Virus record (IMG/VR): IMGVR_UViG_3300031088_000782 | Span: 96,001-160,000 of that record | Length of the DNA stretch: 64,000 bases | From: a virus | Lineage: Duplodnaviria; Caudoviricetes | Reading direction: 5' to 3' (one strand) | Shown: positions 1 to 64,000 of the stretch, piece by piece | How positions within the stretch are numbered: the first letter of the stretch is position 1 | Layout: the number at the start of each line of letters is the position of its first letter | Program-made: the position numbers and the translations under genes | Notes under the pieces: generated by a model | What the model was told of the DNA's origin: nothing | Database searches by the model: none | Seen by the model: the letters and a program-made list of their open reading frames with translations, nothing else

Positions 1-24
1 TTCGGAAAGTTAAATAGTGAGATT

Positions 25-396
25 ATGGATAATTTAGTATCCATTTCTGAAAGCGAAGATGAAATAGAAACAGGACTTTTGGATGTTGTTAATCTTTGCG
101 AAATTGATTTGACCAACTATGAAGCAATAAATGTTTTAGAGAGAATTGCTGCATCTTTGGGGCATGTTGCCGAAAATGATTCAGAGCATATTGATTATCT
201 TACCGGCGAATCAATGAATAAAAAAGAGGCGGTTCGTTCTTATGATGCTAAACTTTTCACACAACAGGTTCTTTCTATTACGGGAAAGAAGCCTTTTGTG
301 AAAAAATACCCGTTGATTGTTGGACGAATTATGAATACTGAACAGATGATTGAATATGGAGACGGATTAGAGATTCCTACATTAAATAAACTTTAA
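25..396 (+). CDS. hypothetical protein (123 aa)
   Basis: Open ORF with plausible acidic composition; no recognisable motif. Confidence 0.6.
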   Translation: MDNLVSISESEDEIETGLLDVVNLCEIDLTNYEAINVLERIAASLGHVAENDSEHIDYLTGESMNKKEAVRSYDAKLFTQQVLSITGKKPFVKKYPLIVGRIMNTEQMIEYGDGLEIPTLNKL

Positions 397-519
397 CAAG
401 TTTCTGTTTCAATTGTTTCGACCCTATTGCTCAAATTTCAGTGATATTTGTTTATAGGTACAGTTTTTGTTAAAATTATATAAACAGTATATTTTATATA
501 TTCTCAGGAGGGAATTTAT

Positions 520-1188
520 ATGAGTTATCATTCTTCGAATTATTCATCTACACAATCATTAGAGAACAATGGTTTTTACAGCAAAGTAATGTCATGGTTA
601 GCTTTATCGTTCGGCGTGGCAGCGGTTGGCGTTTTTCTGATTGGGCCATTAGTCCCTCCCGCTTTTATTCTTCCTTTATCAATTATTGTAATTGTTGCGC
701 TTATTGCAGCAAGCTTCTCTCGTAAAATGATGAAACTCAGTGGTCCATTTGCTGTTATCATTCCTTTGCTTTTGGGTGTTACTCTGTATCCTACTTTGAA
801 TTACTATATTAGTTCGGGAATGGGCAATGTTGTTGGAATGGCGGCTGGCGGAACAGCTGTTGTGTTTGGGACTATGGCGGTTCTTGGCTGGGTAAGCAAA
901 ATAAGTCTCAACAGCTGGGCACCTAAATTATTCATGATTGTGATGGGATTGATCGCTGTTAGCTTGCTGAATGTATTCTTTTTCAAATTAGCATTTCTTT
1001 CTTTGATTATCTCTATGGTAGTTGTTGTTGTGTTCGCTATTTATACATTTATTGACATTCAAGCAATTAGAGATAGATCTCCTAACAGTGAAGTTCCTGC
1101 ATCATTTTATGCTTTGAATATTTTCTTGGATATTTACAACATTTTTGCTAGTTTGTTGAATATTATCGGATTTTTCAATAGAGCTTAA
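520..1188 (+). CDS. Bax inhibitor-1/YccA family membrane protein
   Basis: About 7 hydrophobic segments; C-terminal YTFIDIQAIR...ALNIFLDIYNIF with two Asp typical of the BI-1 family; RBS ggaggg. Confidence 0.85.
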   Translation: MSYHSSNYSSTQSLENNGFYSKVMSWLALSFGVAAVGVFLIGPLVPPAFILPLSIIVIVALIAASFSRKMMKLSGPFAVIIPLLLGVTLYPTLNYYISSGMGNVVGMAAGGTAVVFGTMAVLGWVSKISLNSWAPKLFMIVMGLIAVSLLNVFFFKLAFLSLIISMVVVVVFAIYTFIDIQAIRDRSPNSEVPASFYALNIFLDIYNIFASLLNIIGFFNRA

Positions 1189-1218
1189 TTTTAAAAATTA
1201 ACTTAATAAATGATAAGT

Positions 1219-1254
1219 AAGAGAGTCGATCTTTAAAAATAGATCGGCTCTCTT
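1219..1254 (+). terminator. intrinsic terminator-like hairpin
   Basis: aagagagtcgatct / agatcggctctctt after the BI-1 gene. Confidence 0.7.
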
Positions 1255-1287
1255 AATGTTTGTGTTGTTTGTAGATATAATTATTGT

Positions 1288-1335
1288 CTATTCCGGCAAG
1301 TTGTGAATCAGTCAAAAAACTTCTTGCCGGAATAG
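1288..1335. terminator. bidirectional terminator-like hairpin
   Basis: 13-bp ctattccggcaag / cttgccggaatag between convergent genes. Confidence 0.7.
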
Positions 1336-1344
1336 ATTTATTTG

Positions 1345-1956
1345 TTAAGAGTCTTTCCAAACATCATCTTCATCATCTTCGAAACTATCTAAAAAGGTAT
1401 CTGTTGAGAAAGACAATTCAGGAAAATGTTTTTCAATTCTTCTATTGATTTCTTCAGTAATCAGAGAGCTAATAGATTCGTCGTTAGTTGTCCAGTATAA
1501 TTCTATTTTTTTGGCTTTTTGTCCGCTTGCTAAATCTGATGTAATCCATATGTCATCACTCAGAGGAAAAGACATAAGATTATCTATCAATTTGTCAAAC
1601 ATGTCATTTTCAGATGAATATTTGACAACAGTTACTAAAAAAGAATTTGGAGTTGACAGGGTCGGATATCCTTCAGAAACAAGTATCTTTTCTGCTCCAA
1701 TGATGAATGAAGCGATAATTCTATGTGTTCCATCTGCAATTTCTTTTACTCCATCATCGCTATAAAGAACAACAGGTTCACGAAATTTTCCTGTTTTAAG
1801 ATACTGGCTTTTCAATTCTTCAATGATTTCATAATCTGTTTCGTTTGATAACATCTGTCTCATTGCATCATCCCAATCTTCATACTGATAGACTGGTTTG
1901 TATTCTTCCATCACTTCAGACAGATTTTTTAAATATATTGTCTGTGAATCAACCAT
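1345..1956 (-). CDS. ParB/Srx N-terminal domain protein
   Basis: FREPVVL...EIADGTHRIIA matches the ParB-like DGxHR motif; the only credible minus-strand gene. Confidence 0.7.
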   Translation of the reverse strand: MVDSQTIYLKNLSEVMEEYKPVYQYEDWDDAMRQMLSNETDYEIIEELKSQYLKTGKFREPVVLYSDDGVKEIADGTHRIIASFIIGAEKILVSEGYPTLSTPNSFLVTVVKYSSENDMFDKLIDNLMSFPLSDDIWITSDLASGQKAKKIELYWTTNDESISSLITEEINRRIEKHFPELSFSTDTFLDSFEDDEDDVWKDS

Positions 1957-2065
1957 TTTTCCGCCTTTTCTTGAGGGCTTTTGATTTGATTATATCATTT
2001 CTTTGTGTTTGTTTTGATATATTATTAGTGAAAGTTTGAAAATATTTTTATGAGGAGGGAAAACC

Positions 2066-2284
2066 ATGCTGAACGGTAATGTGAATATTTTGCGTTCTAC
2101 CGATAGCTGGTCTTTCCCTGTTGTATGCGCTGAAAGCGCAGAAAAGGCGCTTTCAGCCGATTTCTCAGCTAATAGAGGAAACCCCTCGGATATCCATTTT
2201 GATCGCTCAGAAGGGAAAATTCAAAACCTCCAGAATTTTAGTTTTTCAACACTTTCATATGTATCAAAAATTTCGCAATATTAG
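2066..2284 (+). CDS. small hypothetical protein (72 aa)
   Basis: Strong SD gaggagg 7 nt before ATG; no motif; overlaps inverted repeats. Confidence 0.4.
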   Translation: MLNGNVNILRSTDSWSFPVVCAESAEKALSADFSANRGNPSDIHFDRSEGKIQNLQNFSFSTLSYVSKISQY

Positions 2285-2304
2285 ATTAGAAATATTGCGA
2301 AATC

Positions 2305-2353
2305 ACAAGATAAGGAGCAAGTGTTGAAAATATGCACTTGCTCCTTATCTTGT
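2305..2353 (+). terminator. long perfect hairpin
   Basis: 19-bp acaagataaggagcaagtg / cacttgctccttatcttgt. Confidence 0.7.
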
Positions 2354-2509
2354 TTACATGCAGAAATGTTAGAAAACGTATTACGATAGGAGAAAGAGAA
2401 TATGTTTGACAATGTTGATGAAAATATGATAATGTTAAAGGAAATGGGTATAATTTAGCCCACAAATAGCGTCCTGGTAAAAGACAGGCACGGAAGAGAG
2501 AACAGAAAG

Positions 2510-3049
2510 ATGACAGATGTATTAAGTTTAGAGAAGATACTTACCAAAAACGAGGTAGTGCAGGTTGATTCTTCAATGAAGATCACAAACACTGTCAATT
2601 GGATGACAGCGGCAACAAAAGTGATCTCCAATGATGCGTATATCCTCATTCCTCGCACAAATGGTGAAGTTTTGAGAAGCCCTAGCTTTTCTATGCCTAA
2701 ACCACTTGTCATTGGACTGCATGTTTATGTTCCAGAGCACAAAAAAATCAAAATGGGATTGAACGATCATGTGTCTAAAACTAAGATTCTCATTAGAGAC
2801 GATTGGACTTGTCAGTATTGTGGAGAATACGGTAACACTATTGACCACATCATGCCTAAATCTCGTGGAGGATTAAACACTTGGGGAAATCTTTGTGTAG
2901 CTTGTAGGAAATGCAACGGCTTGAAAAGCAACAGCACCCCACAAGAGATAGGATTCAAAAATCCTATCATTCCAGAAATTTACACACCACCAAACAGAGA
3001 GAACAAATTACAAAAAGCTTTGTATGCTGATCTTGAAGCAATGATGTGA
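2510..3049 (+). CDS. HNH endonuclease (McrA-like)
   Basis: RDDWTCQYCG..TIDHIMPKSRGG..TWGNLCVACRKCNGLK. Confidence 0.9.
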   Translation: MTDVLSLEKILTKNEVVQVDSSMKITNTVNWMTAATKVISNDAYILIPRTNGEVLRSPSFSMPKPLVIGLHVYVPEHKKIKMGLNDHVSKTKILIRDDWTCQYCGEYGNTIDHIMPKSRGGLNTWGNLCVACRKCNGLKSNSTPQEIGFKNPIIPEIYTPPNRENKLQKALYADLEAMM

Positions 3050-3070
3050 TAAATAACTCAAAACACTATT

Positions 3071-3109
3071 GAAGAGTGCCGCAATTATTCAAAAATTGCG
3101 GCACTCTTC
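3071..3109 (+). terminator. terminator hairpin
   Basis: 16-bp gaagagtgccgcaatt / aattgcggcactcttc. Confidence 0.75.
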
Positions 3110-3206
3110 TTTAATAATTAGTTAAAACAACAATAATATTTCATATATTTACATTTGATATAATGAGATTAAATAATTATTGCGAAAAAATTGGAGAAGA
3201 TAAAGT

Positions 3207-4070
3207 ATGTCTAAGGGGTCAAGAACATCAAGGTCGAGAGAACATGCTAGGGAGCAAGCGAGAAAAATTCAGCAAGAAGAAGCTTTGCGCAAAAAACTAA
3301 GTTTTATTGTTCCAGCTATTGTTATCATTCTTGCTATAATTGGTGGTATTTTTCTATTTTCTAATTATGCTGAAGAAAAGAAAACCGAAAAAGAAGCCCA
3401 AACTCAAATGGCGAAGACCAAAGGTGAACAAACAACACCTAAATTCATTGATGAGAAAGGAGCTTTTCATGTATCCGCTAATGGAGTTGAAAAAGATGTA
3501 AAACCTACAGGAAAAACTCGAATGGATATGTTTTTCGATCCACAATGTCCTGCCTGTGGAATGATTGATCGCGGAATCGGTGAAAGAGTAAACGAACTAC
3601 TTGAAAATGATGAAATCGATCTTTATATTTACCCTATTTCTTTCTTGGACCAAACATCATCAGACAATTATTCTTCAAGAGCAGCAAGCGCAGTTGTCAC
3701 AGTTGCCGAGAGATCCCCTGAAAACACAATGAAATTCGTTAATAAAATTTTTGAAGAGGATTTTCAGCCGGGAGAGGGAGCAAGTTATGAATCCGTTTCA
3801 GATAAAGATTTAGCTCAAGCTGCTGTTGAGGTTGGAGTTCCAGAAAATGTTGCGAAAACAATTGAACAAAAAAATTATTTGGATTGGGTTGCCAAGAATT
3901 CCGAAACACAAACTTCCAGAACGGATTATTTCAGTGATGGATTTTCGACTCCAGCAATATTCTTAAACACTGAATATAAAGATGGTCAAGCAACTGATTA
4001 CACAAGAGTAATATTTGACAACAACAATATTCTTCAAACTTTTGATGATGCTATTGCCGAAGCGAAATGA
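3207..4070 (+). CDS. membrane-anchored DsbA/thioredoxin-fold oxidoreductase (MdbA-like)
   Basis: Basic N-terminus, one TM helix, FFDPQCPACG CxxC motif, STP cis-Pro-like motif. Confidence 0.85.
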   Translation: MSKGSRTSRSREHAREQARKIQQEEALRKKLSFIVPAIVIILAIIGGIFLFSNYAEEKKTEKEAQTQMAKTKGEQTTPKFIDEKGAFHVSANGVEKDVKPTGKTRMDMFFDPQCPACGMIDRGIGERVNELLENDEIDLYIYPISFLDQTSSDNYSSRAASAVVTVAERSPENTMKFVNKIFEEDFQPGEGASYESVSDKDLAQAAVEVGVPENVAKTIEQKNYLDWVAKNSETQTSRTDYFSDGFSTPAIFLNTEYKDGQATDYTRVIFDNNNILQTFDDAIAEAK

Positions 4071-4107
4071 TTAATTATATTTATTAAATTGATTTTCGAT
4101 AGTTTTT

Positions 4108-4164
4108 AAGATAAGATTGCTGAATATTTGATAATTTTTCGACAATATTCAGCAATCTTATCTT
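4108..4164 (+). terminator. long perfect hairpin
   Basis: 21-bp aagataagattgctgaatatt / aatattcagcaatcttatctt. Confidence 0.7.
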
Positions 4165-4170
4165 TCTTAT

Positions 4171-4214
4171 TTGACAAATGATTGAAGATTAGGTAGAATA
4201 TTGACATTGAGTAA
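4171..4214 (+). promoter_or_regulatory. sigma-A promoter followed by CATTGAGTAA
   Basis: TTGACA-17-TAGAAT, then CATTGAGTAA at 4205-4214. Confidence 0.7.
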
Positions 4215-4242
4215 TTTTGTATAGATAAAGGTGGGTTTAAGA

Positions 4243-6174
4243 ATGTTTGATGAAGATTTTGATAAGAATATTCCTGAAGAGCAGAAAGAGATTTTGAAGA
4301 GATTTCGAGAGGATCTTACTTCTCAACCTATTCGTTCTCTGAATAAAGAAGAGTCAGACATCTATGCTGGAGCTGTTTTTCGTGCTCAGCAGATACTTCC
4401 CTCTTTCCGTGACGCTTTGGCTGTTCTGAGTCCTTTCATGGATGCCACATGTTCAACTGCATACACAGATCAGTATGCTCGTGTGGGGCTTTCATACTGG
4501 TTCTTCTATCTTGCTGATGCTGAAACACGATCAATGGTTGTTCTTCATGAATCTATGCACATTCTCAACAGTCACTTCGCTCGTGCTGAAACACAAAAAG
4601 TGAAGCCACGTATGATGAATTATGCTGGAGACTTTGAGATTAATACTAATCTTTACACTCTGCCTACTATCAAAAATTCTCTTGAAAACTTTTTGATTCC
4701 TTCAAAGTATGAACTTCCTGATTTCAAGACTTTTGAGCAGTATGTTTCCATGATTAAAGACAAAATGGAAGAAATTTCAAAGGATTCAGGAAATCCAAGC
4801 GATGGGGCTGAAGAAATCGATCAGGCTTCACAAAACAACGATAGTCAAAGCGGATCGGATTCTTCTTCAGGTTCGGAAAGCGGAACTGATTCGTCTTCCT
4901 CAGATGCTTCTGGATCTGACAGTGCATCTTCTGATTCTCAACAGGGAAATGACTCTGAATCCAGCGAAAGCGGAAGCTCGTCAAGTGGAGAAGGCGGAAG
5001 TGAATCATCTGATGGTTCCGGTTCATCACAATCAGGCGATAATGGCGACTCACAAGGTGGTCAAGGATCTCAGCCTTCAGGTTATGGTAATTCCTATGAT
5101 GATTATGTTCGTAAAATGAATGGCGAAGATTCTGCGGGTGGAACTGGATCATTTGAAGATCTCCTTAATGAAGAAGAAGGAAAAGGCAAGTGTGACGGAA
5201 ATCATTCTAAAGATGGTAAAGGTGAACCTTGTGATGGATCTTGCGATCATTCTTCTGAAGGCGATAATGACGGAGAAGCAGACGGCGATAGCCAGGGAAA
5301 TAATGGAAATGGTGAGCCTGAGCCTAACTCTTCAATTGACAACTACAAGCGTTCAATGAATAGTGGTGGAGCAAAGAAAAAAGTTAATCCTCCTACACGT
5401 CATTGCGATGACAGCACTGTTAAGCGTTCTGAAGCGGCTGACAAAGCTGGAATTTCTAAAGTTTCTGACATTGAACAAAATATCGCACGAAACAACACTT
5501 CTGTTCGCATTGCTGAGGAGCTTAACAGTGGAGGTCGTGGTTCAGGAGCAAGCAATGATTTCTTGAAGCTTGCTCTTAAAAGAATGTCGCCACCTAAAGT
5601 TGATTGGCGAGATCTTTTCCGAAGGGCTGTTGCTAATGCTTATAGCGCAAGTATTATGGGACAATCATACACTTCTTATAAGCGTGTGAATAGGCGATAC
5701 AGTCAGGGATCAGTTATTTTCCCCGGTACTATTGATCATTCTCCTACTGTTACTTTTGCTGTTGATACTTCAGGTTCTATGGGACAAGAAGATTTCAGAA
5801 GGCTTCTTGCAGAAATTGAGGACATTATCAAAAATGCGGCACGTCAGAAGAATTCATTGAAAGTGTTCTCAGTTGATACTACAGTTAAAGGAATCGAACC
5901 TGTTTCTTCGGTAGATAAAATCAAACTTCGTGGTGGAGGCGGAACTGATATGAGCGTTGCCTTCGCTTATGTTAATTTGATGAAAAAGAAAGAAATGCCA
6001 AACATTGTTGTTTTGGGAACAGATGGTTACACAGAGTGGAGTTCTGTTGAAAGAGAGATTCGACAGGGAAGTTACCATGCAATCATTCTTGTCACTCAAG
6101 CGAATGCAATGAATAGTGTTCCCCAATCTCTTCACTCTGTCGCGGCTGTCATTGACATTTCAGAAGATAACTGA
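4243..6174 (+). CDS. metallopeptidase-vWA protein (DUF2201-like)
   Basis: HESMH (HExxH), NYAGDFEIN, long Ser/Gly/Asp linker, vWA MIDAS VDTSGSM, GGGGTD and TDGY; ORF track start is GTG 4231. Confidence 0.85.
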   Translation: MFDEDFDKNIPEEQKEILKRFREDLTSQPIRSLNKEESDIYAGAVFRAQQILPSFRDALAVLSPFMDATCSTAYTDQYARVGLSYWFFYLADAETRSMVVLHESMHILNSHFARAETQKVKPRMMNYAGDFEINTNLYTLPTIKNSLENFLIPSKYELPDFKTFEQYVSMIKDKMEEISKDSGNPSDGAEEIDQASQNNDSQSGSDSSSGSESGTDSSSSDASGSDSASSDSQQGNDSESSESGSSSSGEGGSESSDGSGSSQSGDNGDSQGGQGSQPSGYGNSYDDYVRKMNGEDSAGGTGSFEDLLNEEEGKGKCDGNHSKDGKGEPCDGSCDHSSEGDNDGEADGDSQGNNGNGEPEPNSSIDNYKRSMNSGGAKKKVNPPTRHCDDSTVKRSEAADKAGISKVSDIEQNIARNNTSVRIAEELNSGGRGSGASNDFLKLALKRMSPPKVDWRDLFRRAVANAYSASIMGQSYTSYKRVNRRYSQGSVIFPGTIDHSPTVTFAVDTSGSMGQEDFRRLLAEIEDIIKNAARQKNSLKVFSVDTTVKGIEPVSSVDKIKLRGGGGTDMSVAFAYVNLMKKKEMPNIVVLGTDGYTEWSSVEREIRQGSYHAIILVTQANAMNSVPQSLHSVAAVIDISEDN

Positions 6175-6184
6175 ATATAAATAA

Positions 6185-6246
6185 AAACAAAATTAAGCAA
6201 CCATTCTGTATAATAAAAATTGCAGAATGGTTGCTTAATTTTGTTT
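6185..6246 (+). terminator. long hairpin
   Basis: About 26-bp inverted repeat with a T-rich 3' arm. Confidence 0.75.
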
Positions 6247-6366
6247 AGAGATATTATTCGAAACATATAAAAACATTTTGAAATTCTTCATTTAAGTTTT
6301 GATAAAATAATTGTGTCAAAGCTTTGATGTTGACCTTAGAAAAAATTACGAAAGAGAGTTGTGTAG

Positions 6367-7473
6367 ATGACTAATGCTAGCGAAGAAAGAATGGCGCAGT
6401 TTGATTCTGTGATTGCTGCCATCAATAAGAATAAAAAATATAATAATGAAGACAATTATGGGAAACTTTTAGCAAAATTGGGAGACAAACCTCTCGATGT
6501 TGAAACGATTTCCAGCGGAAGCCTTGTGTTGGATAAAATTCTTGGTGGAGGACTTGCGAAAGGTCGTATTATTGAGATTTATGGTCCAGAATCTTCAGGA
6601 AAGACCTCTATTGCTCTAACAGCAGTTGGAAATGTTCAAAAATCTGGCGGAAATGCTGTTTTCTTGGATGTTGAAAATGCGCTTGATCCTAAATATTCTG
6701 CAAAACTTGGAGTAGATACTGATAGACTTGCTGTTGCTCAGCCTAATTCAGCTGAGCAAACATTAGATCTTCTTCAGGATTTGACTGATACAGGAGTTAT
6801 TGACATTATTGTTCTTGACTCGGTTGCTGCTCTTGTTCCTGATGCTGAACTTGCTGGTGATGCCAGTGATGTGACTATTGGTTTAGTTGCTCGTCTCATG
6901 TCTAAGGCGTTGAGGAAGCTTATTAGCTCTGCAAATAAGACTAAAACAACTATTATTTTCATCAATCAGACTCGTGATAAAATCGGTGGATTCTCTCCTT
7001 ATGGAACTCCGCAGACAACAACTGGTGGTAAAGCTCTTAAATTCTACGCTTCTCAAAGAATAGAAATTAAAAAGGGCGGTCCTGTCAAAGGTGATACTGC
7101 TGAAGATAAGAATACACCTATCGGTAGCGAAGTAAAGTTCAAAATTGTGAAGAATAAAGTTGCTCCTCCTTTCGGAACTGGCGAATCTGTTTTGACATTC
7201 AACCAGGGAATCAATGTTGCCGCTGAAATGGTTCTTGTCGGTCATTCTTATGGAGTAATTTTGATGCCTAATAACAGAACTTATGTTGAAGCTGAAACTG
7301 GCGAAGTCTTTGGTAAGAGCAAGAGAGAGGCAATTGAAGCATTAAATAATGACAAAGAATTGCTTGAAAGACTGAAAGTTGCAACTGCTAAGCAGATTGA
7401 AGCTAATCTTCATGGTATCGGACGTGAAGAAGACGTAGAAGATGAAAGTGATTTTGAAGAAGATTCAGAATAA
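6367..7473 (+). CDS. recA: recombinase RecA
   Basis: GRIIEIYGPESSGKT, IVLDSVAALVP, ARLMSKALRK, GGKALKFYAS, KIVKNKVAPPF. Confidence 0.97.
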   Translation: MTNASEERMAQFDSVIAAINKNKKYNNEDNYGKLLAKLGDKPLDVETISSGSLVLDKILGGGLAKGRIIEIYGPESSGKTSIALTAVGNVQKSGGNAVFLDVENALDPKYSAKLGVDTDRLAVAQPNSAEQTLDLLQDLTDTGVIDIIVLDSVAALVPDAELAGDASDVTIGLVARLMSKALRKLISSANKTKTTIIFINQTRDKIGGFSPYGTPQTTTGGKALKFYASQRIEIKKGGPVKGDTAEDKNTPIGSEVKFKIVKNKVAPPFGTGESVLTFNQGINVAAEMVLVGHSYGVILMPNNRTYVEAETGEVFGKSKREAIEALNNDKELLERLKVATAKQIEANLHGIGREEDVEDESDFEEDSE

Positions 7474-7493
7474 TTTTCAAACACTACTGGACA

Positions 7494-7554
7494 ATCGGCA
7501 TAATGTACGCTATACTTGAATTGTAAAAGATTCTGTAACGTACATTATGCCGAT
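7494..7554 (+). terminator. long hairpin
   Basis: 16-bp atcggcataatgtacg / cgtacattatgccgat. Confidence 0.65.
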
Positions 7555-7590
7555 GTTTTTTATAACAACGAAACGCTGTGTCATGTGAAG

Positions 7591-7630
7591 TTGACAGGGG
7601 TATAATGTATATGTTAGAATCATTGAGTAA
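7591..7630 (+). promoter_or_regulatory. sigma-A promoter followed by CATTGAGTAA
   Basis: TTGACA-18-TAGAAT immediately followed by CATTGAGTAA. Confidence 0.7.
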
Positions 7631-7660
7631 GCAAATTTTTTATGAAGTAGGAGAGTAAAT

Positions 7661-8839
7661 ATGAGTGAAAATATTTTGACCAATTCTGACCATGTTCTTC
7701 GGGCTGCTCTGAAAGCTCGTCAGGCTGTTATGCTAGTCGGTGAGCCTGGAACAAGCAAAACAGCCAGTGTTGCTCAACTTGCAGAAGATTTGGGTAAAAC
7801 CCTTATCACAATTGTCCCATCTCGAATGGACTCTCAGGATATTTCAGGATTTCCTACTAAGGGTGAATATACTTATGGGGAAATCACTGCACCTGTGACA
7901 GAATATGCTCCTCAGCGTTGGCAAATGGAAATTATGGAGAAGAAAGAAGTCATTCTTCTTCTTGACGAATTTTCAAATGCTCATCCTTCAACTCGTGCTT
8001 CTCTCCTTTCCTTTATTCAGGATAGGCAGTTCCCCAATGGAGATTTTTTCCCTGATGAAACAGTTATTGTCTGTGCAATGAACCCTACTGATAGTGCGGC
8101 TGATGGTTATGAACTTGACCCAGCTACAACAAACCGTATGACATTCCTCTCATGGAAGCCAAGTGTTGATTCATGGCTTAAAGGAATGGTTGATAATTGG
8201 GGCAAGGGTGTTGCAAGCGAATCAGAAAAGAAGTGGCGTAACCTTATTGTTCGCTTCATCAATGACGAACCAGGTGCTCTTCACACAGGACCAAACTCAA
8301 ATTACAACGGTGAAGCCTATGGCGTTTCCGACAACTCTTCTGACCGTGCAGTTCTTCAATATGCTTGGGCATCACGCAGGTCATGGGACAATCTTTCTCG
8401 TATTCTTGGTGCCCTCGAAACAAATGATTCTATGATTGAAGATACTATCATGGAGGGTACTGTCGGATATGCTTCAGCAAGCAAGTTCCGAGATTGGTTG
8501 CGTAAGAATGGCGCTCTTGACATTGCCAACATTATCAAAAACCCTAGAAAGTTCTCCGGTTGGGATGGACTTTCGTTCGATGACACTAACCTGATTCTTC
8601 GCTCAGCGTTGGAAAATGTCGACGATTCAACTCCTGTTAAAAAGGTTATGAATATTATCGACATTTTCCGAATCATTGTTGAAATTGACAAAGGTTCAGC
8701 AGCGGCACCTTACCTGCAGGATCTTGCTAAGATTCGAAACAGAGCCGGTGGTCTCAACTCTGACGAGAAGAAGCAAGTCACTGAAGAACTTAAAGCAGTG
8801 ATTCCTCTGTTCAATGAGATTTCAAAGCGCAGAAAGTAA
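7661..8839 (+). CDS. MoxR-like AAA+ ATPase
   Basis: GEPGTSKT Walker A, LLLDEF Walker B, CAMNP sensor, ATTNRM arginine finger, SRRSW. Confidence 0.85.
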   Translation: MSENILTNSDHVLRAALKARQAVMLVGEPGTSKTASVAQLAEDLGKTLITIVPSRMDSQDISGFPTKGEYTYGEITAPVTEYAPQRWQMEIMEKKEVILLLDEFSNAHPSTRASLLSFIQDRQFPNGDFFPDETVIVCAMNPTDSAADGYELDPATTNRMTFLSWKPSVDSWLKGMVDNWGKGVASESEKKWRNLIVRFINDEPGALHTGPNSNYNGEAYGVSDNSSDRAVLQYAWASRRSWDNLSRILGALETNDSMIEDTIMEGTVGYASASKFRDWLRKNGALDIANIIKNPRKFSGWDGLSFDDTNLILRSALENVDDSTPVKKVMNIIDIFRIIVEIDKGSAAAPYLQDLAKIRNRAGGLNSDEKKQVTEELKAVIPLFNEISKRRK

Positions 8840-8850
8840 TATTTTTCTCT

Positions 8851-8892
8851 AAAATAATCGCCACACTGAAAATGAAGTGTGGCGATTATTTT
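8851..8892 (+). terminator. terminator hairpin
   Basis: 17-bp aaaataatcgccacact / agtgtggcgattatttt. Confidence 0.75.
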
Positions 8893-8945
8893 TTGTTAGA
8901 ATATATATTGATTAATGAAAAGTTTTGGAAGGGGAAAATTTACTA

Positions 8946-11225
8946 ATGGCGAATAATGATAGAGAGCTATACTTGCAAGCACAAAGAAGGCTTGTTGCTT
9001 CCTTGGTGTATGACGGGACAAGCGCAACAAGAGTTTTCGAATTAGTTGGTCCTCAAGATGTTGATGAACCCGCGCTGGAACTTATCATTACCGCTATTAT
9101 GACTCTGGCCCGACAAGATTCAGAAATTTCCGTAATTTCTATTGGTAAAGAACTGGAAAAAGAAGGCCTTCTTGCTCAAGTTGGAGGAATTTCAGAGCTT
9201 AACGCTTTGCGTATTGAAGGCGAAAGATACAGACTTGAAGCTCCATCTGAACTTTATGCAAAAATTGTTCGAGAATCAAGCGCAAAAGACAAACTTGAAA
9301 CATTGCTTGTTGACTCTAAAGACACATTTAGGGATGATTCTGGAATGTCTGCTGTCGATGCTATCTCAAATCTTCAATCAGAACTCAGCAACGCACTCTA
9401 TGGGCTGTCAGACGATTCAACAGTGGTTGATGTAAGTGATTACATGGAAAGCTATTTTAACGTCTTAGATGAGCGTTTAAAGGTGAGTAAAGAAAATGAA
9501 GATAAGGCAGATGGTCTTCAAGGCATTCCAAGTCTTGTTCCCACTCTCAATAAGTACACAAACGGATGGCAGGCGCAACAACTTATTACAATTGGAGCGA
9601 GAACTGGTGTTGGAAAAGCTCTTTCTCTTGATACTCCGATTCCAACTCTTAGCGGTTGGACAACTATGGGAGAATTGAACATTGGGGACAAAGTTCTAGG
9701 AAGAGACGGAAAGCCAACAACTGTTGTTAATGCTACAGAAGTTCAACTTGAAAGAAAATGCTACCATGTTATTTTCAACAACGGAGAAACAATCACAGCT
9801 GATGCAGATCACAGATGGATCACTGAAACGTCTGATAGTAATGGACAGGAAAGCGTTAAAACAACACAAGAAATTTTCGAAACATTGCATAATGTAAAAG
9901 GCTCTCCAAATCATTATATTTCAGCTACTTCTCCGATTAATTTTGGATTAAAAGAGCTTCCTGTTGAACCTTACTATTTAGGATACAGAATATATCACAA
10001 TGATATCAAGGATATTTTTCCTAATTTTGATATATATGATTTGAATTCTATTGAAAAGGATTTTATTCCTGCAGTTTATTTGCGCTCTTCTGTTAATCAG
10101 AGAAAGAGTCTATTGAGGGGCATAGTTGACGGACTCAAAAAATCAAACATCTCAGATGAAATTATTCTTGAATTTGAGAAAAAAGAACTTTCTGAATCTG
10201 TTTTTGAATTACTTAGTTCATTAGGATTAATTGCTTTTATTTCTGAATCTAACAGTAAGATTGAGATTCGCTTTTCGTCTGAATCATATTTTAATCTTAT
10301 AAAAAACAAAAAGAATAACGAAAAATTTATTATTGAATCTATTGTTGAAGTTGATAGTGTTCCTGTTAGATGTATTCAAGTAGATAATGAAGATCACATG
10401 TATCTTGCTGGAAAAGCTATGGTGCCTACTCATAATACTGTTTTTGCTATTATGTCATTAGTAGCAGCGGCTCGGGCTGGAAAAGCTGTTTTGTTCTTCT
10501 CTCTGGAAATGGATTATCCTGAGATTATTGACAGAATTGTTGCTTGCATGTCAGGTGTATCTCAATCAAAACTAAAAAATGGAAGATTGAGCGAAGAGGA
10601 AGTAGAGCTTGTTGTCAAAGCGCAGACTGAACTTAAAGATTTAAAAATAATCATTGATACTGACCCTAAAGCAACTGTTGATTCTATCAGGTCCAAAGCT
10701 TTCAAAGCGGCTCAGTCACCAACTGGATTAGATATGATTATTTTGGATTATCTTCAGTTGATAACCCCTGTGGGACGTTATTCAAGCAGGCAAGAGGCTG
10801 TTTCGGACATGTCAAGAAATATGAAACTTACAGCGAAAACTTTGAATGTTCCTATTATGGTTCTTGTTCAGCTTAACAGAGCACAAGGTGACGAGGATGA
10901 TGATAAGTTACCTACTTTGGACAATATTCGTGAATCCGGAGCTATTGCTATGGACTCTGATATTGTTGTTCTTCTTCATAGAGATGCAACACAAGATGAT
11001 ACGACTCCACAGACCATAGTCATTTTAGAGAAAAACAGAGGTGGAGAGTCTAAGAAGCTTATCAGATGTCATTCTAATCTTGAATGTTCTTTATTCAGAG
11101 AAATAAAACGAGAAAAAGAAACTTCTGAAAGATTAACTGATGAAGAAATGATGGAACTGGAAGATGACATTGATTTAAGTGATTTTCCTGATCTTGATGA
11201 TGACATTGATCTGCAAGATTTGTGA
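8946..11225 (+). CDS. dnaB: replicative DNA helicase DnaB with intein
   Basis: GARTGVGK|T Walker A split by an intein; FFSLEM, IILDYLQL, VLVQLNR, RESGAIAMDSDIVVLLHR; ORF track start is TTG 8925. Confidence 0.95.
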   Translation: MANNDRELYLQAQRRLVASLVYDGTSATRVFELVGPQDVDEPALELIITAIMTLARQDSEISVISIGKELEKEGLLAQVGGISELNALRIEGERYRLEAPSELYAKIVRESSAKDKLETLLVDSKDTFRDDSGMSAVDAISNLQSELSNALYGLSDDSTVVDVSDYMESYFNVLDERLKVSKENEDKADGLQGIPSLVPTLNKYTNGWQAQQLITIGARTGVGKALSLDTPIPTLSGWTTMGELNIGDKVLGRDGKPTTVVNATEVQLERKCYHVIFNNGETITADADHRWITETSDSNGQESVKTTQEIFETLHNVKGSPNHYISATSPINFGLKELPVEPYYLGYRIYHNDIKDIFPNFDIYDLNSIEKDFIPAVYLRSSVNQRKSLLRGIVDGLKKSNISDEIILEFEKKELSESVFELLSSLGLIAFISESNSKIEIRFSSESYFNLIKNKKNNEKFIIESIVEVDSVPVRCIQVDNEDHMYLAGKAMVPTHNTVFAIMSLVAAARAGKAVLFFSLEMDYPEIIDRIVACMSGVSQSKLKNGRLSEEEVELVVKAQTELKDLKIIIDTDPKATVDSIRSKAFKAAQSPTGLDMIILDYLQLITPVGRYSSRQEAVSDMSRNMKLTAKTLNVPIMVLVQLNRAQGDEDDDKLPTLDNIRESGAIAMDSDIVVLLHRDATQDDTTPQTIVILEKNRGGESKKLIRCHSNLECSLFREIKREKETSERLTDEEMMELEDDIDLSDFPDLDDDIDLQDL
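9618..10436 (+). mobile_element. class 3 intein (273 aa) in the DnaB P-loop with degenerate LAGLIDADG remnant
   Basis: Starts ALSLDTPIPT (Ala1); DADHRW, VRCIQV and VPTHN|T supply the W-C-T triplet; endonuclease blocks degenerate (YYLGYRI, LLRGIVDG). Confidence 0.9.
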
Positions 11226-11234
11226 GGGGAGAAA

Positions 11235-11636
11235 ATGAAAAAAAATATTCCTACTAAAAGACATCCTTTGTTTAAAGAAGAGGAAACTTTGGATTTCGGT
11301 GACTTTGAAGTGACAGAATTGACAGAGGATCAAAAAGTTGACGCATTTATTTCTAAATATATGGAAATTTTTGACCCCATAGAAACATTCTCAAAATATT
11401 TTGAATCTTCCGCTAAGGGGGTTGATCACATTCTCAGAGATGTTAAACTGTATTATAAGAAGTTAGTTCTTCAGGGAAATTGGTCTGAGAAAAAATATGT
11501 TGTTGTCATTAATGATATTTTTGAAAATCGCATTCCTTTAACTGTTGTTACTTTAGACAGAAGTGGGCTTCTTTTCGAAAAGGAAAAACTAAATTCTCAA
11601 AGAAGAGCTAAAACAGGAAGCAGGAGGCGAGTTTGA
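11235..11636 (+). CDS. hypothetical protein (133 aa)
   Basis: ORF with RBS between dnaB and the loader-like gene. Confidence 0.65.
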   Translation: MKKNIPTKRHPLFKEEETLDFGDFEVTELTEDQKVDAFISKYMEIFDPIETFSKYFESSAKGVDHILRDVKLYYKKLVLQGNWSEKKYVVVINDIFENRIPLTVVTLDRSGLLFEKEKLNSQRRAKTGSRRRV

Positions 11637-11637
11637 A

Positions 11638-12417
11638 ATGAACGATGACAAACTTCATAACGCTATAAACAGTGATAATTTCAATTTCGTCAATCACAAT
11701 GAAACAGATTTTGAATCTTTCAGAAAATTTCAGCAGGACATTGACAAAAGATACTCAAAAGTTGAACGCGAAAGAACCATTCGTGAGCGTTCAAAAAATC
11801 TTGAAAAATGGGACAATAGCCTACCAGAAAGATGGCGTGGAGCTTCTTTGTCGAAAATTCATAATCCGGCAGCTGAAGTAGCCTTAAATATTATTAAAGA
11901 AAAAGGAAAAGGAAGCTTTTTTGTTAATGGAAATGCTGGATCAGGAAAAACCTATTTATCTTATGCCATCATTCGTAAATACATTGGTTCAGGTTGGACA
12001 ACTTTTTCTCAAGTGAAAATTATTTCAGAAGAAAGCATTCTGGGATTAGCTTATACTGGCTTTGAGGGCCGATCACGATTTGAGAAAATGTTTGATGATA
12101 AGTATAAAGTCTATCTTTTTGATAACGTTGGAGGTCGAGAGCATTACGATACAAAAAAAGAGACTCCTTTATGGGAAAGACTAATCGATCACATTTACAA
12201 CAATTCTTTATATGCTATCTTCACAAGCAACGATTCAGCTTTGAACTTTTCCGAAATTCTCAGTGATTCAGGACAGGCAAAATTTAGCCATTTAATTTCA
12301 GGTAGAACTATTGAGGTCAGAGGAACACGACAGCCTGCTATTTCAGATAAAGACGATAAGAGAAAATCATCAAAAAACAATAATTTTGATAGCAAATTAG
12401 ATGCTTTCGATGGATAA
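11638..12417 (+). CDS. DnaC/IstB-like AAA+ helicase loader
   Basis: LPERWRGASL, GNAGSGKT, LFDNVG, WERLIDHIY, IFTSN. Confidence 0.75.
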   Translation: MNDDKLHNAINSDNFNFVNHNETDFESFRKFQQDIDKRYSKVERERTIRERSKNLEKWDNSLPERWRGASLSKIHNPAAEVALNIIKEKGKGSFFVNGNAGSGKTYLSYAIIRKYIGSGWTTFSQVKIISEESILGLAYTGFEGRSRFEKMFDDKYKVYLFDNVGGREHYDTKKETPLWERLIDHIYNNSLYAIFTSNDSALNFSEILSDSGQAKFSHLISGRTIEVRGTRQPAISDKDDKRKSSKNNNFDSKLDAFDG

Positions 12418-12496
12418 TGCATATTTTCTGTCATAATCTTTGAATAATTTGTTAAAATGGTAGAGGCAAATAAAAACACTTCTGCTAAGGGGAAAC

Positions 12497-14842
12497 ATGT
12501 CAAAGAGAAAAGACGAAAGAAATTATATGCAGATTGATGAATTTTTCAGCAACACAAATTTGGAGCTGAATTCACAAGAGGCAAAAAAGAAAGCTGGATT
12601 CTTTAAGAAAACTGGAAGCTTCTTCATGCTTATCGTATGTGCCTCTGTTATGGGTGCTTTAATCAGCGTTCCAGGAATAGCTACTGGATCAACTATTGCA
12701 CAAGTTTCTGAACCCGTAGTTGACATGTGGAAAAACTACCCTGAAGAGTTAGATAATATTTCTATTGCTGAAAGAAATATACTTTATGATAAAAATGGGG
12801 ATGTCTTCGCTCAGGTATGGTCAGAAGATAGAGTCTCTGTAGAGGGGCTTGACGAAATAAGCGATTATGCAAAAAAAGGATTGATTGCAACAGAAGATAA
12901 AAGATTCTATGAGCATAATGGTTTTGACATCAAAGGTACAGCAAGAGCTGCGCTGAAAGGCGGCGGCGGTTCCGGCATTACTCAGCAGTTAGTTAAAAAC
13001 CTACAGTTTTATAATATGGCCGGTAAAGACAAAAAAGAAAAAGCCATCGAGGTTTCTTATCAAAGAAAGGCTAAGGAACTTAAGCTTTCATTAGCCTATG
13101 AAAAAACTCATTCAAAAGACGAAATTCTTCTTCAATATTTCAATACAGTTGCTTTTGGAAATCCCAATATTTATTCAATTGAAGCTGCTTCTCAGTATTT
13201 TTTCGGGAAACCAGCTAAGAATCTCAGCCTTGCAGAATCAGCCATCCTTGTAGGATCTGTGCAAAATCCGGTTAAATACAACCTTAGCAAAGACGAATCT
13301 AAAGATTTGTGGAAAGAGCGACAGAAAATTGTCCTCAACAGGATGGTTTCAGAAAAATATATTACTCAAGACGAAGCTGATGAAGCTTACAAAGAAAAAA
13401 TCAAACTTGTCAAAAAGAAAACCTCAGCAGGAAGCTGTGTTTCATCAAAATACCCTTTCTATTGTGATTATGTTATGGGATATTTGAAAAAATCTTCTAA
13501 GCTTGGAGAAACACAAGAAGAACGAGATGCTATTCTTGCAAAAGGTGGATTGCATATCAAAACATATATGGATCCGAAAGTGATGAAAGGCATTGATAAA
13601 CAGTTGGAAAATGATTTTGGAAACAAAAATCGTGTTGTTGCTCCTGCAGCTGTTGTTCAACCGGGAACTGGTGGAGTTTCAGGGTTTGGGGTCAATAGAG
13701 AATATGGATCAGGTAAAGGCAAGACTACTATCAATGTTCCTGCTAACAAGTCAGGAACAGGATCCGCTTATAAACCGATAACTTTGGCCGCAGCTTTGGA
13801 AAGTGGAATGAAAGAAAGCGATTTGAATTTCAGTTCATCTTGTCCTTTGAATCCTGGTTCCCAATATGATGCTCCTGTGGGTGGATTCAAGAACTCTAAT
13901 GGTTGTGGTTTTCAATCTGGAAAACTTGACTATGAACAAGCTACAGCATGGTCATCTAACACCTGGTATCTAACGCTTGCAATGAAAACAGGAATGAATA
14001 ATGTTATTGACATGAGTAAAAAACTTAATTTGAATGTTCCAGAAGGGACTTCAGAACGAAGCCTTGCTCTTGTTATAGGTTCAGCAGAGAACAGTAACAT
14101 CGACATGGCTGCGGCTTTCGGAACTTTTGCAAATGAAGGTGTCTTTTGCCCTGCAACACCTGTGGCATCTTATGAATATGCGGATGGAACTTCTCCCGCT
14201 GTTCCCGATACGTACGATCCTTCAGAAACATCATGTAGGCGTGTTATGAGTCCTCATACTGCATCTGTAGGGTTGAAAGCTATGCGAGCAAATACTTATC
14301 CAGGACATGCTAAATCTCCTTTCGGTGTTGCAGCAAAAATTAAAGGATATGACGCTGTTGGAAAATCAGGAACAAACCAGAATTACAACTGGACATGGGT
14401 TCAGGTTTCCAAAGATTATTCAATGTTCTTCAATATTTATGACATGGATAGGGTTTCTAATGGGGTCAAAGGAATGACTTATAAAGGAAGTTTCACAAGT
14501 AAAAACATCTCCACTAAGGCCGGGTCTGATGTTCTTCGCAGTATTGTCAAAGAAACAAATGCAAAGAGCAAAAAACTTGATTATAACAATAAGGATAGTA
14601 GTTTGAAGCCAGTTCCAGTTGAGACACGAGATTACTTTACAATCCCTTCCACTTTGGGAATGAAACCTGCTGAAGCTCTTTCTGCAATGAAAGCATTAGG
14701 AATTAATGCTTATGTCAGTAAAGAGAAGAGACCTGCATCCAAAGGTTATCCTGAAGGTGTCATCATTGAACAATCTCTTGACCCAGGGTTGCAATTGCCT
14801 GTGGGGACAAATAAAGAAGTAATTCTATATATGTCTGAGTAA
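12497..14842 (+). CDS. class A penicillin-binding protein (transglycosylase-transpeptidase-PASTA)
   Basis: TM helix; EDKRFYEHNG, GSGITQQLVKN and RKAKE glycosyltransferase motifs; SAYK, SSN and KSGT transpeptidase motifs; C-terminal PASTA. Confidence 0.93.
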   Translation: MSKRKDERNYMQIDEFFSNTNLELNSQEAKKKAGFFKKTGSFFMLIVCASVMGALISVPGIATGSTIAQVSEPVVDMWKNYPEELDNISIAERNILYDKNGDVFAQVWSEDRVSVEGLDEISDYAKKGLIATEDKRFYEHNGFDIKGTARAALKGGGGSGITQQLVKNLQFYNMAGKDKKEKAIEVSYQRKAKELKLSLAYEKTHSKDEILLQYFNTVAFGNPNIYSIEAASQYFFGKPAKNLSLAESAILVGSVQNPVKYNLSKDESKDLWKERQKIVLNRMVSEKYITQDEADEAYKEKIKLVKKKTSAGSCVSSKYPFYCDYVMGYLKKSSKLGETQEERDAILAKGGLHIKTYMDPKVMKGIDKQLENDFGNKNRVVAPAAVVQPGTGGVSGFGVNREYGSGKGKTTINVPANKSGTGSAYKPITLAAALESGMKESDLNFSSSCPLNPGSQYDAPVGGFKNSNGCGFQSGKLDYEQATAWSSNTWYLTLAMKTGMNNVIDMSKKLNLNVPEGTSERSLALVIGSAENSNIDMAAAFGTFANEGVFCPATPVASYEYADGTSPAVPDTYDPSETSCRRVMSPHTASVGLKAMRANTYPGHAKSPFGVAAKIKGYDAVGKSGTNQNYNWTWVQVSKDYSMFFNIYDMDRVSNGVKGMTYKGSFTSKNISTKAGSDVLRSIVKETNAKSKKLDYNNKDSSLKPVPVETRDYFTIPSTLGMKPAEALSAMKALGINAYVSKEKRPASKGYPEGVIIEQSLDPGLQLPVGTNKEVILYMSE

Positions 14843-14893
14843 AAAATTGGGTAGAAAGCAACTTTAAAAACCACAGCTTTCTACCCAATTTTT
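14842..14893 (+). terminator. terminator hairpin
   Basis: 18-bp aaaaattgggtagaaagc / gctttctacccaattttt. Confidence 0.7.
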
Positions 14894-14946
14894 CAGTAGA
14901 TATTTTCGGTAGAATATTAAGAGATAAAACAACAAAAGGAAAATCT

Positions 14947-15408
14947 ATGAGCAAAGAAATTGACTATGAAAACATTCATCAATCAATTGAGGATGCTATC
15001 GAAAACTTCAAAGTGGCGAAAAATAATTTTGAAACCCAACGCGAAGAACTTGTGTCAATAAACAGAAAAGTTTCTGAAAGCATTTCTCAACTTCAAGAAG
15101 CAAAATTGAAGATTGAAGATCTTTTGGGGGAAGATGAAGATAAAGTTTCTAAAAAAACACCAAGAAAAACTGCATCTAAATCTCAGTCGAGCAAAAAATC
15201 ATCTGCTAGTAAAAAAGTAGTTGAAGAACCTAAAAACGATTTAAAAGAAGAAAGCGAATCTTTGGCTAAACCGAAGAATAAAGTTATTGCTCAAAATGAT
15301 ACTAATGATAAAGATGATTCCGCCAGCAGTAAAGATAAAGACATTGAAAGCTTTATCACTGATGATGGATTGTTTGATTCTGATGATATAGACGAAATTA
15401 ATTTTTAA
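14947..15408 (+). CDS. hypothetical coiled-coil protein with acidic tail
   Basis: N-terminal heptads, K/S-rich linker, ends DDIDEINF. Confidence 0.7.
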   Translation: MSKEIDYENIHQSIEDAIENFKVAKNNFETQREELVSINRKVSESISQLQEAKLKIEDLLGEDEDKVSKKTPRKTASKSQSSKKSSASKKVVEEPKNDLKEESESLAKPKNKVIAQNDTNDKDDSASSKDKDIESFITDDGLFDSDDIDEINF

Positions 15409-15432
15409 GAGAAGAAAAGGAAAAACAATATA

Positions 15433-16635
15433 ATGAAGATTACGATTAATTCAAAAAGTTTTGTGGAGGCTGTTTCTTGGGTCACAAAATCATATGACAC
15501 AAAAAACGACAGGTCTTATATAGCTTTGTCGATTGATTCAGAGGGTGAAGGTGTTCTTTCACACGCTAATGCCAACTCATATATGAAGAGCAATTACAGC
15601 GTTGTTTCAGTTGATTTTGATGGTGATGATCAAGACAATGCTGTTTTCTCCGTAGATGGAGCTTACCTGAAGAATTTAGCTAATGCTATCGGTTCATCAG
15701 GTGGAGATTTTGTCATCAGTAAAAAGCTGAAAGCAGAAAGAACCTCTCTTGATGTTAAAACAAATTTAGGAAAATTCACTATCCCACTTCTTGATCAGAC
15801 AGTTGCAAGCGAACCAGAATTCGTTGAAATTGGAGAAGTTGATGACAATGAATTTTTTGATTCTTTGACAAGAATTGCAAAACTGTGTGATTCTGATAAT
15901 TCAGGTTCATCAAGCTTTATCGGATCTGTTGATTTCGGCTTTGACACAGAAGAAAAAACTGTTAAGATGTTTGCTACTGATAGATATGCTTTAGGTGAAA
16001 TTTCTCTTGATTTCAGCCCCTCCGAAGAAGAAGATGATACAGTTGATGAAATTGTTTCAAAACATATTCTACTTCCTAGCAACAGCGCAAATATTGTTTC
16101 TTCTACTAAGGGGATAAATACTTCTATCACTCTCATTGCTGAAGATAGTGGAGATGGGACATTAAGGTTTGGCTATTCTTTCCCTGATGGACGAATCGCT
16201 CTTTTCTCTTTAGTCAATGCTGCTACCTTCCCTCACACAAAAGCAATGAAAGATAAAGCACTTAAAGAAGTGGAGCACGAAGTTACTCTTGAAACTTCTG
16301 ATTTGAAAAATGCTATCAGAACTATTTCAAGCCTTTCTCCGTCAGAAGATGACATTTATTTCACAATTTCAAGTAAAGGTTTAGTTGTCACAGATTCAAC
16401 TAAATCAAATTCCCTAAAAGTGGATCATGATGAAATCGACTATGACAATGACGAGGATTATCGTGCTCGTTTTGTCAGAAGTGTTATCAATGAAGCTTTC
16501 AGTCCTATTAGCACAAATAAAATGAAACTCAAGTGGGGGTCAGACAGTATGGCTTTTGTTCTTGAACCTATTACAGAAGATGGGGAAAGTGTAAATAACG
16601 TTTTCGTCATGGCTGTTATTGGGAAAGTCAACTGA
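15433..16635 (+). CDS. dnaN: DNA polymerase III beta sliding clamp-like protein
   Basis: 400 aa, MKITINSKSF start, MFATDRYAL motif, FP..K motif, C-terminal VFVMAV. Confidence 0.75.
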   Translation: MKITINSKSFVEAVSWVTKSYDTKNDRSYIALSIDSEGEGVLSHANANSYMKSNYSVVSVDFDGDDQDNAVFSVDGAYLKNLANAIGSSGGDFVISKKLKAERTSLDVKTNLGKFTIPLLDQTVASEPEFVEIGEVDDNEFFDSLTRIAKLCDSDNSGSSSFIGSVDFGFDTEEKTVKMFATDRYALGEISLDFSPSEEEDDTVDEIVSKHILLPSNSANIVSSTKGINTSITLIAEDSGDGTLRFGYSFPDGRIALFSLVNAATFPHTKAMKDKALKEVEHEVTLETSDLKNAIRTISSLSPSEDDIYFTISSKGLVVTDSTKSNSLKVDHDEIDYDNDEDYRARFVRSVINEAFSPISTNKMKLKWGSDSMAFVLEPITEDGESVNNVFVMAVIGKVN

Positions 16636-16660
16636 AAAAACACGATAGGATAAATAAAAC

Positions 16661-17347
16661 ATGGTGCCAGAGACAAATCTAATAGGAATAATTGCTTCTT
16701 TTCTTGCAGTTATTGTTCCAGTTGGTTTAGGAATTTTTTCAATATTTTTTAAGCCAAAATGGATGAAAGATAAGTCTCTGGCTCCTTCGTGGACAAAAAT
16801 TAACGTAGCTGCAATAACAGTTGGATTGTTATCAGGATGTTTTGGTTGGTTCATGTACAAAGAATTTGGAACTTACATCAGCGGTATAGCGTTTCTCAAC
16901 TCTTCACTTCTAGGATTCAGTGTTTTTCAAACTTTTTTCACTGATTTTTGGTATAGGCTTGCAGATAGAAGAATTTTAAATATTTCTACGCTAATTTCTC
17001 TTCTCTTCGGTATATATATGACTTGGGATATTTTTGGAAAAGAAATGTTGATGATATATGGCATTTTATTCTTTCTAGCAACAATAGTTTTATTTATTCC
17101 AAGCATAGGATCTTCTGATGGAAGAGCTTTACAACTAGTTGTTTCTGCAACTGTTCCTCTTGTTGGTTTAATGGGTTTTCAATGGGGAATAGTAATGTTT
17201 TTGATTTTAATTTGTGCTTTTGGAATCGGGAATGCAATATACAAAAAAGATTTGAAGTCTTTAGTGAAAAAGGTCTCTATGCCTTTGGTTCCTATAATAT
17301 TATTAGCATTTTTAATAGTCATATTATTCTATAATTTATTTTTCTGA
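16661..17347 (+). CDS. prepilin-peptidase (A24)-like membrane protein
   Basis: Multi-TM; TDFWYRLADR and IGSSDGRAL Asp motifs. Confidence 0.55.
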   Translation: MVPETNLIGIIASFLAVIVPVGLGIFSIFFKPKWMKDKSLAPSWTKINVAAITVGLLSGCFGWFMYKEFGTYISGIAFLNSSLLGFSVFQTFFTDFWYRLADRRILNISTLISLLFGIYMTWDIFGKEMLMIYGILFFLATIVLFIPSIGSSDGRALQLVVSATVPLVGLMGFQWGIVMFLILICAFGIGNAIYKKDLKSLVKKVSMPLVPIILLAFLIVILFYNLFF

Positions 17348-17404
17348 AATAGTGACCATTGGCGATATTCATTTTAAATATCCGTAAATTTGAAAGGTTT
17401 TAAC

Positions 17405-18319
17405 ATGTCAGACATTTTAGACAGCATTGACGATTTGGTTGATGATGATGAAGATTTTAACGAAGAAACAGAAGATTTCTATGATGCTTCTTCTGACCTT
17501 GACACTGTTCTCAATGACGAAGGAGAAATGTCAGAAACAGAAGCAAGAGAAGTGACAGCTGCAATACGATCTGCAGTGACAGCAACTTACATTCTTTTGT
17601 CTCAAGCTCATGAAGGAAAAGCCTATAAAGCATTAGGGTATGACACATGGGCTGATTATGTCCGCGAAGAATTTGAAATCTCTCCTCAACGCTCTTATCA
17701 GCTTCTTGATCTTTCAAAAACAATTAAACTTATTGAAGAAGTTTCGCCAGAAGGAACAGTTGTTAAATTAACCGAAGCTCAAGCTCGTGACATCAAAAGA
17801 GAGCTTCCAAAGATTACAGAAAAAATTAGCGAAGAAACCAAAGATCTTAATTCCGATGAAGCCGGAGATCTTGTTGGACGAATTATCGAAGATGCAAGAG
17901 AACAGCAGAAAGCTGATGAGAAAGGCATTGCTGAACGAGAGAAAAATCTTGCTGAAGCGGAAAAAGAAGGATATCAAAAGGGATTAGAAGCGGCTGCTGA
18001 TGCAATGCTTGAAGAAGATGAGGAAGAAAGAAGCCCTAATAGAACTTTTGATGCTGATGCTCCTGACAGAATGACAGATTCAGCAGATGACGAATTTCTC
18101 GAAGTTGATGTGGATGGGGACGGAGGAGTTTCTCCATCTGATAGCATGAACCTTTATCAATTCGTTAATGCTTTGACAGGTATTTCCTCTCTTCCTGAAC
18201 CCGATGATTTTGTTGAAACCATTCCAGAATCACGATTTGATGAAATGTATGAACAGATTTTAGAGTCAGCTTCATGGATGAATAGATTATCTACATTAAT
18301 GGAGTTGCGTAAAAGTTGA
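17405..18319 (+). CDS. acidic hypothetical protein, possible DNA-binding N-terminal region
   Basis: AYKALGYDTWADYVREEFEISPQRSYQLL helical motif; RBS gaaagg; ORF track start is 17390. Confidence 0.7.
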   Translation: MSDILDSIDDLVDDDEDFNEETEDFYDASSDLDTVLNDEGEMSETEAREVTAAIRSAVTATYILLSQAHEGKAYKALGYDTWADYVREEFEISPQRSYQLLDLSKTIKLIEEVSPEGTVVKLTEAQARDIKRELPKITEKISEETKDLNSDEAGDLVGRIIEDAREQQKADEKGIAEREKNLAEAEKEGYQKGLEAAADAMLEEDEEERSPNRTFDADAPDRMTDSADDEFLEVDVDGDGGVSPSDSMNLYQFVNALTGISSLPEPDDFVETIPESRFDEMYEQILESASWMNRLSTLMELRKS

Positions 18320-18382
18320 TTTTTGAGTTTTTGTTTGGTAGAATGAATTTATCATGTCCCAACTAAATGAAGAGGTAGAACA

Positions 18383-20410
18383 TTGGATAAATTCTCAGAT
18401 TACGCAAACACAGCAGAAAACTCTTACCAGGTCTCTTTAGAGCTTAAAATGGTAGATCAAGACAGTTCTTACCTGCCTATGATGTATGAAAACCTTCCAC
18501 TCGAATTCAAAAAGGAATTGGACGATTTAGCGTCTGAACTTCTTGATCCAGATCGTGGACATGTAGCTGTTATCGGTTCATCACAGTCAGGTAAGACTTT
18601 TTTGATCAATCAACTTGTTGGAAATTTTGATCGATACCTTGACAAACTCAATAGAGATGTCATGCACTTTGTCCGAGTTGACGAAGATGATCTGTATGAC
18701 ATTATGGCACTTCCTAACCGTTACAGTACATATATTGACAGTATTGTAGATGAACTTCAGTGCTCGGAAGCTGACATTTGTTTTGTTACAGAAAATGTCG
18801 AAGTTGCATCAAAATTGTTCTCTTTCTCAAAGCGTTCACGCATTATTTTCGAAGCAAGCCGTTCAACATTTGTCAACATCGTCAATGCAGAAAACTCCGG
18901 AGACACTAAAATGTGGGCTAGCTGGAGATATGTGGATGTGACAGAGATTTTCATTAAAAAACAAGAACTTATTGATACCGTTTATCTTGCTTTAAATGAA
19001 AGAATTAAAGAAACATTCAATGTTGATCTAACAAAGAAAATGATTGCAATGTTCGTCAGTCATGCTTTGCGCAAGATTCCCGGATTGGTTGGAAAAGAAG
19101 GATATACAAAAGGAAAAATCCTTGCCCCTCTCGGCGTTTGGTTGGTTACTCTGAGAAGAATGGGAGGAATTCTTGGGCTTGCAGAGTCCAATTCCTTCCA
19201 GGATAAAAACGGAAAACTTGTTTTAGGAAAAGTCATTAATAACATTTTCCAAGACAATCAGGAAATTCTTGAATCATACATTGAAGAAGAGTTCCCAGAA
19301 GATTCAGATAACAGTATTCTTATTCCGCTTCCTGGTGGTCAATTCGTCAAAATTCCTATGCCACCGATGGCTAATCCTTTTGACGGAATTCCAGGGTTGG
19401 AGAGTTCTAGCGAAGAGAATATTCTTCAAGAGATCGATAAGAACCAGAAAGTTCAATTTAAAAACATTGATGAACTTGGCGATAAGCTGAAAAAAGAAGT
19501 TATCGGTCAAGATGATGCAGTTAAAGAAATCGTTGATGGTTTGGTTGTTCCAGCAGCCGGTTTGAATGATCCTACTAAACCAATTCGTTCAATGTTCTTC
19601 CTTGGGCCTACTGGCGTAGGTAAGACTAAGATGGCGCAAACTCTTGCTGAAGAAATTGCAGAAAAGCCTCTTAACCTTGTGAGAATCGACATGAGCGAAT
19701 ATTCTCAGCCACATGAAGCTTCAAAACTTCTTGGTGCACCTCCAGGATATGCCGGATTTGACAAGGGAGGCGTTCTTACAAATGCTATCAGTCAGAACCC
19801 ATGCTCTCTCATTCTTCTTGATGAAATCGAAAAAGCAGATCCGAAGATTTGGGATAGTTTCTTGCAGATTCTTGATGCAGGTAGAATGACTGATGGGACA
19901 GGAAATGTAGTTGATTTCACTCAAACAATTATTATTATGACCTCAAATTTGGGAGCAAAAGAAAACCAGAAGTCTCTCACCGGATTTAACACCGGAATGG
20001 AGAATGAGGATGAAAAGAATCAGAAAGCGAAAAAGGTCACAATGAAAGCATTGGAAGACAATTTCCGTCCTGAACTTATTAACCGTATTGACGAAATTAT
20101 CAACTTTAATGAAATTTCTAGAGATACAGCTCTTCAGATTGTAGCTAAAGAAGTTGGGATCCTTTCTGATAGAATGAAGAATTCAGGATATACTCTTGAA
20201 GGTCTCTCTTCTGATATTTTGGATGAGGTTCTTCTTCGTTCTAATATTGCAAAATATGGAGCAAGGGATATCCAAAGAGTTATTTTGAAAAGCATTTCAA
20301 ATCCTGTTGCTTACAGTATGGTGACAAACAAAAATGACGATAATAGTAATGTTTTTTCGCTCTTTATAGATAATGATAAGAACATTTCAGTTAAACGATC
20401 ACTGAAATGA
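18383..20410 (+). CDS. ClpA/ClpB-like AAA+ chaperone
   Basis: GPTGVGKT, IDMSEY, LLGAPPGYAG, LLDEIEKA, GRMTDG, FRPELINRID; degenerate first AAA domain (GSSQSGKT). Confidence 0.85.
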   Translation: MDKFSDYANTAENSYQVSLELKMVDQDSSYLPMMYENLPLEFKKELDDLASELLDPDRGHVAVIGSSQSGKTFLINQLVGNFDRYLDKLNRDVMHFVRVDEDDLYDIMALPNRYSTYIDSIVDELQCSEADICFVTENVEVASKLFSFSKRSRIIFEASRSTFVNIVNAENSGDTKMWASWRYVDVTEIFIKKQELIDTVYLALNERIKETFNVDLTKKMIAMFVSHALRKIPGLVGKEGYTKGKILAPLGVWLVTLRRMGGILGLAESNSFQDKNGKLVLGKVINNIFQDNQEILESYIEEEFPEDSDNSILIPLPGGQFVKIPMPPMANPFDGIPGLESSSEENILQEIDKNQKVQFKNIDELGDKLKKEVIGQDDAVKEIVDGLVVPAAGLNDPTKPIRSMFFLGPTGVGKTKMAQTLAEEIAEKPLNLVRIDMSEYSQPHEASKLLGAPPGYAGFDKGGVLTNAISQNPCSLILLDEIEKADPKIWDSFLQILDAGRMTDGTGNVVDFTQTIIIMTSNLGAKENQKSLTGFNTGMENEDEKNQKAKKVTMKALEDNFRPELINRIDEIINFNEISRDTALQIVAKEVGILSDRMKNSGYTLEGLSSDILDEVLLRSNIAKYGARDIQRVILKSISNPVAYSMVTNKNDDNSNVFSLFIDNDKNISVKRSLK

Positions 20411-20431
20411 AACTACTGAATGGAGTAATGT

Positions 20432-21379
20432 ATGTCACAGGATTTTGGCATAGACAATGAAGGTCAAGGATTTGATTTCGATGATGACGATGAAACAGAT
20501 CTTGACAAACTGCTTGACATAGCTGGGCGAACATCTGATGCTGATGACGATGATGATTCAGTGCTATTCTTCAATGATGACAAAAAAGAAGAACCACAGA
20601 CACCAGTTTATGAAACAACAAGCAGAGTGCAAGATAATAACGAATCAGATGATTCTTCTGTAGAAGTTGAAGATAATTATGATGATGTTGAAGAAGTCGT
20701 TGTTGAAACACGCCCGGAGCCAGTTGCTTATACTCCAGAGCCAGATAATAGCTATCAAGAGATTCAAAGACAAGAGCCTGAACCTGCAGAGACTCCGCAA
20801 GCAAGGGAAAGGGAGACTGAAGTGCAACAACAATATGTTGCATCAGTCTCCCAGCCTGAGCCTGCAGTTCAAGAATATTCTTACAATAATTACGAAACAA
20901 GCCGACCTAGCCCTAGCATTCGTAAGGTAGCTATAAAATCAGAAGCAGAAGAGATCAGAGAAACACGTAAAGTTATTAAAATTCTTGACACTTACAGAAA
21001 TCTTCAAAGTGATGCCAGAAATATTGTTTCTCAATTCTTAGATAATGATGACATGGATGATGAATCCACACTTGTTGTCAAAGTTTTGAGAGCCGATCCT
21101 ATGTTTGCGAAAACAATGGCAGCTTTGAAAGATTCTGCAAGTCAAGATGATAGGGTTGAAAGAGTATTCTATATTCTGCGTCTTAATACAGAAGTTCTTC
21201 ATAATTTAGGAAAACTTGTTGGAACTTTGACAGATGAAGAAGAGGAAATTCCAGGAATAGGCGACAGTATTGAATATTCTAAGAATGTAGAAGAAGCAAT
21301 CAATGGAATCGACAAGAAAATCATCGGTTATGTCTCAGCAACACAATCGGTTCTTGCCGCTGCAGAAGATGAAGAGTGA
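20432..21379 (+). CDS. acidic hypothetical protein
   Basis: D/E-rich disordered N-half, helical C-half. Confidence 0.7.
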   Translation: MSQDFGIDNEGQGFDFDDDDETDLDKLLDIAGRTSDADDDDDSVLFFNDDKKEEPQTPVYETTSRVQDNNESDDSSVEVEDNYDDVEEVVVETRPEPVAYTPEPDNSYQEIQRQEPEPAETPQARERETEVQQQYVASVSQPEPAVQEYSYNNYETSRPSPSIRKVAIKSEAEEIRETRKVIKILDTYRNLQSDARNIVSQFLDNDDMDDESTLVVKVLRADPMFAKTMAALKDSASQDDRVERVFYILRLNTEVLHNLGKLVGTLTDEEEEIPGIGDSIEYSKNVEEAINGIDKKIIGYVSATQSVLAAAEDEE

Positions 21380-21388
21380 AAGTAGAAA

Positions 21389-24121
21389 ATGACAGAAGTT
21401 GACATTTGGGAAGATGAGCCTTTAGCTTTACCAGATCCTACAGAATTGGTGGAAGCATCTATAGAATCTACCACTGAAAAAATAGATGCTTCCATCATTA
21501 TGCCTGAAGTAGAGGGAAAGCAAATAGTCCTTACCATTGATGATGGCAACATTCATTTGTTTTCAAAACAAGATCTCATGACAGGATATTTTTTGAATCT
21601 TATTAATTTTCGAAAAGTTCAGAAAATAAACCAAACGAGTCAGTACCTTCTTCGCCTTACGCCCCTGAACGCCTTTGTTTTAAGAAGAGCGCTCATGGGG
21701 TATAAGAACATTATAAACCCCTCAGATGTCCAAATAATGGCTTCTGAGGCGGATAAAGTACCTCTCCCCGAAGCTCATTTGACAGAAGATGGAAAACATG
21801 TTGAAATTGTTGCGCCAAAAATCAAATTCTATACAGAACTTTTGTCAAAAGTAAATTCTTATCCAACTAAAACTGGTTATAGAGTTGAAATTGCAAGAGT
21901 AATGGATCTCGAAACATTATCTGAAACAACAGAGTCACGTTTCCCTAAAATAAAATTTGACAGAAAAGTTTTACAATTGAATCGTGAGCCAATAGTAGGA
22001 TTTGATGGAACATTACAGTCATTGAAAGATATCCCTATTGGGTCTCTCAATGTTGTTTCAGCAAACAATCAATCATGGAAAGCATTAAAAGGATCAAAAC
22101 AAACACTTGAAGAAAAAATGCAATCATTAGGTATTAACAGTTTGTATGATATGCTTTTCTGGCTTCCTAAAAGATATATAGATAAATCAAAACCTCAAGA
22201 TATAAGCGATCTTGTAGAAGGCGAAACAGCTGTTGTTGTTGGAAAAATTGATGAAACACACGAAATAACCGCTGGACGAGGCGGCGCAGTATTCACAGTT
22301 AAAACGAACACTGGTAACACAATACGAACAACATTCTTCAATCAAAAATGGCTGTTGTCTAAATTTTCGGTGGGAAACGAAGTTCTTGTCACAGGAAAAT
22401 TCTCTTGGTGGAACAAAAAACCTCAAATTTCTGGATCTTCGATTGAACACGCTGAAGAAGCAGCAATGCTCCCTATCGTTCCTATTTACAAACAATCTCC
22501 TTCAAAAGGAATTACTACATATTTTCTTATGGCATCAAATAGAGAACTCTTATCACGATTAGGAGATATAAAACTTCCGCCATATTTCCGACAAGAAGGA
22601 AGAATGAACTATTGTGAAGCTCTTTCTGAACTTCATTTCCCAAGCTCACTAGCAGAACACAAAAAAGCAGTTGAAACTCTTGCTTATTATGAGTTAATTC
22701 ATATGCAAATTATTGTTCAAGAGGCGAAAGAAAAATCTGAACTAAGAGCTGGATTAGTCATACCTGAAGGCAAAAGAAAACTACAAGCAAAGGGCATTAA
22801 AATGATGCCTTTTGAGCTTACTGTGTCTCAAAAACGTGCTGTTGTCGAAATGAATTCAAAATTAGAGAACCATTTGCCATCCTCAACTCTTCTTAGCGCA
22901 GATGTTGGGGCAGGTAAGTCAGCAATCGCTCAACTTGCTGCTTTAAGAGCCGTTGATGGGGGCTATCAGGCTGTTGTAATAGGTCCAACGGATATTCTTG
23001 CACGACAACTTTTTGAAGGCTTTAAAAAGCTTTTAGACAAGATTGAAGAAAAATTTGGAGATCACATTCCTATCATATTCATCAATGGCTCTATGAAAGC
23101 TAAAGAGAAAAAGGAAGCTTTTAAAAAGATTTCAGATGGAGAAATTTCTATTGTTGTAGGAACGCATTCTGTTATGAATTCTGTCACCTATAATAATTTA
23201 GGTTTTGTTGCTATTGATGAACAACAAAAATTTGGAGCTGAACAGAGAAGTAAACTTCTTACTTCACGCGAAGATGGAGCTATTCCAGATATCATGATGC
23301 AAACAGCAACTCCTATTCCAAGGAGCACAGCACAGGTTTTCTACGGAGACATAGATATGATAGAACTGGCAGAAAAACCGCCAGGAAGAATCCCTATTGT
23401 TACAGAATGGATTCGAGAAGACCCTAATGAAATGATAGAACAGATAACAAATAAAGTATGGGCTGACATTATCGAAGAAGCTGGAAAAGGAAATCAAACC
23501 TTCATTATTACTCCATTAGTTTCAGAATCAACAAAAATTGATTCCGCCTCTGTTGAAAGAACATACAAAAGTCTTCAGCAAATGGCTTTGAGTGGATTAA
23601 GAATAGGTTTTGTTCATGGGCAGATGAAACAAGACCTTCAACAGCAAGAAATGGATAAATTCAGAAATAAAGAATATGACGTTCTCGTTTCCTCAATGGT
23701 TGTCGAAGTTGGTGTGGATATTCCAGATGCCACAAGAGTTGCTATATTATCTGCAGACAGACTGGGAAGCGCCTCTTTGCATCAAATCAGAGGTCGTGTA
23801 GGAAGAAATTCAAAACCATCCAAGTGCTATCTTGTGTCTTTGGGGAAAACAGAGAACAGTCAGATAAGACTTCAATCTCTTGTCGACAGCGAAAACGGTT
23901 TCGATATTGCGAAAGCTGACCTTGAACTTCGTGGAGAAGGTAATATGTTCAGCACAGAACAATCAGGTAGGTCAGAAATGATTTTCGCAAACTTAGCTAA
24001 ACATCGAGACAAGATTAACGAAGCCAAAGAAGAGGCGAAGCGGATATTAAAATCACCATTCAAAGATGCAGCGATAAAAGACAGTAAAGAGAAATTCCAG
24101 TCAGAAGAGAGGATTATATAA
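21389..24121 (+). CDS. recG: RecG-like DNA helicase with N-terminal extension
   Basis: wedge/OB region, ADVGAGKS, DEQQKFG, MQTATPIPRS, EVGVDIP, LHQIRGRVGR, DLELRGEG. Confidence 0.9.
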   Translation: MTEVDIWEDEPLALPDPTELVEASIESTTEKIDASIIMPEVEGKQIVLTIDDGNIHLFSKQDLMTGYFLNLINFRKVQKINQTSQYLLRLTPLNAFVLRRALMGYKNIINPSDVQIMASEADKVPLPEAHLTEDGKHVEIVAPKIKFYTELLSKVNSYPTKTGYRVEIARVMDLETLSETTESRFPKIKFDRKVLQLNREPIVGFDGTLQSLKDIPIGSLNVVSANNQSWKALKGSKQTLEEKMQSLGINSLYDMLFWLPKRYIDKSKPQDISDLVEGETAVVVGKIDETHEITAGRGGAVFTVKTNTGNTIRTTFFNQKWLLSKFSVGNEVLVTGKFSWWNKKPQISGSSIEHAEEAAMLPIVPIYKQSPSKGITTYFLMASNRELLSRLGDIKLPPYFRQEGRMNYCEALSELHFPSSLAEHKKAVETLAYYELIHMQIIVQEAKEKSELRAGLVIPEGKRKLQAKGIKMMPFELTVSQKRAVVEMNSKLENHLPSSTLLSADVGAGKSAIAQLAALRAVDGGYQAVVIGPTDILARQLFEGFKKLLDKIEEKFGDHIPIIFINGSMKAKEKKEAFKKISDGEISIVVGTHSVMNSVTYNNLGFVAIDEQQKFGAEQRSKLLTSREDGAIPDIMMQTATPIPRSTAQVFYGDIDMIELAEKPPGRIPIVTEWIREDPNEMIEQITNKVWADIIEEAGKGNQTFIITPLVSESTKIDSASVERTYKSLQQMALSGLRIGFVHGQMKQDLQQQEMDKFRNKEYDVLVSSMVVEVGVDIPDATRVAILSADRLGSASLHQIRGRVGRNSKPSKCYLVSLGKTENSQIRLQSLVDSENGFDIAKADLELRGEGNMFSTEQSGRSEMIFANLAKHRDKINEAKEEAKRILKSPFKDAAIKDSKEKFQSEERII

Positions 24122-24741
24122 TGTATTTCAGAAAAGCTTTGGTTCGTATCCGAAAAGAATACAATCTAAACCCAAAAAGGCTTTTCCTATATTCAGGAAT
24201 CGCTGCTCTAATCTGTTCTCTTCTTGGAATTCTTTCAGATGTTTTACTACCGTTTGAATTGTGGGGAAATATTATTAGAAGCCTTGTTCTTATTCCAACA
24301 TCAATCTCAATGTTCGTTTTCGGCTACGGAGTAAGCCTGTTTCTTCATTATGCAAGAATAGCGGACAATCCAGAATGGCAACCCTTTAGATTACGCTTCT
24401 CTCCTACATGGAGAAGAAGAATATCTGCAATAGTAGCTGCAATGATGTTTGTAGGGATATATGCTAATGGATTCAGAATAGGATATACTGTAATAGCTTC
24501 TTTGTTTGTCGCTCTTGCAATTGGATTGTTTGCATTCATGAGAACTACAAAAGAAGAATCAAAGAGAGAAGAGTTGAATCTTCCTGACATCAGAGATACG
24601 CGATATGAGGAACAAATGAAAAAACTTGAAAAAGCTCGTGCCGAAAGTATCAGACAGAAAGAGATAAGACGAAAAGAACGACGAGAAAAACTTATTCACG
24701 GATCCAAAAAAGACAAGAAAACAGAAGAAGAAGCAGAATAA
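24121..24741 (+). CDS. membrane protein with charged C-terminus
   Basis: About 4 TM segments; overlaps the recG stop codon. Confidence 0.7.
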   Translation: MYFRKALVRIRKEYNLNPKRLFLYSGIAALICSLLGILSDVLLPFELWGNIIRSLVLIPTSISMFVFGYGVSLFLHYARIADNPEWQPFRLRFSPTWRRRISAIVAAMMFVGIYANGFRIGYTVIASLFVALAIGLFAFMRTTKEESKREELNLPDIRDTRYEEQMKKLEKARAESIRQKEIRRKERREKLIHGSKKDKKTEEEAE

Positions 24742-25103
24742 TTAATATGTGACAAAATTCACAATTAAACATTTTTCAACAGAATAGCTACAAACTCCCT
24801 AAAACTTGCCGAAACAGACGAATTTCAAATTTTTTGAAGTTTTTCTAATCAGTACTTCAATAAAAATACTTGTTAGAAAAACTTCAACATTACAAAATAA
24901 ACACATCATTATAAAATAATTTTTCAATGCCTAAATGTGAGATCATCATCTTTTATTAATGAATTTCTCTGATGGTTTTATTGATGAAAAATAGAATTGA
25001 AATAATGGTAGAATGTTTATTGAAAACAAAATTGAGAAAAATTTTGTTCATAGAAAATTGATAAAATCATTAGACAAGAAATACACGATAATAGGAGAAA
25101 TAC

Positions 25104-27281
25104 ATGTCATCACCAAACGATGCTTTAGAATACACAGGCAATACAGAAACAACAGAATTAGATTATCACGCACTCAATGCACAGGTCAATCTCGTAGGTG
25201 CGGATGGCAAACTGCAATTAGAATCAGATAAAGAAGCAACACGACAGTTTTTTCTTCAGCATGTCAACCAAAACACCGTGTATTTTCATGACCTTGAAGA
25301 AAAATTAGAATATCTCGTAGACAATGGATACTATGAGGAAGACGTTGTTGAACAATACGCTTTCGAATTTGTCAAATCATTGTTCAAAAGAGCATACTCC
25401 TATAAATTCCGATTCCAAAGCTTCTTGGGTGCTTTTAAATACTACTCATCTTACACACTGAAAACTTTCGATGGGAAACGCTATCTTGAAAGATTCGAAG
25501 ATCGTGTGACAATGACAGCACTCTACCTTGCAAGAGGAAACGAAAAAGATGCTGAAAAAATTCTTGACGAAATCATTTCAGGTCGATTCCAACCCGCAAC
25601 TCCAACATTCCTCAATGCTGGAAAAGCACAACGTGGAGAATTGGTCAGCTGCTTCCTGCTTAATGTAGAAGATAATATGGAATCAATCGCAAGAAGCATC
25701 ACAAACTCACTGCAACTCTCAAAACGTGGTGGCGGCGTGGCTCTCAACTTGACAAACATTCGTGAACAAGGAGCACCAATCAAGAAGATTCAAAATCAAT
25801 CATCAGGCATCGTTCCTGTTATGAAAATGCTTGAAGATGCGTTTAGTTATGCAAACCAGCTGGGCGCGCGACAGGGAGCCGGTGCTGTATATTTGAATGC
25901 TCATCACCCTGATATTATGCAATTTCTTGACACAAAACGAGAAAATGCGGATGAGAAGATTCGTATTAAAACTCTCTCTCTTGGAGTCGTTGTTCCAGAC
26001 ATAACTTTCCAACTAGCCAAAAAGGGTGAAGATATGTATCTCTTCTCCCCATATGATGTTGAGCGAGTTTACGGAAAACCTTACTCTGACATCAGTATCA
26101 CAGATAAATACTACGAGATGCTTGATGACAAGAGAATTCGTAAGACAAAGATAAAAGCAAGAAGCTTCTTCCAAACTCTTGCAGAAGTTCAGTTCGAATC
26201 AGGATACCCATATATCATGTTCGAAGATACTGTTAACAGGGCAAATCCGATTGATGGAAAAGTTAAAATGTCGAATCTTTGTTCAGAAATTCTCCAAGTT
26301 TCAGAACCAGCAACATTCAAAGAAGATGGAACCTATGAAAATGTTGGTCGAGACATCTCTTGTAACCTTGGATCTTTGAACATTGCTAATGCTTTCGATT
26401 CACCAGATTTCGGTCTGACAATCGAAACAGCAATCCGTTCATTGACAGCAGTTTCAGACTTGTCAAACATTTCATCAGTTCCCTCAATTGAAAACGGTAA
26501 CAATCTTTCACATGCAATTGGTCTTGGACAGATGAACTTGCATGGATTCTTGGCACGAGAGCACATCCACTATGATTCTCCAGAAGCAGTAGATTTCACA
26601 AATCTCTATTTCTACGCTGTTGCATATGCAGGGATCAAAGCCTCTAACAAGATCGCTAAAGAACGTGGAGAAAAATTCTACGGATTTGAAAAATCAGCAT
26701 ATGCAAATGGCGAATTCTTTGAAAAATACATTGAAAAAGATTGGACTGTTGCTAAAACTGAAAAGGTAGCAAACTTAATTCACCGTTCCTCAATTTATTT
26801 GCCAACACAAGAAGATTGGGTAAAACTTGCGGAAGATGTTAAAGAATATGGATTGTATAATGCGTATCTTTTCGCTGTGCCTCCGACTGGCAGCATTTCG
26901 TATATAAATAATTCAACAAGTTCCATTCATCCAATTGCGGCACCTATTGAAGCACGTAAAGAAGGAAAAATTGGTCGAGTTTATTACCCTGCACCATATT
27001 TGAGTGATGATACTCTTCCTTACTACCGTGATGCTTATAAGGTTGGTCCAGAGGCAATTATTGATGTATATGCAGCGGCAACTCAGCATACCGATCAAGG
27101 GCTTTCTCTTACCTTGTTCTATCCTGACACTGCAACAACGAAAGATTTGAATAAGTCCTATATTTATGCATGGACAAGAGGAGTTAAAACTCTTTACTAC
27201 CTCCGACTTAAAAACTCTTCTCTTTCTGAGACTACTGTGGAAGGTTTAGCCAACGATTTTTGTGAATCTTGCCAGCTTTGA
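25104..27281 (+). CDS. nrdE: class Ib ribonucleotide reductase alpha subunit
   Basis: [43 protein letters not shown]-terminal CESCQL. Confidence 0.97.
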
Positions 27282-27312
27282 CAAAAATAGAGAAAAATTA
27301 TAATTAAATACT

Positions 27313-27369
27313 AAAACAAAATAAACACTACTGAAATGTTATTTAATTCAGTAGTGTTTATTTTGTTTT
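27313..27369 (+). terminator. long perfect hairpin
   Basis: 23-bp aaaacaaaataaacactactgaa / ttcagtagtgtttattttgtttt. Confidence 0.75.
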
Positions 27370-27415
27370 TTGATATAATAAGATTAAGGAATATTTTTTA
27401 AAGGATGGATAAAAC

Positions 27416-29122
27416 ATGACTGAAAAGAAAATGTTGAATAATTATCCAGAATTAATTTCAGAATGGGATTGGGTTAAAAATCAAAAATTAAATGTTGATG
27501 AACTTTCTTGCGGAAGCAACAAAATAGCTTGGTGGATATGCCAAAAAGGACATTCTTATGATTCAAAAATTTCGACAAGATTTAAAACTAAAGGATGTCC
27601 ATATTGCTCTAACCAAAGAATATTAGCTGGATATAATGATTTTGAAAGCCAGCAATCGGATCTTATGAAATTTTGGAATTTTTCAAAAAATACAGTAAGT
27701 CCTAAAGAAATTAGTCCAAGAAGTGGCAAAAAAGTTTGGTGGATTTGCGAAAGAGGACACGAATATCAAAGTTCACCTCATTTAGTATCCACAGGAAGAA
27801 AATGTTTGTACTGTTCAAATAAAAAAGTATTAACTGGATTCAATGATATATTAACAGTCAATCCTCTTTTACTAAATAGGTGGTCTGATCGTAATTCTCT
27901 ACCAATAACTGAATATCTTGCTGGAAGCAACAAAAAAGTTTGGTGGATTTGCAAAAAAGAGCATGAATTTGAAGCACCAATTAGAAATATGGTAAAAAAT
28001 CCTGACATTTGCGCTATTTGTTCAGGGAAAAAAGCCCTTTCTGGTTTTAACGATCTTTCTACTATAAGACCAGAGCTTTTGGAGTTCTGGGATTTTAAAA
28101 AGAACAAATATTTACCTTCAGAAGTAACAATTGGTAAATCCTCTGACAAGACTTACTTTATTTGCAAGAATAAACATTCTTTTTCTATGACTCTTGCTGA
28201 TATCAATCAAGGTAAATGGTGCTTACAATGCTCTATTGATTCTTATGTTTCAAAACCAGAAAAAGAAATTTATGAATTTTTAAAAAGTTTATTTAATGTA
28301 AACATAGAGCAATCAAGCAGATCAATCATCTCTCCTTACGAACTTGACATATATTTACCTGATTTTCAAATAGCTATTGAATTCAATGGGTTATTTTGGC
28401 ATAATGAAAAATATATGAAAATGACAAATAAAAAAAATATACAATATTACCATTTCAATAAATGGAATATGTGTAGAAAACAGGGGATTCAGCTTATCAC
28501 TGTTTGGGAGGATGATTGGCGAGATAATAGAGATGTTGTCAAAAGCATGATTGCTCATAAACTGAATTTTTCAAGTAATGCAAAAATTTATGCAAGGAAA
28601 ACTGTTGTTGAAAAAATTTCGGCAAGTGCTGCAAAAACTTTCCTCAATTCATATCATATTCAAGGATTCAAAAATGGGTGTGCGAACATTGCTTTGAAGT
28701 CTCTTGATGGAGAAATTGTCGCTGTGTCTCAATTATCTTTCAATAAGGGAGAATGTTCTATTGAAAGATATGCCACTTCGTGTAATGTTCCTGGTGGATT
28801 CACTAAAATTGTAAAATATATTGAGAAAACATATTCTGAAATTGGTTCTATTTCAACGTTTTCTGATAATGAAGTTAGTGATGGTGGTTTGTATTCGAAT
28901 AATGGCTTTGAAGTTGATTATTTTGTCCGACCTGATTATAAATACATTTATGAGAACAAACGTTTTCATAAATTCAATTTCAGAAAAATTCGTTTTGAAA
29001 AGGATCCTGAATTGTTATTTGAAAAAGATTTGACGGAAAATCAATTGGCTGATTTGAACAATATCCCCCGCATATGGGATTCAGGAAAAACGAAGTATAT
29101 AAAGAAACTCAATAGAGAATGA
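27416..29122 (+). CDS. zinc-ribbon-repeat endonuclease (4 repeats; DUF4379-like + Vsr/DUF559-like + Hef-like C-terminus)
   Basis: Repeats EW..KN..WW.C..GH..CxxC..GFND; ELDIYLP..AIEFNG.FWH; ERYAT; RIWDSGK. Confidence 0.8.
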   Translation: MTEKKMLNNYPELISEWDWVKNQKLNVDELSCGSNKIAWWICQKGHSYDSKISTRFKTKGCPYCSNQRILAGYNDFESQQSDLMKFWNFSKNTVSPKEISPRSGKKVWWICERGHEYQSSPHLVSTGRKCLYCSNKKVLTGFNDILTVNPLLLNRWSDRNSLPITEYLAGSNKKVWWICKKEHEFEAPIRNMVKNPDICAICSGKKALSGFNDLSTIRPELLEFWDFKKNKYLPSEVTIGKSSDKTYFICKNKHSFSMTLADINQGKWCLQCSIDSYVSKPEKEIYEFLKSLFNVNIEQSSRSIISPYELDIYLPDFQIAIEFNGLFWHNEKYMKMTNKKNIQYYHFNKWNMCRKQGIQLITVWEDDWRDNRDVVKSMIAHKLNFSSNAKIYARKTVVEKISASAAKTFLNSYHIQGFKNGCANIALKSLDGEIVAVSQLSFNKGECSIERYATSCNVPGGFTKIVKYIEKTYSEIGSISTFSDNEVSDGGLYSNNGFEVDYFVRPDYKYIYENKRFHKFNFRKIRFEKDPELLFEKDLTENQLADLNNIPRIWDSGKTKYIKKLNRE

Positions 29123-29179
29123 ATTGTCTAATTTGTTAAAATAATTATAAATTAATTATTGAATAAGAGGAGGGTTATT

Positions 29180-31096
29180 GTGGCTGAGAAAAAATCATTG
29201 AGCGATCATCCTTCTCTTTTGTTTGAATGGGATTATGAGAAAAATAAAAATCTTAGTCCTTCGCTTGACAAGTTTTCTGGCCGGACAAAACTTTGGTGGA
29301 AATGCAAAAAGGGACATTCTTGGGATGCTATTCTGACAAACAGGATTAATGGCTCTGGTTGTCCTTTCTGTGCTGGAAAGAGAATTCTTAAAGGTTTTAA
29401 TGATGTTTTGACTCTTAATCCAGATTTGGTCAATAATGAGTGGGATTTTGACAAAAACACCCTGTGCCCTTCTGAAATTGGATTGAACAGTTCCAAAAAA
29501 GTTTGGTGGAAATGCTTGAATTCAGATCATTCTTATGAGTCTACTACTGCTTCTCGAAAACGTGGTCGCGGTTGCCCTTATTGTACTAATAAAAAAGTCC
29601 TTATTGGATTCAATGATTTCGCTTCTCAATCTTCTGAGTTGCTGTCAGAATGGGATTTTAGCAAAAACAAAATAGATCCTACTGAAATAACTTCTGGCTC
29701 AGATAAAGCTGTTTGGTGGGTGTGCGCTAATAGTCATTCCTATAATATGTCCGCCTATAAACGCTCTATTGGCAGAGGATGCCCTGTCTGTGCTGGAAAG
29801 ACAGTTATTTTTGAAACTTCTGTAAAAGGTGACTCTCATATGTCTGAATTGTGGGATTATGAGAAGAACAGTGTTGATCCTGAATTAATATCCACAGGAA
29901 GCAATAAATTATGTTGGTGGATCGGTAAAGACTGCGGACACAGGTTTGAAAAAAGCCCTAAATTTATCAAAAACGGGTCTGAATGCCCATATTGTGCCTC
30001 TGCGAATCCACAAGTTTTAAAAGGATTTAACGATCTTCAAACTAAAGCTCCGCACTTAGTTAGGGAATGGAGTAAAAAGAACTTGTTATCCCCTTCGGAT
30101 TTCATTGCCGGATCAAAGAAAAAAGTATGGTGGGTATGTAATAAAGGACATGAATGGGAAACAGCTATCGAATATCGCTATAAAAGCCTTTCATCTTGCC
30201 CTAAATGCTCAATGAAAGGAACCTCAAAAACAGAAAAAGAAGTACAGAATTTTGTTGAGCATATTATTTCCGATAATTCTCAAATAGTTTTTAATTCTTA
30301 TCAAATAATTCCTCCACAAGAGCTTGATATTTATATTCCGTCTAAAAATATTGCGATTGAATTCAACGGGTTATATTGGCATAGCGAAATGGCAGGTAAA
30401 GATAAAAATTACCACTATGATAAATGGAAAAAGTGTCAAGATCAGGGAATACAGCTTATAACCATATGGGAAGATGACTGGAAAAACAATCGCTTAATAG
30501 TAGAATCAATGCTTAAACACAAGCTGATTTTAAGTGATACTGATAAAATTTATGCAAGAAAATCATTTTTTAAAGAAATATCTTATGTTGATGCTGAATC
30601 TTTTCTTAACAAACATCATATTCAAAAATATAAAGGTATGACTAAAAACTTTGGATTATTTGATACCCATAAAAAAGAGTTAATTGCAGTTATGTCATTT
30701 TCCAGCAAAAACAACATTTTAAGCTTAGAGCGTTATGCTACATCTGTGAATGTTGTTGGTGGATTTTCAAAAATGTTAAAGAATTCAATTAAATATTTTA
30801 AAAATAACAATCCAAATATTGATACTGTTGTAACTTTTTCTGATCATGAAGTTAGTGATGGTGAATTGTATAAGAAAAATGGGTTTGAAGTTGACTACTT
30901 GATTGATCCTGATTATAAATATATTTACAAAAATCAGCGATTTCATAAATTCAGTTTTAGGAAAATTCGATTTGAAAAAGATTCTGAATTAATATTTAAA
31001 AAAGAAATGACGGAAAAAGAATTAGCAGACCTTAATGGAATTTTTCGTATTTGGGATTCAGGAAAAACAAAGTATATAAAAATGTTAGATGCATAA
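29180..31096 (+). CDS. zinc-ribbon-repeat endonuclease (5 repeats)
   Basis: Same architecture; GTG start after gaggagg; ORF track start is 29159. Confidence 0.8.
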   Translation: MAEKKSLSDHPSLLFEWDYEKNKNLSPSLDKFSGRTKLWWKCKKGHSWDAILTNRINGSGCPFCAGKRILKGFNDVLTLNPDLVNNEWDFDKNTLCPSEIGLNSSKKVWWKCLNSDHSYESTTASRKRGRGCPYCTNKKVLIGFNDFASQSSELLSEWDFSKNKIDPTEITSGSDKAVWWVCANSHSYNMSAYKRSIGRGCPVCAGKTVIFETSVKGDSHMSELWDYEKNSVDPELISTGSNKLCWWIGKDCGHRFEKSPKFIKNGSECPYCASANPQVLKGFNDLQTKAPHLVREWSKKNLLSPSDFIAGSKKKVWWVCNKGHEWETAIEYRYKSLSSCPKCSMKGTSKTEKEVQNFVEHIISDNSQIVFNSYQIIPPQELDIYIPSKNIAIEFNGLYWHSEMAGKDKNYHYDKWKKCQDQGIQLITIWEDDWKNNRLIVESMLKHKLILSDTDKIYARKSFFKEISYVDAESFLNKHHIQKYKGMTKNFGLFDTHKKELIAVMSFSSKNNILSLERYATSVNVVGGFSKMLKNSIKYFKNNNPNIDTVVTFSDHEVSDGELYKKNGFEVDYLIDPDYKYIYKNQRFHKFSFRKIRFEKDSELIFKKEMTEKELADLNGIFRIWDSGKTKYIKMLDA

Positions 31097-31337
31097 ATTG
31101 ATTGAACTCATTCTTAATCAATTTTGATAAGATATGAAATGTAGGTAATGTGTACAGGATGCTTTTTGCTGACATTAAAGTTGTTTTCAATGCGGTGATA
31201 TTCAAAATGAGTTTTTTGAAAAATCTTTTTGAAAACGATTGAAATAGTGCTGAAAAAGTGGCTTGTAATCTAATGTTTTTAGGGTGCGTTACAGAATAGA
31301 TTTTAAGAAATATTAAACAATGCAAAAAGGGAGTTTT

Positions 31338-31796
31338 ATGAGCGAGGATAACGAGTTTTCTGATATGAGGTCTGCTGATGATGTACCCTCCTATAGCGTT
31401 CCTCAATTTAAAAACGCTCAGTCTGATCGATTTTATGATTATGAAACAAATATTTTCGATTATGAACATTTAGATGATTTAAACATGGCTATAAAAAATG
31501 CACGTTTGGCTTTGTTTGAAATTACAGATAAAATTAATGAAGCTGAACGTAAAGAGAAACATTGTAAGGTCAAATACGAAAGAGAACACCGTAGAGCTTA
31601 TTTGAAAGCAACACAAAAGACAGAAAAAGACAGAAAAGCTTATGCTGATCTGCAATGTGAGGATCTTGAGGATAATGCAATAGTCTATGAACAGGTTAGA
31701 ATTGATTTGATACGCATTAGTAATTCTATTCGTTTAGAACTTCAAACATTACAGGCTCTTGGAAATAACATCAGACAACAAATGAAGATGGAGTGA
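31338..31796 (+). CDS. coiled-coil hypothetical protein
   Basis: Heptad pattern; RBS aagggag. Confidence 0.7.
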   Translation: MSEDNEFSDMRSADDVPSYSVPQFKNAQSDRFYDYETNIFDYEHLDDLNMAIKNARLALFEITDKINEAERKEKHCKVKYEREHRRAYLKATQKTEKDRKAYADLQCEDLEDNAIVYEQVRIDLIRISNSIRLELQTLQALGNNIRQQMKME

Positions 31797-31800
31797 GACT

Positions 31801-32361
31801 GTGGCCGACCTTGCAACGAAAGATTTAACAAAAAGATTGACTAAACTTGGATCAATCTTCCTGATCGCTATAATTATTCTTTCTATCAGTGTTGTTGCTA
31901 CTTTATTGATTCAGAGAGTTTCTATTTTTGCTATTGCGGGATCTTCTATGGAGCCTACTTTGACAGATAGACAAACTGTTATTCTTAAACAATCGAAAAC
32001 TGTTGAGCATGGAGAATTTGTTTTTTTCAAGAAACCTAAATCCTGGAGCGATTATGTTGATAGAGACACTACTTTGGTTAAGAGGATAACTGCTGTTCCT
32101 AACGACACTCTTTCTTTTGACGGGAAATCGTTCAAAGTTAATGGGGAAGATGTTTATGATCTTTCAAAAAACGAATACGAATGTGCAAAAGGTCAAAAAG
32201 GCTATGAGCACACATTAAGCAATAAAGAAATTTTTGTTATGGGTGACAATCCTAATCATAGTTTGGATTCGAGAAGAATTTTCTGTGATGGAAATGTTAA
32301 TGAAATGTTCATTCCCAAATATTCTATTGTTGATTATGGTCAAATTGTTGTTAAATTTTGA
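31801..32361 (+). CDS. signal peptidase I (S26)
   Basis: TM helix; GSSMEPTL (catalytic Ser), LVKRI (catalytic Lys), GDNPNHSLDSR. Confidence 0.92.
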   Translation: MADLATKDLTKRLTKLGSIFLIAIIILSISVVATLLIQRVSIFAIAGSSMEPTLTDRQTVILKQSKTVEHGEFVFFKKPKSWSDYVDRDTTLVKRITAVPNDTLSFDGKSFKVNGEDVYDLSKNEYECAKGQKGYEHTLSNKEIFVMGDNPNHSLDSRRIFCDGNVNEMFIPKYSIVDYGQIVVKF

Positions 32362-32376
32362 GAAAGGTGAATGTAT

Positions 32377-33321
32377 ATGAAGATTGCTTTAATTGTTGAT
32401 AAATCTCAACCTTACCTTGATTTTCAAAGAGATCGTATTTTTACTCAATGGAATGTAGAAGATTTTGATCATGTGAAAAGTTTTTCTGAAGTTGGAGAAG
32501 CAACTATTTTTGGAGAGCCTCCTGCTTCTGCTATTTTTCTCAATGATATCAACAGTGTAAAAAAAATTTATGAGGATTTGGCACAAGCAAAAAAGTCAAA
32601 CATTTTAGAATCTCGTTTGTCTCAGGGGTTAATCATAACAACGACAGTAGCAAGAGTATCTACTAAAAAACTTGAATCTTTCATTAAGGATAATAATGGA
32701 ATTGTCGTTTTTGCAAAAGAGAACTCAAAAGACAAAACTAATGTCACTGATAAATTATTGAATGAAACTTCTTTGAACAGAGAGGTAAAGAAGTTTCTTT
32801 CAGAATATATTGGAGATGATTATGAAACTCTTGTGTCATTGTTGAGAAATATTTCGGTTCTTTCCCCAAAACAGCAGAATAAGCTTGAAGTTGAGGATAT
32901 GTTTATTCGCCTTCCACAGTCTCCTGGCTCTGTTGCTCCTTGGGAAATTGAGAAACCTTTAATGTCAGGTGATGCGAATTCAACCATTGAGCTTTACAGA
33001 AGAATTTCTCAACATAGTCATTACTTGGTTGTTTTATCTATCTTGAAAAATAAGATTCAACTGTCATGGAGAATTGCTTCTTTGTTAAGTATTGATTCAA
33101 GAATGAATTTAGCTGATTCCGCTTCTGCTTTGGGTGTTGCTAACAATTATCCTTTTAAATTAGCAACAGAAAATGCGAAAAAACTAGGTTTAAATAAACT
33201 TGAATATTGTTTAAGTGTTATAGCTGACACAGAAGCAGATGTAAAAGGTGGGTCAAGTGCTGATGGAAATGTTATAATGGAAATAACGTTAATGAAGATT
33301 TTAAATAAACTTAGGGGTTAA
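32377..33321 (+). CDS. DNA polymerase III delta (HolA)-like subunit
   Basis: About 315 aa degenerate clamp-loader fold; PW.I, ANNYPFK and IADTEADVKGG resemble actinobacterial HolA. Confidence 0.65.
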   Translation: MKIALIVDKSQPYLDFQRDRIFTQWNVEDFDHVKSFSEVGEATIFGEPPASAIFLNDINSVKKIYEDLAQAKKSNILESRLSQGLIITTTVARVSTKKLESFIKDNNGIVVFAKENSKDKTNVTDKLLNETSLNREVKKFLSEYIGDDYETLVSLLRNISVLSPKQQNKLEVEDMFIRLPQSPGSVAPWEIEKPLMSGDANSTIELYRRISQHSHYLVVLSILKNKIQLSWRIASLLSIDSRMNLADSASALGVANNYPFKLATENAKKLGLNKLEYCLSVIADTEADVKGGSSADGNVIMEITLMKILNKLRG

Positions 33322-33323
33322 TT

Positions 33324-34898
33324 TTGAGAGCAAAGCATGATTATGAAGCAGAGAGTGCCGTTCGTAGGCAAACAAATTTAGATAGAATTGACACAGATCC
33401 TTTTATCGGTTATTCTACAGGGCTTGAAGCTGTTGAAGACTGTCAAATTTCCAGTCAGGTTGAGGTTTTAGCTCGGCTTCTTAATCGTGAAAATCTTTTT
33501 ATTTCTGGTCCCGCTGGCTCCGGAAAGACAACTATTATCAAAAGATTTATTGATCTTATTGATGGGCAATTTGAGGGAAGATTCAATGTTGAGGTTACTG
33601 CTTCAACTGGCCTTGCAGCGACTCTCATCAATGGACGAACAATTCATTCATGGTCTGGGCTAGGTGTTTACGACAAAGTTTATCAGCCAAAAAATAAAGA
33701 CGTTAATCTTTATACCGCTTGGGATAGAATCAAATATACTGACGTTTTGATTATTGATGAAATTTCTATGCTTCATGCTTATTATTTGGACAATATTGAT
33801 GCAGTATGCAAACAGGTCAGAAGAAACAAAAAGCCTTTTGGAGGAATTCAAGTGGTATTTCTTGGTGACTTCCTGCAACTTCCTCCGGTTGCACCGCGTG
33901 ATAAGAATGATGACATGAATTATGATTATGCGATTACTTCTGATGCATGGAAAAACGCTAACATCAAATATTGCTATATGGACAAAACACATAGAGCCTC
34001 CGACAAATATTTGCAATATATTCTTAAAAGTATTTCTGCAAATAAAGTGAATGATACTACTTTAAAAATCATCAATGCTTGCAGAAATAACAAAAAAGAT
34101 CCACAAGCAACTTATACTACTCTTTTTACAAAGAACAGAAATGTTGATCTTTACAATGATCAGCAACTAGCGAAGAATCCCAATCCTTTGAAAACTTTCA
34201 ATTTGGTAAAGTTTTCAGGAAGTGAAAAAAATATTGAAAAATTAGTAAAAAGCAGAAATGTTCCAGAAAAAATCAATCTTAAAATTGGAGCTACTGTTAT
34301 TGTGACAGCAAATTACTTTGATGAAAATTTGGGAAGAAACACAGCCGCTAACGGAACTGTGGGAAAGGTTGTTTCAATAGATAGGTATGGGATAGAGGTT
34401 CGTTTGAATGATGGCGAAATTATTCCAATTCAGCCAATGAACTACCTCTCTTCTAAAAAGGAAGTAGTAGAGAGCAAAATCACAGGTAAAATCACTGAAA
34501 TTGAAAAAGTTGAAGCAAGCGTCTCTCAACTTCCTGTAAAATTGGGTTATGCTATTACAGTACATAAATCTCAGGGGCAAACATTAGATGCTGTTGAAGT
34601 TGATTTATCAGAATGCTTTATTCCAGGATTGGGATATGTGGCACTGTCAAGAGTGCGAGATGCGAAAAATCTTATCATCAAAGACTTCAATGACAAAGCT
34701 CTGGAAGTTGATAAAAGATCGCTGAAGATTTCCACACTTGTTAAAAAGAAAGCTTTGGAAAATAGAAAAGAATTTATTGAAAAAATTGATGATTATTTAG
34801 GCTTAGTAGAAAACCCTTTATTACGCAATCTGACTTGGGATGATTCAAAAGCAGGCAACGTTCGTAAGGTAGAAAACAAGAAGAATAAGAAAAAATAG
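33324..34898 (+). CDS. PIF1/RecD-like SF1B helicase
   Basis: GPAGSGKT, ASTGLAA, DEISM, GDFLQLPPV, YAITVHKSQGQT, YVALSRV. Confidence 0.92.
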   Translation: MRAKHDYEAESAVRRQTNLDRIDTDPFIGYSTGLEAVEDCQISSQVEVLARLLNRENLFISGPAGSGKTTIIKRFIDLIDGQFEGRFNVEVTASTGLAATLINGRTIHSWSGLGVYDKVYQPKNKDVNLYTAWDRIKYTDVLIIDEISMLHAYYLDNIDAVCKQVRRNKKPFGGIQVVFLGDFLQLPPVAPRDKNDDMNYDYAITSDAWKNANIKYCYMDKTHRASDKYLQYILKSISANKVNDTTLKIINACRNNKKDPQATYTTLFTKNRNVDLYNDQQLAKNPNPLKTFNLVKFSGSEKNIEKLVKSRNVPEKINLKIGATVIVTANYFDENLGRNTAANGTVGKVVSIDRYGIEVRLNDGEIIPIQPMNYLSSKKEVVESKITGKITEIEKVEASVSQLPVKLGYAITVHKSQGQTLDAVEVDLSECFIPGLGYVALSRVRDAKNLIIKDFNDKALEVDKRSLKISTLVKKKALENRKEFIEKIDDYLGLVENPLLRNLTWDDSKAGNVRKVENKKNKKK

Positions 34899-34989
34899 GA
34901 TTATTAAATAATATTTTCATATATTTTTGTTAGAATATTCAATGAACTATTTTTAAAAGTGAAGATTATGAGATTTAGGTAGTATAACT

Positions 34990-36273
34990 ATGAGCAAAGA
35001 AAACAAAGATTTACCAGAAAACGAAGATAAACATACATCAAATGATAGCATTAATAATGGCGCATCTGATGATCAAATGTTTGCAGATTTGATTTCTGAT
35101 GATGATAATAATGAATATACTCGTGATAAAGAATATGAAGAAGCACTTCCTGATCTTGATGAAAATCATTTTGCATCTGATAAAACATCAGAGACTTCAG
35201 TTATTGATTCAAATGAAACAGAAAGCGAAAACAAATCTCCAGTAATTCATTCTGAAGATGATAAAATTCAAAACACAAATATGAAAAATACTGTTGATGA
35301 TTCTGCTGTTCCTAAGAGCCGTGCAGAGATTAAGCGAGCAGAAAAGAAGAAGAAGAAAAAGAAAAAAATTATCGCAAGCTCTATTGCTGGAGCTGTTATT
35401 ATTGCAGGACTTGGCGGATTTTTCGGATTTCAAAAATATATGGACACACAGTCAACCACTGTTCCCCAAGCAGCAAAAACCATTAGTTATGATGAAGACA
35501 CCAAAAAAGTTTGTAAAGAATTTGTTTCTTCTGATCTAAAATGCGAAGTCAAGTGGGAAATCAATGACAATGTTGATCGCGGAGGGCTGTTGAGTCAATC
35601 CGTGGCAAGTGATGAAAAAGTCGACAATGGAACAAATGTTGTTCTCACATATTCCAATGGGCCTTCAACTTCTGAATTCCCTAACCTTAATGGTGTAAAT
35701 ATTGAGGAAGCCAAAAAATCTCTTTATAACATGAATATTGAAGTTTCCGAAGTTAAAGAAGTTGATGGAAATGGACTTGATAAAAACGAAATAGTCTCAA
35801 CAAGTATAGAACCTGGGACTAAGGTTAATAATGGTGATGCTGTCACCATTAATGTATCTAACGGAAATGTAAAACTTCCTGATTGGAGCGGCAAAACTAA
35901 GGAATATGTAGAAGCTGATGCTAAAAAATTGGGAATCAAGGTTAAATTCACAGAAGAAGAATCAGATAAAGCTTCAGGAATTGTCATTAGTCAAACCCCT
36001 AAAGCTGGTGAAACAACTACATCAACAGAAATAAATGTAGTTCTTTCGAAATCTTTTGAAGCCAAAGAAATTGAAATTCCTGATGTGATTGGGAAAACAG
36101 CAGAAGAAGCTCAAACAGAATTAGCTACAGCCGGATTCCGTCAAATTAAAACTGTCAAAGTAAAGAATGCGGAAGTTACTGAAACACAAGTTACACAAGT
36201 TGTCCCTGGCGTTGGACAAAAAGGAAACAGTGAAGAAAATATTGTCATTATTGTTTCTGAACCTATCAAGTAA
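34990..36273 (+). CDS. membrane protein with 4 extracellular PASTA domains and no kinase
   Basis: Acidic disordered N-terminus, poly-Lys + TM, then PASTA repeats (FPNLNG, LPDWSGK, IPDVIGK plus one degenerate). Confidence 0.85.
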   Translation: MSKENKDLPENEDKHTSNDSINNGASDDQMFADLISDDDNNEYTRDKEYEEALPDLDENHFASDKTSETSVIDSNETESENKSPVIHSEDDKIQNTNMKNTVDDSAVPKSRAEIKRAEKKKKKKKKIIASSIAGAVIIAGLGGFFGFQKYMDTQSTTVPQAAKTISYDEDTKKVCKEFVSSDLKCEVKWEINDNVDRGGLLSQSVASDEKVDNGTNVVLTYSNGPSTSEFPNLNGVNIEEAKKSLYNMNIEVSEVKEVDGNGLDKNEIVSTSIEPGTKVNNGDAVTINVSNGNVKLPDWSGKTKEYVEADAKKLGIKVKFTEEESDKASGIVISQTPKAGETTTSTEINVVLSKSFEAKEIEIPDVIGKTAEEAQTELATAGFRQIKTVKVKNAEVTETQVTQVVPGVGQKGNSEENIVIIVSEPIK

Positions 36274-36280
36274 AGCATTT

Positions 36281-36339
36281 TCGGACGAAACTCACAATTG
36301 ACATAATTCTGATATTATTTAATTGTGAGTTTCGTCCGA
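36281..36339 (+). terminator. long perfect hairpin
   Basis: 19-bp tcggacgaaactcacaatt / aattgtgagtttcgtccga. Confidence 0.7.
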
Positions 36340-36663
36340 CAGGAATAAATTCATTAATTTTTTGATTCGTTAAACAATCAAAGGAAGTAAGGCATTGTTC
36401 TGAAAGTTTCGATATTGTCTGCTTCTGAATCAATAAAGGGTGATATGTCAATAACTTAAAATGGTGCAATAATATGGAGACAAAAGCGTTTGCCAAAATT
36501 TCTATATGATTGTACTATTTTTTTGACAATTACTACCCAATAAAGAAGAAGAGCAAACGAATCTGCTCTTTCATCTAGTTACTCAAAGCTAGGTGCCAAA
36601 CCGAAAATAGAGGAAGTGAGATATACCGACTGAGAACGGGAATCTCCCTAGTGGAAGAACAAT

Positions 36664-37806
36664 ATGAAAAATAAATTAAACTATATATTATCAGGATTTA
36701 CGTTAGCAATATGTGTTACCAGCATTACAGCTACAAGCGCAGTTGCTGCTCCAAATGAAATTCTAGACAAAGCTCCTGAAACAACAATAAACAATGATGA
36801 TAAAACGAACAATGAGTATAATTCAAAGATTATTCTCAATGATTCAGAGGGAACAGAAGTCATCAACATCAATACAGCTGACACCACACTTTCAGAAGCA
36901 CTTGCAGATAACGGCGATAAAATAACTGACTACAAAGATTCTAACTCTGAACCTGTGGACGAAAGCCAATCTCTTAAAAACGGAGAGGATATTTCTCTAT
37001 TCAAATCTGAAACATCTGGCGATTCTGATGTTATTAAACTCAAAGCTCCCACAATAAAAAAGAAAACTGATGATCTTTATGTTGGCGAAAAAGAAGTTAA
37101 AGAAAAAGGTAAAGATGGAGAAGCTCTGAAAACAACTCTTGTCACAAAAGATTTGGCATCTGATAAGAAAATAAACGATGAAGCTTCGGGTGATGACAAT
37201 GGGAAAACAGTTGAAGAAAAATTGACTGTCCTAAAAGCACCAAAAGCGAAAATCGTTCTTGTCGGAACAAAAGAACGACCAACACCTACTGCATCAGAAG
37301 AAGAGACTAATACTGATCCTGTATATGACGAGAATTCTTCCAATGCAAATTCTGCTTCAACAGAAAATAACTCAAACAACAGTTCATCCGCAAGCTCTGA
37401 ATCAACTTATGAAAATTCAAGCTCATCTAGCGCATCCAAAACCTCTTCAAAAGGATCTGAAAGCAACCGAAGTGATGTTGTTAGCTTAGTAAGAGCACAA
37501 TTAGGCAAACCTTATGTTTGGGGAGCTACTGGTCCTAACTCGTTTGATTGTTCAGGATTGGTTTATTATATTTACCACACTAAGAAAGGTATGAATATCC
37601 CACGAACATCAACTGCTCAAGGTATGGCATCTACTCCTGTTAGCTGGAGTGATATCCAGCCTGGAGATATTGTGTGGAGAACAGGCCATATTGGAATCTA
37701 TGTTGGCGGCGGAAAAGTAATTCACGCTCCAAGAGCAGGAAAGCCTGTTACTGAATTAAGCGTTGATTATTTTAAGAATAGCGGATTCAAACCAGGCAGA
37801 TTTTGA
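36664..37806 (+). CDS. secreted G5-domain NlpC/P60 peptidoglycan endopeptidase
   Basis: Signal peptide; G5-like (EKGKDG..PKAKIVLVGTK); Ser-rich linker; PYVWG..FDCSGLV, HIGIY, HA. Confidence 0.9.
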   Translation: MKNKLNYILSGFTLAICVTSITATSAVAAPNEILDKAPETTINNDDKTNNEYNSKIILNDSEGTEVININTADTTLSEALADNGDKITDYKDSNSEPVDESQSLKNGEDISLFKSETSGDSDVIKLKAPTIKKKTDDLYVGEKEVKEKGKDGEALKTTLVTKDLASDKKINDEASGDDNGKTVEEKLTVLKAPKAKIVLVGTKERPTPTASEEETNTDPVYDENSSNANSASTENNSNNSSSASSESTYENSSSSSASKTSSKGSESNRSDVVSLVRAQLGKPYVWGATGPNSFDCSGLVYYIYHTKKGMNIPRTSTAQGMASTPVSWSDIQPGDIVWRTGHIGIYVGGGKVIHAPRAGKPVTELSVDYFKNSGFKPGRF

Positions 37807-37833
37807 TAAAAATTAATATTTATGCAATCTAGT

Positions 37834-37875
37834 AAAAGATACCTTCATTTTTGACAAAGAGTGAAGGTATCTTTT
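37834..37875 (+). terminator. terminator hairpin
   Basis: aaaagataccttcat / gtgaaggtatctttt. Confidence 0.75.
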
Positions 37876-38044
37876 CTTCTGTATATAGGGTGATTTCTTT
37901 AAAAAGCACCCTATAAGCCCTTAACGAAACTTTTTGAATAAACTCTATGTTCCATATGTTAAAACGTCTTATAATCCAAATTTGACAAATCCCTTTCGCT
38001 ATAATATGATTAAACTATCAAATGAATTTACGAAAGGTTAAATA

Positions 38045-38620
38045 ATGTCTATTCGTCCATATCCGGTTGCTCTGGAAAATGAGAATTCCGCTAATGCTAA
38101 TGTTGCTGACATGTATAAGTCATGGACTCTCAATGAAATTCGCGCTGATCTCGACAAAAAGCGCACACCCCTTGTTTCTGTTTTTATGAATCTTACGCAT
38201 GAATTCAACAAAGCTTCTGGAATCAGGGCAAGCAATGCTTATCTTGGCGATCATGTCTATCTTGTTGGGCGAAGAAAGTACAATCGAAAGGGAACTGTTG
38301 GAACGCATCAGTATGAGCATGTTTCAAGTGCTGACACTCTTTCTGAAGTTGTTGAACTCCTTCATGAAAAGGGATACACTGTTTTTGCTGTAGATAACAT
38401 TGATTCGTATAATCCTAAAAACATTTGGGACGTAGACCTTCCGGAGAAGAGTGCTTTTGTCTATGGTGAGGAGATGAGAGGACTTCAGCCGGAAGAGATC
38501 GAGTTGTGCGATGATATGATTTTTTGTCAGATGTATGGAAGCGTGCGTTCTCTTAACGTAGCTCAGTGTAGTGCGGTTGTGATGAACGAATACTCAAAGC
38601 AGAATCGTCATCTTAGATAA
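38045..38620 (+). CDS. SpoU/TrmH-family RNA 2'-O-methyltransferase
   Basis: N..SGIRAS, VYGEEMRGL, MYGSVRSLNVAQCSAVVMNEY SPOUT motifs. Confidence 0.85.
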   Translation: MSIRPYPVALENENSANANVADMYKSWTLNEIRADLDKKRTPLVSVFMNLTHEFNKASGIRASNAYLGDHVYLVGRRKYNRKGTVGTHQYEHVSSADTLSEVVELLHEKGYTVFAVDNIDSYNPKNIWDVDLPEKSAFVYGEEMRGLQPEEIELCDDMIFCQMYGSVRSLNVAQCSAVVMNEYSKQNRHLR

Positions 38621-38648
38621 CAGAAAATCGTTTTGAGATAAATTATAT

Positions 38649-38694
38649 AAAAGCATGACAGGATTTTGAAACAATTAAATCCTGTCATGCTTTT
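38649..38694 (+). terminator. terminator hairpin
   Basis: 18-bp aaaagcatgacaggattt / aaatcctgtcatgctttt. Confidence 0.75.
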
Positions 38695-38832
38695 TATTAT
38701 TTTTTTCGCAAATTTCACCAATACACAATAATATTATGAAAAGCTGTGATAAAACAAAAGTTATTTTCAATTAATAATTAGGTAAAATACTAAGAATGAA
38801 TGAATATGATGAAAATATTGTAGGGAGAATGA

Positions 38833-40074
38833 ATGTTTAAACTAGCTCAATTAAGTGATCTACATGCTGGATATTCAGCTACAAGGTTACTTACAGCTCA
38901 AGGTCTTAACGTAAGAGAAGCTGATGGATATCTCGCTTTTTCTAAAATGGTAACGGAAATTATTGAGAATGAAGTAGATGCTGCTTTAGTATGTGGCGAC
39001 ACTTTTCATACCCCAAACCCTGATATTCGTACAATAGTTTTTGTTCAAAATCAATTTCGAAGATTATACGAAGCTGGAATTAAAGTCTATATTTTAGCCG
39101 GAAATCATGATGCTAATGACATTAAAGCAGACATTGCAGCATCAAGAGTACTTCATGACCCTTGGAAAAAAATCTATTCTCATGTTGAACCCTATGTTCA
39201 CTATGAAATAGCAGATGGAATAAATCTTCATCTTATTTCTCACCATATGTTCGAAGACCAATCATCAACAATGTCTAATGTTAAGCCGATAGATAATGAA
39301 ATTAATATTCTTGCCACTCACGGTAGTGTTTTTGATAAATATTTTCACGAAGTTCTTCATGCTGAAAAGTCTCCCCGCGAAATTGTTATCCCTGAACATT
39401 TGTTAGATGACTACAACTGGAGCTATTCTCTATTCGGACACATTCACGAAAGAGGATGGGTAGGTTCAGCAGACAAAAAAACAGACACAGCCGGATCTAA
39501 AATATACTACAATGGAAGCGCAATTCGTCGTGGATTTAGCGATGCAGATGTTCCTTTGGGTAGAGGATGGACACTATGGACGATAGATGATTTCGGAAAT
39601 TTTGAAGCTACTCCCAAAACTGTCATTCAAAGACCTCAATATGATTTTAAACAAATTGATGCAACCGGATTATCATCATCCGAAATAACAGACATGGTTA
39701 TCGAAAATCTTAAAGAAACACAAGTAAGTGGATTGGATCTCGAAGTATCAAATGCACCTATTCTCCGACAAAAGATTATAAATATCACTCCCGCAAAACA
39801 TTCTGCTTTGGATTTGAAAACTATTAGCCATAACGCTTCTCATGCTTTGTCATGGACTTTGGCGACAAAAACTGTTGCAGAAATACAGGCTGAGCAAGAA
39901 AGGCTCGATAAGAAAACAAACAGCGATAATTCAGATGTTGTCAAAGGCTACGATGAATGGATTGAAAACTCAAAATCTGTGCAAGGAGTTGAAGAACCCA
40001 TTAAAGATAAAGTTGTTCAAAACGCAAGAGACTATGTAAAACTTGGACAAGAGGAGGTACTTGATGCTGAATGA
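38833..40074 (+). CDS. SbcD/Mre11-like metallophosphoesterase nuclease
   Basis: SDLH, GDTFH, GNHD, GHIH, YNGS motifs. Confidence 0.85.
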   Translation: MFKLAQLSDLHAGYSATRLLTAQGLNVREADGYLAFSKMVTEIIENEVDAALVCGDTFHTPNPDIRTIVFVQNQFRRLYEAGIKVYILAGNHDANDIKADIAASRVLHDPWKKIYSHVEPYVHYEIADGINLHLISHHMFEDQSSTMSNVKPIDNEINILATHGSVFDKYFHEVLHAEKSPREIVIPEHLLDDYNWSYSLFGHIHERGWVGSADKKTDTAGSKIYYNGSAIRRGFSDADVPLGRGWTLWTIDDFGNFEATPKTVIQRPQYDFKQIDATGLSSSEITDMVIENLKETQVSGLDLEVSNAPILRQKIINITPAKHSALDLKTISHNASHALSWTLATKTVAEIQAEQERLDKKTNSDNSDVVKGYDEWIENSKSVQGVEEPIKDKVVQNARDYVKLGQEEVLDAE

Positions 40075-41020
40075 AGATGAGAACAAAGAGAAACCAGTAA
40101 ATGAAGAAGTAATGAAAGATTCCGCTGAAAAATCAACTGACAATAATGATGTTGTTGAAGATTCAGATAAAGATAATAATGAAACCATCAAAATAGATAG
40201 TGATGATGAAAAATCTTTCTGGACAAAGAAAAAGATTATTGCCATACTTGTTGTCATGTTGATTTTAGTTCCAGGTGTAGCAATTGGAAGCAGTTACCTC
40301 CTCTCACGATATCAATCAAATCAAACAGCTGAAACAGGACTGAAAAGCATTTCTTCTCAAAAAGGTGATATTAGAGTATCGAACACAAAACTTTCTACCT
40401 TCAAAGGGCAAAAAATATCTTCAGCAAACATTGATCAAAAATCTTTGACCAATGCATCAGGTATGGGTTCAGACTCTGCTGTTTTTGTCTTTTCGAACGG
40501 GAAAGAGAATAAAGATAAAAAGATTGTCGATGTATATTTAGATTTCAGTTCTCAAAAATCACGAGATTTCATATTACTTAATCAATCCTCACTCAAAAGG
40601 ATGGTCGAAAACAATCTAATAGAGTTAAGATTACATCCTGTACCTTCTGCTTCATCTTTTTCGATTTATGCAGCTGAAGCTATTTCTGAATCTATAGTAA
40701 CATCCCCTGACAAAACATGGGATTTTGTTATTGCGTTAATGAAGACTTCAGCAACGTTGAATACTGACAAAAATGATGATGTGATTAAAGCTGTTTTAGA
40801 TACAGTTAAAGAAGAGCGAATAGATGACGTTGATGCTGAATCAATCAAAAACGGAACATTCGCAAGCTGGATATTGGCTGTTGGTGATGATAACAAATTA
40901 AAAACAGGTTATTATCCTCCAATCATTTATTTGAATGACAAAGCCGTAGACCCTGATGATGTATTCTTGAATGACTCATCCGCTTTTCAGAAATATGTTT
41001 TAAATGAGGAGAAAAATTGA
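40064..41020 (+). CDS. DsbA-like thioredoxin-fold membrane protein lacking CxxC
   Basis: TM helix; YLDFSSQKS in place of CxxC; paralogous layout to 3207-4070; ATG after gaggagg. Confidence 0.7.
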   Translation: MLNEDENKEKPVNEEVMKDSAEKSTDNNDVVEDSDKDNNETIKIDSDDEKSFWTKKKIIAILVVMLILVPGVAIGSSYLLSRYQSNQTAETGLKSISSQKGDIRVSNTKLSTFKGQKISSANIDQKSLTNASGMGSDSAVFVFSNGKENKDKKIVDVYLDFSSQKSRDFILLNQSSLKRMVENNLIELRLHPVPSASSFSIYAAEAISESIVTSPDKTWDFVIALMKTSATLNTDKNDDVIKAVLDTVKEERIDDVDAESIKNGTFASWILAVGDDNKLKTGYYPPIIYLNDKAVDPDDVFLNDSSAFQKYVLNEEKN

Positions 41021-41925
41021 AAAAGGAATGGACAAAGAGAATAGTGTTGTTTGCTGCTTCACTGGCAATCGTTTCGTCATCAACAGTAGCACATGCTGAA
41101 ACAATCAATGAAACAGAAAAATCAACACAAAGCTCGGCAGTAAAAAATGAGAGTGCGACCAAATTAAAAACAGAACTAGTGAAATTCGATACCAGAATAA
41201 TCAAAGATAAAAATCTTCCAAAAGGTATTGAAGTAGTTGTTCAAAAAGGGACGAATGGAGAAAGAACATTCTATAAAACTTTTGACACAACAAAAGATGC
41301 AAATGGTCACATATCAGAATTTCCCGTATTCTATGATGAAATAACTACTCTCCCCACAGAAAAAGTTGTCAGACAAGGAACTAATAAAGAAATTATTGAA
41401 GGAATTTCTGACAAAACTAAAAAATTAGAAAAGAAGAAATCCGACGAAAAGAAAGCTGCAGCAAAGAGAAAAGCTGAAGAAAAAGCTCAGCAAGAGCAGG
41501 AAAGTTCAGATTCTCAATCTTCTTCAGATTCAGGAGAAAGTAATACGGTATCTCCTTTTAAAACAGAAACACAACCTGCGAAAAAACCGAATAGAAAAGT
41601 TGATGATAGTGCACCAGCAGGGCATGTGACAACACCTTCTGAAAACAGAGCATATGTTCAGTCTGTTCTTTCTCCATCTGAATTTTCTTGTGCTGACAAG
41701 CTTATTATGAGAGAATCAGGGTATCTCACAACAGCCGATAACCCTAATTCAAGCGCATATGGTGTCCCCCAAGCATTACCAGGCAGCAAAATGGCTTCTG
41801 CAGGTTCTGACTGGCGAACAAACGGAAAAACTCAGTTTAAATGGATGCAAGGTTATGTAAAAGAGCGTTATGGAAATAGCTTTTGTATAGCTCTAAACCA
41901 TAGCTATAATGTTGGATGGTACTGA
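41017..41925 (+). CDS. secreted G5-domain lytic transglycosylase (Rpf/SLT-like)
   Basis: Signal peptide; G5 (VQKGTNG..VVRQGT); RESG, AYGVPQALPGSKM, W..GY...RYG. Confidence 0.85.
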   Translation: MKKEWTKRIVLFAASLAIVSSSTVAHAETINETEKSTQSSAVKNESATKLKTELVKFDTRIIKDKNLPKGIEVVVQKGTNGERTFYKTFDTTKDANGHISEFPVFYDEITTLPTEKVVRQGTNKEIIEGISDKTKKLEKKKSDEKKAAAKRKAEEKAQQEQESSDSQSSSDSGESNTVSPFKTETQPAKKPNRKVDDSAPAGHVTTPSENRAYVQSVLSPSEFSCADKLIMRESGYLTTADNPNSSAYGVPQALPGSKMASAGSDWRTNGKTQFKWMQGYVKERYGNSFCIALNHSYNVGWY

Positions 41926-42031
41926 TTTATATTTAACAATCGTTTCTGAATATTTTAGATATGATTGATATAATGAACAAGTGCAAATAAAATCAGCAAA
42001 GAACTAACTATCTAATTCACCGGAGGAAAAT

Positions 42032-42388
42032 ATGGAATTCAATATTTACGACATTTCAGATTTAAACGAAGATGAGCTTTATGAGCTGATAGAATCATCT
42101 GAGACAGGCGAGTTGAACGAACTTGAAATGGGTTTGTCCTCCGGTGAATTACGACAGGCTATTTTAGATAGGGTTCGTGAGGATCTAAGGCAAGATGAAT
42201 TGCATTACATTAACAAAACTCTTCAGCAATTCGATTTGAACATCAACAACGAACTTCTAGAAATGGAAGACGGGAAGAAAACCATACTTGATGATGTTGA
42301 TTATCTTATTTATGAACTTTCTGACGAAGAAATAGATTCAACAATTTGGGAATTTTCATCAGAAGTTATTTACATAGGAGAAATATGA
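42032..42388 (+). CDS. highly acidic hypothetical protein
   Basis: RBS ggagga; D/E-rich 118 aa. Confidence 0.7.
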   Translation: MEFNIYDISDLNEDELYELIESSETGELNELEMGLSSGELRQAILDRVREDLRQDELHYINKTLQQFDLNINNELLEMEDGKKTILDDVDYLIYELSDEEIDSTIWEFSSEVIYIGEI

Positions 42389-42522
42389 TAACTATCAACA
42401 AAAAAAGCATTTTATCAATTATTGCTCTATCTCTTATTATTGCTGGTCTGGTTGTCGGAGCCTTAATTGGCGATAATCCAGAAACAACTATCCTGGCACC
42501 ATCATTTCTCCATATTAGATAA
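42385..42522 (+). CDS. small single-TM protein (45 aa)
   Basis: ATGA overlap with the previous stop; MITINKKSILSIIALSLIIAGLVVGALIG... Confidence 0.5.
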   Translation: MITINKKSILSIIALSLIIAGLVVGALIGDNPETTILAPSFLHIR

Positions 42523-42601
42523 AATTCAACAAACTTGACTTTTTTCAATCTCCGTTATACAATATTTTTATTAAGTTTAAATATTGTAGATAGGAAAAAT
42601 C

Positions 42602-43284
42602 TTGAAAAAGTCTTTTGTTGTTATTGCTACCATTATCACAGCAGTCACTCTATCGCTTTCTGCTTGTGATTCTTCCTTTGAAAATTCTGATTCTCTCACG
42701 CAAAGCTCTGATGTTGAGGATTCAAAAAAGTTATTGAATCCTTGAATAAAGCCCACGATATTCGAGTCAAAAAAGAAGCGTTTTCTATTGGTGATTCTTG
42801 GGTTGTTTATGTAGATGATGAACAAATTGCTGAAATCAAGGGCGAAGTTTTCCCTGTTCTTGGTGATACTTATTCAATGTATTCGAATGCTGGAAATCTT
42901 GTTGGGGCCGAAACAGAAGATTTTCTTACTCTGACTCATGGTTCAAAAACTTATGACTATATGGGAGAACAGAGGGGGTATATTAAACAAAAAGCACTCA
43001 CCTTCGGATACGATTTTGATATTTATGAAAAATTCGAAAATGTAGGAAATGTTCGACAAAAGTTTTCTCTTGGACTTCAGGCTGATATCAAAGATTCTGA
43101 TGGAAAAGTCGAATATAATGTTGATAAAGAATTTTTCTCTTTCGGAAGTGATATAACAATTTCAAAAGTGAGCACTGAAAAAGAAACATCTGTTGATGCC
43201 ATTGATGCTGTTTGGGCTACAGTTATGATGAATGAGATTGATGAAGCACAAAATTCAGATAGCGGGAACAATAACAATAAATAA
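42602..43284 (+). CDS. lipoprotein with LURP-one/tubby-like domain, split by a -1 frameshift
   Basis: ORF1 42602-42745 has lipobox LSAC; in-frame A-AAA-AAG at 42724-42730; the -1 frame continues into ORF 42742-43284 (IKGEVF..GDTY, IKQK.LTFG.DF). Confidence 0.7.
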
Positions 43285-43289
43285 CTTCT

Positions 43290-43334
43290 TCAAAGAGGGC
43301 AAGAGTATTTTCGTATATTTCTTGCCCTCTTTGA
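43290..43334 (+). terminator. terminator hairpin
   Basis: 15-bp tcaaagagggcaaga / tcttgccctctttga. Confidence 0.7.
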
Positions 43335-43438
43335 GCTTCATGGTTATTTTTAAATACACAAAAAATAACGATAAATCCTTACTTATTGATATTAGTATTA
43401 GAATATTTTGCTATAAAAAGAGTAAGGATAAACAAAGA

Positions 43439-45223
43439 ATGCTCTATACCTTAGATCTGCCGTGGGGAGTTAAACACCCTAATGTACAATACTGGAAAGA
43501 CCAAAAAATCCATGTTTATAAAGGATCCATTCTTCCTGCTGAACTACGTCCTTATGCCAGTGAAGATTTTTCCTATTCAAGATGGCGTGAAGATGAACTT
43601 AATGGAATGGTGATGCCGCCTGAAAAAAGCGGAACTAAATTTACTCCAAAACCACATCAGGAAGAAGCTGCTAAAAAGATTTATAAAGCCTACAATACCG
43701 GGCAAAGAGGACTTTTACTGGCAGACAAGACTGGAACTGGAAAAACATTGTCAGCGCTTGCCGGTGTTTCCGCAATGGCAAAACATGATGGTTTCGGAGC
43801 TAAGAACAAGGGTAAACTACTCGTTGTATGCCCTAAAGGTGTCATTCCGCAATGGCGACAGACTTTACATAATTATCCTGTCTCAACAGCTCTACTGAGA
43901 GTTATGATCATCAATTATCAACAATTAAACAAACTTCTCGAAGCTCCTGCTTCTGCACGAGTAGCGAAAAAACGACACACAAAGAATAAACAAACATCAG
44001 CTAAAGGAAAACCAACAATTGATTGGAATTATGTCATATTTGACGAAGCTCACTCGTTAAAAAATTTCCCTAAATCAACAACATCATTAGCTGCAACTAA
44101 TATTGCTAAACTTGAAAAAAAATACCGTAAAGGAATAGAACCTTTCACAATTTTCTCAACAGCAACACCAGGAGCATCACCATTGAATTTTGCTTGCATG
44201 GCAGGAATTGTTGCTCCTTTACTGTCTAATAAGGTCAGTGCAAAAGATGTTACGCCTTCAACTTGGGGAGAATTCCTCGCCCAAGAAGGATTCGCTATAT
44301 CAAAAACCAAAGCAGGGTATACTTGGGCAACAGTTCCTTGGTTCGGAAAAAACTCAGACGATCCCCGCGAAAAAAGAAAATATGATGTAGCAGTTGCAAA
44401 AGCAAAAGCGATCCAAAGAAAAGACGCACAACGAATAGGTAAAGCCTTAACAAAACCAGGTGCACCTTTCATTATGAGATCACCTAAAGATTTAGCTGGA
44501 TGGCCGGAACAGCAAGTTATACCTATGCCTATTCAGTTAACAACAAAACAAATACCCATTTATGAAGAAGCTTGGACAAGATTCAGAAACTTCCTTCGTT
44601 TGACTCCAGCTAAAAGTGATCCAAAAGGGGCATTAGTAGAAACATTGAGATATCGTCAAAAAGCTTCCTTACTGAAAGTTGACTCAATGGTTGACAACGT
44701 TGTGGAAATGGTTGAAGCAGGAAATCAAGTATATATTTCTGTTGAATTTATGGAAACAATCGACAGATACAAAGAATTACTCAACAAAAAGAAAATACTT
44801 GTTGCAGAAATGAGCGGAAGAAATGTTTCTGAAAGAGAACAAGAAAGAATTAAATTTCAAAAAGGTGAAGTTGATGTAGTTATTTGTACTGTTGTAGCTG
44901 GAATCTCTCTACATGCTGAAGAAATATTGCCTGGCGGAAATAAAGCAACTTCAACTAACAGAATAACAGTGTTGCATGATGTTCGACAAAACAATTTGGA
45001 TTCTGCACAAGCCCTCGGTAGGGCACATCGAGATGGAAAGAACAGTATTTCCTACATTCCTTTCATCGAAAAAACTGTTGAGGAAAATATTGTTCAAAGT
45101 TTTACTAACAAAACAGCTAATATGCAATCTATGACAGGATCTTCTATTGATGAGTCAGAATTAATGGAAAGACAATTTAGAGAAGCATCAGCGAAAAGCA
45201 CTCCCCCTAACAGATTCAGCTAA
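43439..45223 (+). CDS. SNF2/SF2 helicase
   Basis: LADKTGTGKT, IFDEAH, STATPG, QALGRAHRDG; likely start ATG 43439 (MLYTL). Confidence 0.85.
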   Translation: MLYTLDLPWGVKHPNVQYWKDQKIHVYKGSILPAELRPYASEDFSYSRWREDELNGMVMPPEKSGTKFTPKPHQEEAAKKIYKAYNTGQRGLLLADKTGTGKTLSALAGVSAMAKHDGFGAKNKGKLLVVCPKGVIPQWRQTLHNYPVSTALLRVMIINYQQLNKLLEAPASARVAKKRHTKNKQTSAKGKPTIDWNYVIFDEAHSLKNFPKSTTSLAATNIAKLEKKYRKGIEPFTIFSTATPGASPLNFACMAGIVAPLLSNKVSAKDVTPSTWGEFLAQEGFAISKTKAGYTWATVPWFGKNSDDPREKRKYDVAVAKAKAIQRKDAQRIGKALTKPGAPFIMRSPKDLAGWPEQQVIPMPIQLTTKQIPIYEEAWTRFRNFLRLTPAKSDPKGALVETLRYRQKASLLKVDSMVDNVVEMVEAGNQVYISVEFMETIDRYKELLNKKKILVAEMSGRNVSEREQERIKFQKGEVDVVICTVVAGISLHAEEILPGGNKATSTNRITVLHDVRQNNLDSAQALGRAHRDGKNSISYIPFIEKTVEENIVQSFTNKTANMQSMTGSSIDESELMERQFREASAKSTPPNRFS

Positions 45224-45307
45224 TTGTTTTCATTTGATTTGATAATTGGGTAAAATTGTTATAAGCAAAATCTATAAATAAGATTTTAAAGGGAGGGTGA
45301 ATTGATA

Positions 45308-47437
45308 ATGAGAAAAAGAGTCCCAACAAAAGAACAATCTTTAGGAAATAAAATGACTCCTAAAATGTTCAATGAATGGGATTCCTCAAAAAATACAAAA
45401 TCTCCTTTTGAAATTTTTGCCGGTTCTCTTGATAAAACATATTGGATATGTTCTTATTGTGAAAATGAATGGGGAACTCCAGCAAGATCGATAAAAAATG
45501 GATCTGGATGCCCTATATGTTCTAAATACAAAAAAGGGGATATTACTAAAACCCATCCTGAACTTATGCCAGAATGGAATTCTGAAAATGGAAATCCAAG
45601 ACAGTATGGAAGCGGAAGTATGAAAATTGTAAAATGGGACTGTGTTGTGTGTTTAAATACATGGGAAGCAACCATTCCATACAAAACTCGTGGTGCCAAA
45701 TGCCCTTATTGTGAAAACAATAAAGCAATTAAAGGGTTTAATGACTTACAAACTACTCATCCTGATCTTTTAAAAGAATGGGATTATGATAAAAATATTA
45801 TCGATCCAAGTTCTCTAACTTTTAAAAACGTAACGAAAGTTTGGTGGAAGTGTGAAAAAGGGCACAATTGGGAAGCAACAATTAATCAAAGAATAATAAA
45901 AAAAACCAACTGTTCTTTTTGTAGCAATAGAAAAGTTTTGGAAGGTTTTAATGATTTAAAAAGTCAGTACCCTTTTTTGGAAAAAGAATGGGATTACAAA
46001 AAGAACAAAAATTTATTACCTTCAGAAATAGTTTTTGGATCTCATATAAAAGTTTGGTGGAAATGTAGCAAAGACCATAGTTGGAAAGCAACAATAAGCC
46101 ATAGATCTCTTGATAATTCAGGATGTCCTTATTGTTCAAAGCTGAGAACAGCAATTGGTGAAAATGATATAAAAACCATTAATCCAAACTATTTAACAGA
46201 ATGGGATTATGAAAAAAATAATATATTGCCATCAAGTGTAACTTTAAATTCGAGTAAAAAAATTTGGTGGAAGTGCAAAAAAGGACACTCTTGGCAAACA
46301 GCTGTATCAGAAAGAACAAGAGGCTATTCTTGCCCCTTTTGTAAGAATCAAAAAATACTAAAAGGATTTAATGATTTAAAAACATTGCAACCAAATCTTC
46401 TTAAAGAATGGGATTATGAAAAAAATAATGTTTTTCCTGATTGTGTTGGTCAAGGGGCGAAACAAAAAGCGCATTGGATTTGTAGTAAAAATCATGAATG
46501 GGAATCATCTATTTATCATAGAGTCTTTAATAAATCGGGCTGTCCAAATTGTTATCATTTTAACAGTACTTCAAAAAGAGAAAAAGAATTACTAAAATTT
46601 ATTCAAGAAAAACTAACTAAAAACAAAATAGTTATCTTCCCAAATGATAGAACTTTAATTCATCCTTATGAGTTGGATATTTATATTCCTGAAAAGAATA
46701 TTGCTATTGAGTTCAATGGGGTTTACTGGCATAGCGAAAAAGCCGGTAAGGATAATAGCTATCATTATAATAAATGGAAGCTATGTAAAGAAAAAGGAGT
46801 TCAACTCATCACTATTTGGGAAGACGATTGGATTAATAAACAAGACGTTATCAAGTCAATGTTAAGCCATAAATTAAACTCTTCTCAAAATGACAAAGTT
46901 TATGCCAGAAAAACAGAAATTTCAGAAATTGATTATATTACTGCAAGAAACTTTTTAGACAAAAACCATATTCAAGGATCCATGTCAGGGTCAAAATATA
47001 TTTCATTGAAACACGAAAATGAAATAGTTGCTGTATCGGTATGGAAAAAGAAAGATCCATTCACTGTATACTTAGAAAGGTATGCTACTTCAAAAATTGT
47101 TGTTGGCGGAATGGGAAAATTAATTTCTTATGTTCAAAACAATACATATGTAAATCAAAATATAGTCACTTTCGCATCCCATGAAGTTAGCAATGGAAAA
47201 CTTTATGAAGATTTAGGTTTTATTAAAGACAAAGAAATACCTCCAGATTATGCATATGTTGTCAACAGTGCAAGGAAACACAAGTTTGGATACAGAAAGT
47301 CTAAATTTGAGAAAGATCCTAATTTATTATTTGATAAGAATTTAACCGAAAAAGAATTGGCTGAATTAAATGGATTATATCGAACATGGGATTGCGGGAA
47401 AACTCGATATATCCTTCACCCTAACAGATTTAGTTAA
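45308..47437 (+). CDS. zinc-ribbon-repeat endonuclease (6 repeats)
   Basis: Same architecture as 27416 and 29180; ELDIYIP..AIEFNGVYWH; ERYAT. Confidence 0.8.
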   Translation: MRKRVPTKEQSLGNKMTPKMFNEWDSSKNTKSPFEIFAGSLDKTYWICSYCENEWGTPARSIKNGSGCPICSKYKKGDITKTHPELMPEWNSENGNPRQYGSGSMKIVKWDCVVCLNTWEATIPYKTRGAKCPYCENNKAIKGFNDLQTTHPDLLKEWDYDKNIIDPSSLTFKNVTKVWWKCEKGHNWEATINQRIIKKTNCSFCSNRKVLEGFNDLKSQYPFLEKEWDYKKNKNLLPSEIVFGSHIKVWWKCSKDHSWKATISHRSLDNSGCPYCSKLRTAIGENDIKTINPNYLTEWDYEKNNILPSSVTLNSSKKIWWKCKKGHSWQTAVSERTRGYSCPFCKNQKILKGFNDLKTLQPNLLKEWDYEKNNVFPDCVGQGAKQKAHWICSKNHEWESSIYHRVFNKSGCPNCYHFNSTSKREKELLKFIQEKLTKNKIVIFPNDRTLIHPYELDIYIPEKNIAIEFNGVYWHSEKAGKDNSYHYNKWKLCKEKGVQLITIWEDDWINKQDVIKSMLSHKLNSSQNDKVYARKTEISEIDYITARNFLDKNHIQGSMSGSKYISLKHENEIVAVSVWKKKDPFTVYLERYATSKIVVGGMGKLISYVQNNTYVNQNIVTFASHEVSNGKLYEDLGFIKDKEIPPDYAYVVNSARKHKFGYRKSKFEKDPNLLFDKNLTEKELAELNGLYRTWDCGKTRYILHPNRFS

Positions 47438-47570
47438 AAATTATGTTAAAAAATGTGATTTTCGCAACATTTAAGCAATGAAGCGATAAAAACGGTTGAA
47501 AACATACCTAAACCTCTGATAATATTAATGTAAAGATAAAAATCATTAATAATCAGGGGTTTAGTGTGTA

Positions 47571-47996
47571 ATGACTGAAATAACAGCAACTAAAGAAAAT
47601 ATTTTAGAAGAAAATTCAAGTAAGATTTTTGACAACATCATGAGTATTATCAAAGATGTAAGCAAAGCAACTCGATCTTCTTATGTCAAAGAAAAAATTG
47701 TTGAACAAGAAAAATACATTTACGAAGCAAAAGTAGATAATGCTTTACATAGATTTATTCAAATTGATGAACTTTTGAAACATGCGAAACAGCCAAAATT
47801 TTATCATTCATCAGAAAAGAAACAGAAGATTGAAGAAAATTTAGCCTTTTGGGAAATTAAAAGAGAAGAAAGTATTCAGAATTTCAAGAAAATCGCTCTA
47901 TCCATTCCTGACAATATGAATAGAGATGAGATCAGCAGACTTGTTTCACTGTATTTTGAAAAGTTTGAAATTATTGCTGAAACCGAGATTATTTAA
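47571..47996 (+). CDS. hypothetical helical protein
   Basis: 141-aa ORF; its RBS lies in a 13-bp hairpin arm. Confidence 0.6.
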   Translation: MTEITATKENILEENSSKIFDNIMSIIKDVSKATRSSYVKEKIVEQEKYIYEAKVDNALHRFIQIDELLKHAKQPKFYHSSEKKQKIEENLAFWEIKREESIQNFKKIALSIPDNMNRDEISRLVSLYFEKFEIIAETEII

Positions 47997-48280
47997 TTTT
48001 TTAAAAAATATTTAATAATGATCTTGCATTCTACGATTTTATTTGTTATAATGAATTTCACAAACATATTTTGAAAATATTTCGTCAATATTTAACAAGA
48101 AAAAGTACATGTTGATATTGTATTTTTGAAATTTGTTAGAAAAAGATTTCAGCTTTTGAGAAAGAATATTTTCGAATGTTGATATTATTGAAAGTTTCTT
48201 TGATAAGATGAACTTGTCGAAGAAAAAGACAAAACGATATTAATGAGCACCAACTAATTTTTAAGAAGGAGGAACAACTA

Positions 48281-48457
48281 ATGACTACGATGATTAATTC
48301 CGTAATTACCGCGACATCAGATCGCGATCAGTTGTTCGCTCCCTCACAGCTCCCGGTGGGAAACATGCTTAATAATGGCTTTAAGCAATCAGCCGGGAAT
48401 AAATGTGAGCATAGTTGGTGCGACAGAAAACATAGTTATCATAATTTGAATAAATAA
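48281..48457 (+). CDS. small hypothetical protein (58 aa), not in the ORF track
   Basis: SD aaggagg; MTTMINSV...KCEHSWCDRKHSYHNLNK. Confidence 0.45.
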   Translation: MTTMINSVITATSDRDQLFAPSQLPVGNMLNNGFKQSAGNKCEHSWCDRKHSYHNLNK

Positions 48458-48596
48458 GTTTTCTACTCAGGTCATAAACGCACAAGACCTGCCACCAAAT
48501 AAAAATTCCCTTGGAAACAGGGTTGAAATGTGCAAATCCCTTAAAAAACAAAGTAAAAAGAAATAAATTTAATAATATTTTTGTTAAGGACTGTCC

Positions 48597-48792
48597 CAGA
48601 GTTGACACGAGAGAAAAATATGTTAAACTGATTTCTACAAAACTGAATAAAGGGAATTCTTAATACAAAGACTTTCCTTACAGCATTTGACTTGAAAGAG
48701 AAAAATGTGTTATAGTTACGAATAGCAATCAAATTATATAAAATATTGATGACTGACACAGAGTTGACACGAGATAATGAATGTGATAAGAT
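48597..48792 (+). promoter_or_regulatory. tandem sigma-A promoters sharing the 16-bp direct repeat cagagttgacacgaga
   Basis: Repeats at 48597 and 48759; TTGACA-16-TAAACT and TTGACA-17-TAAGAT; upstream of the tRNA array. Confidence 0.7.
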
Positions 48793-49133
48793 TGAAAACG
48801 TAACAACGACAAATCAAAGCAATTTGGTTTTGTAAGGTTTAAAAATGAATAACAGGTTGGTGCACGAGCCAAGGAAGAAAAAGTGATGACGCAATCGGAC
48901 GTTACTCTAGAAAAGAAAATCCGTGATTGACACTGTTGAAAGTGTGAAAACTTTCTGAACATTGTTGAAGTAAGGCCGGGAGGCAAAATTTCAATGATTA
49001 GGATGTGGATCGCCGCTCATGCGGACAAAAATGATTTTGGTTAATCATTCGTTCATAGTATAAATAAGTAACGCTATGAAATTGACGAATGATTAAATCT
49101 TCGTCAATGTTGCTTATTTCAGCATTGATATAT

Positions 49134-49206
49134 TCCCCTGTAGCTCAATTGGCAGAGCATTCGGCTGTTAACCGGAGGGTTCTTGGTTCAAGTCCAAGTG
49201 GGGGAG
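49134..49206 (+). tRNA. trnN: tRNA-Asn(GTT)
   Basis: Cloverleaf; CT-GTT-AA; U1-A72, G73. Confidence 0.95.
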
Positions 49207-49403
49207 CGCGGCTGAAAAATCATTTGGCCTTTATTAAATATATGCGAAATAATTGAAGCACCACGCAATGAAACTGTTCAAAATATTCCTTTTCGCAGGT
49301 TTATGATTTTGTTTTGAATAAGTCTTGTAAGATAATGATTTCTATGATTCAAGGTGGAACAAAGATAAATAATCTTTGCTTGATAATATTAATCATTATA
49401 TTT

Positions 49404-49475
49404 GCCCCTCTAGCTCAGAGGCAGAGCAACGGTCTTTTAAACCGTGGGTCGAGATTTCGAAATTCTCGGGGGGCA
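49404..49475 (+). tRNA. trnK: tRNA-Lys(TTT)
   Basis: Cloverleaf; CT-TTT-AA; U53.U61 mismatch. Confidence 0.9.
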
Positions 49476-49480
49476 CAATT

Positions 49481-49692
49481 GGGACTGCACACACTGTCGA
49501 TGTGAAGCGGTCCTGAGTTAAACCACTGATCTGCCATGTGTAGAATTCAGTATCTTTCTCCGTTGTATCGCAGTATGACGGAGAATGCTTATCGCTATCT
49601 GACAGTAGCGGTAATAGAAAACGAGTTATTGATGCACGTCTGTCAGCGTCATGGATAATCATTGCGACAATGACCGGCATGGATAGTCCGGT
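49481..49692 (+). ncRNA. unknown structured RNA
   Basis: Five or more hairpins and a 7-bp loop pseudoknot ctgacag/ctgtcag. Confidence 0.55.
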
Positions 49693-49709
49693 TAAAAACG
49701 TTTTCATAT

Positions 49710-49782
49710 TCCCTTATAGCTCAGTTGGCAGAGCGTTTGACTGTTAATCAAAATGTCCCTGGTTCGAGTCCAGGTGGGGGAG
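49710..49782 (+). tRNA. trnN: tRNA-Asn(GTT)
   Basis: Cloverleaf; CT-GTT-AA. Confidence 0.95.
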
Positions 49783-49863
49783 CACAGTGACAAAAATTGC
49801 TGTAACAATGCTCTAGAAGCGTTACGTAAATAATTGATAAAATATTCATCAATTATTTAATGT

Positions 49864-49937
49864 AGCTGGGTGGGGAAGTTAGGTATCCCGTCGTGTTCAT
49901 AACTCGAAGATCGTTGGTTCAAATCCAACCCTAGCCA
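49864..49937 (+). tRNA. trnM: tRNA-Met(CAT), initiator-like
   Basis: TT-CAT-AA; unpaired A1/C72; U.U in anticodon stem. Confidence 0.8.
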
Positions 49938-49967
49938 CTATTTTTAACAAATATTGTTGAAAAATAT

Positions 49968-50042
49968 CCAGATATAGGAAAGTTTGGTCATTCCGCCTAG
50001 TTAGGGGCTAGGAGATCGCAGGTTCGAATCCTGCTATCTGGA
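49968..50042 (+). tRNA. trnP: tRNA-Pro(AGG)
   Basis: CCAGATA/TATCTGG; TT-AGG-GG; A73. Confidence 0.92.
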
Positions 50043-50179
50043 CAAATGTTATAGAAGTATCATAAGCCATGAGAAAATATAACATTGATAAAAGTTGAAC
50101 ACCCTCGTAAAAATGTTTGCGAATATATTCTAGGCTAGTTTATATTGGGCTGAACGCGCATTTTCTTTTATCGCCTTAA

Positions 50180-50252
50180 TCCTCTATGGTGGAATGGTTT
50201 AACACTCTTGGCTCTTAACCTTGAGATCTAGGTTCGAATCCTAGTGGGGGAA
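50180..50252 (+). tRNA. atypical tRNA, CTT anticodon in a Gln-like body
   Basis: CT-CTT-AA; two U.U in anticodon stem; T arm as in the Gln tRNAs. Confidence 0.55.
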
Positions 50253-50254
50253 CT

Positions 50255-50327
50255 GTGGTCGTAGCTCAATTGGTAGAGCGTCTGCTTGTGGCGCAGATGG
50301 TTGGGGGTTCAAGTCCCCTCGATCACC
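50255..50327 (+). tRNA. trnH: tRNA-His(GTG), no encoded G-1
   Basis: TT-GTG-GC; C73; T at -1. Confidence 0.9.
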
Positions 50328-50346
50328 CTATGGGACGGCAATCCCT

Positions 50347-50485
50347 AGTGTTTTATCATCGGGTCTGTTTTGCCGAACAGAATAAGATGTAGCCAACACT
50401 TTAAACATGGCTCCCTAATGGTCTAGTTTGGTTAGGGCACATCCGCGTGGAGGGTGGGGCGTAGGTTCAAATCCTACTTAGGGAA
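50347..50485 (+). ncRNA. repeat unit 1: conserved stem motif + TCCCT..AGGGA tRNA-like element
   Basis: Motif 50347-50407; tRNA-like 50412-50485 with loop GC-GTG-GA and A73. Confidence 0.55.
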
Positions 50486-50521
50486 CGGTTTCGAAAGGAA
50501 CTACTGAAATGCGCAATTTCG

Positions 50522-50689
50522 AGTGGATAGTATCATTGGGTGCTGTTTATCTTAAATAGTTAAGCTGACTATGCAGGTGAGACAGTATAAGATGTAGTTA
50601 CCACTATAAACAAAACTCCCTGATAAGTCTCAAGAGGTAGAGCTGGCAATACGCGTCCGGTTGTGGGTTCAAGTCCCACTCATAGGGAA
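50522..50689 (+). ncRNA. repeat unit 2: conserved stem motif + degenerate tRNA-like element
   Basis: Motif 50522-50612; tRNA-like 50617-50689. Confidence 0.55.
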
Positions 50690-50707
50690 CAATTCTGAAA
50701 AGAATAT

Positions 50708-50780
<73 letters not shown>

Positions 50781-50803
50781 CTTGATTACAAAAGTAATCA
50801 TAT

Positions 50804-50874
50804 GCGGATATGGTGTAGTGGTAGCACAAGAGCTTCCAACCCTCTTGGTCAGAGTTCGATTCTTTGTGTCCGTG
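50804..50874 (+). tRNA. atypical Gly-like tRNA with a 9-nt anticodon loop
   Basis: AAGAG-CTTCCAACC-CTCTT; G73. Confidence 0.55.
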
Positions 50875-50967
50875 CTGAATATGCAAAAATATTCATAAAT
50901 TTTTAACAAATATAACCTTTGGGAAGTAATTAAGGTTCGATTCTGTCTGTTGTATTTGTTAAATTAT

Positions 50968-51040
50968 GGGGGTATGGCGCAATTGGTAGCGCATCTGCTT
51001 TGCAAGCAGAGGGTTACGGGTTCGAGTCCCGTTATCTCCA
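50968..51040 (+). tRNA. trnA: tRNA-Ala(TGC)
   Basis: G3.U70, A73; TT-TGC-AA. Confidence 0.95.
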
Positions 51041-51041
51041 C

Positions 51042-51116
51042 AGCTGGGTAGAGAAGTTCGGTTATCTCGTCAGGTTCATATCCTGAAGATCGTGGGTTCA
51101 AATCCCACCCTAGCCA
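51042..51116 (+). tRNA. trnM: tRNA-Met(CAT), initiator-like
   Basis: A1/C72 mismatch, A11-U24; TT-CAT-AT. Confidence 0.88.
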
Positions 51117-51214
51117 CAATCTAAATCACAGGATGATTTAGCGGATTCCAGGGGTAATTCGTTAGCGTTCCATTGAAAAATGGTAGACAAGATTCTAAAA
51201 AGCAGACCCAATAT

Positions 51215-51287
51215 GGCGGCAGTGGCAGACTGGTAATGCGCTTGACTGTGGCTCAAGTATATGCGGGTTCAATTCCCGTCTGTCGCC
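51215..51287 (+). tRNA. trnH: tRNA-His(GTG) with G-1
   Basis: CT-GTG-GC; G-1:C73. Confidence 0.93.
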
Positions 51288-51326
51288 CAAATTTTTATTA
51301 ATATTATAAAATATGTTAATAAATTT

Positions 51327-51400
51327 GGTCCTATAGCTCAGTTGGTTAGAGCATTACCTCGACACGGTAAAGGTCACTGGTTCGAATCCAGTTAGGATCA
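51327..51400 (+). tRNA. trnV: tRNA-Val(GAC)
   Basis: TC-GAC-AC (C33). Confidence 0.9.
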
Positions 51401-51442
51401 CGTATTGTTTAAATATTAATTAATATTTTAAATAATATCTAT

Positions 51443-51532
51443 GGAAGTGTGGTCGAGTCTGGCTTATGGCACCTGTTTTGAACACAGACGTAGCGTAAAA
51501 AACTACCGGGGGTTCGAATCCCTCCACTTCCG
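51443..51532 (+). tRNA. trnS: tRNA-Ser(TGA)
   Basis: Long variable arm; TT-TGA-AC; G73. Confidence 0.92.
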
Positions 51533-51642
51533 CTTTATACAAATAATAATTGTATAATTTTCACAATTTATTTGACAAAATAATTGACTAATGCTATATT
51601 TAAGTTAATAAATAAATTTGGTAATTAAATAGTGGAAAATAT

Positions 51643-51714
51643 TGTCCTATGGTGTAATCGGCAACACAATGGTTTCTGGTACCGTTATTCTAGGTTCGAG
51701 TCCTAGTAGGACAG
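51643..51714 (+). tRNA. trnQ: tRNA-Gln(CTG)
   Basis: U1-A72; TT-CTG-GT. Confidence 0.93.
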
Positions 51715-51748
51715 CTTAGAGGATAAAACCTCTTTAAAAATATTTTAT

Positions 51749-51820
51749 GCCTCTATAGCTCAAAGGAAGAGCATATGGTTTCTACCCATCAGGTTGGGGG
51801 TTCGAATCCCTCTAGAGGTG
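51749..51820 (+). tRNA. trnR: tRNA-Arg(TCT)
   Basis: TT-TCT-AC. Confidence 0.92.
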
Positions 51821-51874
51821 CTGAGAATAAAATCTCAAAAATTCAATAATATTTTTATAATATTATTGAAATAT

Positions 51875-51946
51875 GGCGGTGTGTCCGAAAGGTTTAGGTA
51901 ACAGTCTGCAAAACTGTGTATGCCGGTTCGAGTCCGGTCACCGCTT
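51875..51946 (+). tRNA. trnC: tRNA-Cys(GCA)
   Basis: CT-GCA-AA; U73. Confidence 0.93.
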
Positions 51947-52046
51947 CGAAGTTTGCCTGAAGCCAACTCAGCAAATGCTTGATAGGTAGCCCCTTGAATA
52001 GCGGCGGAATCGCGTTTTCGCTACTGAAGGATAACAAACTTCTCCA

Positions 52047-52119
52047 GCCTCCATATTTCTAATGGATAAGATACTCGGCTACGAACCGAATGATGTGGGT
52101 TCGAATCCCGCTGGAGGTA
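52047..52119 (+). tRNA. trnR: tRNA-Arg(ACG)
   Basis: CT-ACG-AA. Confidence 0.88.
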
Positions 52120-52239
52120 CTCACAGGCTGATTTTCCCAGCTTGTTAAAATAAATGGGATTAAGAAGGCGGGAACAAGATCTCCCGTTATGCTTATGATA
52201 AGGTCACTCGGACTTAATGCGCTGTTTGGCTTTATCTTT

Positions 52240-52313
52240 GGCTGTGTAGCTCAGTTGGTTAGAGCGTTGCCCTGTCACGGCAAAGGTCGCGGGTTCGAGT
52301 CCCGTCACGGTCG
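52240..52313 (+). tRNA. trnD: tRNA-Asp(GTC)
   Basis: CT-GTC-AC; G73. Confidence 0.95.
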
Positions 52314-52409
52314 CGTTTAAACAATATTTCCACAACATTGTTTAAATATTATTGAAATTTGACAAACATTTCATAAAATGCTATAATTTCAATATACAAC
52401 AAAATATAT

Positions 52410-52493
52410 GCATCAGTAAAGCGTAATTGGCAGCGCCGGTGACTGTAAATCATCTCTCTTCGGGGTCTGGGGGTTCAAGTCCCTCCTGATGCA
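52410..52493 (+). tRNA. trnY: tRNA-Tyr(GTA)
   Basis: CT-GTA-AA; variable arm. Confidence 0.88.
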
Positions 52494-52581
52494 CTTTGAT
52501 AAATGGTAAATAATATTTATCAAATCATTTGACAACATTAAACAAGTGTGATAGAATGAATAAAGAAAATTAAATAAATAT

Positions 52582-52656
52582 GGGGATGTAGTGTTTAACG
52601 GTTCAGCATATGAGTCTTCCAAACTTAGGGTGCGGGTTCGAATCCCGTCATCCCCT
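52582..52656 (+). tRNA. trnG: tRNA-Gly(TCC)
   Basis: CT-TCC-AA; U73. Confidence 0.92.
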
Positions 52657-52739
52657 CGCTTAATTAAATTTGACAATTATTCTTCAATATGATAGAATAA
52701 TTATTGAAATTAGTTAGTTAAAGAAAAAATGAATAGTAT

Positions 52740-52812
52740 GCCCCATTGGAGTAGTGGTTATCTCACCTGACTTTCAATCAGGAGAAGGCCGGATCGTAAC
52801 CGGCATGGGGTA
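52740..52812 (+). tRNA. trnE: tRNA-Glu(TTC)
   Basis: CT-TTC-AA; T loop ATCGTAA. Confidence 0.9.
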
Positions 52813-52949
52813 CTAAATCTTAGAGTAAAATCTAAGTATTGAATAAAATTATAGAATTTTATTCAATAGGCTTTAAATAGCCCAAGTTGATATAAGCAAA
52901 CTTGACTACCTCGGGTGTAACGACCTTGAAAAGAAACGGGCTTATAAAT

Positions 52950-53043
52950 GGAAGTGTGGCTGAGCTAGGTTTAAAGCATCTCACTGCTAATGAGACATAC
53001 CTCACAAAATGAGGTATCGCAGGTTCGAATCCTGTCACTTCCG
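52950..53043 (+). tRNA. trnS: tRNA-Ser(GCT)
   Basis: CT-GCT-AA; long variable arm. Confidence 0.93.
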
Positions 53044-53209
53044 CTGAAATGTAGATTATTACTGAAATTAATTGAATAAGTCGACAATTCAATTAATAAA
53101 GGTTGATCACAATTTATTCATTTTGGTCGCTCCTTGATGAATTTGTGAAATAATAGATCGTCAGCTTAGGCGGCTGAAGGACTAGTGAGACCCTAGCATT
53201 TCAACATTT

Positions 53210-53282
53210 GCGAAAGTAACTCAATTGGTAGAGTTTCTGACTTCCAATCAGAATGTTGCGGGTTCAAGTCCCGTCTTTCGCT
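53210..53282 (+). tRNA. trnG: tRNA-Gly(TCC)
   Basis: CT-TCC-AA; U73. Confidence 0.95.
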
Positions 53283-53331
53283 CAAAAATTTCATAATAAT
53301 TAAAATATTTTTATAAAACTTTAAAAATGAG

Positions 53332-53404
53332 TTGACAACGAAATTTAGTTGTGTTAGTATTATATATATAAGCAACACAGCGGATTGAAAAGTTAATAGT
53401 GGAA
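53332..53404 (+). promoter_or_regulatory. sigma-A promoter + boxA-like leader
   Basis: TTGACA-17-TAGTAT; AACACAGCGGATTGAAAAGTTAATAGTGGAA at 53374-53404. Confidence 0.75.
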
Positions 53405-53410
53405 AATTTT

Positions 53411-53486
53411 AGGAATAATATGTTTTACTTTATATTTAAAAGTAAAGTATTAGGGTATATTTTAGGTTCGATTCCTATTATTCCTA
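53411..53486 (+). ncRNA. D-armless tRNA-like element
   Basis: AGGAATA/TATTCCT acceptor, T arm, one long central hairpin. Confidence 0.45.
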
Positions 53487-53493
53487 CGAGGAT

Positions 53494-53566
53494 CGAAAAG
53501 TCATGGGTTCGATTCCCATATAGTCCACATATTCATGGGCTATTGATGAAATGGTATCATATTTTG
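53494..53566 (+). ncRNA. circularly permuted tRNA-like RNA P1 (G3.U70, A73)
   Basis: CGAAA-AGTC-T arm-ATAGTCC-A-linker-GGGCTAT-D arm-TTTTG. Confidence 0.75.
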
Positions 53567-53628
53567 ACAGGACCGTGAAACTCGGCAAACTTAGTGAGAG
53601 GCTAAGGAAATAGATGCAAATTCTTTAT

Positions 53629-53703
53629 GGGGGTATGGCGCAATCTGGTTAGCGCATTTCGCTGATAACGAAAAGGTTCCTGGTTCAAATCCAGGTGCCC
53701 CTA
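53629..53703 (+). tRNA. trnI: tRNA-Ile(GAT)
   Basis: CT-GAT-AA. Confidence 0.93.
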
Positions 53704-53736
53704 CGAAACAAAGCTTCGCAACTTTGTTTAAATATT

Positions 53737-53909
53737 GGCTAAATGGTGTACAACATTTAGTTCAAACTATCAAAATAGACAGATCATCTATAAATGGTAG
53801 AATAAGTTTTGACATTCCAGGAGTCAGGCGGTTGCAGGTTCGAGTCCTGTCAGTTAGCACACAAGTTAATTGTAACTCAATAGGTTAGAGTTCCTGATGA
53901 ATGGTTTGT
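53737..53909 (+). ncRNA. permuted tRNA-like RNA P2 (YrlA-like architecture)
   Basis: 5' GGCTAAA hairpin; core 53824-53897 T arm, loop-closed acceptor, D arm; TCAGG/CCTGA stem. Confidence 0.78.
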
Positions 53910-53920
53910 TTAGAACTTTT

Positions 53921-53994
53921 GGCTTGCTATCCCAATTGGTAGAGGAAACGGATTCAAAACCCGTTCAGTCTGAGTTCGAGTCTCAGGTAAGCTA
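53921..53994 (+). tRNA. trnL: tRNA-Leu(CAA), short variable loop
   Basis: TT-CAA-AA; resembles the actinobacterial short-arm Leu(CAA) type. Confidence 0.92.
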
Positions 53995-53998
53995 CTTT

Positions 53999-54168
53999 GG
54001 CTAAACACGGTACCATGTTTAGTTCAACCCATTGGTCTAGAACAATGGAAGATAGTTATTATTAGATAATTGATTTTAGAGATCTGGGTTCAAGTCCCGG
54101 TGGCTCCCGCATGGGGGTTATGGAATAATTGGGAAATTCGCTTCATGAAATATTTGATAATAATTATT
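53999..54168 (+). ncRNA. permuted tRNA-like RNA P3 (same family as P2)
   Basis: 5' GGCTAAA hairpin; T arm 54084-54100, acceptor closed by GCAT, D arm; about 17-bp flanking stem. Confidence 0.75.
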
Positions 54169-54169
54169 A

Positions 54170-54243
54170 CAGGGCATAGGATAACTTGGCATTCCGTCTG
54201 GTTTGGGTCCAGAAGATTAGGGGTTCAAATCCCCTTGCCCTGA
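54170..54243 (+). tRNA. trnP: tRNA-Pro(TGG)
   Basis: C1-G72; TT-TGG-GT. Confidence 0.92.
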
Positions 54244-54347
54244 CGAAATTTTTTTGGAATTTTTTTAAAATCCTTGTATTTTAGGGATTTTTGAACGATC
54301 TTTTTGATAAAACAATTGTAAGAAGATTTATCGAAAAGGATTAAAAA

Positions 54348-55421
54348 ATGAAAAGTGAAATTGATTTTTCTTGGCAAGATTTAAGTGATGAAGAATTTAT
54401 AAATCATTCTAAAAATTTTACTTCTAAAGAAAAATTTGCTCAATCCTATGGTTACAAGAAATTGAGCAAAAAACTCAATAAAAGATTTAAAAAACTTGGA
54501 ATTGATTATAAAAAGATTATTGAACCTATCTCAAAAGAAGAGTTTAAAAAGATTACTGAAGAATCGAAGTCTATTACAGAAGTGATAGATAAAATGATAG
54601 ATAATACTTCAAGCCGTAGAGCATACTATAATTTTGTTAAAAAATTGTCGAGAGATTATAATATTCCTTTGCCAAAATTTAATTACACTGAATCTGCGCG
54701 TAGGGCGTTTAAAACAGTAACGATTCCCGATGAAGAATATTTTGCTAAAAACACTCTTCGACAAGGACCAGCGACACGAAGACGTCTTATTAGAATGGGC
54801 TGGGAATATAAATGCTCTATCCCCGAATGTTTTCTTTCGCAAGATGTAGAAATTGTTGGAGAACAAGTTTTTTGGGTTGGACAATTATTAACCTTACAGG
54901 TAGATCATATTGATGGTGATCATTTAAATAATGAGTTGTCTAATTTGAGATTTCTTTGTCCAAATTGTCATTCAGCTTCTTCTACTTATGCCGGAAGAAA
55001 TAAAGTTTTCAACAATTCTTCTAAAAAGACAGAGAAAACTAATTCGTTAAATGGAAAGATAAAGTATAAGAAGAAGCCTGACAATCTTTGCGAATGTGGA
55101 ACAAAAATTTCAAGAAAAAGTAATTCTTGTATAAAATGCGAAGCTTCTAATAGAACAGGTGTATATAAGACAGATTATCCTCCACTTTCTGAAATGATTG
55201 CTAAAATTAAAGAATTAGGATATAGTGCTTATGCTAAGGAATTGGGTGTTTCTGATAATGGTATTCGGAAACATTTAAGAAGAAATAATATAAATCCTTT
55301 GCCTAAGAAAATTCATGTTTTTATTGTTAAAACTTGTATTGATTGTAATAATGAGATAAGTAACAAAACTGCTGTTCGTTGTCCTAAATGTGCTGTTGAT
55401 TTCAGGTATTATAGACAATGA
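54348..55421 (+). CDS. HNH homing endonuclease with C-terminal Zn fingers
   Basis: YKCSIPEC..LQVDHIDGDHLNNELSNLRFLCPNCHS; additional CxC/CxxC pairs. Confidence 0.88.
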   Translation: MKSEIDFSWQDLSDEEFINHSKNFTSKEKFAQSYGYKKLSKKLNKRFKKLGIDYKKIIEPISKEEFKKITEESKSITEVIDKMIDNTSSRRAYYNFVKKLSRDYNIPLPKFNYTESARRAFKTVTIPDEEYFAKNTLRQGPATRRRLIRMGWEYKCSIPECFLSQDVEIVGEQVFWVGQLLTLQVDHIDGDHLNNELSNLRFLCPNCHSASSTYAGRNKVFNNSSKKTEKTNSLNGKIKYKKKPDNLCECGTKISRKSNSCIKCEASNRTGVYKTDYPPLSEMIAKIKELGYSAYAKELGVSDNGIRKHLRRNNINPLPKKIHVFIVKTCIDCNNEISNKTAVRCPKCAVDFRYYRQ

Positions 55422-55425
55422 TTAT

Positions 55426-55499
55426 TCCCCGGTGCTATGCTGGCATTGGCGACTGAGCTTTGGACTCAGGAGGCGTAGGTTCGATTCCTACTCGGGGAG
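55426..55499 (+). tRNA. trnQ: tRNA-Gln(TTG)
   Basis: CT-TTG-GA; weak D arm. Confidence 0.82.
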
Positions 55500-55553
55500 C
55501 GTTATAAAAATGATCAACAAGTTTTAAAAAATTTTTATAATAAATAATTTTAC

Positions 55554-55638
55554 GCGCATGTGATGAAATTGGTAAACATGACGGTCTAAGAAGCCGTTGC
55601 TCGTAAAGAGTTTGGAGGTTCAAGTCCTCTCATGCGCA
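55554..55638 (+). tRNA. trnL: tRNA-Leu(AAG)
   Basis: CT-AAG-AA; variable arm; A73. Confidence 0.92.
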
Positions 55639-55684
55639 CAAAATATTCTTGAAATATTTCATTAATATTTTTAAAATTTTTAAA

Positions 55685-55830
55685 CAATCAGTGGCGAAAT
55701 ATATTGGGATACGCGGCTGTTTAGTAGCCTAAGTTTTTATAAATATGGCGAAACACGGCTATACGGTGAAACTTGCTGGGAAACTTTCAAGTGGCACTTA
55801 TGTGTGTAGGTTCGAGTCCTACCTGATTGT
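55685..55830 (+). pseudogene. 146-nt Leu-like tRNA with an insert, possible truncated group I intron
   Basis: CAATCAG/CTGATTG acceptor, Leu-type D arm, T arm; insert contains GGTGAAACTTGCTGGGAAAC. Confidence 0.5.
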
Positions 55831-55850
55831 TTAATTGTTCCACAATGAAC

Positions 55851-55929
55851 TTGACAAATAGTTGAATATGTTATATAATTATTTGTATAAGTTTGAATAA
55901 AACTTTTGTTGTTTGAAATTTGAATAGTG
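55851..55929 (+). promoter_or_regulatory. sigma-A promoter + rrn boxA-like leader
   Basis: TTGACA-17-TATAAT; TGTTGTTTGAAATTTGAATAGTG at 55907-55929. Confidence 0.7.
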
Positions 55930-56059
55930 AAAAGTTTAGCATACCGGAATGATTGGTCCTGATAAATATTGTTACATGTAGTTAGTTTGTATAATATTTA
56001 TGGAAAGTGTAACAAATCCGAAGGGTAGGTTGGGAAACCTTTATGCGCACATCCCATTA

Positions 56060-56132
56060 GGCTCTGTAGCTCAGTTGGGAGAGCATTCGATTGAAGATCG
56101 AAGGGTCAGCGGTTCAATCCCGCTCGGAGCCA
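56060..56132 (+). tRNA. trnF: tRNA-Phe(GAA)
   Basis: TT-GAA-GA. Confidence 0.95.
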
Positions 56133-56168
56133 CTTATACGCCTTTATAAGCGTATAAACATAAGATAT

Positions 56169-56243
56169 GGACCTATGGAGCAGTCTGGAGTGCTCGTTGC
56201 CCTGTCACGGCAAAGGTCGCGGGTTCAAGTCCCGTTAGGTCCG
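56169..56243 (+). tRNA. trnD: tRNA-Asp(GTC)
   Basis: CT-GTC-AC; G73. Confidence 0.95.
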
Positions 56244-56298
56244 CTGTGTTTAGTAGTTCGAAACGCTGAATACAAATGTTGATATATCACATTTATGC

Positions 56299-56374
56299 GG
56301 CTGTATAGCATAGCCTGGTCTAATGCGCCTTGCTCATAACGAGGAGATCGTTGGTTCGAATCCAACTACAGCTA
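56299..56374 (+). tRNA. tRNA with CAT anticodon (elongator Met or Ile2)
   Basis: CT-CAT-AA; paired first position. Confidence 0.88.
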
Positions 56375-56432
56375 CAAAAAATATTTAAAAGTTTTGAATA
56401 TTTTTGATACAATAATTTTATTAATAAATTAT

Positions 56433-56503
56433 TGCCCCATAGTGTAATGGCAACACCACGGTTTTTGGTACCGTTATTCTAGGTTCGAGTCCTAGTGGGG
56501 CAG
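56433..56503 (+). tRNA. trnQ: tRNA-Gln(TTG)
   Basis: U1-A72; TT-TTG-GT. Confidence 0.92.
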
Positions 56504-56672
56504 CTTGTTGAAAACAAACATACTTGTCAGTTGAAACACTAACTACAGACTGACAACTTACACTGTGTGGTGACAGTTGGTAAGTTAATTCTATTTAATC
56601 GTAAATCGAAAATAGACGTTAATAGGAATGGGATGTTTCTATGCGATTGAGTGCGTTAAACTTAATCACATT

Positions 56673-56745
56673 GCCACCTTAGCTCATCTGGTAGAGCAGC
56701 TGTCTTGTAAACAGCAGGTGATCGGTTCGAGTCCGATAGGTGGCT
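56673..56745 (+). tRNA. trnT: tRNA-Thr(TGT)
   Basis: CT-TGT-AA. Confidence 0.95.
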
Positions 56746-56964
56746 CTTAAATAGGTCAAATTGCCTTTTGGTAATGAGATTTTTTAAAATATTCTAAGTA
56801 AAGAAAATATTGATGAACTATTCTGAATTACGTAATAAGTTTAGTTCTGATATATGAGTATTTATATGAATTCTGTTGTAGCATAAATACTAATGCGCTG
56901 TTGAAAGGGTATTCAAGTGAAAATCTTGACAACAGATGAAAAAAGGGTTTGCGAAAGCTTCTCC

Positions 56965-57038
56965 TACTGTGTAGTTTAATGGCAAAACACTAGGCTCTTA
57001 AAGCTTAGCATATAAGGTTCGAATCCTAATCACAGTTG
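56965..57038 (+). tRNA. degenerate tRNA with a 9-nt loop CTCTTAAAG
   Basis: Good D arm; CTAGG/CTTAG stem; mismatched T stem. Confidence 0.45.
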
Positions 57039-57045
57039 AAAATAT

Positions 57046-57117
57046 GCCTCTCTAGCTCAGAGGAAGAGCAACGGTCTTTTAAACCGTGGGTCGAGATTTC
57101 GAAATTCTCGGGAGGCA
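57046..57117 (+). tRNA. trnK: tRNA-Lys(TTT)
   Basis: Near-copy of 49404. Confidence 0.9.
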
Positions 57118-57388
57118 CTTTAATTCATAAATTTTTAGCTAATATTTGTGAATTTTGATGTAGATAGTTGATGACTATTGGCATGAGTGAAAAGGTTGTT
57201 CATTATGGAACATTTTGAACGCGGTTCGAGTCCGATTAAGCTCAACACCTAATAACTGGTCTGATTTAATCACGGATAATCTTGGATTAAGCTAACTACA
57301 ATGGAAACATGAGAATGGTAGGATAGCGATGGTAGGTTCAATTCCTACTGGCTTAATGATTAGATGAAAAACTATTTTCGCTTTTAAT

Positions 57389-57461
57389 GCCACCTTAGCT
57401 CAGTCGGCAGAGCAGCTGTTTAGTAATCAGCAGGTCATCAGTTCAATTCTGATAGGTGGCT
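57389..57461 (+). tRNA. trnT: tRNA-Thr(AGT)
   Basis: Thr body GCCACCT/AGGTGGC; TT-AGT-AA. Confidence 0.9.
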
Positions 57462-57542
57462 CTTGTGGATAAATTCATCAACTATTTTTTTGATAATCTA
57501 TTCATAAATTGTAAAACATTATGGATAAAGGAGGATAGAAAT

Positions 57543-58094
57543 ATGAGTATTGATTTTATAAGTGGAAATGTGAATTTAGAAGAAAAATATTTTAAAAATT
57601 ATTCTACAAGCGAAGATACTTATTATGTAATTACAAAAATCCTTTCTTTGAATAATGATGTTAAACTACCTCATCCTGTTAGCAAAAATGAAGATAACTA
57701 TGCTTATACTTTGTCATATCATTACAATGACAAAAAATCTATTCAAGGATTAGTTCGACATGACCCTGATTTAGTTGTATTTGAGTATACCTCTTATGTA
57801 TCTGTAACAGATCCTAAACTATGGACTGATTTCACAGTAACAGGACATGATGTTCTTGTTTCTTTACCTTTCAGAAGTTTGGACGATATTTCACAATTTA
57901 TTATCCAAAATGTTCAACAAGAAAAAACTTTGGATAATCTTATTGGAAATTTTTATGATCATATCAATTCAGTAGAAGTTTTTGATGGATTGTATTCACG
58001 AACATTTTTACCTACTGATAATACACGTCAACTACTTAGAGAAAATGGAACAGTTAGTGAAGTTTCTCATTCTTTTGCTGAAAAAATAAAGTAA
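57543..58094 (+). CDS. hypothetical protein with a GspE/PilT-like RHDPD motif
   Basis: GLVRHDPDLVVFE; no Walker A; RBS gaggatag. Confidence 0.6.
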   Translation: MSIDFISGNVNLEEKYFKNYSTSEDTYYVITKILSLNNDVKLPHPVSKNEDNYAYTLSYHYNDKKSIQGLVRHDPDLVVFEYTSYVSVTDPKLWTDFTVTGHDVLVSLPFRSLDDISQFIIQNVQQEKTLDNLIGNFYDHINSVEVFDGLYSRTFLPTDNTRQLLRENGTVSEVSHSFAEKIK

Positions 58095-58347
58095 TTTTGT
58101 TGAAAGATTGGATAAAAATTATGAAAAAAATATTTGTCTTTATCAATGGATGAAATTGTATCATATGATGATGTTATTGAAGATTATAATTTTTCAAAAG
58201 AAAATGATTATATTGGCTCTTTAGAAGATTTTATTAATGATGAATATGAAGAAGTAGGGGATTAAATTTACCTATATTTAGTAATCTTTCATTCTAAATT
58301 TGATAAAATAACAAAAGGGTATTTTATTATTTGAAAGAATTATTGAT

Positions 58348-59187
58348 ATGAAAATTGACACAACTAGATATGGTTATATTTATCGCATAACAAACTTATT
58401 AGACGGAAAGACCTATATTGGAAAACATAAGATTAAGAAAAATGAAGAGTTTTTTGACTATATGGGATCAGGAAGATTAATTTGTTATGCGATAAATAAA
58501 TATGGAATAGAAAATTTTAAGAAAGAAATTATTTGCTATACAGATTTAGATGATTCTTTATCTATTTTAGAGTATAAATATATTGATATTGAACTTTCAA
58601 ATAATAAGTCAGAATATAATATACAAAGAAGCGAAAGTTCTTTAAAAACTGTTCTTGAAAACCTTGATTTTTCTGATGAAGATTTATTAAAATGGTACTT
58701 TGAAGATGAAATGTCATACAATGATATAGCAATAAAACTTAATTGTTCTATTCCTACTATATATAATTATATGGAAAAGTTTAGACAAATTGATGAAAGA
58801 TTTAAGAATATTAAACATGGTGATAATAGGGGAAAATCTACTTGGTCTCCAGAAGCAGCTCAAAAAGGACTTAGTATTTCTAATAGAAAAATTAAATGTG
58901 AAAATTGTTCTAGACAAATAAGTTTTGCAAATTATTCTAGACATTTAAAAGCATGTTTGAATGGAACGAGCCAACATGAATGTTATTATAATAATTGCGA
59001 ACAATTAATAGGATCAAAAAGCAAATTATGTAAAAAACATTTTTTAGAATCATTAAAAAATAATGATATTAACAATTCTAAAAATTTTGGCGACAGTGTT
59101 AAACAAGGTGGAATTACAGCATCTCATAATAGATGGCATGTTAAAAGAAATATAGTTAGTGATAAATGTTCTTTATGTAAAAGTTGA
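58348..59187 (+). CDS. GIY-YIG (Seg-like) homing endonuclease
   Basis: GYIYRITNLLDGKTYIGKH..YMGSG..YGIENF..EYN; HTH; C-terminal Cys pairs. Confidence 0.88.
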   Translation: MKIDTTRYGYIYRITNLLDGKTYIGKHKIKKNEEFFDYMGSGRLICYAINKYGIENFKKEIICYTDLDDSLSILEYKYIDIELSNNKSEYNIQRSESSLKTVLENLDFSDEDLLKWYFEDEMSYNDIAIKLNCSIPTIYNYMEKFRQIDERFKNIKHGDNRGKSTWSPEAAQKGLSISNRKIKCENCSRQISFANYSRHLKACLNGTSQHECYYNNCEQLIGSKSKLCKKHFLESLKNNDINNSKNFGDSVKQGGITASHNRWHVKRNIVSDKCSLCKS

Positions 59188-59332
59188 CAACTGAATATTG
59201 ATTATGATATAATTAATTTGTTGTTAAAAAATGAATAAAATAAAATTTTGTTAAAGATTTTAATTATTGTCATAAATAAAGTTGCATAAGCGATTTAAGT
59301 GTGATATAGTTTAAATTGTAAAACAAAAGCAA

Positions 59333-59409
59333 GCCTCTGTAGCTCAGTTTGGTTTCAGAGCATCCGGCTCTTAACCGGAGGGTCGTGGGTTCGAATCCCA
59401 CCGGGGGCA
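59333..59409 (+). tRNA. trnK: tRNA-Lys(CTT)
   Basis: CT-CTT-AA. Confidence 0.93.
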
Positions 59410-59450
59410 CTTTATTAAATTAAGAAATTTAATAAAAGTTACGAAATGAT

Positions 59451-59519
59451 TTGACAAGTTTGAAAAAATTTGTTAAGATTGTCAAAGTAACACAGCGGAT
59501 TGAAAAATTAATAGTGGAA
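59451..59519 (+). promoter_or_regulatory. sigma-A promoter + boxA-like leader
   Basis: TTGACA-17-TAAGAT; 31-nt motif 30/31 identical to 53374. Confidence 0.75.
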
Positions 59520-59526
59520 CATATAT

Positions 59527-59606
59527 GGCGGGTTCGCATAGCGGCAATTGCGGCTGACTGTAAATCAGCTCCTTCGGGTTCGTGGGTTCGAGTCCCTCAC
59601 TCGCCA
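59527..59606 (+). tRNA. trnY: tRNA-Tyr(GTA)
   Basis: CT-GTA-AA; variable arm. Confidence 0.93.
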
Positions 59607-59654
59607 CAAGGTTCGTTAGATGAAAAACACCAGCATTGTCAAAATCTAACATTT

Positions 59655-59727
59655 TCTCTTATAGCTCAATTGGCAGAGCATTCGACTGTTAATCGAATGG
59701 TTCCTGGTTCGAGTCCAGGTGGGAGAG
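59655..59727 (+). tRNA. trnN: tRNA-Asn(GTT)
   Basis: CT-GTT-AA. Confidence 0.95.
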
Positions 59728-60410
59728 CTTGAATATTTGTTTGACTGGAGTGATAAAACCAAAAGGTTAAGGCAGATAAAATATTCAAAGGTTAATGAAA
59801 TATTTGAAACTTTTATGAAATGGTTATTCAATAAAGTTCCTAAAATGGATAAAACTATTAGGGTTCGATTCCCTTTCTCAACGTTTAACCAACAACGAGG
59901 CTGGTGCTAGTTTGAAGAAAATATTTTATTAATTTTTTCCTGAGACAGCATTGGAAACCAAAAGGCTTTGCGCAAGTCTGGCGGATTGGGTTCGAAACCC
60001 AACTAGGAAGCTGGAGTAAGTCACACGGCTAGTGACAGCTATAGACCGTATGGATATAGTCAAGATCGCAACTTGAGAGGTTCGACTCCTCGCTCCTTAT
60101 TTTTAAAAACATTTTCGCAAGATAGATAAATTTCTCGTATCGGCAAAATATGTAAGTAATCAACATTGAGTCTCGAATGAAAATGAGCGGAAACTTTTCA
60201 ACCTACAATCGAACAAAAGGTTGATGGAGATTGTTAGTTTAATTGAAAAACAGTTCTTTAATGATTTGGCAAAAGTCACTTTATTAAAGAAAAGACGAGA
60301 ATATCATAATTTCTCACAATTACGGTTCTTGAAAAAGAATTAAAAATATTTGCGAAACAATTTGACATTGAGAAAATTTTTTGGTAAGATTATTGTTGTA
60401 ACAAGGAAAT

Positions 60411-60482
60411 GCCCCTCTAGCTCAGAGGCAGAGCAACGGTCTTTTAAACCGTGGGTCGAGATTTCGAAATTCTCGGGGGGCA
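60411..60482 (+). tRNA. trnK: tRNA-Lys(TTT)
   Basis: Identical to 49404. Confidence 0.9.
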
Positions 60483-60551
60483 CAAGTATTCTACAATTTG
60501 ACAAACAATTGTGAAATATGGTAGAATATGATTAAAGAAAAGTTAATATAT

Positions 60552-60633
60552 GCCCTTGTGGTGGAATTGGTAGACACGCTTGACTCAAAATCAAGTTTCG
60601 CAAGAAGTGTGGGTTCAAGTCCCACCGGGGGCA
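60552..60633 (+). tRNA. trnL: tRNA-Leu(CAA)
   Basis: CT-CAA-AA; variable arm. Confidence 0.93.
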
Positions 60634-60753
60634 CCGTTCTTTTGTGGTGACGAATGGAAGTTTTAAGAAAGTGCAAAATTTTTAAAACACACTACACGAA
60701 CCAAAATTCTTTTCAAAGGAATTGCACTCTTGCGATTATGAATGTTTGGATAT

Positions 60754-60826
60754 TCCTCCGTAGCTCAGTTGGCAGAGCATTCGACTGTTAATCGAAGGGT
60801 CGCTGGTTCAAGCCCAGCCGGGGGAG
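60754..60826 (+). tRNA. trnN: tRNA-Asn(GTT)
   Basis: CT-GTT-AA. Confidence 0.95.
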
Positions 60827-61021
60827 CGCAATATTTTATCAAATATTTCAGAAAATTATTTGATAAAATATTACAATAAGAGACAAAAGTTCCTTTCACC
60901 ATTAGGAACTTTTGGTTCAGATACGAAAAATCTGAATTAATGGAATGGTGATCAATATGGACTAACCACCATATTTAAAATCTTTGCTAATGACTTTGGT
61001 TAAGATATTAGCAAAGAACAT

Positions 61022-61094
61022 GCGCCTATAGCTCAGTTGGTAGAGCGCCTTCTTTACGCGGAGGATGTCAAAGGTTCGATTCCTTTTGGGCGCA
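61022..61094 (+). tRNA. trnV: tRNA-Val(TAC)
   Basis: TT-TAC-GC. Confidence 0.92.
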
Positions 61095-61104
61095 CAACTT
61101 GAAA

Positions 61105-61146
61105 GTGAGTTCGATACTCACCGTATGGATAATAACCCACCATACG
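61105..61146 (+). ncRNA. permuted tRNA-like core P4
   Basis: Perfect T arm GTGAG/CTCAC, then 7-bp CGTATGG/CCATACG closed by an 11-nt loop. Confidence 0.55.
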
Positions 61147-61246
61147 AATAAGGATATTGAGTAGAGTTTACTTGTGGTAACGGTTCGATTCCGTTGTAAT
61201 AGTCTGGGTGGCTTTATCATAAATGGTATGAACATGAGTAATTTTG

Positions 61247-61319
61247 TTTGCTGTAACTCAGTTGGCAGAGTGCCCGGTTGAAAATCGGGAAGTCAATGGT
61301 TCGATTCCATTCAGCAACG
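61247..61319 (+). tRNA. tRNA-Phe(GAA), atypical (1-72 mismatch, G73)
   Basis: TT-GAA-AA; full cloverleaf. Confidence 0.78.
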
Positions 61320-61484
61320 CTTTTGCGACAAAATTACACAAACTGAAAATTTGGTAATCGTTCTGGCTTGCTTTCACGCAGGTTCAGAACTTGGCAAAAC
61401 GGGCTGTGACCGCCTAGAATGATTTATGTATGGGATTATTCATTAATCATTAAAAAGTTCGCTTATGAATCCCCATAGGCGTTT

Positions 61485-61555
61485 GCAAGTGTAGTTTATT
61501 GGTAAAACACCTGCGCTCCAGCAGGAAAAGTAAGTTCGATTCTTACCGCTTTGCT
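61485..61555 (+). tRNA. Gly-like tRNA with a 6-nt anticodon loop
   Basis: CCTGC-GCTCCA-GCAGG; extra nucleotide in acceptor; U73. Confidence 0.5.
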
Positions 61556-61757
61556 CTTATAGTCTGAAACACACTATAATCCACAAGTGTTTAAAAATTT
61601 GAAGAAAGTTCGCCACTTGAAGCGAAATGAGCTATCCGTCATAAAGGTAGCAACCAGCAAACGGTTTTCAAATTATTCAAAGTTTGTAGTAACAGCTTGG
61701 ATAAACTGTTGCGGAATCTTTTGTAGCATTAGATTTACTAAACAAATGCTACTGTAA

Positions 61758-61830
61758 GTGGTAGTGGCCTAATTGGTAAGGCATCTCGTTGCCAACGAGA
61801 GGATTGCGGGTTCAAGTCCCGTCTGCCGCA
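61758..61830 (+). tRNA. trnG: tRNA-Gly(GCC) with A73
   Basis: TT-GCC-AA. Confidence 0.88.
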
Positions 61831-61878
61831 CAAAACAGTGAAGTAGAGACATCTATGTTTCTGTTTTAGAATAAATTG

Positions 61879-62039
61879 AAGAATAGTGATCCATGTTGGT
61901 AGAGATAGGGCACTAATGACCTAAGTTTTGTATAAGATGTTATTCAAAATATGGCGTGAATGTCCTAAAAGATGTAAAATAAAATGAAAAGATTATGGAT
62001 GCAGTCTTATACACGCAGGTTCGATTCCTGTTATTCTTT
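61879..62039 (+). ncRNA. 161-nt elongated tRNA-like RNA
   Basis: AAGAATA/TATTCTT acceptor, T arm, 10-bp internal stem. Confidence 0.5.
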
Positions 62040-62048
62040 AATTATTTT

Positions 62049-62133
62049 GGAAGTGTGGCTGAGCGGCTTAAGGCACTCGCTTGGAAAGCGAGCATAGGTA
62101 ACACTATCGCAGGTTCAAATCCTGTCACTTCCG
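62049..62133 (+). tRNA. trnS: tRNA-Ser(GGA)
   Basis: TT-GGA-AA; variable arm; G73. Confidence 0.94.
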
Positions 62134-62183
62134 CGTTTATGAATATTTAAAATAATATTATTGAATATTTTCATAAATAATAT

Positions 62184-62257
62184 GGGGATGTTGCATAATG
62201 GTAGTGCCTCTGCCTTCCAAGCAGACGGTGCGGGTTCGATTCCCGTCATCCCCTCCA
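62184..62257 (+). tRNA. trnG: tRNA-Gly(TCC) with encoded CCA
   Basis: CT-TCC-AA; U73-CCA. Confidence 0.94.
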
Positions 62258-62406
62258 GGGACGCGTGAACATTAAATTAAGTCCAAGTTGCGATGGATAC
62301 TGGTTTAGTGCTGTTACACTAATATTTTAGACCGCTAATCTAAAATTCGAAATTCAGGACAGAAATGTTGCTGATACTTGGGATTCGATACCCAAGCGTT
62401 CCACCA
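62258..62406 (+). ncRNA. 149-nt tRNA-like RNA with Ala identity and encoded CCA
   Basis: GGGACGC/GCGTTCC (G3.U70), A73-CCA, T arm TTGGG/CCCAA. Confidence 0.65.
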
Positions 62407-62468
62407 ATTTAAAACAATGAAATAATATTGTTAAAATTCTTGTTCATACATTTTACAAGAACAAATAT

Positions 62469-62541
62469 GGGGGTTTAGCTCATCCGGTAGAGCATCTGCT
62501 TTGCAAGCAGAAGGTGAGGGGTTCAAGTCCCCTAACCTCCA
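62469..62541 (+). tRNA. trnA: tRNA-Ala(TGC)
   Basis: G3.U70; TT-TGC-AA. Confidence 0.95.
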
Positions 62542-62542
62542 C

Positions 62543-62617
62543 AGCTGTGTAGAGAAGTTCGGTTATCTCGTCAGGTTCATATCCTGAAGATCGTGGGTTC
62601 AAATCCCACTCTAACCA
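62543..62617 (+). pseudogene. tRNA-Met(CAT) copy with a disrupted acceptor stem
   Basis: Body identical to 51042; acceptor AGCTGTG/TCTAACC has 3 mismatches. Confidence 0.7.
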
Positions 62618-62645
62618 CGATTGTCAAAAAATATTGAAAAATAAT

Positions 62646-62793
62646 TTGACAATAATTATTAATTATGCTAAGATTAACTTGTTAAATCAAATTGAGGACT
62701 TATCAAGAAGATAACGAGATTATAGATTTGACAAGCGTTAAAAAATAGTTTATAATTAATAATATAAAGCGGTTTGGAAACTTAATAGTGGAA
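62646..62793 (+). promoter_or_regulatory. tandem P1/P2 promoters with a conserved spacer motif and boxA-like leader
   Basis: TTGACA-17-TAAGAT; TTGAGGACTT motif; TTGACA-17-TATAAT; GCGGTTTGGAAACTTAATAGTGGAA. Confidence 0.7.
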
Positions 62794-62800
62794 AATATAT

Positions 62801-62874
62801 AGGAGTGTAGCTCAGTTGGTTAGAGCGTTTCGCTGATAACGAAAAGGTCATGAGTTCAAGTCTCATCATTCCTA
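62801..62874 (+). tRNA. trnI: tRNA-Ile(GAT)
   Basis: CT-GAT-AA. Confidence 0.95.
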
Positions 62875-62928
62875 CGCAAAGCGGTTGTAAGTGACGCGGG
62901 TGCAATGTGTGCGGCGGAACTTTCGTAT

Positions 62929-63010
62929 GGCTCCTTGGCGAAATTGGTAGACGCGCCAGATTTAGGTTCTGGTATCTTAGGATGTGCGGGTTCAAATCCC
63001 GTGGGGGCTA
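62929..63010 (+). tRNA. trnL: tRNA-Leu(TAG)
   Basis: TT-TAG-GT; variable arm. Confidence 0.93.
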
Positions 63011-63204
63011 CGAAAAATGTTTGTTAAATAAATAAAGCTGGTTTTCTTGTTTTTAAATCAGTGAAAGATTTAACAAAGAAACCTTAGCGGGTGAATTTTT
63101 CCAAGAGGAAACAAGTGAGGAAAAGCATTTTTTATTATATATTAAATAATAACTAAGTTTAATATATGTTAAATTTTCAGTAATTTTTAAAATTATTGAA
63201 AAAT

Positions 63205-63277
63205 GGCTCTGTAGCTCAGTTGGAAGAGCATTCGATTGAAGATCGAAGGGTCGACGGATCGAAACCGTCCGGAGCCA
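63205..63277 (+). tRNA. trnF: tRNA-Phe(GAA)
   Basis: TT-GAA-GA; T loop ATCGAAA. Confidence 0.93.
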
Positions 63278-63430
63278 CGGTGTGAGCAGATTGCAGTCTG
63301 ACTTAACACAAGAAAAAGAACATATCTCTTTCTCACACTAGAGGTTCTTTTTCGCTATCTTTCCTATCGACACTGCAATGTTGGTATAGTTATTTTATTG
63401 AATAAACTTGGGGAAAGGGTTTATTCTTAT

Positions 63431-63504
63431 GCCCCATTGGAGTAGCGGTTTATCTCGTCTCCCTCTCACGGAGAAGAACACCAGTTCGAATCTGGTATGG
63501 GGTG
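63431..63504 (+). tRNA. trnE: tRNA-Glu(CTC)
   Basis: CT-CTC-AC; G73. Confidence 0.93.
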
Positions 63505-63745
63505 CTTTTGTTCAAAGCGTAGTGTAAAGCAAGGAAGGTCCAATCGGACTGGAATGGGAACAGAGTTCTTGGAAGCACACTCAGTTATGGTTGAGAAGGC
63601 TTGTGTTAGTTGGTTGCACGCGAGTAAGCTTTGAACAGATATTATTGAATAAAGGTTGAAGCCAGCTAATAAAGCGGTTCTTTATATAAGATAAAGAATG
63701 AACGGTCTCACTGACAGATACCTATGGAAAGTCTGTCATCCTTAT

Positions 63746-63818
63746 GCCACCTTAGCTCATCAGGTAGAGCAGCGATTTTGTAAGTCGCAGGTGATCGGTT
63801 CGAGTCCGATAGGTGGCT
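63746..63818 (+). tRNA. trnT: tRNA-Thr(TGT)
   Basis: TT-TGT-AA. Confidence 0.94.
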
Positions 63819-63850
63819 CAAATTAGTTTAAAAAATATTTGAATAATGAT

Positions 63851-63963
63851 TTGACAATCAAAATAAAAGTATGTTAGACTAATAATGTCAAAGAGAGATT
63901 GAGGACTTGTTCAGAGAAACAACGAGATAAGGATTTGACAGAAAATAAAAAATATGTTAAACT
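63851..63963 (+). promoter_or_regulatory. second tandem P1/P2 promoter pair with the conserved spacer motif
   Basis: TTGACA-18-TAGACT; TTGAGGACTT motif; TTGACA-17-TAAACT. Confidence 0.7.
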
Positions 63964-64000
63964 TAAACAAGAAACACAGCAACAAAGTTTGATAAATGAA

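Follow-up and report, generated by a model that had tools for sequence, protein, structure and literature searches.

The large tRNA arrays of phages are usually read as codon-usage or anti-defence supplies of tRNA, and a tandem repeat in one such array raises the question of what else they may encode. The window analysed here, a 64,000-nucleotide stretch (positions 96,001 to 160,000 of IMG/VR record IMGVR_UViG_3300031088_000782), belongs to the 309,534-bp genome of a jumbo phage with 66 tRNAs and one tmRNA. Within this 66-gene tRNA cluster, two tandem units lie at 50330-50689; the parts of both units and the tRNA genes on either side are on the plus strand. A first-pass annotation, made from the sequence alone, had reported a stem motif fused to a non-canonical tRNA, seen twice. 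This motif was confirmed to the base in both copies, and the duplicated two-part unit, a structured hairpin followed by a non-canonical tRNA-like element, is real, as judged from its anatomy and from the retrieval of hairpin 2 by a model of hairpin 1. The reading favoured here, with a probability of about 0.45, is that each unit gives rise to a lineage-specific structured small RNA released from a polycistronic tRNA precursor, for which the tRNA-like element would be the RNase P, RNase Z, and CCA-addition handle.

Both units have the same layout, in which a small hairpin (P0) is followed by a three-tier hairpin, an 11-nt leader, and the tRNA-like element. P0 (50330-50346 and 50506-50520) is an addition to the earlier description; it is set 0-1 nt from the main hairpin in each unit and its stem differs between the copies. 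The three tiers consist of P1, P2 with a bulged U, and, beyond a GG/AA internal loop, P3. In unit 1, the pair table and the RNAalifold consensus give P0 (50330..50346) as a 5-bp hairpin (A-U plus GGGA/UCCC) with a bulged U50331 and the loop CGGCAA; in relatives, U50331 is substituted or deleted and G50337 of the loop is changed to A. Hairpin 1 (50347..50400) has a minimum free energy of -15.9 kcal/mol (z=-1.9) and all of its pairs are canonical. Its pair table places P1 at 50347-52/50395-400, P2 at 50354-55 and 50357-60 against 50386-91 with U50356 bulged, the tandem G.A loop at G50361 and G50362 opposite A50384 and A50385, and P3 at 50363-70/50375-83 with a bulged A50381 and the apical loop UGCC. 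The core strings of this hairpin are TATCATCGGGT at 50354 and ATAAGATGTAG at 50382. Leader 1, TTAAACATGGC (50401..50411), is single-stranded, 11 nt long, and ends at a predicted RNase P site after C50411; it is unlike the other tRNA leaders in the array, which are AU-rich and end in ATAT.

Unit 2 is preceded by a single-stranded linker (50486..50505) that varies in relatives, with three changes in L077 and at least four in X3/X4. Its P0 (50506..50520) is again a 5-bp hairpin (GAAAU/AUUUC, loop GCGCA) in the pair table, with no change in L076 or L077. Hairpin 2 (50522..50605; minimum free energy -28.7 kcal/mol, z=-3.4) pairs in P1 at 50522-26/50601-05, in P2 at 50531-32 and 50534-37 against 50591-96 with U50533 bulged, and in P3 at 50540-48/50580-88; the G.A loop is formed by G50538 and G50539 with A50589 and A50590, and an apical extension (50549-79) is variable, with changes in relatives. 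The core strings are TATCATTGGGT at 50531 and ATAAGATGTAG at 50587. Leader 2, ATAAACAAAAC (50606..50616), is likewise 11 nt long with a predicted RNase P site after C50616, so that both leaders follow the pattern (T/A)TAAACA-NNN-C. Since A50610 is changed to T in L076, TAAACA is not strictly required.

In a kink-turn, tandem sheared G.A/A.G pairs, to which each strand contributes one G and one A, come after a 3-nt bulge. The tandem G.A of hairpin 1 is not of this kind: the 5′ strand supplies both Gs (G50361, G50362) and the 3′ strand both As (A50384, A50385), and in place of a 3-nt bulge there is one bulged U at a distance of six positions. Hairpin 1 also bears a possible resemblance to type II CRISPR repeat:anti-repeat duplexes. 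This candidate was set aside, as the likeness is not common to hairpin 2 and the most conserved part would be the dispensable upper stem.

As first described, each tRNA-like element begins 4 nt after TAAACA with TCCCT and ends with AGGGA-A, and its T arm is perfect. The anticodon arms are also as non-standard as had been claimed, with C33, GTG, and A73 in element 1 and a weak stem with a 7-10-nt loop in element 2. tRNA-like 1 (50412..50485) folds as a full cloverleaf, its acceptor stem having the pair U1-A72 and CCA not being encoded; it is called tRNA-His(GTG) by ARAGORN and passes the Rfam tRNA threshold (RF00005, 45.6 bits, gathering score 29). It departs from a canonical tRNA, however, in its anticodon loop, G-C33-GTG-G-A, where U33 is replaced by C33 (C50446) and position 37 is G, and the loop is conserved in neither length nor sequence. 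The 7-membered loop with U33 that is expected of a tRNA is not kept in orthologues: in L076 the loop has 6 nt (GCAGGA, as against GCGUGGA in the window) and ARAGORN gives a 2-nt anticodon, and in X4, C33 is deleted. The bacterial HisRS identity set is G-1 opposite C73, and both are absent despite the GUG, position -1 being C50411 and the discriminator A50485. tRNA-like 2 (50617..50689) has, in a constrained fold, a 7-bp TCCCT/AGGGA acceptor stem whose 3′ strand has a 2-nt bulge, the discriminator A50689, and a perfect T arm. Its D and anticodon arms are degenerate; the constrained fold contains no D arm or variable loop, and the middle forms the weak stem noted above. It is not called by ARAGORN and has no Rfam tRNA match at E<=10, a match being given by the T arm alone (12.6 bits to tmRNA), and in relatives the T arm is kept and the changes are clustered at 50648-57. 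Both elements have standard T arms, invariant in relatives, and 7-bp acceptor stems that are maintained. This pattern suggests that the tRNA-like element is retained mainly for its minihelix rather than its anticodon.

The DNA of the relatives L076 and L077 came from public assemblies, reached by way of a spurious 55-aa frame, and that of the others from sequencing runs. Diverged relatives occur in X3, X4, and further metagenomes (food, surface, bovine, and plant), and a near-identical copy is carried by organism A of run X2; the small word shares of runs X5-X14 and X16-X22 are no guide to habitat. In L076 and L077 the hairpin spacers are 96-100 % identical to the window, similar to the true tRNAs (97-100 %), whereas ordinary inter-tRNA spacers are 21-79 % identical; the spacer preceding tRNA-Trp(CCA) is 43 % conserved in L076. 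Hairpin 1 has 96 % identity in these two relatives, with changes confined to loops, and the core of hairpin 2 is 100 % identical in L076. Among the changes listed for hairpin 2 (L076, X3, X4, and X15), all are in the apical extension, and for the unit 2 spacer in X3, X4, and X15, 11 out of 11 listed changes are in the 5′ linker or the apical extension. The modelled core (176 of the 361 block positions) contains one of the 17 changes in L076 (P=2e-4) and two of the 10 in L077 (P=0.014). Between the paralogues, divergence is close to random in the apical region, the D arm, and the anticodon arm, whereas the core 11-mers are kept exactly. The hairpin core and the acceptor and T arms are under selection on this comparative evidence, and the anticodon loop drifts. 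The conserved unpaired and non-Watson-Crick residues to which attention had been drawn are likewise under purifying selection in the related phages, which fits a putative protein-binding core. Conservation is higher over the whole block at 50044-50689 than on either side of it, and may thus be owed in part to recent recombination.

Support for the pairing comes from the two copies, which share one architecture with every pair canonical; 98 % of paired cells can pair in the model, as against 35-48 % when the partners are slid. A paralogue alignment by MAFFT was mis-registered and was set aside. The stem had been presented as covarying, and one outer pair, U50351-A50396 in P1 of unit 1 and G50526-C50601 in that of unit 2, truly covaries. 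The description is nonetheless overstated, because P2 and P3 are mostly invariant; both-sided changes occur only in P0 (three pair differences between the paralogues), in P1 (the one pair), and in P3 (one pair in one relative, where U50368-A50377 is replaced by C-G in run X4). P2 and the base of P3 are invariant among the sequences compared; the changes listed for X4, which are not the full set, include A50358 to G and U50359 to C, and these would put a single C.A mismatch into P2 unless it is offset by partner changes at 50387/50388. In the sequences available, the main hairpin thus shows little covariation. In the acceptor stem of tRNA-like 1, the 3:70 pair shows a compensatory change from C-G to U-A in X3 and X4. 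An alternative fold, in which TAAACA pairs with UGUUUA of P3, was dropped because the leader is TAATCA in L076 with the P3 strand unchanged, and because the C-G replacement in X4 favours P3.

The units lie inside a promoter-to-promoter tRNA operon. Immediately upstream of unit 1 is a tRNA-His(GTG) (50255..50327; ARAGORN, Rfam 67 bits), which has T at -1 instead of an encoded G-1 and shows 100 % identity to its counterparts in both L076 and L077. Beyond unit 2, the transcript continues with tRNA-Trp(CCA) as its next canonical gene (50708..50781; ARAGORN, Rfam 72.7 bits). In this region of the array, strong promoters are present only at 48.6-48.8 kb and at 51.57 kb, with no terminator between them, and no promoter or terminator was found from 49.3 to 51.5 kb; a weak promoter-like site is located in a conserved spacer ~200 nt upstream of the units. 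The array is an untranslated region of 15 kb with few promoters. None of its tRNAs encodes CCA, and a CCA-adding enzyme is encoded by the phage itself.

It is probable that the units are co-transcribed with the phage tRNA genes, and the tRNA-processing machinery would then excise a small RNA, comprising P0 and the three-tier hairpin, from the polycistronic precursor. Its 5′ end would be generated when the tRNA or tRNA-like element ahead of it, which for RNA 1 would be the upstream tRNA-His(GTG), is matured at the 3′ end, and its 3′ end by RNase P cutting before the following tRNA-like element, giving predicted products of ~83 nt from unit 1 and ~131 nt from unit 2. What tRNA punctuation calls for, intact acceptor/T-arm minihelices flanking the RNA on one transcript, is present here. 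The tRNA-like element, through its acceptor stem and T arm, would act mainly as a processing and CCA-addition handle and not as a decoder. The invariant irregular core (the bulged U, the CAUY/GAUG helix, the tandem G.A, and the closing G.U) would most likely dock a phage or host protein. Cleavage at these sites, the stability of the released RNA, and its protein binding are all predictions from this anatomy. A 165-nt contig over 50484-50648 in RNA-seq library X15 offers weak support for an expressed RNA; it runs across the predicted RNase P site, could stem from carried-over DNA, and, as an assembled contig, does not define RNA ends. A bolder version, that the hairpin is a new phage RNA effector whose bulged-U/tandem-G.A core captures a host protein (e.g. 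a defence, RNA-decay, or transcription factor), with a decaying tRNA co-opted as a maturation and CCA-tagging cassette, is rather unlikely.

Instead of being released, the hairpins might act in cis on the tRNA-operon transcript, as an RNase III-type entry site or as an antiterminator of the HK022 put type. Cleavage at RNase III sites like those of phage T7 is limited by an internal loop. The length of the hairpins here (20-30 bp) fits RNase III and, since no RNase III gene was found in the phage, such an element would depend on the host enzyme. The antiterminator version would modify RNA polymerase and keep the untranslated 15-kb array, with its few promoters, from termination. The HK022 put RNAs are ~70 nt, are present as two similar copies per phage, and form two irregular stem-loops that act in cis (PMC9378689). 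The present units resemble putL and putR in layout only, having two copies, adjacent irregular bulged stem-loops (P0 and the main hairpin), and a place in an untranslated or early transcript; putL and putR, however, are located just downstream of promoters and bind the beta-prime zinc domain of the RNA polymerase of enterobacteria (PMC9378689). Although the conserved spacer with the weak promoter-like site ~200 nt upstream would suit a cis element, there is no strong promoter directly ahead of the units, and P0 is tiny, merely 5 bp and far below put stem I. The copies are, moreover, in tandem in one transcript, and an antiterminator has no need of two copies 175 nt apart; nor does it explain the tRNA-like partner that each copy has kept. 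A cis-acting role is therefore possible, but on balance unlikely. Somewhat more doubtful is that hairpin and tRNA-like element together form one RNA, a tRNA mimic with a 5′ protein-binding handle, which by analogy with the Y-RNA/YrlA modules might divert, as a decoy or sponge, some host factor directed at tRNAs. That factor could be an anticodon nuclease or a further defence that targets tRNA, or else a synthetase, although the synthetase decoy suggested in the first-pass annotation has no support. Both parts are duplicated and conserved together with a fixed 11-nt spacing in both copies, tRNA-like 1 has the unusual C33 and GUG anticodon, and YrlA-like tRNA mimics (Rfam YrlA, 31.4 bits at 53826-53899) are present ~3 kb downstream in the same array. 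Anticodon nucleases usually attack the anticodon loop, however, and this loop is not conserved; the anticodon arm is wholly missing from tRNA-like 2, and the G-1 and C73 of histidine identity are missing as well. No Ro60/TROVE gene (PF05731) was found in the 309-kb genome, whereas control genomes do match. Nor is the unit itself a YrlA RNA (RF02553): the model reaches only 22.6 bits, against a threshold of 69, at 50644-50762, and this match is an adjacency artefact, joining the 3′ half of tRNA-like 2 to the 5′ half of tRNA-Trp. Since an intact acceptor/T-arm minihelix preceded by a single-stranded leader is what RNase P typically cuts, the two parts would be expected to come apart.

That the locus has no function at all, being a tandemly duplicated and redundant tRNA gene in decay with its spacer hitch-hiking, would account for the degenerate tRNA-like 2 and for the loss of the tRNA-like 1 anticodon in L076, given that another canonical tRNA-His is available at 51216. 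Its conservation would then be due to a recent duplication, to gene conversion, or to phages recombining with one another, as the evenly well conserved surrounding block and the lack of homologues outside the lineage in the searches made might suggest. This is improbable in view of the exact retention of the core 11-mers despite near-random divergence elsewhere between the paralogues, the avoidance of the core by changes in relatives (P=2e-4), the compensatory pairs in P3 and the acceptor stem, and the preservation of pairing by the P0 and P1 stem differences between the copies. The 5′-processing ribozyme proposed in the first-pass annotation fares worst and is highly improbable. An irregular hairpin with conserved unpaired residues does lie directly 5′ of the tRNA-like element, but its anatomy gives no pointer to catalysis, and no Rfam match to a self-cleaving family (hammerhead, twister, twister-sister, pistol, hatchet, HDV-like, or hairpin) was obtained by cmscan of 50300-50720 at E<=10. 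Known small ribozymes need junctions or pseudoknots, whereas this is a simple coaxial hairpin without either; 5′ maturation is already supplied by RNase P, and the leader beside the supposed site is altered in L076.

The combined core motif occurs exactly twice in the 309-kb genome, with no occurrence of the reversed control, and a fuzzy search of the genome with up to four mismatches gave no third copy. A covariance model built from hairpin 1 orthologues alone retrieves hairpin 2 (E=2.8e-4 with filters off, 1.6e-7 by default) and aligns its helices as drawn, no other part of the array scoring more than 9 bits. The unit matches no Rfam family, and model R2 found no match in 18 other large viral records or elsewhere in the phage's own genome. 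In IMG/VR, the exact core-string pattern with a gap of 8-38 nt had no matches, and three matches with a gap of 30-60 nt are coding sequence with no tRNAs. Core-string matches in JGI metagenomes (16) and GTDB genomes (18) are about the number expected by chance, a recurrent 45-nt class of match being antisense to a conserved protein gene of cyanobacteria; a pattern in which P2 was allowed to covary had one match, by chance. A soil contig of fungal appearance (L040) with the same three-tier fold was rejected as a homologue. Because the core strings are self-complementary, chance folds arise, and 0.7-1.4 % of random sequences into which the motif was planted show a comparable architecture; L040, one case among 34 matches, is therefore not significant. 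Searches with the 3′-half pattern and with the T-arm/acceptor pattern gave no matches, and blastn against GenBank phages left the unit unmatched, with generic tRNA similarity only. Protein searches brought up no close phage relatives, and those with DUF4379 proved to be unrelated viruses. Of the routes to relatives' DNA, the spurious ORF at 50604-50909 had no match, and the flanking 141-aa gene led to a contig (L073) that ends where the array begins. A lack of further homologues had been named as grounds for rejecting the unit; orthologues do exist in related phages, but a distant homologue was not found. From all the searches made, which yielded no distant homologue, the hairpin family appears to be confined to this phage lineage.

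The tRNA cluster of phage T4 encodes the small stable RNAs rnaC and rnaD ('species 1 and 2'), the function of which is unknown. These are structured non-tRNA RNAs that are co-transcribed with phage tRNAs and matured by tRNA-processing enzymes, as is proposed for the RNA described here, which differs, comparing descriptions only, in being a duplicated hairpin with a tRNA-like partner in an unrelated jumbo phage. YrlA and Y RNAs similarly set a tRNA-like module beside an irregular protein-binding stem, putatively so here, in phage tRNA arrays; in YrlA, however, the Ro60-binding stem closes a circularly permuted tRNA-like domain within a single molecule, whereas the hairpin of the present unit is complete in itself and precedes a tRNA-like element that is not permuted. 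In MALAT1-mascRNA, the tRNA-miRNA units of murine gammaherpesvirus 68, and mitochondrial tRNA punctuation, a tRNA shape, whether or not it decodes, is the signal by which RNase P and RNase Z release a neighbouring RNA, as it may be here. Those systems are eukaryotic, viral-nuclear, or organellar, whereas this is a bacteriophage tRNA operon in which release is predicted.

If the small RNA were indeed released in this way, it would be a bacteriophage counterpart of mascRNA- or TMER-type punctuation, suggesting that decaying tRNA genes may be retained as processing handles. Should the RNA bind a host factor, it would represent a new class of phage RNA effector, and were the effector reading true, jumbo-phage tRNA arrays would double as platforms expressing RNA for host manipulation; if no host factor is bound, it would be a well-documented orphan RNA family of one phage lineage. 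The hairpin core is short, invariant, and easily mutated, which makes a hunt for a partner practical. Together with the YrlA-like mimics 3 kb away, the units suggest that such arrays also carry selected structured RNAs that are not tRNAs.

All of the features listed by the first-pass annotation, which described a tandem two-part RNA unit, were found in the sequence. The strings TATCAT(C/T)GGGT and ATAAGATGTAG each occur twice, in identical order, and the combined motif has two occurrences across the whole genome (reversed control, none); a fuzzy search that tolerated as many as four mismatches found no third copy. In unit 1, P0 (50330-50346) precedes a hairpin composed of P1 (50347-50352/50395-50400), P2 (50354-50355 and 50357-50360/50386-50391, with U50356 bulged), a GG/AA internal loop and P3 (50363-50370/50375-50383), followed by a leader (50401-50411) and tRNA-like element 1 (50412-50485). 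Unit 2 has a 20-nt linker 5′ of P0 (50506-50520), then P1 (50522-50526/50601-50605), P2 (50531-50532 and 50534-50537/50591-50596, with U50533 bulged), the GG/AA loop, P3 (50540-50548/50580-50588) bearing a 31-nt apical extension, a leader (50606-50616) and tRNA-like element 2 (50617-50689). Every listed pair of both units was checked in a pair table.

The predicted folds of hairpins 1 and 2 match the drawn structure (z = -1.9 and -3.4 against shuffles), and RNAalifold retrieves P0, P1 and P2 unaided. A covariance model built from this structure and orthologues of hairpin 1 only detects hairpin 2 with a score of 21.9 bits (E=2.8e-4, filters off), or 35.5 bits (E=1.6e-7) when P0 is added; its helix alignment of hairpin 2 is exactly as proposed, and the rest of the array scores 9 bits or less. 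The two copies differ on both sides of a pair three times in P0 and once in P1. Overall, pairing holds in 98 % of cells, against 35-48 % when the partners are slid.

Two contigs of related phages, L076 (spanning window 49151-51116) and L077 (49016-50551), were retrieved using a spurious 55-aa frame as query. The locus was also found in public sequencing runs, with contigs from X3 (food fermentation), X4 (faecal) and X15 (tick metatranscriptome) aligning at 84-97 % identity. Between L076/L077 and the window, ordinary inter-tRNA spacers are 21-79 % identical with many indels and true tRNAs 97-100 %; identity is 96 % across the spacer of unit 1 and 98-100 % in the P0-plus-core of unit 2, with 87 % in the apical extension of hairpin 2 and 43 % in the spacer after tRNA-like element 2. 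Because the entire block 50044-50689 is more conserved than its flanks, a within-block test was carried out, in which modelled hairpin core or tRNA stems make up 176 of 361 positions. Only one of 17 differences in L076 falls in these positions (P=2e-4), an extra T in a T run beside an unpaired U, and two of 10 in L077 (P=0.014), one of which converts a U.G pair to U-A. Likewise, all 11 listed changes in the unit 2 spacer in X3, X4 and X15 are in the 5′ linker or apical extension. Compensatory changes were observed in P3 of hairpin 1 (U50368-A50377 to C-G in X4) and at acceptor pair 3:70 (C50414-G50482 to U-A in X3 and X4). P2 and the base of P3 show no variation among the collected sequences and are therefore silent on pairing, for or against; the changes A50358>G and U50359>C listed for X4 would leave P2 with one G.U pair and one C.A mismatch, the partners 50387 and 50388 lying outside the listed rows.

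Element 1 forms a full cloverleaf (Rfam, 45.6 bits) called by ARAGORN as tRNA-His GTG. It has C33, G37 and a U1-A72 pair, and because position -1 is C and the discriminator is A73, the G-1/C73 histidine identity set is missing. In element 2, a 2-nt bulge interrupts the 7-bp acceptor stem and the T arm is perfect; between them lies just a weak stem, capped by a 7-10-nt loop, that abuts the T arm directly, and neither ARAGORN nor Rfam calls the element a tRNA. The other tRNAs of the array include no close paralogue of either element, and both elements have the leader (T/A)TAAACA-NNN-C, whereas nearly all other array tRNAs have one ending in ATAT. The element 1 loop GCGUGGA is common to the window and L077. 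In L076 it is GCAGGA (6 nt), with GUG lost, a 2-nt anticodon in ARAGORN and an Rfam score down to 39.8 bits, and in X4 C33 is lost and the stem has indels. In element 2 the relatives' changes concentrate at the equivalent of the anticodon arm (50648-50657) and the T arm is retained. The anticodon is thus not the conserved part of these elements; the acceptor stem and T arm are maintained. Together, these two parts make up the minihelix that RNase P, RNase Z and CCA-adding enzymes recognise.

The IMG/VR record is 309,534 bp, rated 100 % complete, with the window at its bases 96001-160000. The window is AT-rich (GC ~35 %), carries nearly all genes on the + strand and includes a jumbo-phage replication module interspersed with homing endonucleases. 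The tRNA array begins at 49.1 kb; ARAGORN counts 57 genes across the window and, genome-wide, 66 tRNAs and one tmRNA (tag ANANKNAYALAA, G000:C1:178464-178814). None of the array's tRNAs encodes CCA, and a phage CCA-adding enzyme gene (PolyA_pol head domain, 484-aa frame, G000:C1:168410-168796, window coordinate ~72.4 kb, beyond the window) sits within the extended tRNA region. No Thg1, RNase III or Ro60/TROVE genes were found in the phage genome. The only strong sigma-70-type promoters around the locus are those at 48.6-48.8 kb and at 51.57 kb, and the interval from one to the other is free of terminators, which places the units inside a polycistronic tRNA transcript.

The favoured reading, with a probability of about 0.45, is that P0 and the hairpin are a lineage-specific structured small RNA that lies within the tRNA operon and would be freed when the tRNAs are processed. 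The tRNA-like elements would each be kept as a downstream processing and CCA handle, and the irregular core, which is invariant (bulged U, CAUY/GAUG helix, tandem G.A and closing G.U), is a putative protein-docking site. Anatomy, duplication, selection and operon context are established by the data; cleavage sites, RNA stability and protein binding are predicted. An RNA-library contig (50484-50648, 3x depth) crosses the predicted RNase P site; it shows no ends and may be of DNA origin. In design the units resemble tRNA-punctuated non-coding RNAs and, presumably, the stable RNAs encoded in the tRNA cluster of T4. The RNA motif would be new and its way of use known. It offers a clean example of selection on an orphan RNA, in which a tRNA gene would have been turned into a processing cassette.

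It is somewhat unlikely that the units are instead cis-acting transcript elements, acting as a site of RNase III type or as a put-like antiterminator; for the latter, the analogy with put antiterminator RNA (PMC9378689) is one of layout alone. A fused tRNA mimic or decoy, as in the synthetase decoy suggested by the first-pass annotation, is doubtful, and a decaying duplicate without function is improbable. The other suggestion made there, a 5′-processing ribozyme, has fared worst: no Rfam ribozyme model matches at E<=10 and the fold amounts to a simple coaxial hairpin, making self-cleavage very improbable.

The hairpin has no match among 4227 Rfam families. A K-turn is ruled out since both Gs are on the same strand, as is YrlA RNA, for which a weak match (22.6 bits, threshold 69) straddles two adjoining genes in a phage without Ro60. 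YrlA-like units are present at 53.7-54.15 kb in the same array, although their hairpins are unrelated in sequence to those described here; at 53826-53899 there is a below-threshold YrlA (Y-RNA-like) match (31.4 bits, E=0.0017). Exact-pattern scans identified no homologues in IMG/VR, JGI metagenomes or GTDB genomes. The 34 pattern matches in JGI metagenomes and GTDB approximate the chance expectation and include conserved cyanobacterial coding sequence. An intergenic hairpin on a fungal-looking soil contig (L040, 640-725), which contains both core strings and folds in three tiers (z=-3.1), was rejected because in simulations the core, being partly self-complementary, seeds hairpins of this kind in ~1 % of random contexts, within chance for 34 matches. 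The family is confined to a single phage lineage.

A number of other features were observed in the array. The leader (T)TAA(A/T)TAGTGGAA(A/C)ATAT recurs at 51623-51642, 59507-59526, 62781-62800 and ~53390, adjoining the first tRNA after each strong promoter, and may represent a transcript-start or leader signal that they have in common. Three genes have GTG anticodons, with an encoded G-1 facing C73 only in that at 51216-51288. The tRNA-His at 50255-50327 is well formed (67 bits) and 100 % kept in relatives, has T at -1 and begins 1 nt past the preceding tRNA, in a phage with no Thg1 gene. The gene at 50180-50253, annotated as tRNA-Lys(CTT), resembles the tRNA-Asn genes of the array in its acceptor stem (U1-A72, starting TCCTCT) and has A73; it may derive from tRNA-Asn by a change of anticodon. 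A TTA-anticodon tRNA at 56966-57037 (31 bits, barely over the Rfam tRNA threshold) is a possible ochre suppressor.

The relatives have an additional tRNA-Val(AAC) (L076 756-829, L077 930-1003) within a 242-nt insertion between window 49783 and 49864, and their tRNA-Pro (L076 1024-1099) has anticodon TGG rather than the AGG of the window, indicating gain or loss of A34 tRNAs between close lineages. The tRNA-Trp of L076 (1774-1860) is 87 nt, 13 nt longer than its counterpart at 50708-50781, and the second tRNA-Trp (50804-50875) is apparently absent from L076. In L073, a related contig ending at the array start (8083-10426, 92 % identical, counterpart of window 43232-47996), the 141-aa ORF lies immediately after the SNF2 helicase gene; the 711-aa DUF4379 zinc-finger repeat gene (window 45302-47437) is absent and is therefore a recent insertion or loss. 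The spacer at 50044-50179 is 96 % conserved across three phage lineages, against 21-79 % in other spacers; its features include a 9-bp hairpin (50045-50086) and TTGATA-17-TAAAAA, a weak promoter-like sequence, and it could be a further functional RNA or promoter.

Follow-up and report, generated by a model that had tools for sequence, protein, structure and literature searches.

A gap of 345 nt between tRNA-Gly (53210-53283) and tRNA-Ile (53629-53704) in a viral tRNA array holds a tRNA-like module, termed P1, the 3' half of which lies upstream of its 5' half. The question is whether this arrangement belongs to a functional RNA, and of what kind. In bacteria and in some phages, Ro60 is known to have inside-out tRNA mimics as its RNA partners. 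On comparison of sequences, P1 is given an even chance of being a selected, tRNA-derived mimic of YrlA-like layout, co-transcribed with the neighboring tRNAs. The new features of P1 would be the combination of a YrlA-like mimic devoid of the Ro60 handle with an alanine-type acceptor end that is predicted to be competent for RNase P.

The window (the whole stretch of 64,000 nt that was analyzed) is contained in an IMG/VR virus record of 309,534 bp with a G+C content of 35%. ARAGORN identified 66 tRNA genes and one tmRNA in this record, all on the + strand. The tRNA genes are concentrated from window position 49134 onward, where they are interspersed with homing-endonuclease genes of the HNH and GIY-YIG types.

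Anatomy and transcription unit of P1

P1 spans 53494-53566 (+). Its segments, listed here as they follow one another, place the 3' strands of the anticodon-like and acceptor stems before the corresponding 5' strands:

53494-53527 (+), 3' half: anticodon-like stem 3' strand, 4-nt variable loop, T arm, acceptor 3' strand and A73
53494-98 (+), anticodon-like stem 3' strand CGAAA
53499-502 (+), variable loop AGTC
53503-19 (+), T arm ATGGG/TTCGATT/CCCAT
53520-26 (+), acceptor 3' strand ATAGTCC
53527 (+), A73
53528-36 (+), 9-nt linker CATATTCAT, which closes the acceptor stem and places U at -1 before G1
53537-53566 (+), 5' half: acceptor 5' strand, U8, D arm with A14, G18, G19 and A21, and anticodon-like stem 5' strand
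53537-43 (+), acceptor 5' strand GGGCTAT, followed by TG and giving the pairs G1-C72, G2-C71 and G3:U70
53546-60 (+), D arm ATGA/AATGGTA/TCAT, followed by A
53562-66 (+), anticodon-like stem 5' strand TTTTG

The original prediction had proposed this permuted order, the pairing of all four stems, the presence of G3:U70 and A73, and the lack of an anticodon loop. The order was confirmed letter by letter, and the stems (7 + 5 + 4 + 5) contain 21 standard pairs out of 21. Two of these are G:U, namely G3:U70 in the acceptor stem and one pair in the anticodon-like stem. Nearly all the nucleotides that support the tertiary structure of tRNAs are present (U8, A14, G18, G19, A21, U54, U55, C56, A58, and the pair G53-C61), and the 15-48 pair is A-C in the window. 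The acceptor stem consists of exactly 7 pairs stacked on the 5-bp T stem, with a 10-nt loop, U at position -1 and G at position +1. The sequence also bears out that no anticodon loop lies between the stem strands. The immunity to anticodon nucleases that had been deduced from this absence follows trivially from it, but it is of no use to an RNA that does not decode. When the two halves were rejoined in silico through an arbitrary 7-nt loop, ARAGORN recognized a canonical 71-nt cloverleaf. Both flanking words, CGAGGAT upstream (53487-53493) and ACAGGAC downstream (53567-53573), are shaped like 7-nt anticodon loops and contain AGGA. U33 is missing from both.

A strict permuted-tRNA descriptor yielded two matches over both strands of the 309 kb, P1 and its neighbor P2, both on the + strand of the tRNA array and separated by 330 nt. 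The same descriptor yielded 0.2 matches per dinucleotide-shuffled genome and 0.025 per shuffled array. Chance is not the explanation for the P1 pattern. The thermodynamic signal is weak, with fold z-scores of -1.0 (module) and -0.8 (entire spacer), so that the case for P1 rests on the tRNA pattern and on sequence comparison rather than on folding energy. In a competing fold of lower energy, the 5' flank GGATCGAA (53490-53497) is paired to TTCGATTC (53508-53515) in the T loop and stem, which would unmake the T arm. This fold is unsupported, the complementarity being broken in a diverged homologue from run X10, which is presented below.

The module is surrounded by the following features:

53332-53360 (+), sigma-70-type promoter: TTGACA, 17 nt, TAGTAT, with TG before the -10 hexamer and 10 of 12 consensus matches
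53374-53404 (+), leader motif that recurs ahead of two other tRNA runs
53412-53485 (+), degenerate tRNA-like element: GGAATAA/TTATTCC acceptor (perfect 7 bp), T arm, and one long hairpin replacing the D and anticodon arms
53486-53493 (+), 5' flank ACGAGGAT, between the degenerate element and P1
53567-53589 (+), spacer 3' of P1: 23 nt, mostly single-stranded, beginning with ACAGGAC
53590-53606 (+), tail hairpin CTTAG/TGAGAGG/CTAAG: 5 bp, 7-nt loop, z = -3.1
53607-53628 (+), 3' trailer: 22 nt, up to the RNase P site of tRNA-Ile
53629-53704 (+), tRNA-Ile(GAT), the downstream boundary, which belongs to the same lineage-specific cassette

No terminator was found on the + strand between the promoter and position 54400. 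The leader matches 59489-59519 at 97% identity and 62768-62796 at 90%, and a tRNA starts 5-8 nt after each of these two copies. In the relative L061, a syntenic Logan contig with about 83% identity, the leader directly abuts a tRNA-Ile, which is different from that of the window. At the P1 locus, the spot that the tRNA occupies after the other leader copies is taken by the degenerate element. This element scores 15.8 bits with the Rfam tRNA model, for a cut-off of 29, and is not called by ARAGORN. It may serve only as a processing signal for RNase P and RNase Z.

Transcription would proceed from the promoter at 53332, within the tRNA operon. Cleavage by RNase Z at the upstream tRNA-like element and by RNase P at tRNA-Ile would then release an RNA of about 143 nt (53486-53628), the predicted length being set by these two cuts. 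P1 itself would fold into a T arm, an acceptor stem with its 10-nt loop, and a D arm, carried by a stem of 5-6 bp. The tail of this RNA had been likened to a P3/P4 segment of a group I intron. This likeness was not upheld, as three Rfam scans of the region returned no match to a group I model at E ≤ 10, and the tail instead contains a 5-bp hairpin.

Related modules and RNA families

Two further permuted modules are found 260-500 nt downstream of P1, and both are conserved in L061:

53824-53897 (+), P2, between tRNAs, with a long basal stem, z = -4.0
about 54077-54145 (+), P3, between tRNAs, with a long basal stem, z = -3.6

They have in common with P1 the permuted layout, the strand and the transcription unit. 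They differ from it by a shared 5' hairpin and by their long basal stems, neither of which is present in P1, and P1 has a longer acceptor loop. P2 clearly descends from a gene resembling tRNA-Gly(TCC), unlike P1. A search with the hairpin pattern of P2 and P3 matched 10 loci; since none of them had a tRNA, the matches were taken as chance.

The class of permuted tRNA mimics occurs in huge phages. The phage G004 (IMGVR_UViG_3300014208_000024, 372 kb) encodes a TROVE/Ro60 protein together with permuted modules inside tRNA arrays, which score 44.9, 36.7 and 30.8 bits with the YrlA model. At least three modules are present in this phage, 35-50 kb from the TROVE gene. They have 17-nt acceptor loops and the common 5' word GAGTTACTTCGCA, which reads GGGTTACTTCGCA in one copy. 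A covariance model was built from P2, P3, their L061 homologues and the three G004 modules, leaving out P1. A genome search with this model missed P1 at the first-look stage. A direct unfiltered search aligned P1 end to end at 32.0 bits, with 16 of the 16 modeled pairs being standard, a score that is also reached by junctions of ordinary adjacent tRNAs and that alone can therefore not place P1 with P2, P3 and the G004 modules.

P1 reaches 17.4 bits as a module, and 20.2 bits end to end, with the Rfam YrlA model (RF02553). Its scores of 18-21 bits with cyano_tmRNA and 14.6 bits with tmRNA_permuted are obtained over the T arm and acceptor. The gathering cut-offs of the three models are 69, 70 and 47 bits, respectively. 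All Rfam matches to P1 are thus far below the cut-offs and cover the tRNA-like part only. The resemblance to YrlA and to two-piece tmRNA that had been put forward holds for the layout and for these weak matches, but does not extend to scores near the cut-offs. P1 is a standard member of no known family.

YrlA and P1 have the same succession of variable loop, T arm, closed acceptor-like stem and D arm, with conserved tRNA tertiary nucleotides. The hallmarks of YrlA are a GNCGAAN0-1G motif near the 5' end, which is the proposed contact with Ro60, and a same-strand Ro60 gene no more than about 4 kb away (Chen et al. 2014, PMC4201824). Binding by Ro60/Rsr and the modifications pseudouridine 55 and dihydrouridine are further criteria of the family. 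P1 has only an approximation of the motif, ATCGAAAAG at 53492-53500, which reads CTAGAAAAT in the X10 homologue. For the end-to-end helix below the tRNA-like domain of YrlA, no clear counterpart was found in P1: the stem formed by the ends comprises only CGAAA/TTTTG and one U-A pair, further pairings in the computed folds being short and inconsistent. P1 differs also by its alanine-type acceptor stem and by an additional conserved 3' hairpin. RNAs of the YrlA type have also been described in phages that carry tRNA arrays, in agreement with the modules of G004. P1 can be described as a stripped-down YrlA-like head: the Ro60 handle is missing from it, and the record contains no Ro60 gene.

A search for genes of Ro60/TROVE, RtcB and SmpB had been suggested with the original prediction; it was negative for all three across the 309-kb record. 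No gene for a DUF2828 protein, an AlaRS or a FemAB-type transferase was found in the record either. The phage does encode a CCA-adding enzyme and an Rnl2-type RNA ligase. An identical copy of the HNH protein encoded at 54348-55421 of the window is found on a 681,645-bp ENA metagenome contig (ERZ27247443 k141_1824489). The 'provirus' of the 309-kb record may thus be only a piece of something far longer, be it a phage of at least 680 kb or a cellular genome, so that the absence of a gene from the record is weak evidence. A search for TROVE proteins returned thousands of matches, and none of the 120 listed came from the 681-kb contig, which makes it uninformative regarding this contig.

Homologues and origin

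The P1 stretch is nearly unchanged in Logan contigs from four runs of other studies. The X2 sequence is identical over 53378-53575, there are 2-4 differences in X3 and X4, and part of the stretch is contained in X23 and X24. No RNA run was listed among the public runs that contain this stretch. These near-identical contigs are from close strains and say little about selection.

More divergence is provided by the X10 homologue, a 1,715-nt contig with a depth much above that of the phage-like contigs of the same run. It aligns to 53503-53590 with 15 differences (about 83% identity), has a loose end before 53503, and shows the tail hairpin in the 30 letters after the aligned part. Two of the differences, 53548 G>A and 53558 C>T, turn the D-stem pair 12-23 from G-C into A-U. 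A third, 53546 A>G, is one-sided and leaves the pair 10-25 as G:U, still paired. The tail hairpin of the homologue, CCTGG/TTGAAGG/CCGGG, retains all 5 pairs despite 5 substitutions in the stem; in two of the pairs both partners are replaced, and a third has become G:U. Position 48 is U, which restores the canonical A15-U48. The 5' word CGAGGATC of the flank is kept, and no difference falls in the acceptor strands and linker (53521-53542) among those listed. The compensatory changes argue for a functional RNA, the comparative evidence consisting of one X10 contig, seen in parts. The pattern of paired changes, kept flank and kept linker is hard to square with free decay. Both anticodon-loop-like flanks are apparently conserved in this homologue, and the adjacent anticodon-stem strand is altered.

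P1 is not present in all relatives. L061 carries, in this order, tRNA-Ser, tRNA-Gly, the promoter, the leader, tRNA-Ile, the P2 homologue, tRNA-Leu, the P3 homologue, tRNA-Pro and an HNH gene. Its different tRNA-Ile replaces the region 53408-53698 of the window, that is, the degenerate tRNA, P1, the tail and tRNA-Ile. A phage-like X10 contig likewise skips 53402-53698. These two absences indicate a lineage-specific, dispensable cassette, in contrast to the conserved modules P2 and P3. In L061, the interval from tRNA-Gly to the promoter (L061:623-860) is about 180 bases longer than in the window, and the extra bases include two T-arm-like motifs inside a stem of roughly 14 bp (AATATTGTTGAA repeats). 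They may be another tRNA-derived structured RNA that is absent from the window.

Searches for additional homologues were negative. The exact word formed by the T arm and acceptor of P1 was absent from viral contigs, and a 21-mer across the linker was absent from genome and metagenome contigs. An 18-mer had two chance matches in viral contigs, inside coding sequence and with no tRNAs nearby. A 25-mer from the X10 tail was not found in viral, genome or metagenome contigs, and blastn against GenBank phages retrieved no homologue of P1. P1 has no paralogue in its own genome, where the leader motif alone is repeated. Relatives of the phage were also sought through its proteins: the DUF4379 protein led to distant huge phages only, the SNF2 helicase and a 212-aa ORF to none, and the RecG-like protein to GenBank phages with matches at 34% identity or less only.

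No close parent tRNA of P1 was found in the genome, especially for the 5' half. The 3' half resembles those of tRNA-Ile(GAT) by the pattern CGAAAAG..TCATG..GTTC. Tandem near-identical tRNAs occur in related arrays, and the sequence of P1 would fit a history in which a tRNA was duplicated in tandem and the outer halves were then lost. Such a route has been proposed for the permuted tRNA genes of algae. That 21 of 21 pairs are intact in the absence of a close parent argues against free decay of P1.

Acceptor end and competing readings

Among the 66 tRNAs, only the two tRNA-Ala genes have G3:U70 within a well-paired acceptor stem. P1 has the whole AlaRS identity set formed by G3:U70, G1-C72, G2-C71 and A73. 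The minor tRNA-Ala elements G4-C69 and G20 are missing, with C4-G69 and U20 in their place. AlaRS charges minihelices that contain G3:U70. The U at position -1 is shared with 52 of the 66 tRNAs, so that P1 follows the norm of the array in this respect. P3 also contains G1-C72, G2-C71 and G3:U70, in a stem that is extended to 8-9 pairs and closed by a tetraloop. As this closed stem is not suggestive of cleavage, the alanine mark of P1 may be inherited from a tRNA-Ala ancestor rather than used.

P1 thus carries, besides the alanine identity marks, all the sequence features needed for cutting by RNase P. The YrlA of M. smegmatis was the only one among those tested to be cut by RNase P and to receive CCA in vivo; its 7-bp stem was singled out as the reason for the cleavage, and its possible aminoacylation was raised by the authors (PMC4201824). 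The combination in P1 of a 7-bp acceptor on a 5-bp T stem with U at -1, G at +1 and A73 predicts a similar nicking of the loop. RNase P and RNase Z would nick the acceptor loop of P1, and the CCA-adding enzyme would tail the new end. Nicking into two pieces is a reasonable prediction, and charging by AlaRS is possible on paper. That P1 is cut, CCA-tailed and charged by the host AlaRS to become an alanyl-tRNA look-alike unusable by the ribosome is an unlikely outcome. Such a molecule, if it existed, could act on proteins that recognize nothing but the acceptor and T-arm half of alanyl-tRNA, as their decoy, sink or donor.

Several other readings have to be weighed against that of a selected mimic. 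P1 could be functionless evolutionary debris from a tandem duplication of an Ile-like tRNA, its outer halves having been lost and its pairing persisting by descent. This is a serious possibility, if less probable than a selected mimic. Such a history would be in line with the absence of P1 from L061 and from one X10 contig, with the degenerate tRNA directly upstream, and with flanks (CGAGGAT/ACAGGAC) that are those expected of duplicated anticodon loops. The tandem near-identical tRNAs that are common in related arrays offer raw material for an accidental permutation, and the weak fold z-score and the tRNA-Ile-like 3' half point the same way. What debris does not readily account for is the full set of 21 standard pairs without a close parent in the genome, as well as the compensatory substitutions by which the X10 homologue, diverged by about 17-25%, maintains its D stem and its tail hairpin; the flanks and linker of this homologue are conserved too. 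It is improbable that P1, once its linker is removed, works in charged form as a two-piece, CCA-tailed, anticodon-less tRNA bearing alanine, as the original prediction would have it. The identity set, otherwise restricted to the tRNA-Ala of the genome, the 7-bp stem with U at -1, the CCA-adding enzyme of the phage, and the precedent of M. smegmatis YrlA for RNase P cutting and CCA addition (PMC4201824) all speak for it. They are countered by a record without AlaRS, SmpB or FemAB-type transferase, and by the G3:U70 stem of P3, which is closed by a tetraloop and gives no hint of cleavage.

The two remaining readings would assign P1 to systems that are already described. In Cyanidioschyzon merolae, some green algae and archaea, permuted tRNA genes give rise to decoding tRNAs by way of a circular intermediate and a cut at a bulge-helix-bulge. 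Like P1, genes of this type have the 3' half first, acceptor ends joined by a short linker, and a break at the anticodon loop, and tandem duplication is the likely origin of both. A transcript of P1 that is circularized or ligated and then opened into a decoding tRNA is nevertheless very improbable. The rejoined halves do rebuild the complete cloverleaf of a permuted gene, with a loop that is supplied artificially, the phage has an Rnl2-type ligase, and AGGA is present in both flanks. However, P1 belongs to a bacterial virus and has no usable anticodon loop: its termini fail to rebuild a 7-nt loop with U33 and an anticodon, neither flank having U33. A conserved tail of 62 nt follows the 5' half, the X10 homologue changes the anticodon-stem strand and keeps the flanks, the record is devoid of RtcB, and bacteria are not known to have a bulge-helix-bulge system. 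Equally little credence is given to P1 as the tRNA-like domain of a compact two-piece tmRNA with its tag in the tail. Two-piece tmRNAs have the same arrangement of T arm, acceptor 3' strand, intervening loop and acceptor 5' strand, with G3:U70 and A73, and their loop is removed during processing. The weak matches to cyano_tmRNA and tmRNA_permuted agree with this, as does a frame that follows P1 (GCA AAC TTA GTG AGA GGC TAA), which encodes ANLVRG before a stop and the start of which resembles the tmRNA tag of the phage itself. The scores are however far under the cut-offs, P1 has a full D arm, no pseudoknot was seen, and the usual hydrophobic end of the tag is missing. The frame is not conserved, the stop being replaced by CGG in the X10 homologue, and the phage already has an ordinary one-piece tmRNA. 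The tmRNA reading fails on the D arm, the lost stop and this existing tmRNA.

As a selected mimic, P1 would have as its likely role the engagement of tRNA-binding proteins. Should P1 prove to be expressed and processed, a tRNA-like head would be seen to work on its own, and P1 would be a small and simple substrate for finding the proteins that are engaged by such mimics during infection. If P1 is a mere by-product of tRNA duplication, it shows an intermediate step toward permuted modules such as P2 and P3.

A weaker candidate for a fourth permuted module lies at 61168-61241, in the interval between tRNA-Val and tRNA-Phe. Its T arm is good and 6 of 7 acceptor pairs are present, with a poor D arm lacking GG. 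The continuation of the tRNA region (L060, G000 160001-180000) encodes a TilS-like PP-loop protein, the CCA-adding enzyme (G000 168131-169567) and a TadA-like deaminase. An ADP-ribosyltransferase, a Sir2-family protein and a NERD nuclease are encoded there as well, and the tmRNA and more tRNAs are scattered among these genes. Among the ordinary tRNAs of the window, one with the anticodon TTA was called at 56966-57037 by both ARAGORN and Rfam, with a low score of 31 bits; this tRNA would read the TAA stop codon.

Follow-up and report, generated by a model that had tools for sequence, protein, structure and literature searches.

Permuted, tRNA-like RNAs of apparent YrlA type in the tRNA array of a large phage genome

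Introduction

Partnership with Ro60 is what defines a Y RNA, and the traits of the YrlA class include physical binding to Ro60/Rsr and tRNA-type modifications (TruB, DusA). The locus described here raises the question of what RNAs with a YrlA-like, permuted tRNA body are, and what they might do, in a phage genome in which no Ro60 can be recognized. The genome is a virus record of 309,534 bp, rated complete and with a G+C content of 35%; the window that we analyzed is a stretch of 64,000 nucleotides corresponding to bases 96001-160000 of that record. A sequence-only reading of this window had proposed two tandem RNAs, here called P2 and P3, as members of a new family that occupies the spacers between the genes for tRNA-Ile, tRNA-Leu and tRNA-Pro.

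Results

ARAGORN found 66 tRNA genes and one tmRNA gene in the whole genome, all of them on the + strand, and the final 15 kb of the window contain 57 of the 66 tRNA genes. CCA is encoded by three of the 66. Genes for a CCA-adding enzyme, a TilS-like PP-loop enzyme and an ADP-ribosyltransferase are found alongside this array, and HNH and GIY-YIG endonuclease genes within it. PASTA, G5 and NlpC/P60 domains encoded by the phage suggest a Gram-positive host.

The order tRNA-Ile, P2, tRNA-Leu, P3, tRNA-Pro was confirmed by the tRNA calls (53629-53704, 53921-53995 and 54170-54244), but the units number three rather than two: a further one, P1, whose core spans 53493-53567, is found 44 nt ahead of tRNA-Ile and is itself preceded by a D-arm-less tRNA-like element. 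Because a promoter and a leader stand ahead of P1, the series P1, tRNA-Ile, P2, tRNA-Leu, P3, tRNA-Pro would form the head of a tRNA operon, and we take the leader as the probable beginning of a transcription unit. P2 itself contains a promoter-like match (53776-53803), which we regard as chance. P1-P3 were not called as tRNA by either ARAGORN or the Rfam tRNA model. The features of the locus are listed below, where R2 denotes a covariance model built from P1-P3 only, and X4 and X5 are two metagenomic relatives of the locus.

53332..53360, + strand: sigma-70-type promoter (TTGACA, 17-nt spacer, TAGTAT, extended -10 TG; match at 10 of 12 positions)
53374..53404, + strand: 31-nt leader, recurring (30/31) at 59489-59519 behind a second promoter
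53487..53584, + strand: P1, permuted tRNA-like RNA (fold; R2, 81 bits)
53487-90/53581-84 and 53493-98/53562-67, + strand: closing stems of P1
53503-53519, 53520-26/53537-43 and 53546-53560, + strand: T arm, acceptor and D arm of P1
53629..53704, + strand: tRNA-Ile(GAT), 69 bits, between P1 and P2
53706..53729, + strand: AU-rich spacer hairpin after tRNA-Ile; in relatives, stem kept and loop freely variable
53735..53765, + strand: hairpin 1 of P2, GGCUAAA...UUUAGUU stem with two G.U pairs and 8-nt loop with the palindrome UGUACA
53767..53800, + strand: hairpin 2 of P2, kept in X4 (G.U 53797/53770 replaced by A-U)
53804..53918, + strand: stalk and tRNA-like body of P2, stalk formed by 53804-19 with 53902-18
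53824-28/53893-97, + strand: anticodon-type stem of P2, 5 bp
53834-50, 53851-58/53865-72 and 53875-91, + strand: T arm, acceptor and D arm of P2
53921..53995, + strand: tRNA-Leu(CAA), between P2 and P3; missing, like P2, from X5
53997..54027, + strand: hairpin 1 of P3, stem identical to that of P2; loop palindrome GGUACC, GAUAUC in X4
54029..54048, + strand: hairpin 2 of P3, 8-nt loop with the palindrome UCUAGA; no change in X4 and X5
54051..54168, + strand: stalk and tRNA-like body of P3, stalk of about 18 bp formed by 54051-68 with 54151-68
54084-54100, 54101-08/54113-20 and 54123-39, + strand: T arm, acceptor (including G3.U70) and D arm of P3
54170..54244, + strand: tRNA-Pro(TGG), tRNA call

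The three units were delineated by a scan that required a T arm followed directly by a 7/7 acceptor helix closed by a loop of 3-12 nt and, further, two linker bases and a 4-bp D arm with GG in its loop. Among 81 T-arm-like hairpins on the + strand, complete modules of this kind were found at 53503, 53834 and 54084, and there are thus three units within 700 bases. Shuffling of the flanks gave a mean of 0.03 modules, and three modules were reached in none of 2000 shuffles.

The anatomy that had been read from P2 and P3, namely a T arm, a 7-bp acceptor extended by a G-1:C73 pair and a D arm with GG, is indeed present in both units, with an acceptor closing loop of 6 nt in P2 and 4 nt in P3 and with two linker bases, the first of which is U8. 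All three units have U8, A14, G18G19, A21, G53, T54-T55-C56, A58 and C61. The histidine identity that had been attached to the eighth acceptor pair holds up less well. The G-1:C73 pair exists in P2 and P3, but the corresponding pair in P1 is U-1:A73, and since C:G or U:A takes this position in comparable elements of other phages, we read it as a general extension of the helix and not clearly as a histidine mark. The acceptors of P1 and P3 each contain a G3.U70 pair, which in P1 is combined with A73.

Folded over 53705-53920, P2 has a free-energy minimum of -57 kcal/mol (z = -4.0) that consists of hairpin 1, hairpin 2 and a stalk with internal loops bearing a cloverleaf minus the anticodon loop. 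P3 likewise folds into two hairpins and an AU stalk of 18 bp (z = -3.6), in agreement with the long stem of about 17 bp that its flanks had been said to form; its cloverleaf, however, is not the free-energy minimum and costs 3.7 kcal/mol (-50.6 kcal/mol free versus -46.9 kcal/mol constrained). The closing stem of P1 is short and weak (6+4 bp). For P2, the stalk pairing suggested in the sequence-only reading, CAAACTAT with ATGGTTTG, had to be abandoned, as both the fold and X4 favor pairing of 53804-53819 with 53902-53918, and 53767-53800 forms a local hairpin instead. In X4, a double change replaces C53813-G53908 in the stalk by U-A; this change would break the C53763-G53908 pair of the suggested stalk, which counts against the latter. 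Both units fit their spacers closely: P2 ends 2 nt short of tRNA-Leu, and P3 occupies its spacer to within 1 nt on each side, its 3' end lying 1 nt before tRNA-Pro.

The two downstream units share a 5' hairpin in addition. The pattern GGCTAAA-N12-TTTAGTTCAA, which had been noted as the start of both, has exactly two copies in the window (53737 and 53999) and none in the rest of the genome. We also found the double compensatory change reported for the inner stem, TG/CA in P2 versus CA/TG in P3. The stem is unchanged in X4, and its two G.U pairs argue for an RNA structure over a DNA palindrome. The loop of 8 nt follows the pattern N-hexamer-A, and the hexamer, which is self-complementary, is UGUACA in P2, GGUACC in P3 and GAUAUC in P3 of X4. 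In the latter, the substitutions G54010A and C54013U restore the palindrome; these bases cannot pair with each other within one loop. The loop of hairpin 2 of P3, G-UCUAGA-A, has the same format. Loop-loop pairing between molecules via the palindromic hexamers is one possibility. An exact-pattern scan of IMG/VR for the hairpin-1 motif yielded only four chance matches, all inside coding regions.

The cores of P1-P3 were aligned with Infernal to give R2, a MAFFT alignment being dropped as structurally wrong. In the R2 alignment, 93.9% of the pair cells are paired, compared with 31-49% in slid controls. Both sides differ in 14 of the 22 pairs across P1-P3, although this covariation could in part reflect separate origins from different tRNAs rather than selection on the permuted form.

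The succession of T arm, acceptor stem and D arm on a stalk had been recognized as the architecture of YrlA, an assignment that is borne out both by the module in P1-P3 and by an Rfam match. Only one Rfam match outside tRNA is noteworthy: the YrlA model (RF02553) scores 31.4 bits (E = 1e-4) on P2, the matched part of the model (positions 23-89) being the tRNA-like module. P1 and P3 gave no match with this model. P2 does not reach the gathering score of 69 bits, and neither do the Y RNAs of Mycobacterium phage Bxz1 (32.5 bits, over model positions 23-87) and Streptomyces phage Faust (36.5 bits, over the same module). These phages, which are known to pair a Y RNA with Ro60, served as calibration, and their scores mean that a true phage YrlA scores like P2. 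The Y RNA of Bxz1 lies 260 nt upstream of the Ro60 gene, which was detected with 78 bits.

R2 recovers only P1-P3 from its own genome (77-87 bits, against a tandem-tRNA background of at most 28 bits). In Bxz1, it ranks the same Y RNA first (31.8 bits) and also detects an unannotated permuted tRNA-like RNA with a long stalk that fills the spacer between tRNA-Met and tRNA-Cys. In Faust, two Y RNAs were found in the tRNA array (36 and 34.5 bits), 1.7 and 0.6 kb upstream of the gene for a 557-aa Ro60 and on the same strand as this gene. One of them follows tRNA-Ile(GAT) at a distance of 34 nt, and the second has G3.U70 and A73. The 735-kb phage LR756501 contains a clean module 4 nt upstream of tRNA-Ala and has no TROVE match, while Felix O1 gave 23 bits or less. 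The tRNA-like body of P1-P3 is hence not the new family that had been proposed, since it belongs to a described class and array-embedded permuted tRNA mimics are found in other phages too; the two 5' hairpins of P2 and P3 are among the new features.

Comparison with YrlA reveals a shared framework. YrlA RNAs have a stem formed by their flanks that encloses a module of variable region, T arm, acceptor and D arm in which the elbow nucleotides are kept, and the same holds for P1-P3, with a weaker stem in P1. In Faust and Bxz1, the YrlA-type RNAs are likewise found amid tRNA genes. A 7-bp acceptor stem, as in P1-P3, is found in the YrlA of M. smegmatis, the only one cut by RNase P and given CCA in vivo, for which this stem length was named as the reason (PMC4201824). 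YrlA genes are located within 4 kb of Ro60 and on the same strand, and their RNAs carry a GNCGAAN0-1G motif near the 5' end that is presumed to contact Ro60 (PMC4201824). P1-P3, in contrast, are three copies in one operon with no detectable Ro60 gene, and a regular-expression search over 53284-54170 found no GNCGAAN0-1G motif. Its nearest look-alike, GGCUAAA, has one mismatch and is situated in hairpin 1, not in the terminal stem. P2 and P3 furthermore differ from YrlA by a pair of additional hairpins at the 5' side, in which a stem is conserved and the loops are palindromic, and the stalks are very AU-rich. Apparently, then, P1-P3 are a Ro60-less variant of the known YrlA or phage Y-like RNA kind.

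The lack of a Ro60 gene, pointed out earlier for the window, extends to the whole 309-kb genome. A six-frame search of this genome for the TROVE domain gave no match at E <= 1, the positive controls Bxz1 and Faust scoring 78 and 68 bits, respectively, and no match was obtained with the Ro60 proteins of Faust and Bxz1 in tblastn and phmmer searches of the whole genome. Neither Felix O1 ORF42 nor a profile made from the Ro60-like proteins of Faust, Bxz1 and Felix O1 revealed a homolog in the genome, from which DUF2828 and RtcB are also absent. The vWA-bearing proteins, a DUF2201 metallopeptidase-VWA protein and the products of two short ORFs, are not Ro60-like, and the best weak match to the small Ro60 profile, a DUF7487/Mom-GNAT protein, was likewise rejected. 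The absence of Ro60 is one by sequence, and a very divergent ring protein can escape methods of this type.

Database searches with the locus gave few leads. Scanning IMG/VR, JGI metagenomes and GTDB genomes for the invariant core of P1 gave no match; when GenBank phages were searched by blastn, only the tRNAs of the locus were hit; and a protein-based search for related phages using the SNF2 helicase, the NlpC/P60 protein, RecG and the Clp-like ATPase found none. Relatives were found in public sequencing runs, none of them among RNA runs. X4 is a farm-metagenome contig that covers 53646-54162 with about 90% identity, and X5 is a bovine-metagenome contig. Homology with these two starts at 53320, just 5' of the promoter, and the P1 core is unchanged in runs X3-X5. 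In X5, 53755 is joined directly to 54018, a single hybrid unit having arisen when one copy of hairpin 1 recombined with the other, and both P2 and tRNA-Leu are missing; P2, at least, is therefore dispensable in the X5 lineage.

The comparative evidence rests mostly on X4, which was rebuilt from a difference table listing 29 of the 31 substitutions and all six deletions. There are 10 changes in the cores of P2 and P3, and not one of them breaks a pair. Besides the double change in the stalk of P2 described above, the acceptor of P2 shows a second one, in which U53854-A53869 has become C-G; one G.U pair in the cores has become A-U, and the other changes are located in loops. Overall, three G.U pairs have been replaced by A-U. 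The distal stalks of P2 and P3 are shifted in register in X4 with their pairing kept, and beyond 54162, the bases of the relatives differ yet pair with the 5' strand, the stalk ending flush with the next tRNA. P2 of X4 keeps its architecture, with 48 of 57 pairs and a minimum free energy of -53.2 kcal/mol, while random mutants carrying the same mutational load reach -40.1 +/- 4.5 kcal/mol and are as stable in 1% of cases; for P3, the same test was weak (6%). Changed positions, counting substitutions and indels, amount to about 11% in P2, 7% in P3 and about 3.4% in the P1 region, whereas tRNA-Leu shows 4% and the spacer of 32 nt that follows tRNA-Ile about 30%.

An absence of expression or of covariation had been held to mark the units as decayed tRNA debris. 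The compensatory changes seen in X4, where no core pair is broken, instead show folds that have been kept, which identifies the units as selected RNAs. That P1-P3 are selected structured RNAs of the YrlA type we consider very probable.

Discussion

As an explanation of the locus as a whole, we favor, as the probable one, a model in which P1-P3 are genes for YrlA-class (Y-RNA-like) non-coding RNAs that mimic tRNA and act as adaptors or decoys. The three units would be co-transcribed with tRNA-Ile, -Leu and -Pro from the promoter at 53332-53360 and released by the enzymes that trim the neighboring tRNAs: RNase P, acting at the 5' end of the next tRNA, for example tRNA-Pro in the case of P3, would generate the 3' end of a unit, and 3' trimming of the preceding tRNA would generate its 5' end. 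As judged from sequence and fold, each unit has a tRNA-like body with the full set of elbow nucleotides in the T and D loops and a 7+1-bp acceptor sealed by a short loop, and in P2 and P3 a long stalk stands in place of the anticodon arm.

The adaptor or decoy mode of action is a tentative proposal drawn from the analogy with Y RNAs. By this analogy, the tRNA-shaped end would bind a protein recognizing the elbow or acceptor of tRNA, and the stalk or the 5' hairpins would hold a second partner. Since the phage has no recognizable Ro60, we propose that the partner is either the Ro60/Rsr of the host or a different protein. The sequence-only reading had put forward decoys for tRNA-targeting defense toxins or synthetases; anticodon nucleases are not among the enzymes for which P1-P3 can be decoys, because the units have no anticodon loop.

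Transfer RNA mimics under purifying selection in the absence of a recognizable Ro60 would mean either that the host's Ro60 is hijacked or that the job of the tRNA-like module is independent of Ro60, and P1-P3 offer a clean system in which to ask what this module binds. The question bears on counter-defense. A Ro60-like protein of Felix O1-type phages, Bas63 gp130, has been reported to defeat a bacterial defense system, Ppl, and in the preprint concerned (PhageMaP), it was suggested that Y RNAs lie among the tRNA genes (PMC11482910). The Y-like RNAs of these phages would then share with P1-P3 a position between phage tRNA genes, the difference being that no homolog of ORF42 is encoded here. P1-P3 are also a further sign that, in big phages, large tRNA arrays carry cargo besides tRNA, which is relevant to the annotation of such arrays.

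Given the 7-bp acceptor and the CCA-adding enzyme of the phage, cleavage of the units, or even their charging, is a serious rival, although on balance we think it unlikely that P1-P3 are two-piece, CCA-tailed and possibly aminoacylated tRNA mimics. Such a fate would be compatible with the YrlA-class explanation. RNase P would cut the acceptor loop, the 3' tail would be trimmed, the phage enzyme would add CCA, and AlaRS would charge P1, and perhaps P3, through G3.U70. The acceptor length of P1-P3 equals that of the RNase P-cut YrlA of M. smegmatis (PMC4201824), the combination of G3.U70 and A73 in P1 recurs in the second Y RNA of Faust, P3 has G3.U70 as well, and a phage that encodes CCA in only three of its 66 tRNA genes has a CCA-adding enzyme of its own. 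Against this, the very short acceptor loops (4-8 nt) and the extra -1:73 pair should hinder RNase P, and position 73 is not followed by an encoded CCA. G.U pairs, moreover, are common in these AU-rich helices, and G3.U70 may be the legacy of a tRNA-Ala ancestor.

The near-exact filling of their spacers by P2 and P3, the position of the units in a promoter-led tRNA operon and the many further structured spacers in the array would also suit cis-acting elements that serve the processing or stability of a polycistronic tRNA transcript, such as docking sites for RNase P or RNase Z, folding insulators or protective structures at the 5' or 3' side, and that have no function once released. We regard this explanation as rather improbable: most of the other ~60 tRNAs of the array do without such modules, a full elbow and a conserved, sequence-specific hairpin exceed what insulation needs, and RNAs of this design exist in other phages and in bacteria as free-standing molecules bound to a protein (PMC4201824).

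A bolder form of the charging idea, speculative and decidedly improbable, is that P1-P3 are Ro60-independent, anticodon-less chargeable mimics, opened by RNase P, provided with CCA by the phage and, in the case of P1 and perhaps P3, alanylated, that act as sinks or decoys or as amino-acid donors and form kissing loops. If so, their targets would be host factors that act at the tRNA 3' end or elbow rather than the anticodon, for instance defense toxins that modify the CCA end. An alternative use would be the donation of amino acids outside translation, and the loop hexamers UGUACA, GGUACC/GAUAUC and UCUAGA would let the RNAs kiss loop to loop.

Neutral debris, in the form of tandem tRNA duplicates truncated on both sides, for instance by rearrangement driven by homing endonucleases, would explain the order of the parts. 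T arm, 3' acceptor strand, spacer, 5' acceptor strand and D arm is the view obtained across two tandem tRNA copies, and the modules probably arose from such a window. HNH and GIY-YIG endonuclease genes are indeed present in the array, and X5 demonstrates recombination at the locus. That the units are still debris is nevertheless very improbable in light of the compensatory changes, the absence of pair-breaking changes from the cores and a divergence 3-10 times below that of the neighboring spacer. The 5' flanks pair with the 3' flanks in the stalks, as do the re-registered stalks of X4, and three independent sequences share one geometry.

The last explanation invokes circularly permuted true tRNA genes of the red-alga type, or two-piece tmRNA-like genes, whose products would be rejoined or used in translation. 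In the permuted tRNA genes of Cyanidioschyzon merolae, the anticodon loop is regenerated by splicing at a bulge-helix-bulge junction. The 3' half of these genes lies upstream of the 5' half, the two being joined across the acceptor end, as in P1-P3. The two-piece tmRNAs of alpha-proteobacteria and cyanobacteria also have the order of P1-P3, with the T arm and 3' acceptor strand ahead of a linker and the 5' acceptor strand, and their alanine marks, G3.U70 and A73, recur in P1; P1-P3 have no encoded CCA. Besides the matching gene order, there is a weak cyano_tmRNA match to the T arm and acceptor of P1 (21 bits). The sequence largely refutes this scarcely credible explanation, as the junction has neither an anticodon loop nor a bulge-helix-bulge nor a U33 context and its stem continues into the stalk, tag reading frame and pseudoknots are absent with only ~30 nt after the D arm, Rfam tmRNA scores are 14.6-21.1 bits versus gathering scores of 47-70 bits, and a normal one-piece tmRNA is encoded elsewhere in the phage genome.

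A short way downstream of P3 lies an ordinary HNH homing endonuclease gene, which is not linked to P3 in the relative X4 and was rejected as a source of the partner protein.

Permuted tRNA-like RNAs in other phages

Modules of the same permuted tRNA-like type as P1, P2 and P3, the three units of the tRNA operon studied here, were found in two other phages:

LR756501 (uncultured 735-kb phage), 364392-364461 (positions 1501-1570 of stretch L033), minus strand: clean permuted tRNA-like module
Bxz1 (Mycobacterium phage, NC_004687), 95755-95832 (positions 1240-1317 of stretch L008): permuted tRNA-like RNA with a long stalk, unannotated

The LR756501 module has an 8-bp acceptor, a 3-nt closing loop and a 5-bp closing stem, and a tRNA-Ala starts 4 nt downstream of it. 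Since the TROVE profile, used to search for the Y-RNA partner Ro60, found no match in the 735-kb genome of LR756501, this phage represents a second Ro60-less case. The Bxz1 RNA fills the spacer between tRNA-Met and tRNA-Cys, 34 kb away from the Ro60 gene of that phage, and the motif AGGCCGA is common to it and to both Ro60-adjacent Bxz1 Y RNAs. It is probably a third Y RNA of Bxz1.

Hairpin loops and rearrangement of the operon

Three 8-nt loops of the P2 and P3 hairpins contain self-complementary hexamers in the format N-hexamer-A:

53746-53753: TGTACA
54008-54015: GGTACC
54035-54042: TCTAGA

In X4, a relative from a farm metagenome, two substitutions turn the hexamer of loop 54008-54015 into GATATC, which keeps the palindrome. 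In X5, a relative from a bovine metagenome, hairpin 1 of P2, the first of its two 5' hairpins, is fused directly to the body of P3 (junction 53755/54018), so that P2 and tRNA-Leu are missing from X5. The 1.6 kb that X5 carries upstream of 53320 is unlike the window.

Other tRNA-like features of the array

The following features were found in the array:

53412-53485: odd tRNA-like element between the leader and P1
56966-57037: weak tRNA, anticodon TTA, called by ARAGORN
59450-59519: second promoter (TTGACA, 17-nt spacer, TAAGAT), then a leader copy
50667, 55810, 57224, 57336, 59863, 59990, 60080, 61109, 61183, 62019: extra T-arm hairpins

The leader (53374-53404) recurs with 30/31 identical positions after the second promoter, immediately before tRNA-Tyr. 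About 10 further canonical T-arm hairpins lie in the array outside every called tRNA; none of them forms the permuted module, and they may be parts of other non-standard tRNA-like RNAs. The TTA-anticodon tRNA, which would decode the stop codon TAA, scores 31 bits with the Rfam tRNA model, barely above threshold. The element ahead of P1 reaches only 15.8 bits with this model. Its acceptor has 9 bp (strands AGGAATAAT/ATTATTCCT) and its T arm is good; an 8-bp hairpin carries a loop of 7 nt, and a D arm is missing.

Other protein genes

Beyond the window, stretch L054 of this phage's genome (genome 160798-169567 for the three genes) encodes:

798-1766: TilS-like PP-loop enzyme
7218-8138: ADP-ribosyltransferase
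8131-9567: CCA-adding enzyme

The TilS-like gene follows a tRNA(CAT) by ~170 nt, and outlying tRNA genes are interspersed with the other two. Within the window, 4231-6174 encodes a 647-aa protein that combines a DUF2201 metallopeptidase domain with a VWA-like domain at its C terminus; the PHROGs label of its family, 'HNH endonuclease', looks like a misnomer.

Follow-up and report, generated by a model that had tools for sequence, protein, structure and literature searches.

Permuted tRNA genes, in which the 3' half of the tRNA is encoded upstream of the 5' half, reportedly occur in Cyanidioschyzon merolae and also in some green algae and archaea. The algal and archaeal genes rebuild a full cloverleaf by way of a bulge-helix-bulge (BHB) motif, a splicing endonuclease and a circular intermediate. 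A permuted form of tmRNA, which consists of two pieces, is said to be present in alpha-proteobacteria and cyanobacteria. For phages, the titles and abstracts covered by our literature search contain no report of permuted tRNA genes. A tRNA-like domain with a comparable order of elements is found in the YrlA RNAs (Rfam: RF02553), whose genes lie within about 4 kb of the gene for Ro60/Rsr and on the same strand (Chen et al. 2014, PMC4201824). In M. smegmatis, RNase P cuts the acceptor-like loop of YrlA, and CCA is added in vivo; among the YrlA RNAs studied, this one alone has an acceptor-like stem of 7 bp (Chen et al. 2014, PMC4201824).

Here we describe P4, the spacer between a tRNA-Val and a tRNA-Phe gene in the large tRNA array of a phage, which contains two hairpin modules, P4a and P4b. 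Our preferred interpretation, to which we assign a probability of roughly one half, is that these modules are tRNA mimics that follow the YrlA design but do not depend on Ro, and that are co-transcribed and then released by tRNA processing.

Two hairpin modules between tRNA-Val and tRNA-Phe

The source record is a single contig of 309,534 bp from IMG/VR, and the window, i.e. the whole stretch of 64,000 nucleotides that was analyzed, corresponds to its bases 96001-160000; positions refer to the window unless the record or the genome is named. The record contains 66 tRNA genes and one tmRNA, nearly all of them in a single plus-strand array, while the remaining genes of the window are of the phage type, serving replication and nucleotide metabolism, with many homing endonucleases among them. 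A gene for a CCA-adding enzyme is present in the phage, and an ORF with an Rnl2-type RNA ligase domain is located at 309013-309465 of the record, about 70 bases short of the last base. In a large protein collection, a protein identical to the phage TilS over 98% of its length was found on a contig of 681,645 bp. Judging from this identity and from the position of the ligase ORF at the edge of the record, a much larger genome probably exists, of which the 309-kb 'provirus' record covers one part. Further relatives of TilS, obtained in a search of the TilS family, have identities of 50-89% and derive mostly from Logan and ENA assemblies. The record ORFs of 170-340 aa include a SpoU-family RNA 2'-O-methyltransferase, an RNase T-like exonuclease, a Sir2 protein, an ADP-ribosylglycohydrolase, two ADP-ribosyltransferases, a VKOR, a signal peptidase and T2SS-F/TadE-like proteins.

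Some other features of the array may be listed here. A tRNA-like gene at 61485-61554 has an anticodon loop of 6 nt; ARAGORN lists it as 'tRNA-???' with a 2-base anticodon, and it obtains 39.7 bits with the Rfam tRNA model. At 56966-57037, ARAGORN calls a 'tRNA-Stop' whose anticodon is UUA and which might suppress ochre codons; a similar call is found at position 6295 on the minus strand of a locus from a different huge phage, likewise in a tRNA array. The 194-nt spacer upstream of tRNA-Val (60828-61021) contains several strong hairpins, e.g. a long A/T-rich inverted repeat at about 60832-60875 and the inverted pair AAAAGTTCC...GGAACTTTT at about 60887-60916.

Table 1. Positions of P4, its component helices, the flanking tRNA genes and the modules P1-P3 (window coordinates).
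Feature	Positions	Strand	Sequence	Basis and remarks
tRNA-Val(TAC), upstream flank of P4	61022-61095	+		ARAGORN; Rfam tRNA 67.7 bits
P4 spacer	61096-61246			151 nt, from tRNA-Val to tRNA-Phe
P4a	61097-61162			66-nt module
P4a closing stem, 5' strand	61097-61102	+	ACUUGA	Pairs with 61157-61162; MFE fold; pair probability 0.43-0.66
P4a T arm	61105-61121	+	GUGAG-UUCGAUA-CUCAC	Sequence, T-arm scan; pair probability 0.98-0.99
P4a sealed acceptor-like hairpin	61122-61146	+	CGUAUGG/AUAAUAACCCA/CCAUACG	7 perfect Watson-Crick pairs
P4a D-like hairpin	61147-61158	+	AAUA-AGGA-UAUU	GG in loop; overlaps closing stem by two bases
P4a closing stem, 3' strand	61157-61162	+	UUGAGU	MFE fold, pair probabilities
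P4b	61168-61241			Contains the second T arm of the spacer
P4b closing stem (9 bp), 5' strand	61168-61176	+	UUACUUGUG	Pairs with 61233-61241; MFE fold; pair probabilities 0.53-0.94
P4b T arm	61179-61195	+	AACGG-UUCGAUU-CCGUU	Sequence, T-arm scan; pair probability 0.90-0.95
P4b short hairpin	61201-61213	+	AGUC-UGGGU-GGCU	4 bp; alignment with P1; pair probability 0.85-0.98
P4b D-like hairpin	61217-61231	+	UCAUA-AAUGG-UAUGA	Pair probability 0.60-0.73
P4b closing stem, 3' strand	61233-61241	+	CAUGAGUAA	MFE fold, pair probabilities
tRNA-Phe(GAA), downstream flank of P4	61247-61320	+		ARAGORN; Rfam tRNA 58.2 bits
P1 module	53493-53567
P2 module	53824-53897
P3 module	54075-54145

The first module, P4a, is composed of a T arm, a sealed hairpin, a weak hairpin with GG in its loop and a closing stem of 4-6 bp (Table 1). 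The closing stem occupies the position of the anticodon stem and is connected to the T arm by a linker of 2-4 nt. The T arm retains G53-C61 and the positions U54...A58, and it is followed with zero gap by the acceptor-like hairpin (CGTATGG at 61122-61128, the 11-nt loop ATAATAACCCA at 61129-61139, and CCATACG at 61140-61146), whose 7-bp helix is predicted to stack on the T arm and has pair probabilities of 0.98-1.00. The loop of this hairpin starts with AUAA and ends in CCA immediately before C61140. The D-like hairpin is weak, consisting of four A-U pairs with a pair probability of about 0.1; the D arm of P4a is vestigial, and an equivalent of U8 is missing.

Both parts of P4a had been described by the sequence-only reading: a perfect T arm (GTGAG-TTCGATA-CTCAC) with a gapless 7-bp CGTATGG/CCATACG helix and an 11-nt loop is indeed present on the plus strand at 61105-61146, and so is the weak D-like AAT-AAGGAT-ATT directly downstream. 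A second T arm (AACGG-TTCGATT-CCGTT), which that reading had attached to the same candidate, exists too and belongs to the separate module P4b. In this second module, a closing stem of 9 bp encloses the T arm, a short hairpin and a D-like hairpin. The short hairpin represents a degenerate acceptor-like hairpin; it lies 5 nt off the T arm and is mismatched if extended. The T loops of both modules retain UUCGAUN together with G53-C61. With the exception of the P4a D-like hairpin, the pair probabilities of the helices predicted for P4a and P4b lie at 0.4-1.0.

Thermodynamic support is concentrated in P4a. The 68-nt segment 61096-61163 folds with z = -3.16 relative to dinucleotide shuffles, and T arm and hairpin alone reach z = -4.35. 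P4b alone is no more stable than its shuffles (z = -1.30), and the fold energy of the whole 151-nt spacer is unremarkable (z = -0.86 to -0.88). The two modules are linked by one further feature: the loop UGGGU of the short hairpin of P4b (61205-61209) could pair over its full length with ACCCA in the acceptor-like loop of P4a (61135-61139), with P of about 0.007 for this pair of loops and about 0.017 for any pair of non-T loops, a match that was noticed post hoc.

Permuted genes, tRNA copies and chance

The order of elements in P4 recalls a permuted gene, and the sequence-only reading had listed it as a candidate for one. This model takes P4 for an authentic tRNA gene of the permuted or split type: its halves would be joined, e.g. 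by the Rnl2-type ligase of the phage, and the acceptor loop would be cut to yield a tRNA that can be charged and can decode. The 3'-half elements are located upstream of the 5'-half elements and are joined at their acceptor ends (T arm-CGUAUGG, 11 nt, CCAUACG-D-like), which agrees with the Cyanidioschyzon-type genes, where a short linker likewise separates an upstream 3' half from a downstream 5' half. The phage encodes both an RNA ligase domain and a CCA-adding enzyme; moreover, in normal tRNA order, the D-like element is followed by a hairpin with 5 bp and a 7-nt loop (61158-61174) and then by the second T arm. However, the loop of this hairpin, AGAGUUU (61163-61169), is the sole 7-nt loop available and has neither U33 nor purine 37, and the hairpin itself has a pair probability of 0.02. 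The ends of P4a form just a short stem, and of the seven bases in the acceptor-like 5' strand no more than three pair with the sequence that follows the second T arm. Neither a tRNA-splicing endonuclease (Pfam: PF01974) nor RtcB was found in the record. ARAGORN called no tRNA in the P4 spacer at thresholds of 100, 80 and 60%, and neither the tRNA nor the YrlA family of Rfam matched when 61085-61255 was searched with E values up to 10. In contrast to the Cyanidioschyzon-type genes, P4 therefore lacks a usable anticodon loop, with no splicing endonuclease found in the record, and we consider its maturation into a tRNA extremely improbable.

Two-piece tmRNA resembles P4 in the succession of T arm, acceptor 3' strand, linker and acceptor 5' strand. 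It differs in that the third acceptor pair of P4 is A-U and not G-U, the alanine identity pair G3-U70 of tmRNA, and that no CCA directly follows the discriminator of P4; furthermore, P4 contains neither a tag reading frame nor pseudoknots and is only 151 nt long. The sole tmRNA call of standard ARAGORN is a one-piece tmRNA at genome positions 178464-178814. A 'tmRNAp' is called in the most lenient ARAGORN mode only, amid plainly spurious calls.

A BLAST comparison of P4 with the 66 tRNAs of the phage recovered T-loop words only, and no tRNA of the genome shares the 24-nt 3' end; hence, P4 is not a recent tRNA copy or a duplicate generated at an integration site. A coding function was rejected too, and a 55-aa antisense ORF that spans P4 gave no match when used as a query.

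A chance juxtaposition of hairpins would be favored by the A/T-rich composition of the region, by the weakness of two elements of P4a, its D-like hairpin and its closing stem, and by the fact that the loop complementarity was spotted only afterwards. Yet sealed hairpins of this kind are rare. Defined as perfect hairpins of at least 7 bp that start at offset 0 after a T arm and have a loop of 3-15 nt, they follow 4 of the 73 T arms in the record (P1, P2, P3 and P4a), compared with 0 of 121 in other loci that total 1.8 Mb. About 7.5 T arms per strand are expected by chance across the 309 kb, and matches outside the array are exclusively A/T-rich, with a frequency close to that in shuffled sequence. 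The G/C-rich T-arm motifs outside called tRNAs, ten in number, are all on the plus strand and all in spacers of the array. Together with the low folding energy of T arm and hairpin (z of -4.35, see above), these counts disfavor the chance explanation, which we rate as very improbable.

Other orphan G/C-rich T arms in the array spacers, none of them with a sealed 7-bp hairpin, start at 50663, 55806, 57332, 59986 and 62015. The last of these sits within a weak and short match to the tRNA model (61989-62039, 20.1 bits).

Possible kinship with P1-P3 and expected processing

The array contains three further modules, P1, P2 and P3, with the layout of P4: a T arm, a sealed acceptor-like hairpin and a D-like element. 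That the order of these elements is the same in all of them, as the sequence-only reading had it, is borne out by the hairpin scan and by the folds. Unlike P4, the modules P1-P3 have acceptor-like stems of 8 bp and well-formed D arms of 4-5 bp. Aligned on one structure, they show 91% paired cells, and 14 of the 23 pairs are changed on both sides. A covariance model of P1-P3 assigns 78-87 bits to its own members, 15-27 bits to the 3' ends of ordinary tRNAs and 19.7 bits to P4b; with E values up to 1 the model misses P4a, which was not recovered by a single-sequence model either. Because P4b falls inside the background of tRNA 3' ends and P4a is missed, P4 is not assignable to a P1-P3 family at the sequence level. 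Taken by itself, P4 has less support than P1-P3 and makes the weaker case.

The pairwise alignments give a different picture of the history of P4 from the one drawn before, namely an unrelated sequence and repeated independent origin. P4b is similar to P1 with an alignment z of 5.7, a value reached in 0 of 300 shuffles and the highest of all module pairs. The two share AUAGUC...GGCU and AAAUGGUAU. In the T stem, pair 2 is changed from U-A to A-U and pair 3 from G-C to C-G, and in the D stem (UGAU...AUCA in P1) one pair is changed from G-C to C-G; pairing is kept in all of these positions. The acceptor-like stem of P1, AUAGUCC/GGGCUAU, recurs in P4b in a form that is shortened, offset by extra bases and mismatched. 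For P4a and P1 the alignment score is lower (z 2.9, p 0.017), and scores of this kind are inflated by shared tRNA-like motifs; the similarity of P4a to P2 and to P3 is not significant. P4a and P4b have the closing-stem words ACUUG...UGAGU in common, which would fit an origin of the two as tandem duplicates. Given the similarity of P4b to P1 and the three swaps that preserve pairing, duplication is favored over independent origin: duplication followed by divergence would be the simpler history of the P4 modules, and their independent origin appears unlikely.

In the main alternative to mimicry, P4a and P4b are decaying copies that have lost their function; they would derive from P1-type modules or from tRNA genes that were rearranged, and would persist as spacer material in a fast-evolving array. 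The weak D-like hairpin of P4a is in agreement with this, as are the offset, shortened and mismatched acceptor-like hairpin of P4b in comparison with P1, the failure of the P1-P3 model to detect P4a or to lift P4b out of the background, the non-significant overall fold energy, and the presence of the other orphan T arms listed above, which resemble tRNA debris. What is more difficult to reconcile with decay is that all 12 pairs of the T arm and the acceptor-like helix of P4a are Watson-Crick pairs, which is unexpected beside a decayed remainder. Furthermore, three stem pairs of P4b are altered on both sides relative to P1 with pairing intact, and the canonical UUCGAUN and G53-C61 are kept in both T loops. 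Decay is thus possible, and the principal competitor of mimicry, though we regard it as doubtful.

If P4a and P4b are functional mimics, as we prefer to think, their expression would depend on the surrounding tRNA genes. Within 61096-61246 there is neither a promoter-like nor a terminator-like site, so that P4 was rejected as a terminator or a promoter; the nearest promoter-like site upstream is located at 60498-60527, before tRNA-Leu. As the spacer has no promoter or terminator, P4 probably resides within a Leu-Asn-Val-P4-Phe precursor, and transcription of the spacer in one such polycistronic tRNA precursor is the most likely scenario. The 5' end of the P4 RNA would then be set by 3' processing of tRNA-Val, and its 3' end by RNase P at the 5' end of tRNA-Phe. 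Elsewhere inside the array, perfect 12/12 matches to a sigma-70-type promoter are found on the plus strand at 59184-59213 and 62728-62756, in addition to several matches of 10-11/12; their presence suggests that the array may be transcribed as several units.

Units of 12 bp formed by a T arm and an acceptor helix are recognized by RNase P, RNase Z, the CCA-adding enzyme and enzymes that modify the T loop. Since P4a keeps a 12-bp unit of T arm and acceptor-like helix, it is predicted to bind tRNA enzymes. Recognition by RNase P in particular is predicted because the 7-bp stem adjoins a 5-bp T stem, because the loop ends in CCA, because the phage has a CCA-adding enzyme, and because the YrlA of M. 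smegmatis provides a precedent. P4a is thus a predicted substrate of RNase P, which may nick the loop between A61139 and C61140. P4b, for its part, would be a diverged copy of the P1 type in which the T and D hairpins that make up the tRNA 'elbow' are retained, as is a basal stem of 9 bp, but the acceptor-like hairpin has degenerated. Docking of the two modules on each other, through their complementary loops ACCCA and UGGGU, may also occur. RNAs of this form might serve, for example, as decoys or scaffolds for tRNA-binding proteins of the host or the phage.

Alternatively, the hairpins could be structural punctuation that aids or times the cuts of RNase P and RNase Z at tRNA-Val and tRNA-Phe, with no independent RNA being formed. 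The element fits exactly between the two tRNAs, with margins of 1 and 5 nt, it has no promoter or terminator of its own, and processing enzymes are known to recognize a T arm with an acceptor-like helix (PMC4201824). However, most tRNA pairs of the array, whose spacers according to ARAGORN can be as short as 1 nt or as long as hundreds of nt, have no such module, and the recurring closing stems and GG-loop hairpins would be superfluous for mere punctuation. We therefore judge this function to be improbable.

A more specific variant of the mimicry model joins both modules into one molecule. P4a and P4b could be two domains of a single RNA of about 150 nt, excised from the tRNA precursor and held together by a kissing interaction of the ACCCA and UGGGU loops: a Ro60-independent 'double tRNA mimic' that occupies or misleads elbow-binding and acceptor-binding proteins. 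Candidate targets, if this were true, would be processing or modifying enzymes or host defense nucleases that target tRNA. We deem this variant unlikely. In the more general form that we prefer, mimicry has a notable implication: if the modules work, the phage possesses at least five anticodon-less tRNA mimics (P1-P3, P4a and P4b) in an array of 66 tRNAs but lacks Ro60, the sole known protein partner of such RNAs.

Sealed modules in other huge phages and the YrlA design

The P1-P3 model yields matches of 33-38 bits in other huge-phage records of IMG/VR, where they lie between ARAGORN-called tRNA genes. An interpretation of these matches as junctions of tandem paralogous tRNA genes was rejected: ARAGORN calls no tRNA over them, and for this reason they are regarded as sealed modules of T arm, acceptor and D elements. 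Such modules are seen in three other huge-phage records. One record of 372 kb contains five of them, with acceptor stems of 7-8 bp, loops of 15-19 nt and canonical D arms; in a record of 217 kb, a sealed module has ACCA in its acceptor loop (UCUCUCC-ACCA-U-GGAGAGA). The 217-kb record also has a T arm with an imperfect hairpin of about 10 bp at the 3' side of tRNA-Val(TAC).

No sequence homolog of P4 itself was found: comparison of the P4 DNA with four huge-phage records and BLAST against all compared loci gave nothing significant, exact searches of IMG/VR with 24 nt of P4a and with 21 nt of tRNA-Phe gave no match, and blastn of the region against GenBank phages returned generic tRNA matches only. 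No close relative of the phage was among the matches listed in IMG/VR searches with the neighboring DUF4379 protein, the 212-aa ORF, TilS and a TilS alignment, or in a metagenome scan with generic PP-loop patterns. The matches listed in a scan of genome contigs for TilS comprised only an actinobacterial TilS of 39% identity, and in tblastn of TilS against phages the identity was at most 31%.

With respect to YrlA, a search with RF02553 over the whole record gave 31.4 bits for P2, 20.2 bits for P1 and no match for P4, the gathering score being 69 bits. A regular-expression search of 61085-61250 found no GNCGAAN0-1G motif, the putative Ro60 contact. Searched with E values up to 1, the 309-kb record, which may be a fragment of the 681-kb contig, yielded no Ro60/TROVE gene; DUF2828 gave no match in the whole-record search, and a scan of 95 ORFs with lengths of 170-340 aa found no DUF7873. 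Membership of P4 in YrlA thus fails, layout apart.

The recurrence of the sealed layout across huge phages points to a widespread class of tRNA-mimicry RNAs, largely undescribed in the literature searched. To this class P4 would add a minimal form of 66 nt, with little beyond a T arm and an acceptor helix, as well as evidence that the modules duplicate and decay inside an array. Compared with YrlA, P4 is devoid of the long Ro-binding stem, and it is located in the tRNA array of a phage and not beside rsr. The tRNA-like domain of YrlA and the P4 modules nevertheless follow the same plan: a basal stem opens the domain, the T arm, the loop-closed acceptor-like stem and the D arm succeed one another, and the basal stem closes it again. 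Both have a canonical T loop and GG in the loop of the D-like hairpin, and P4a shares with the YrlA of M. smegmatis an acceptor-like stem of 7 bp.
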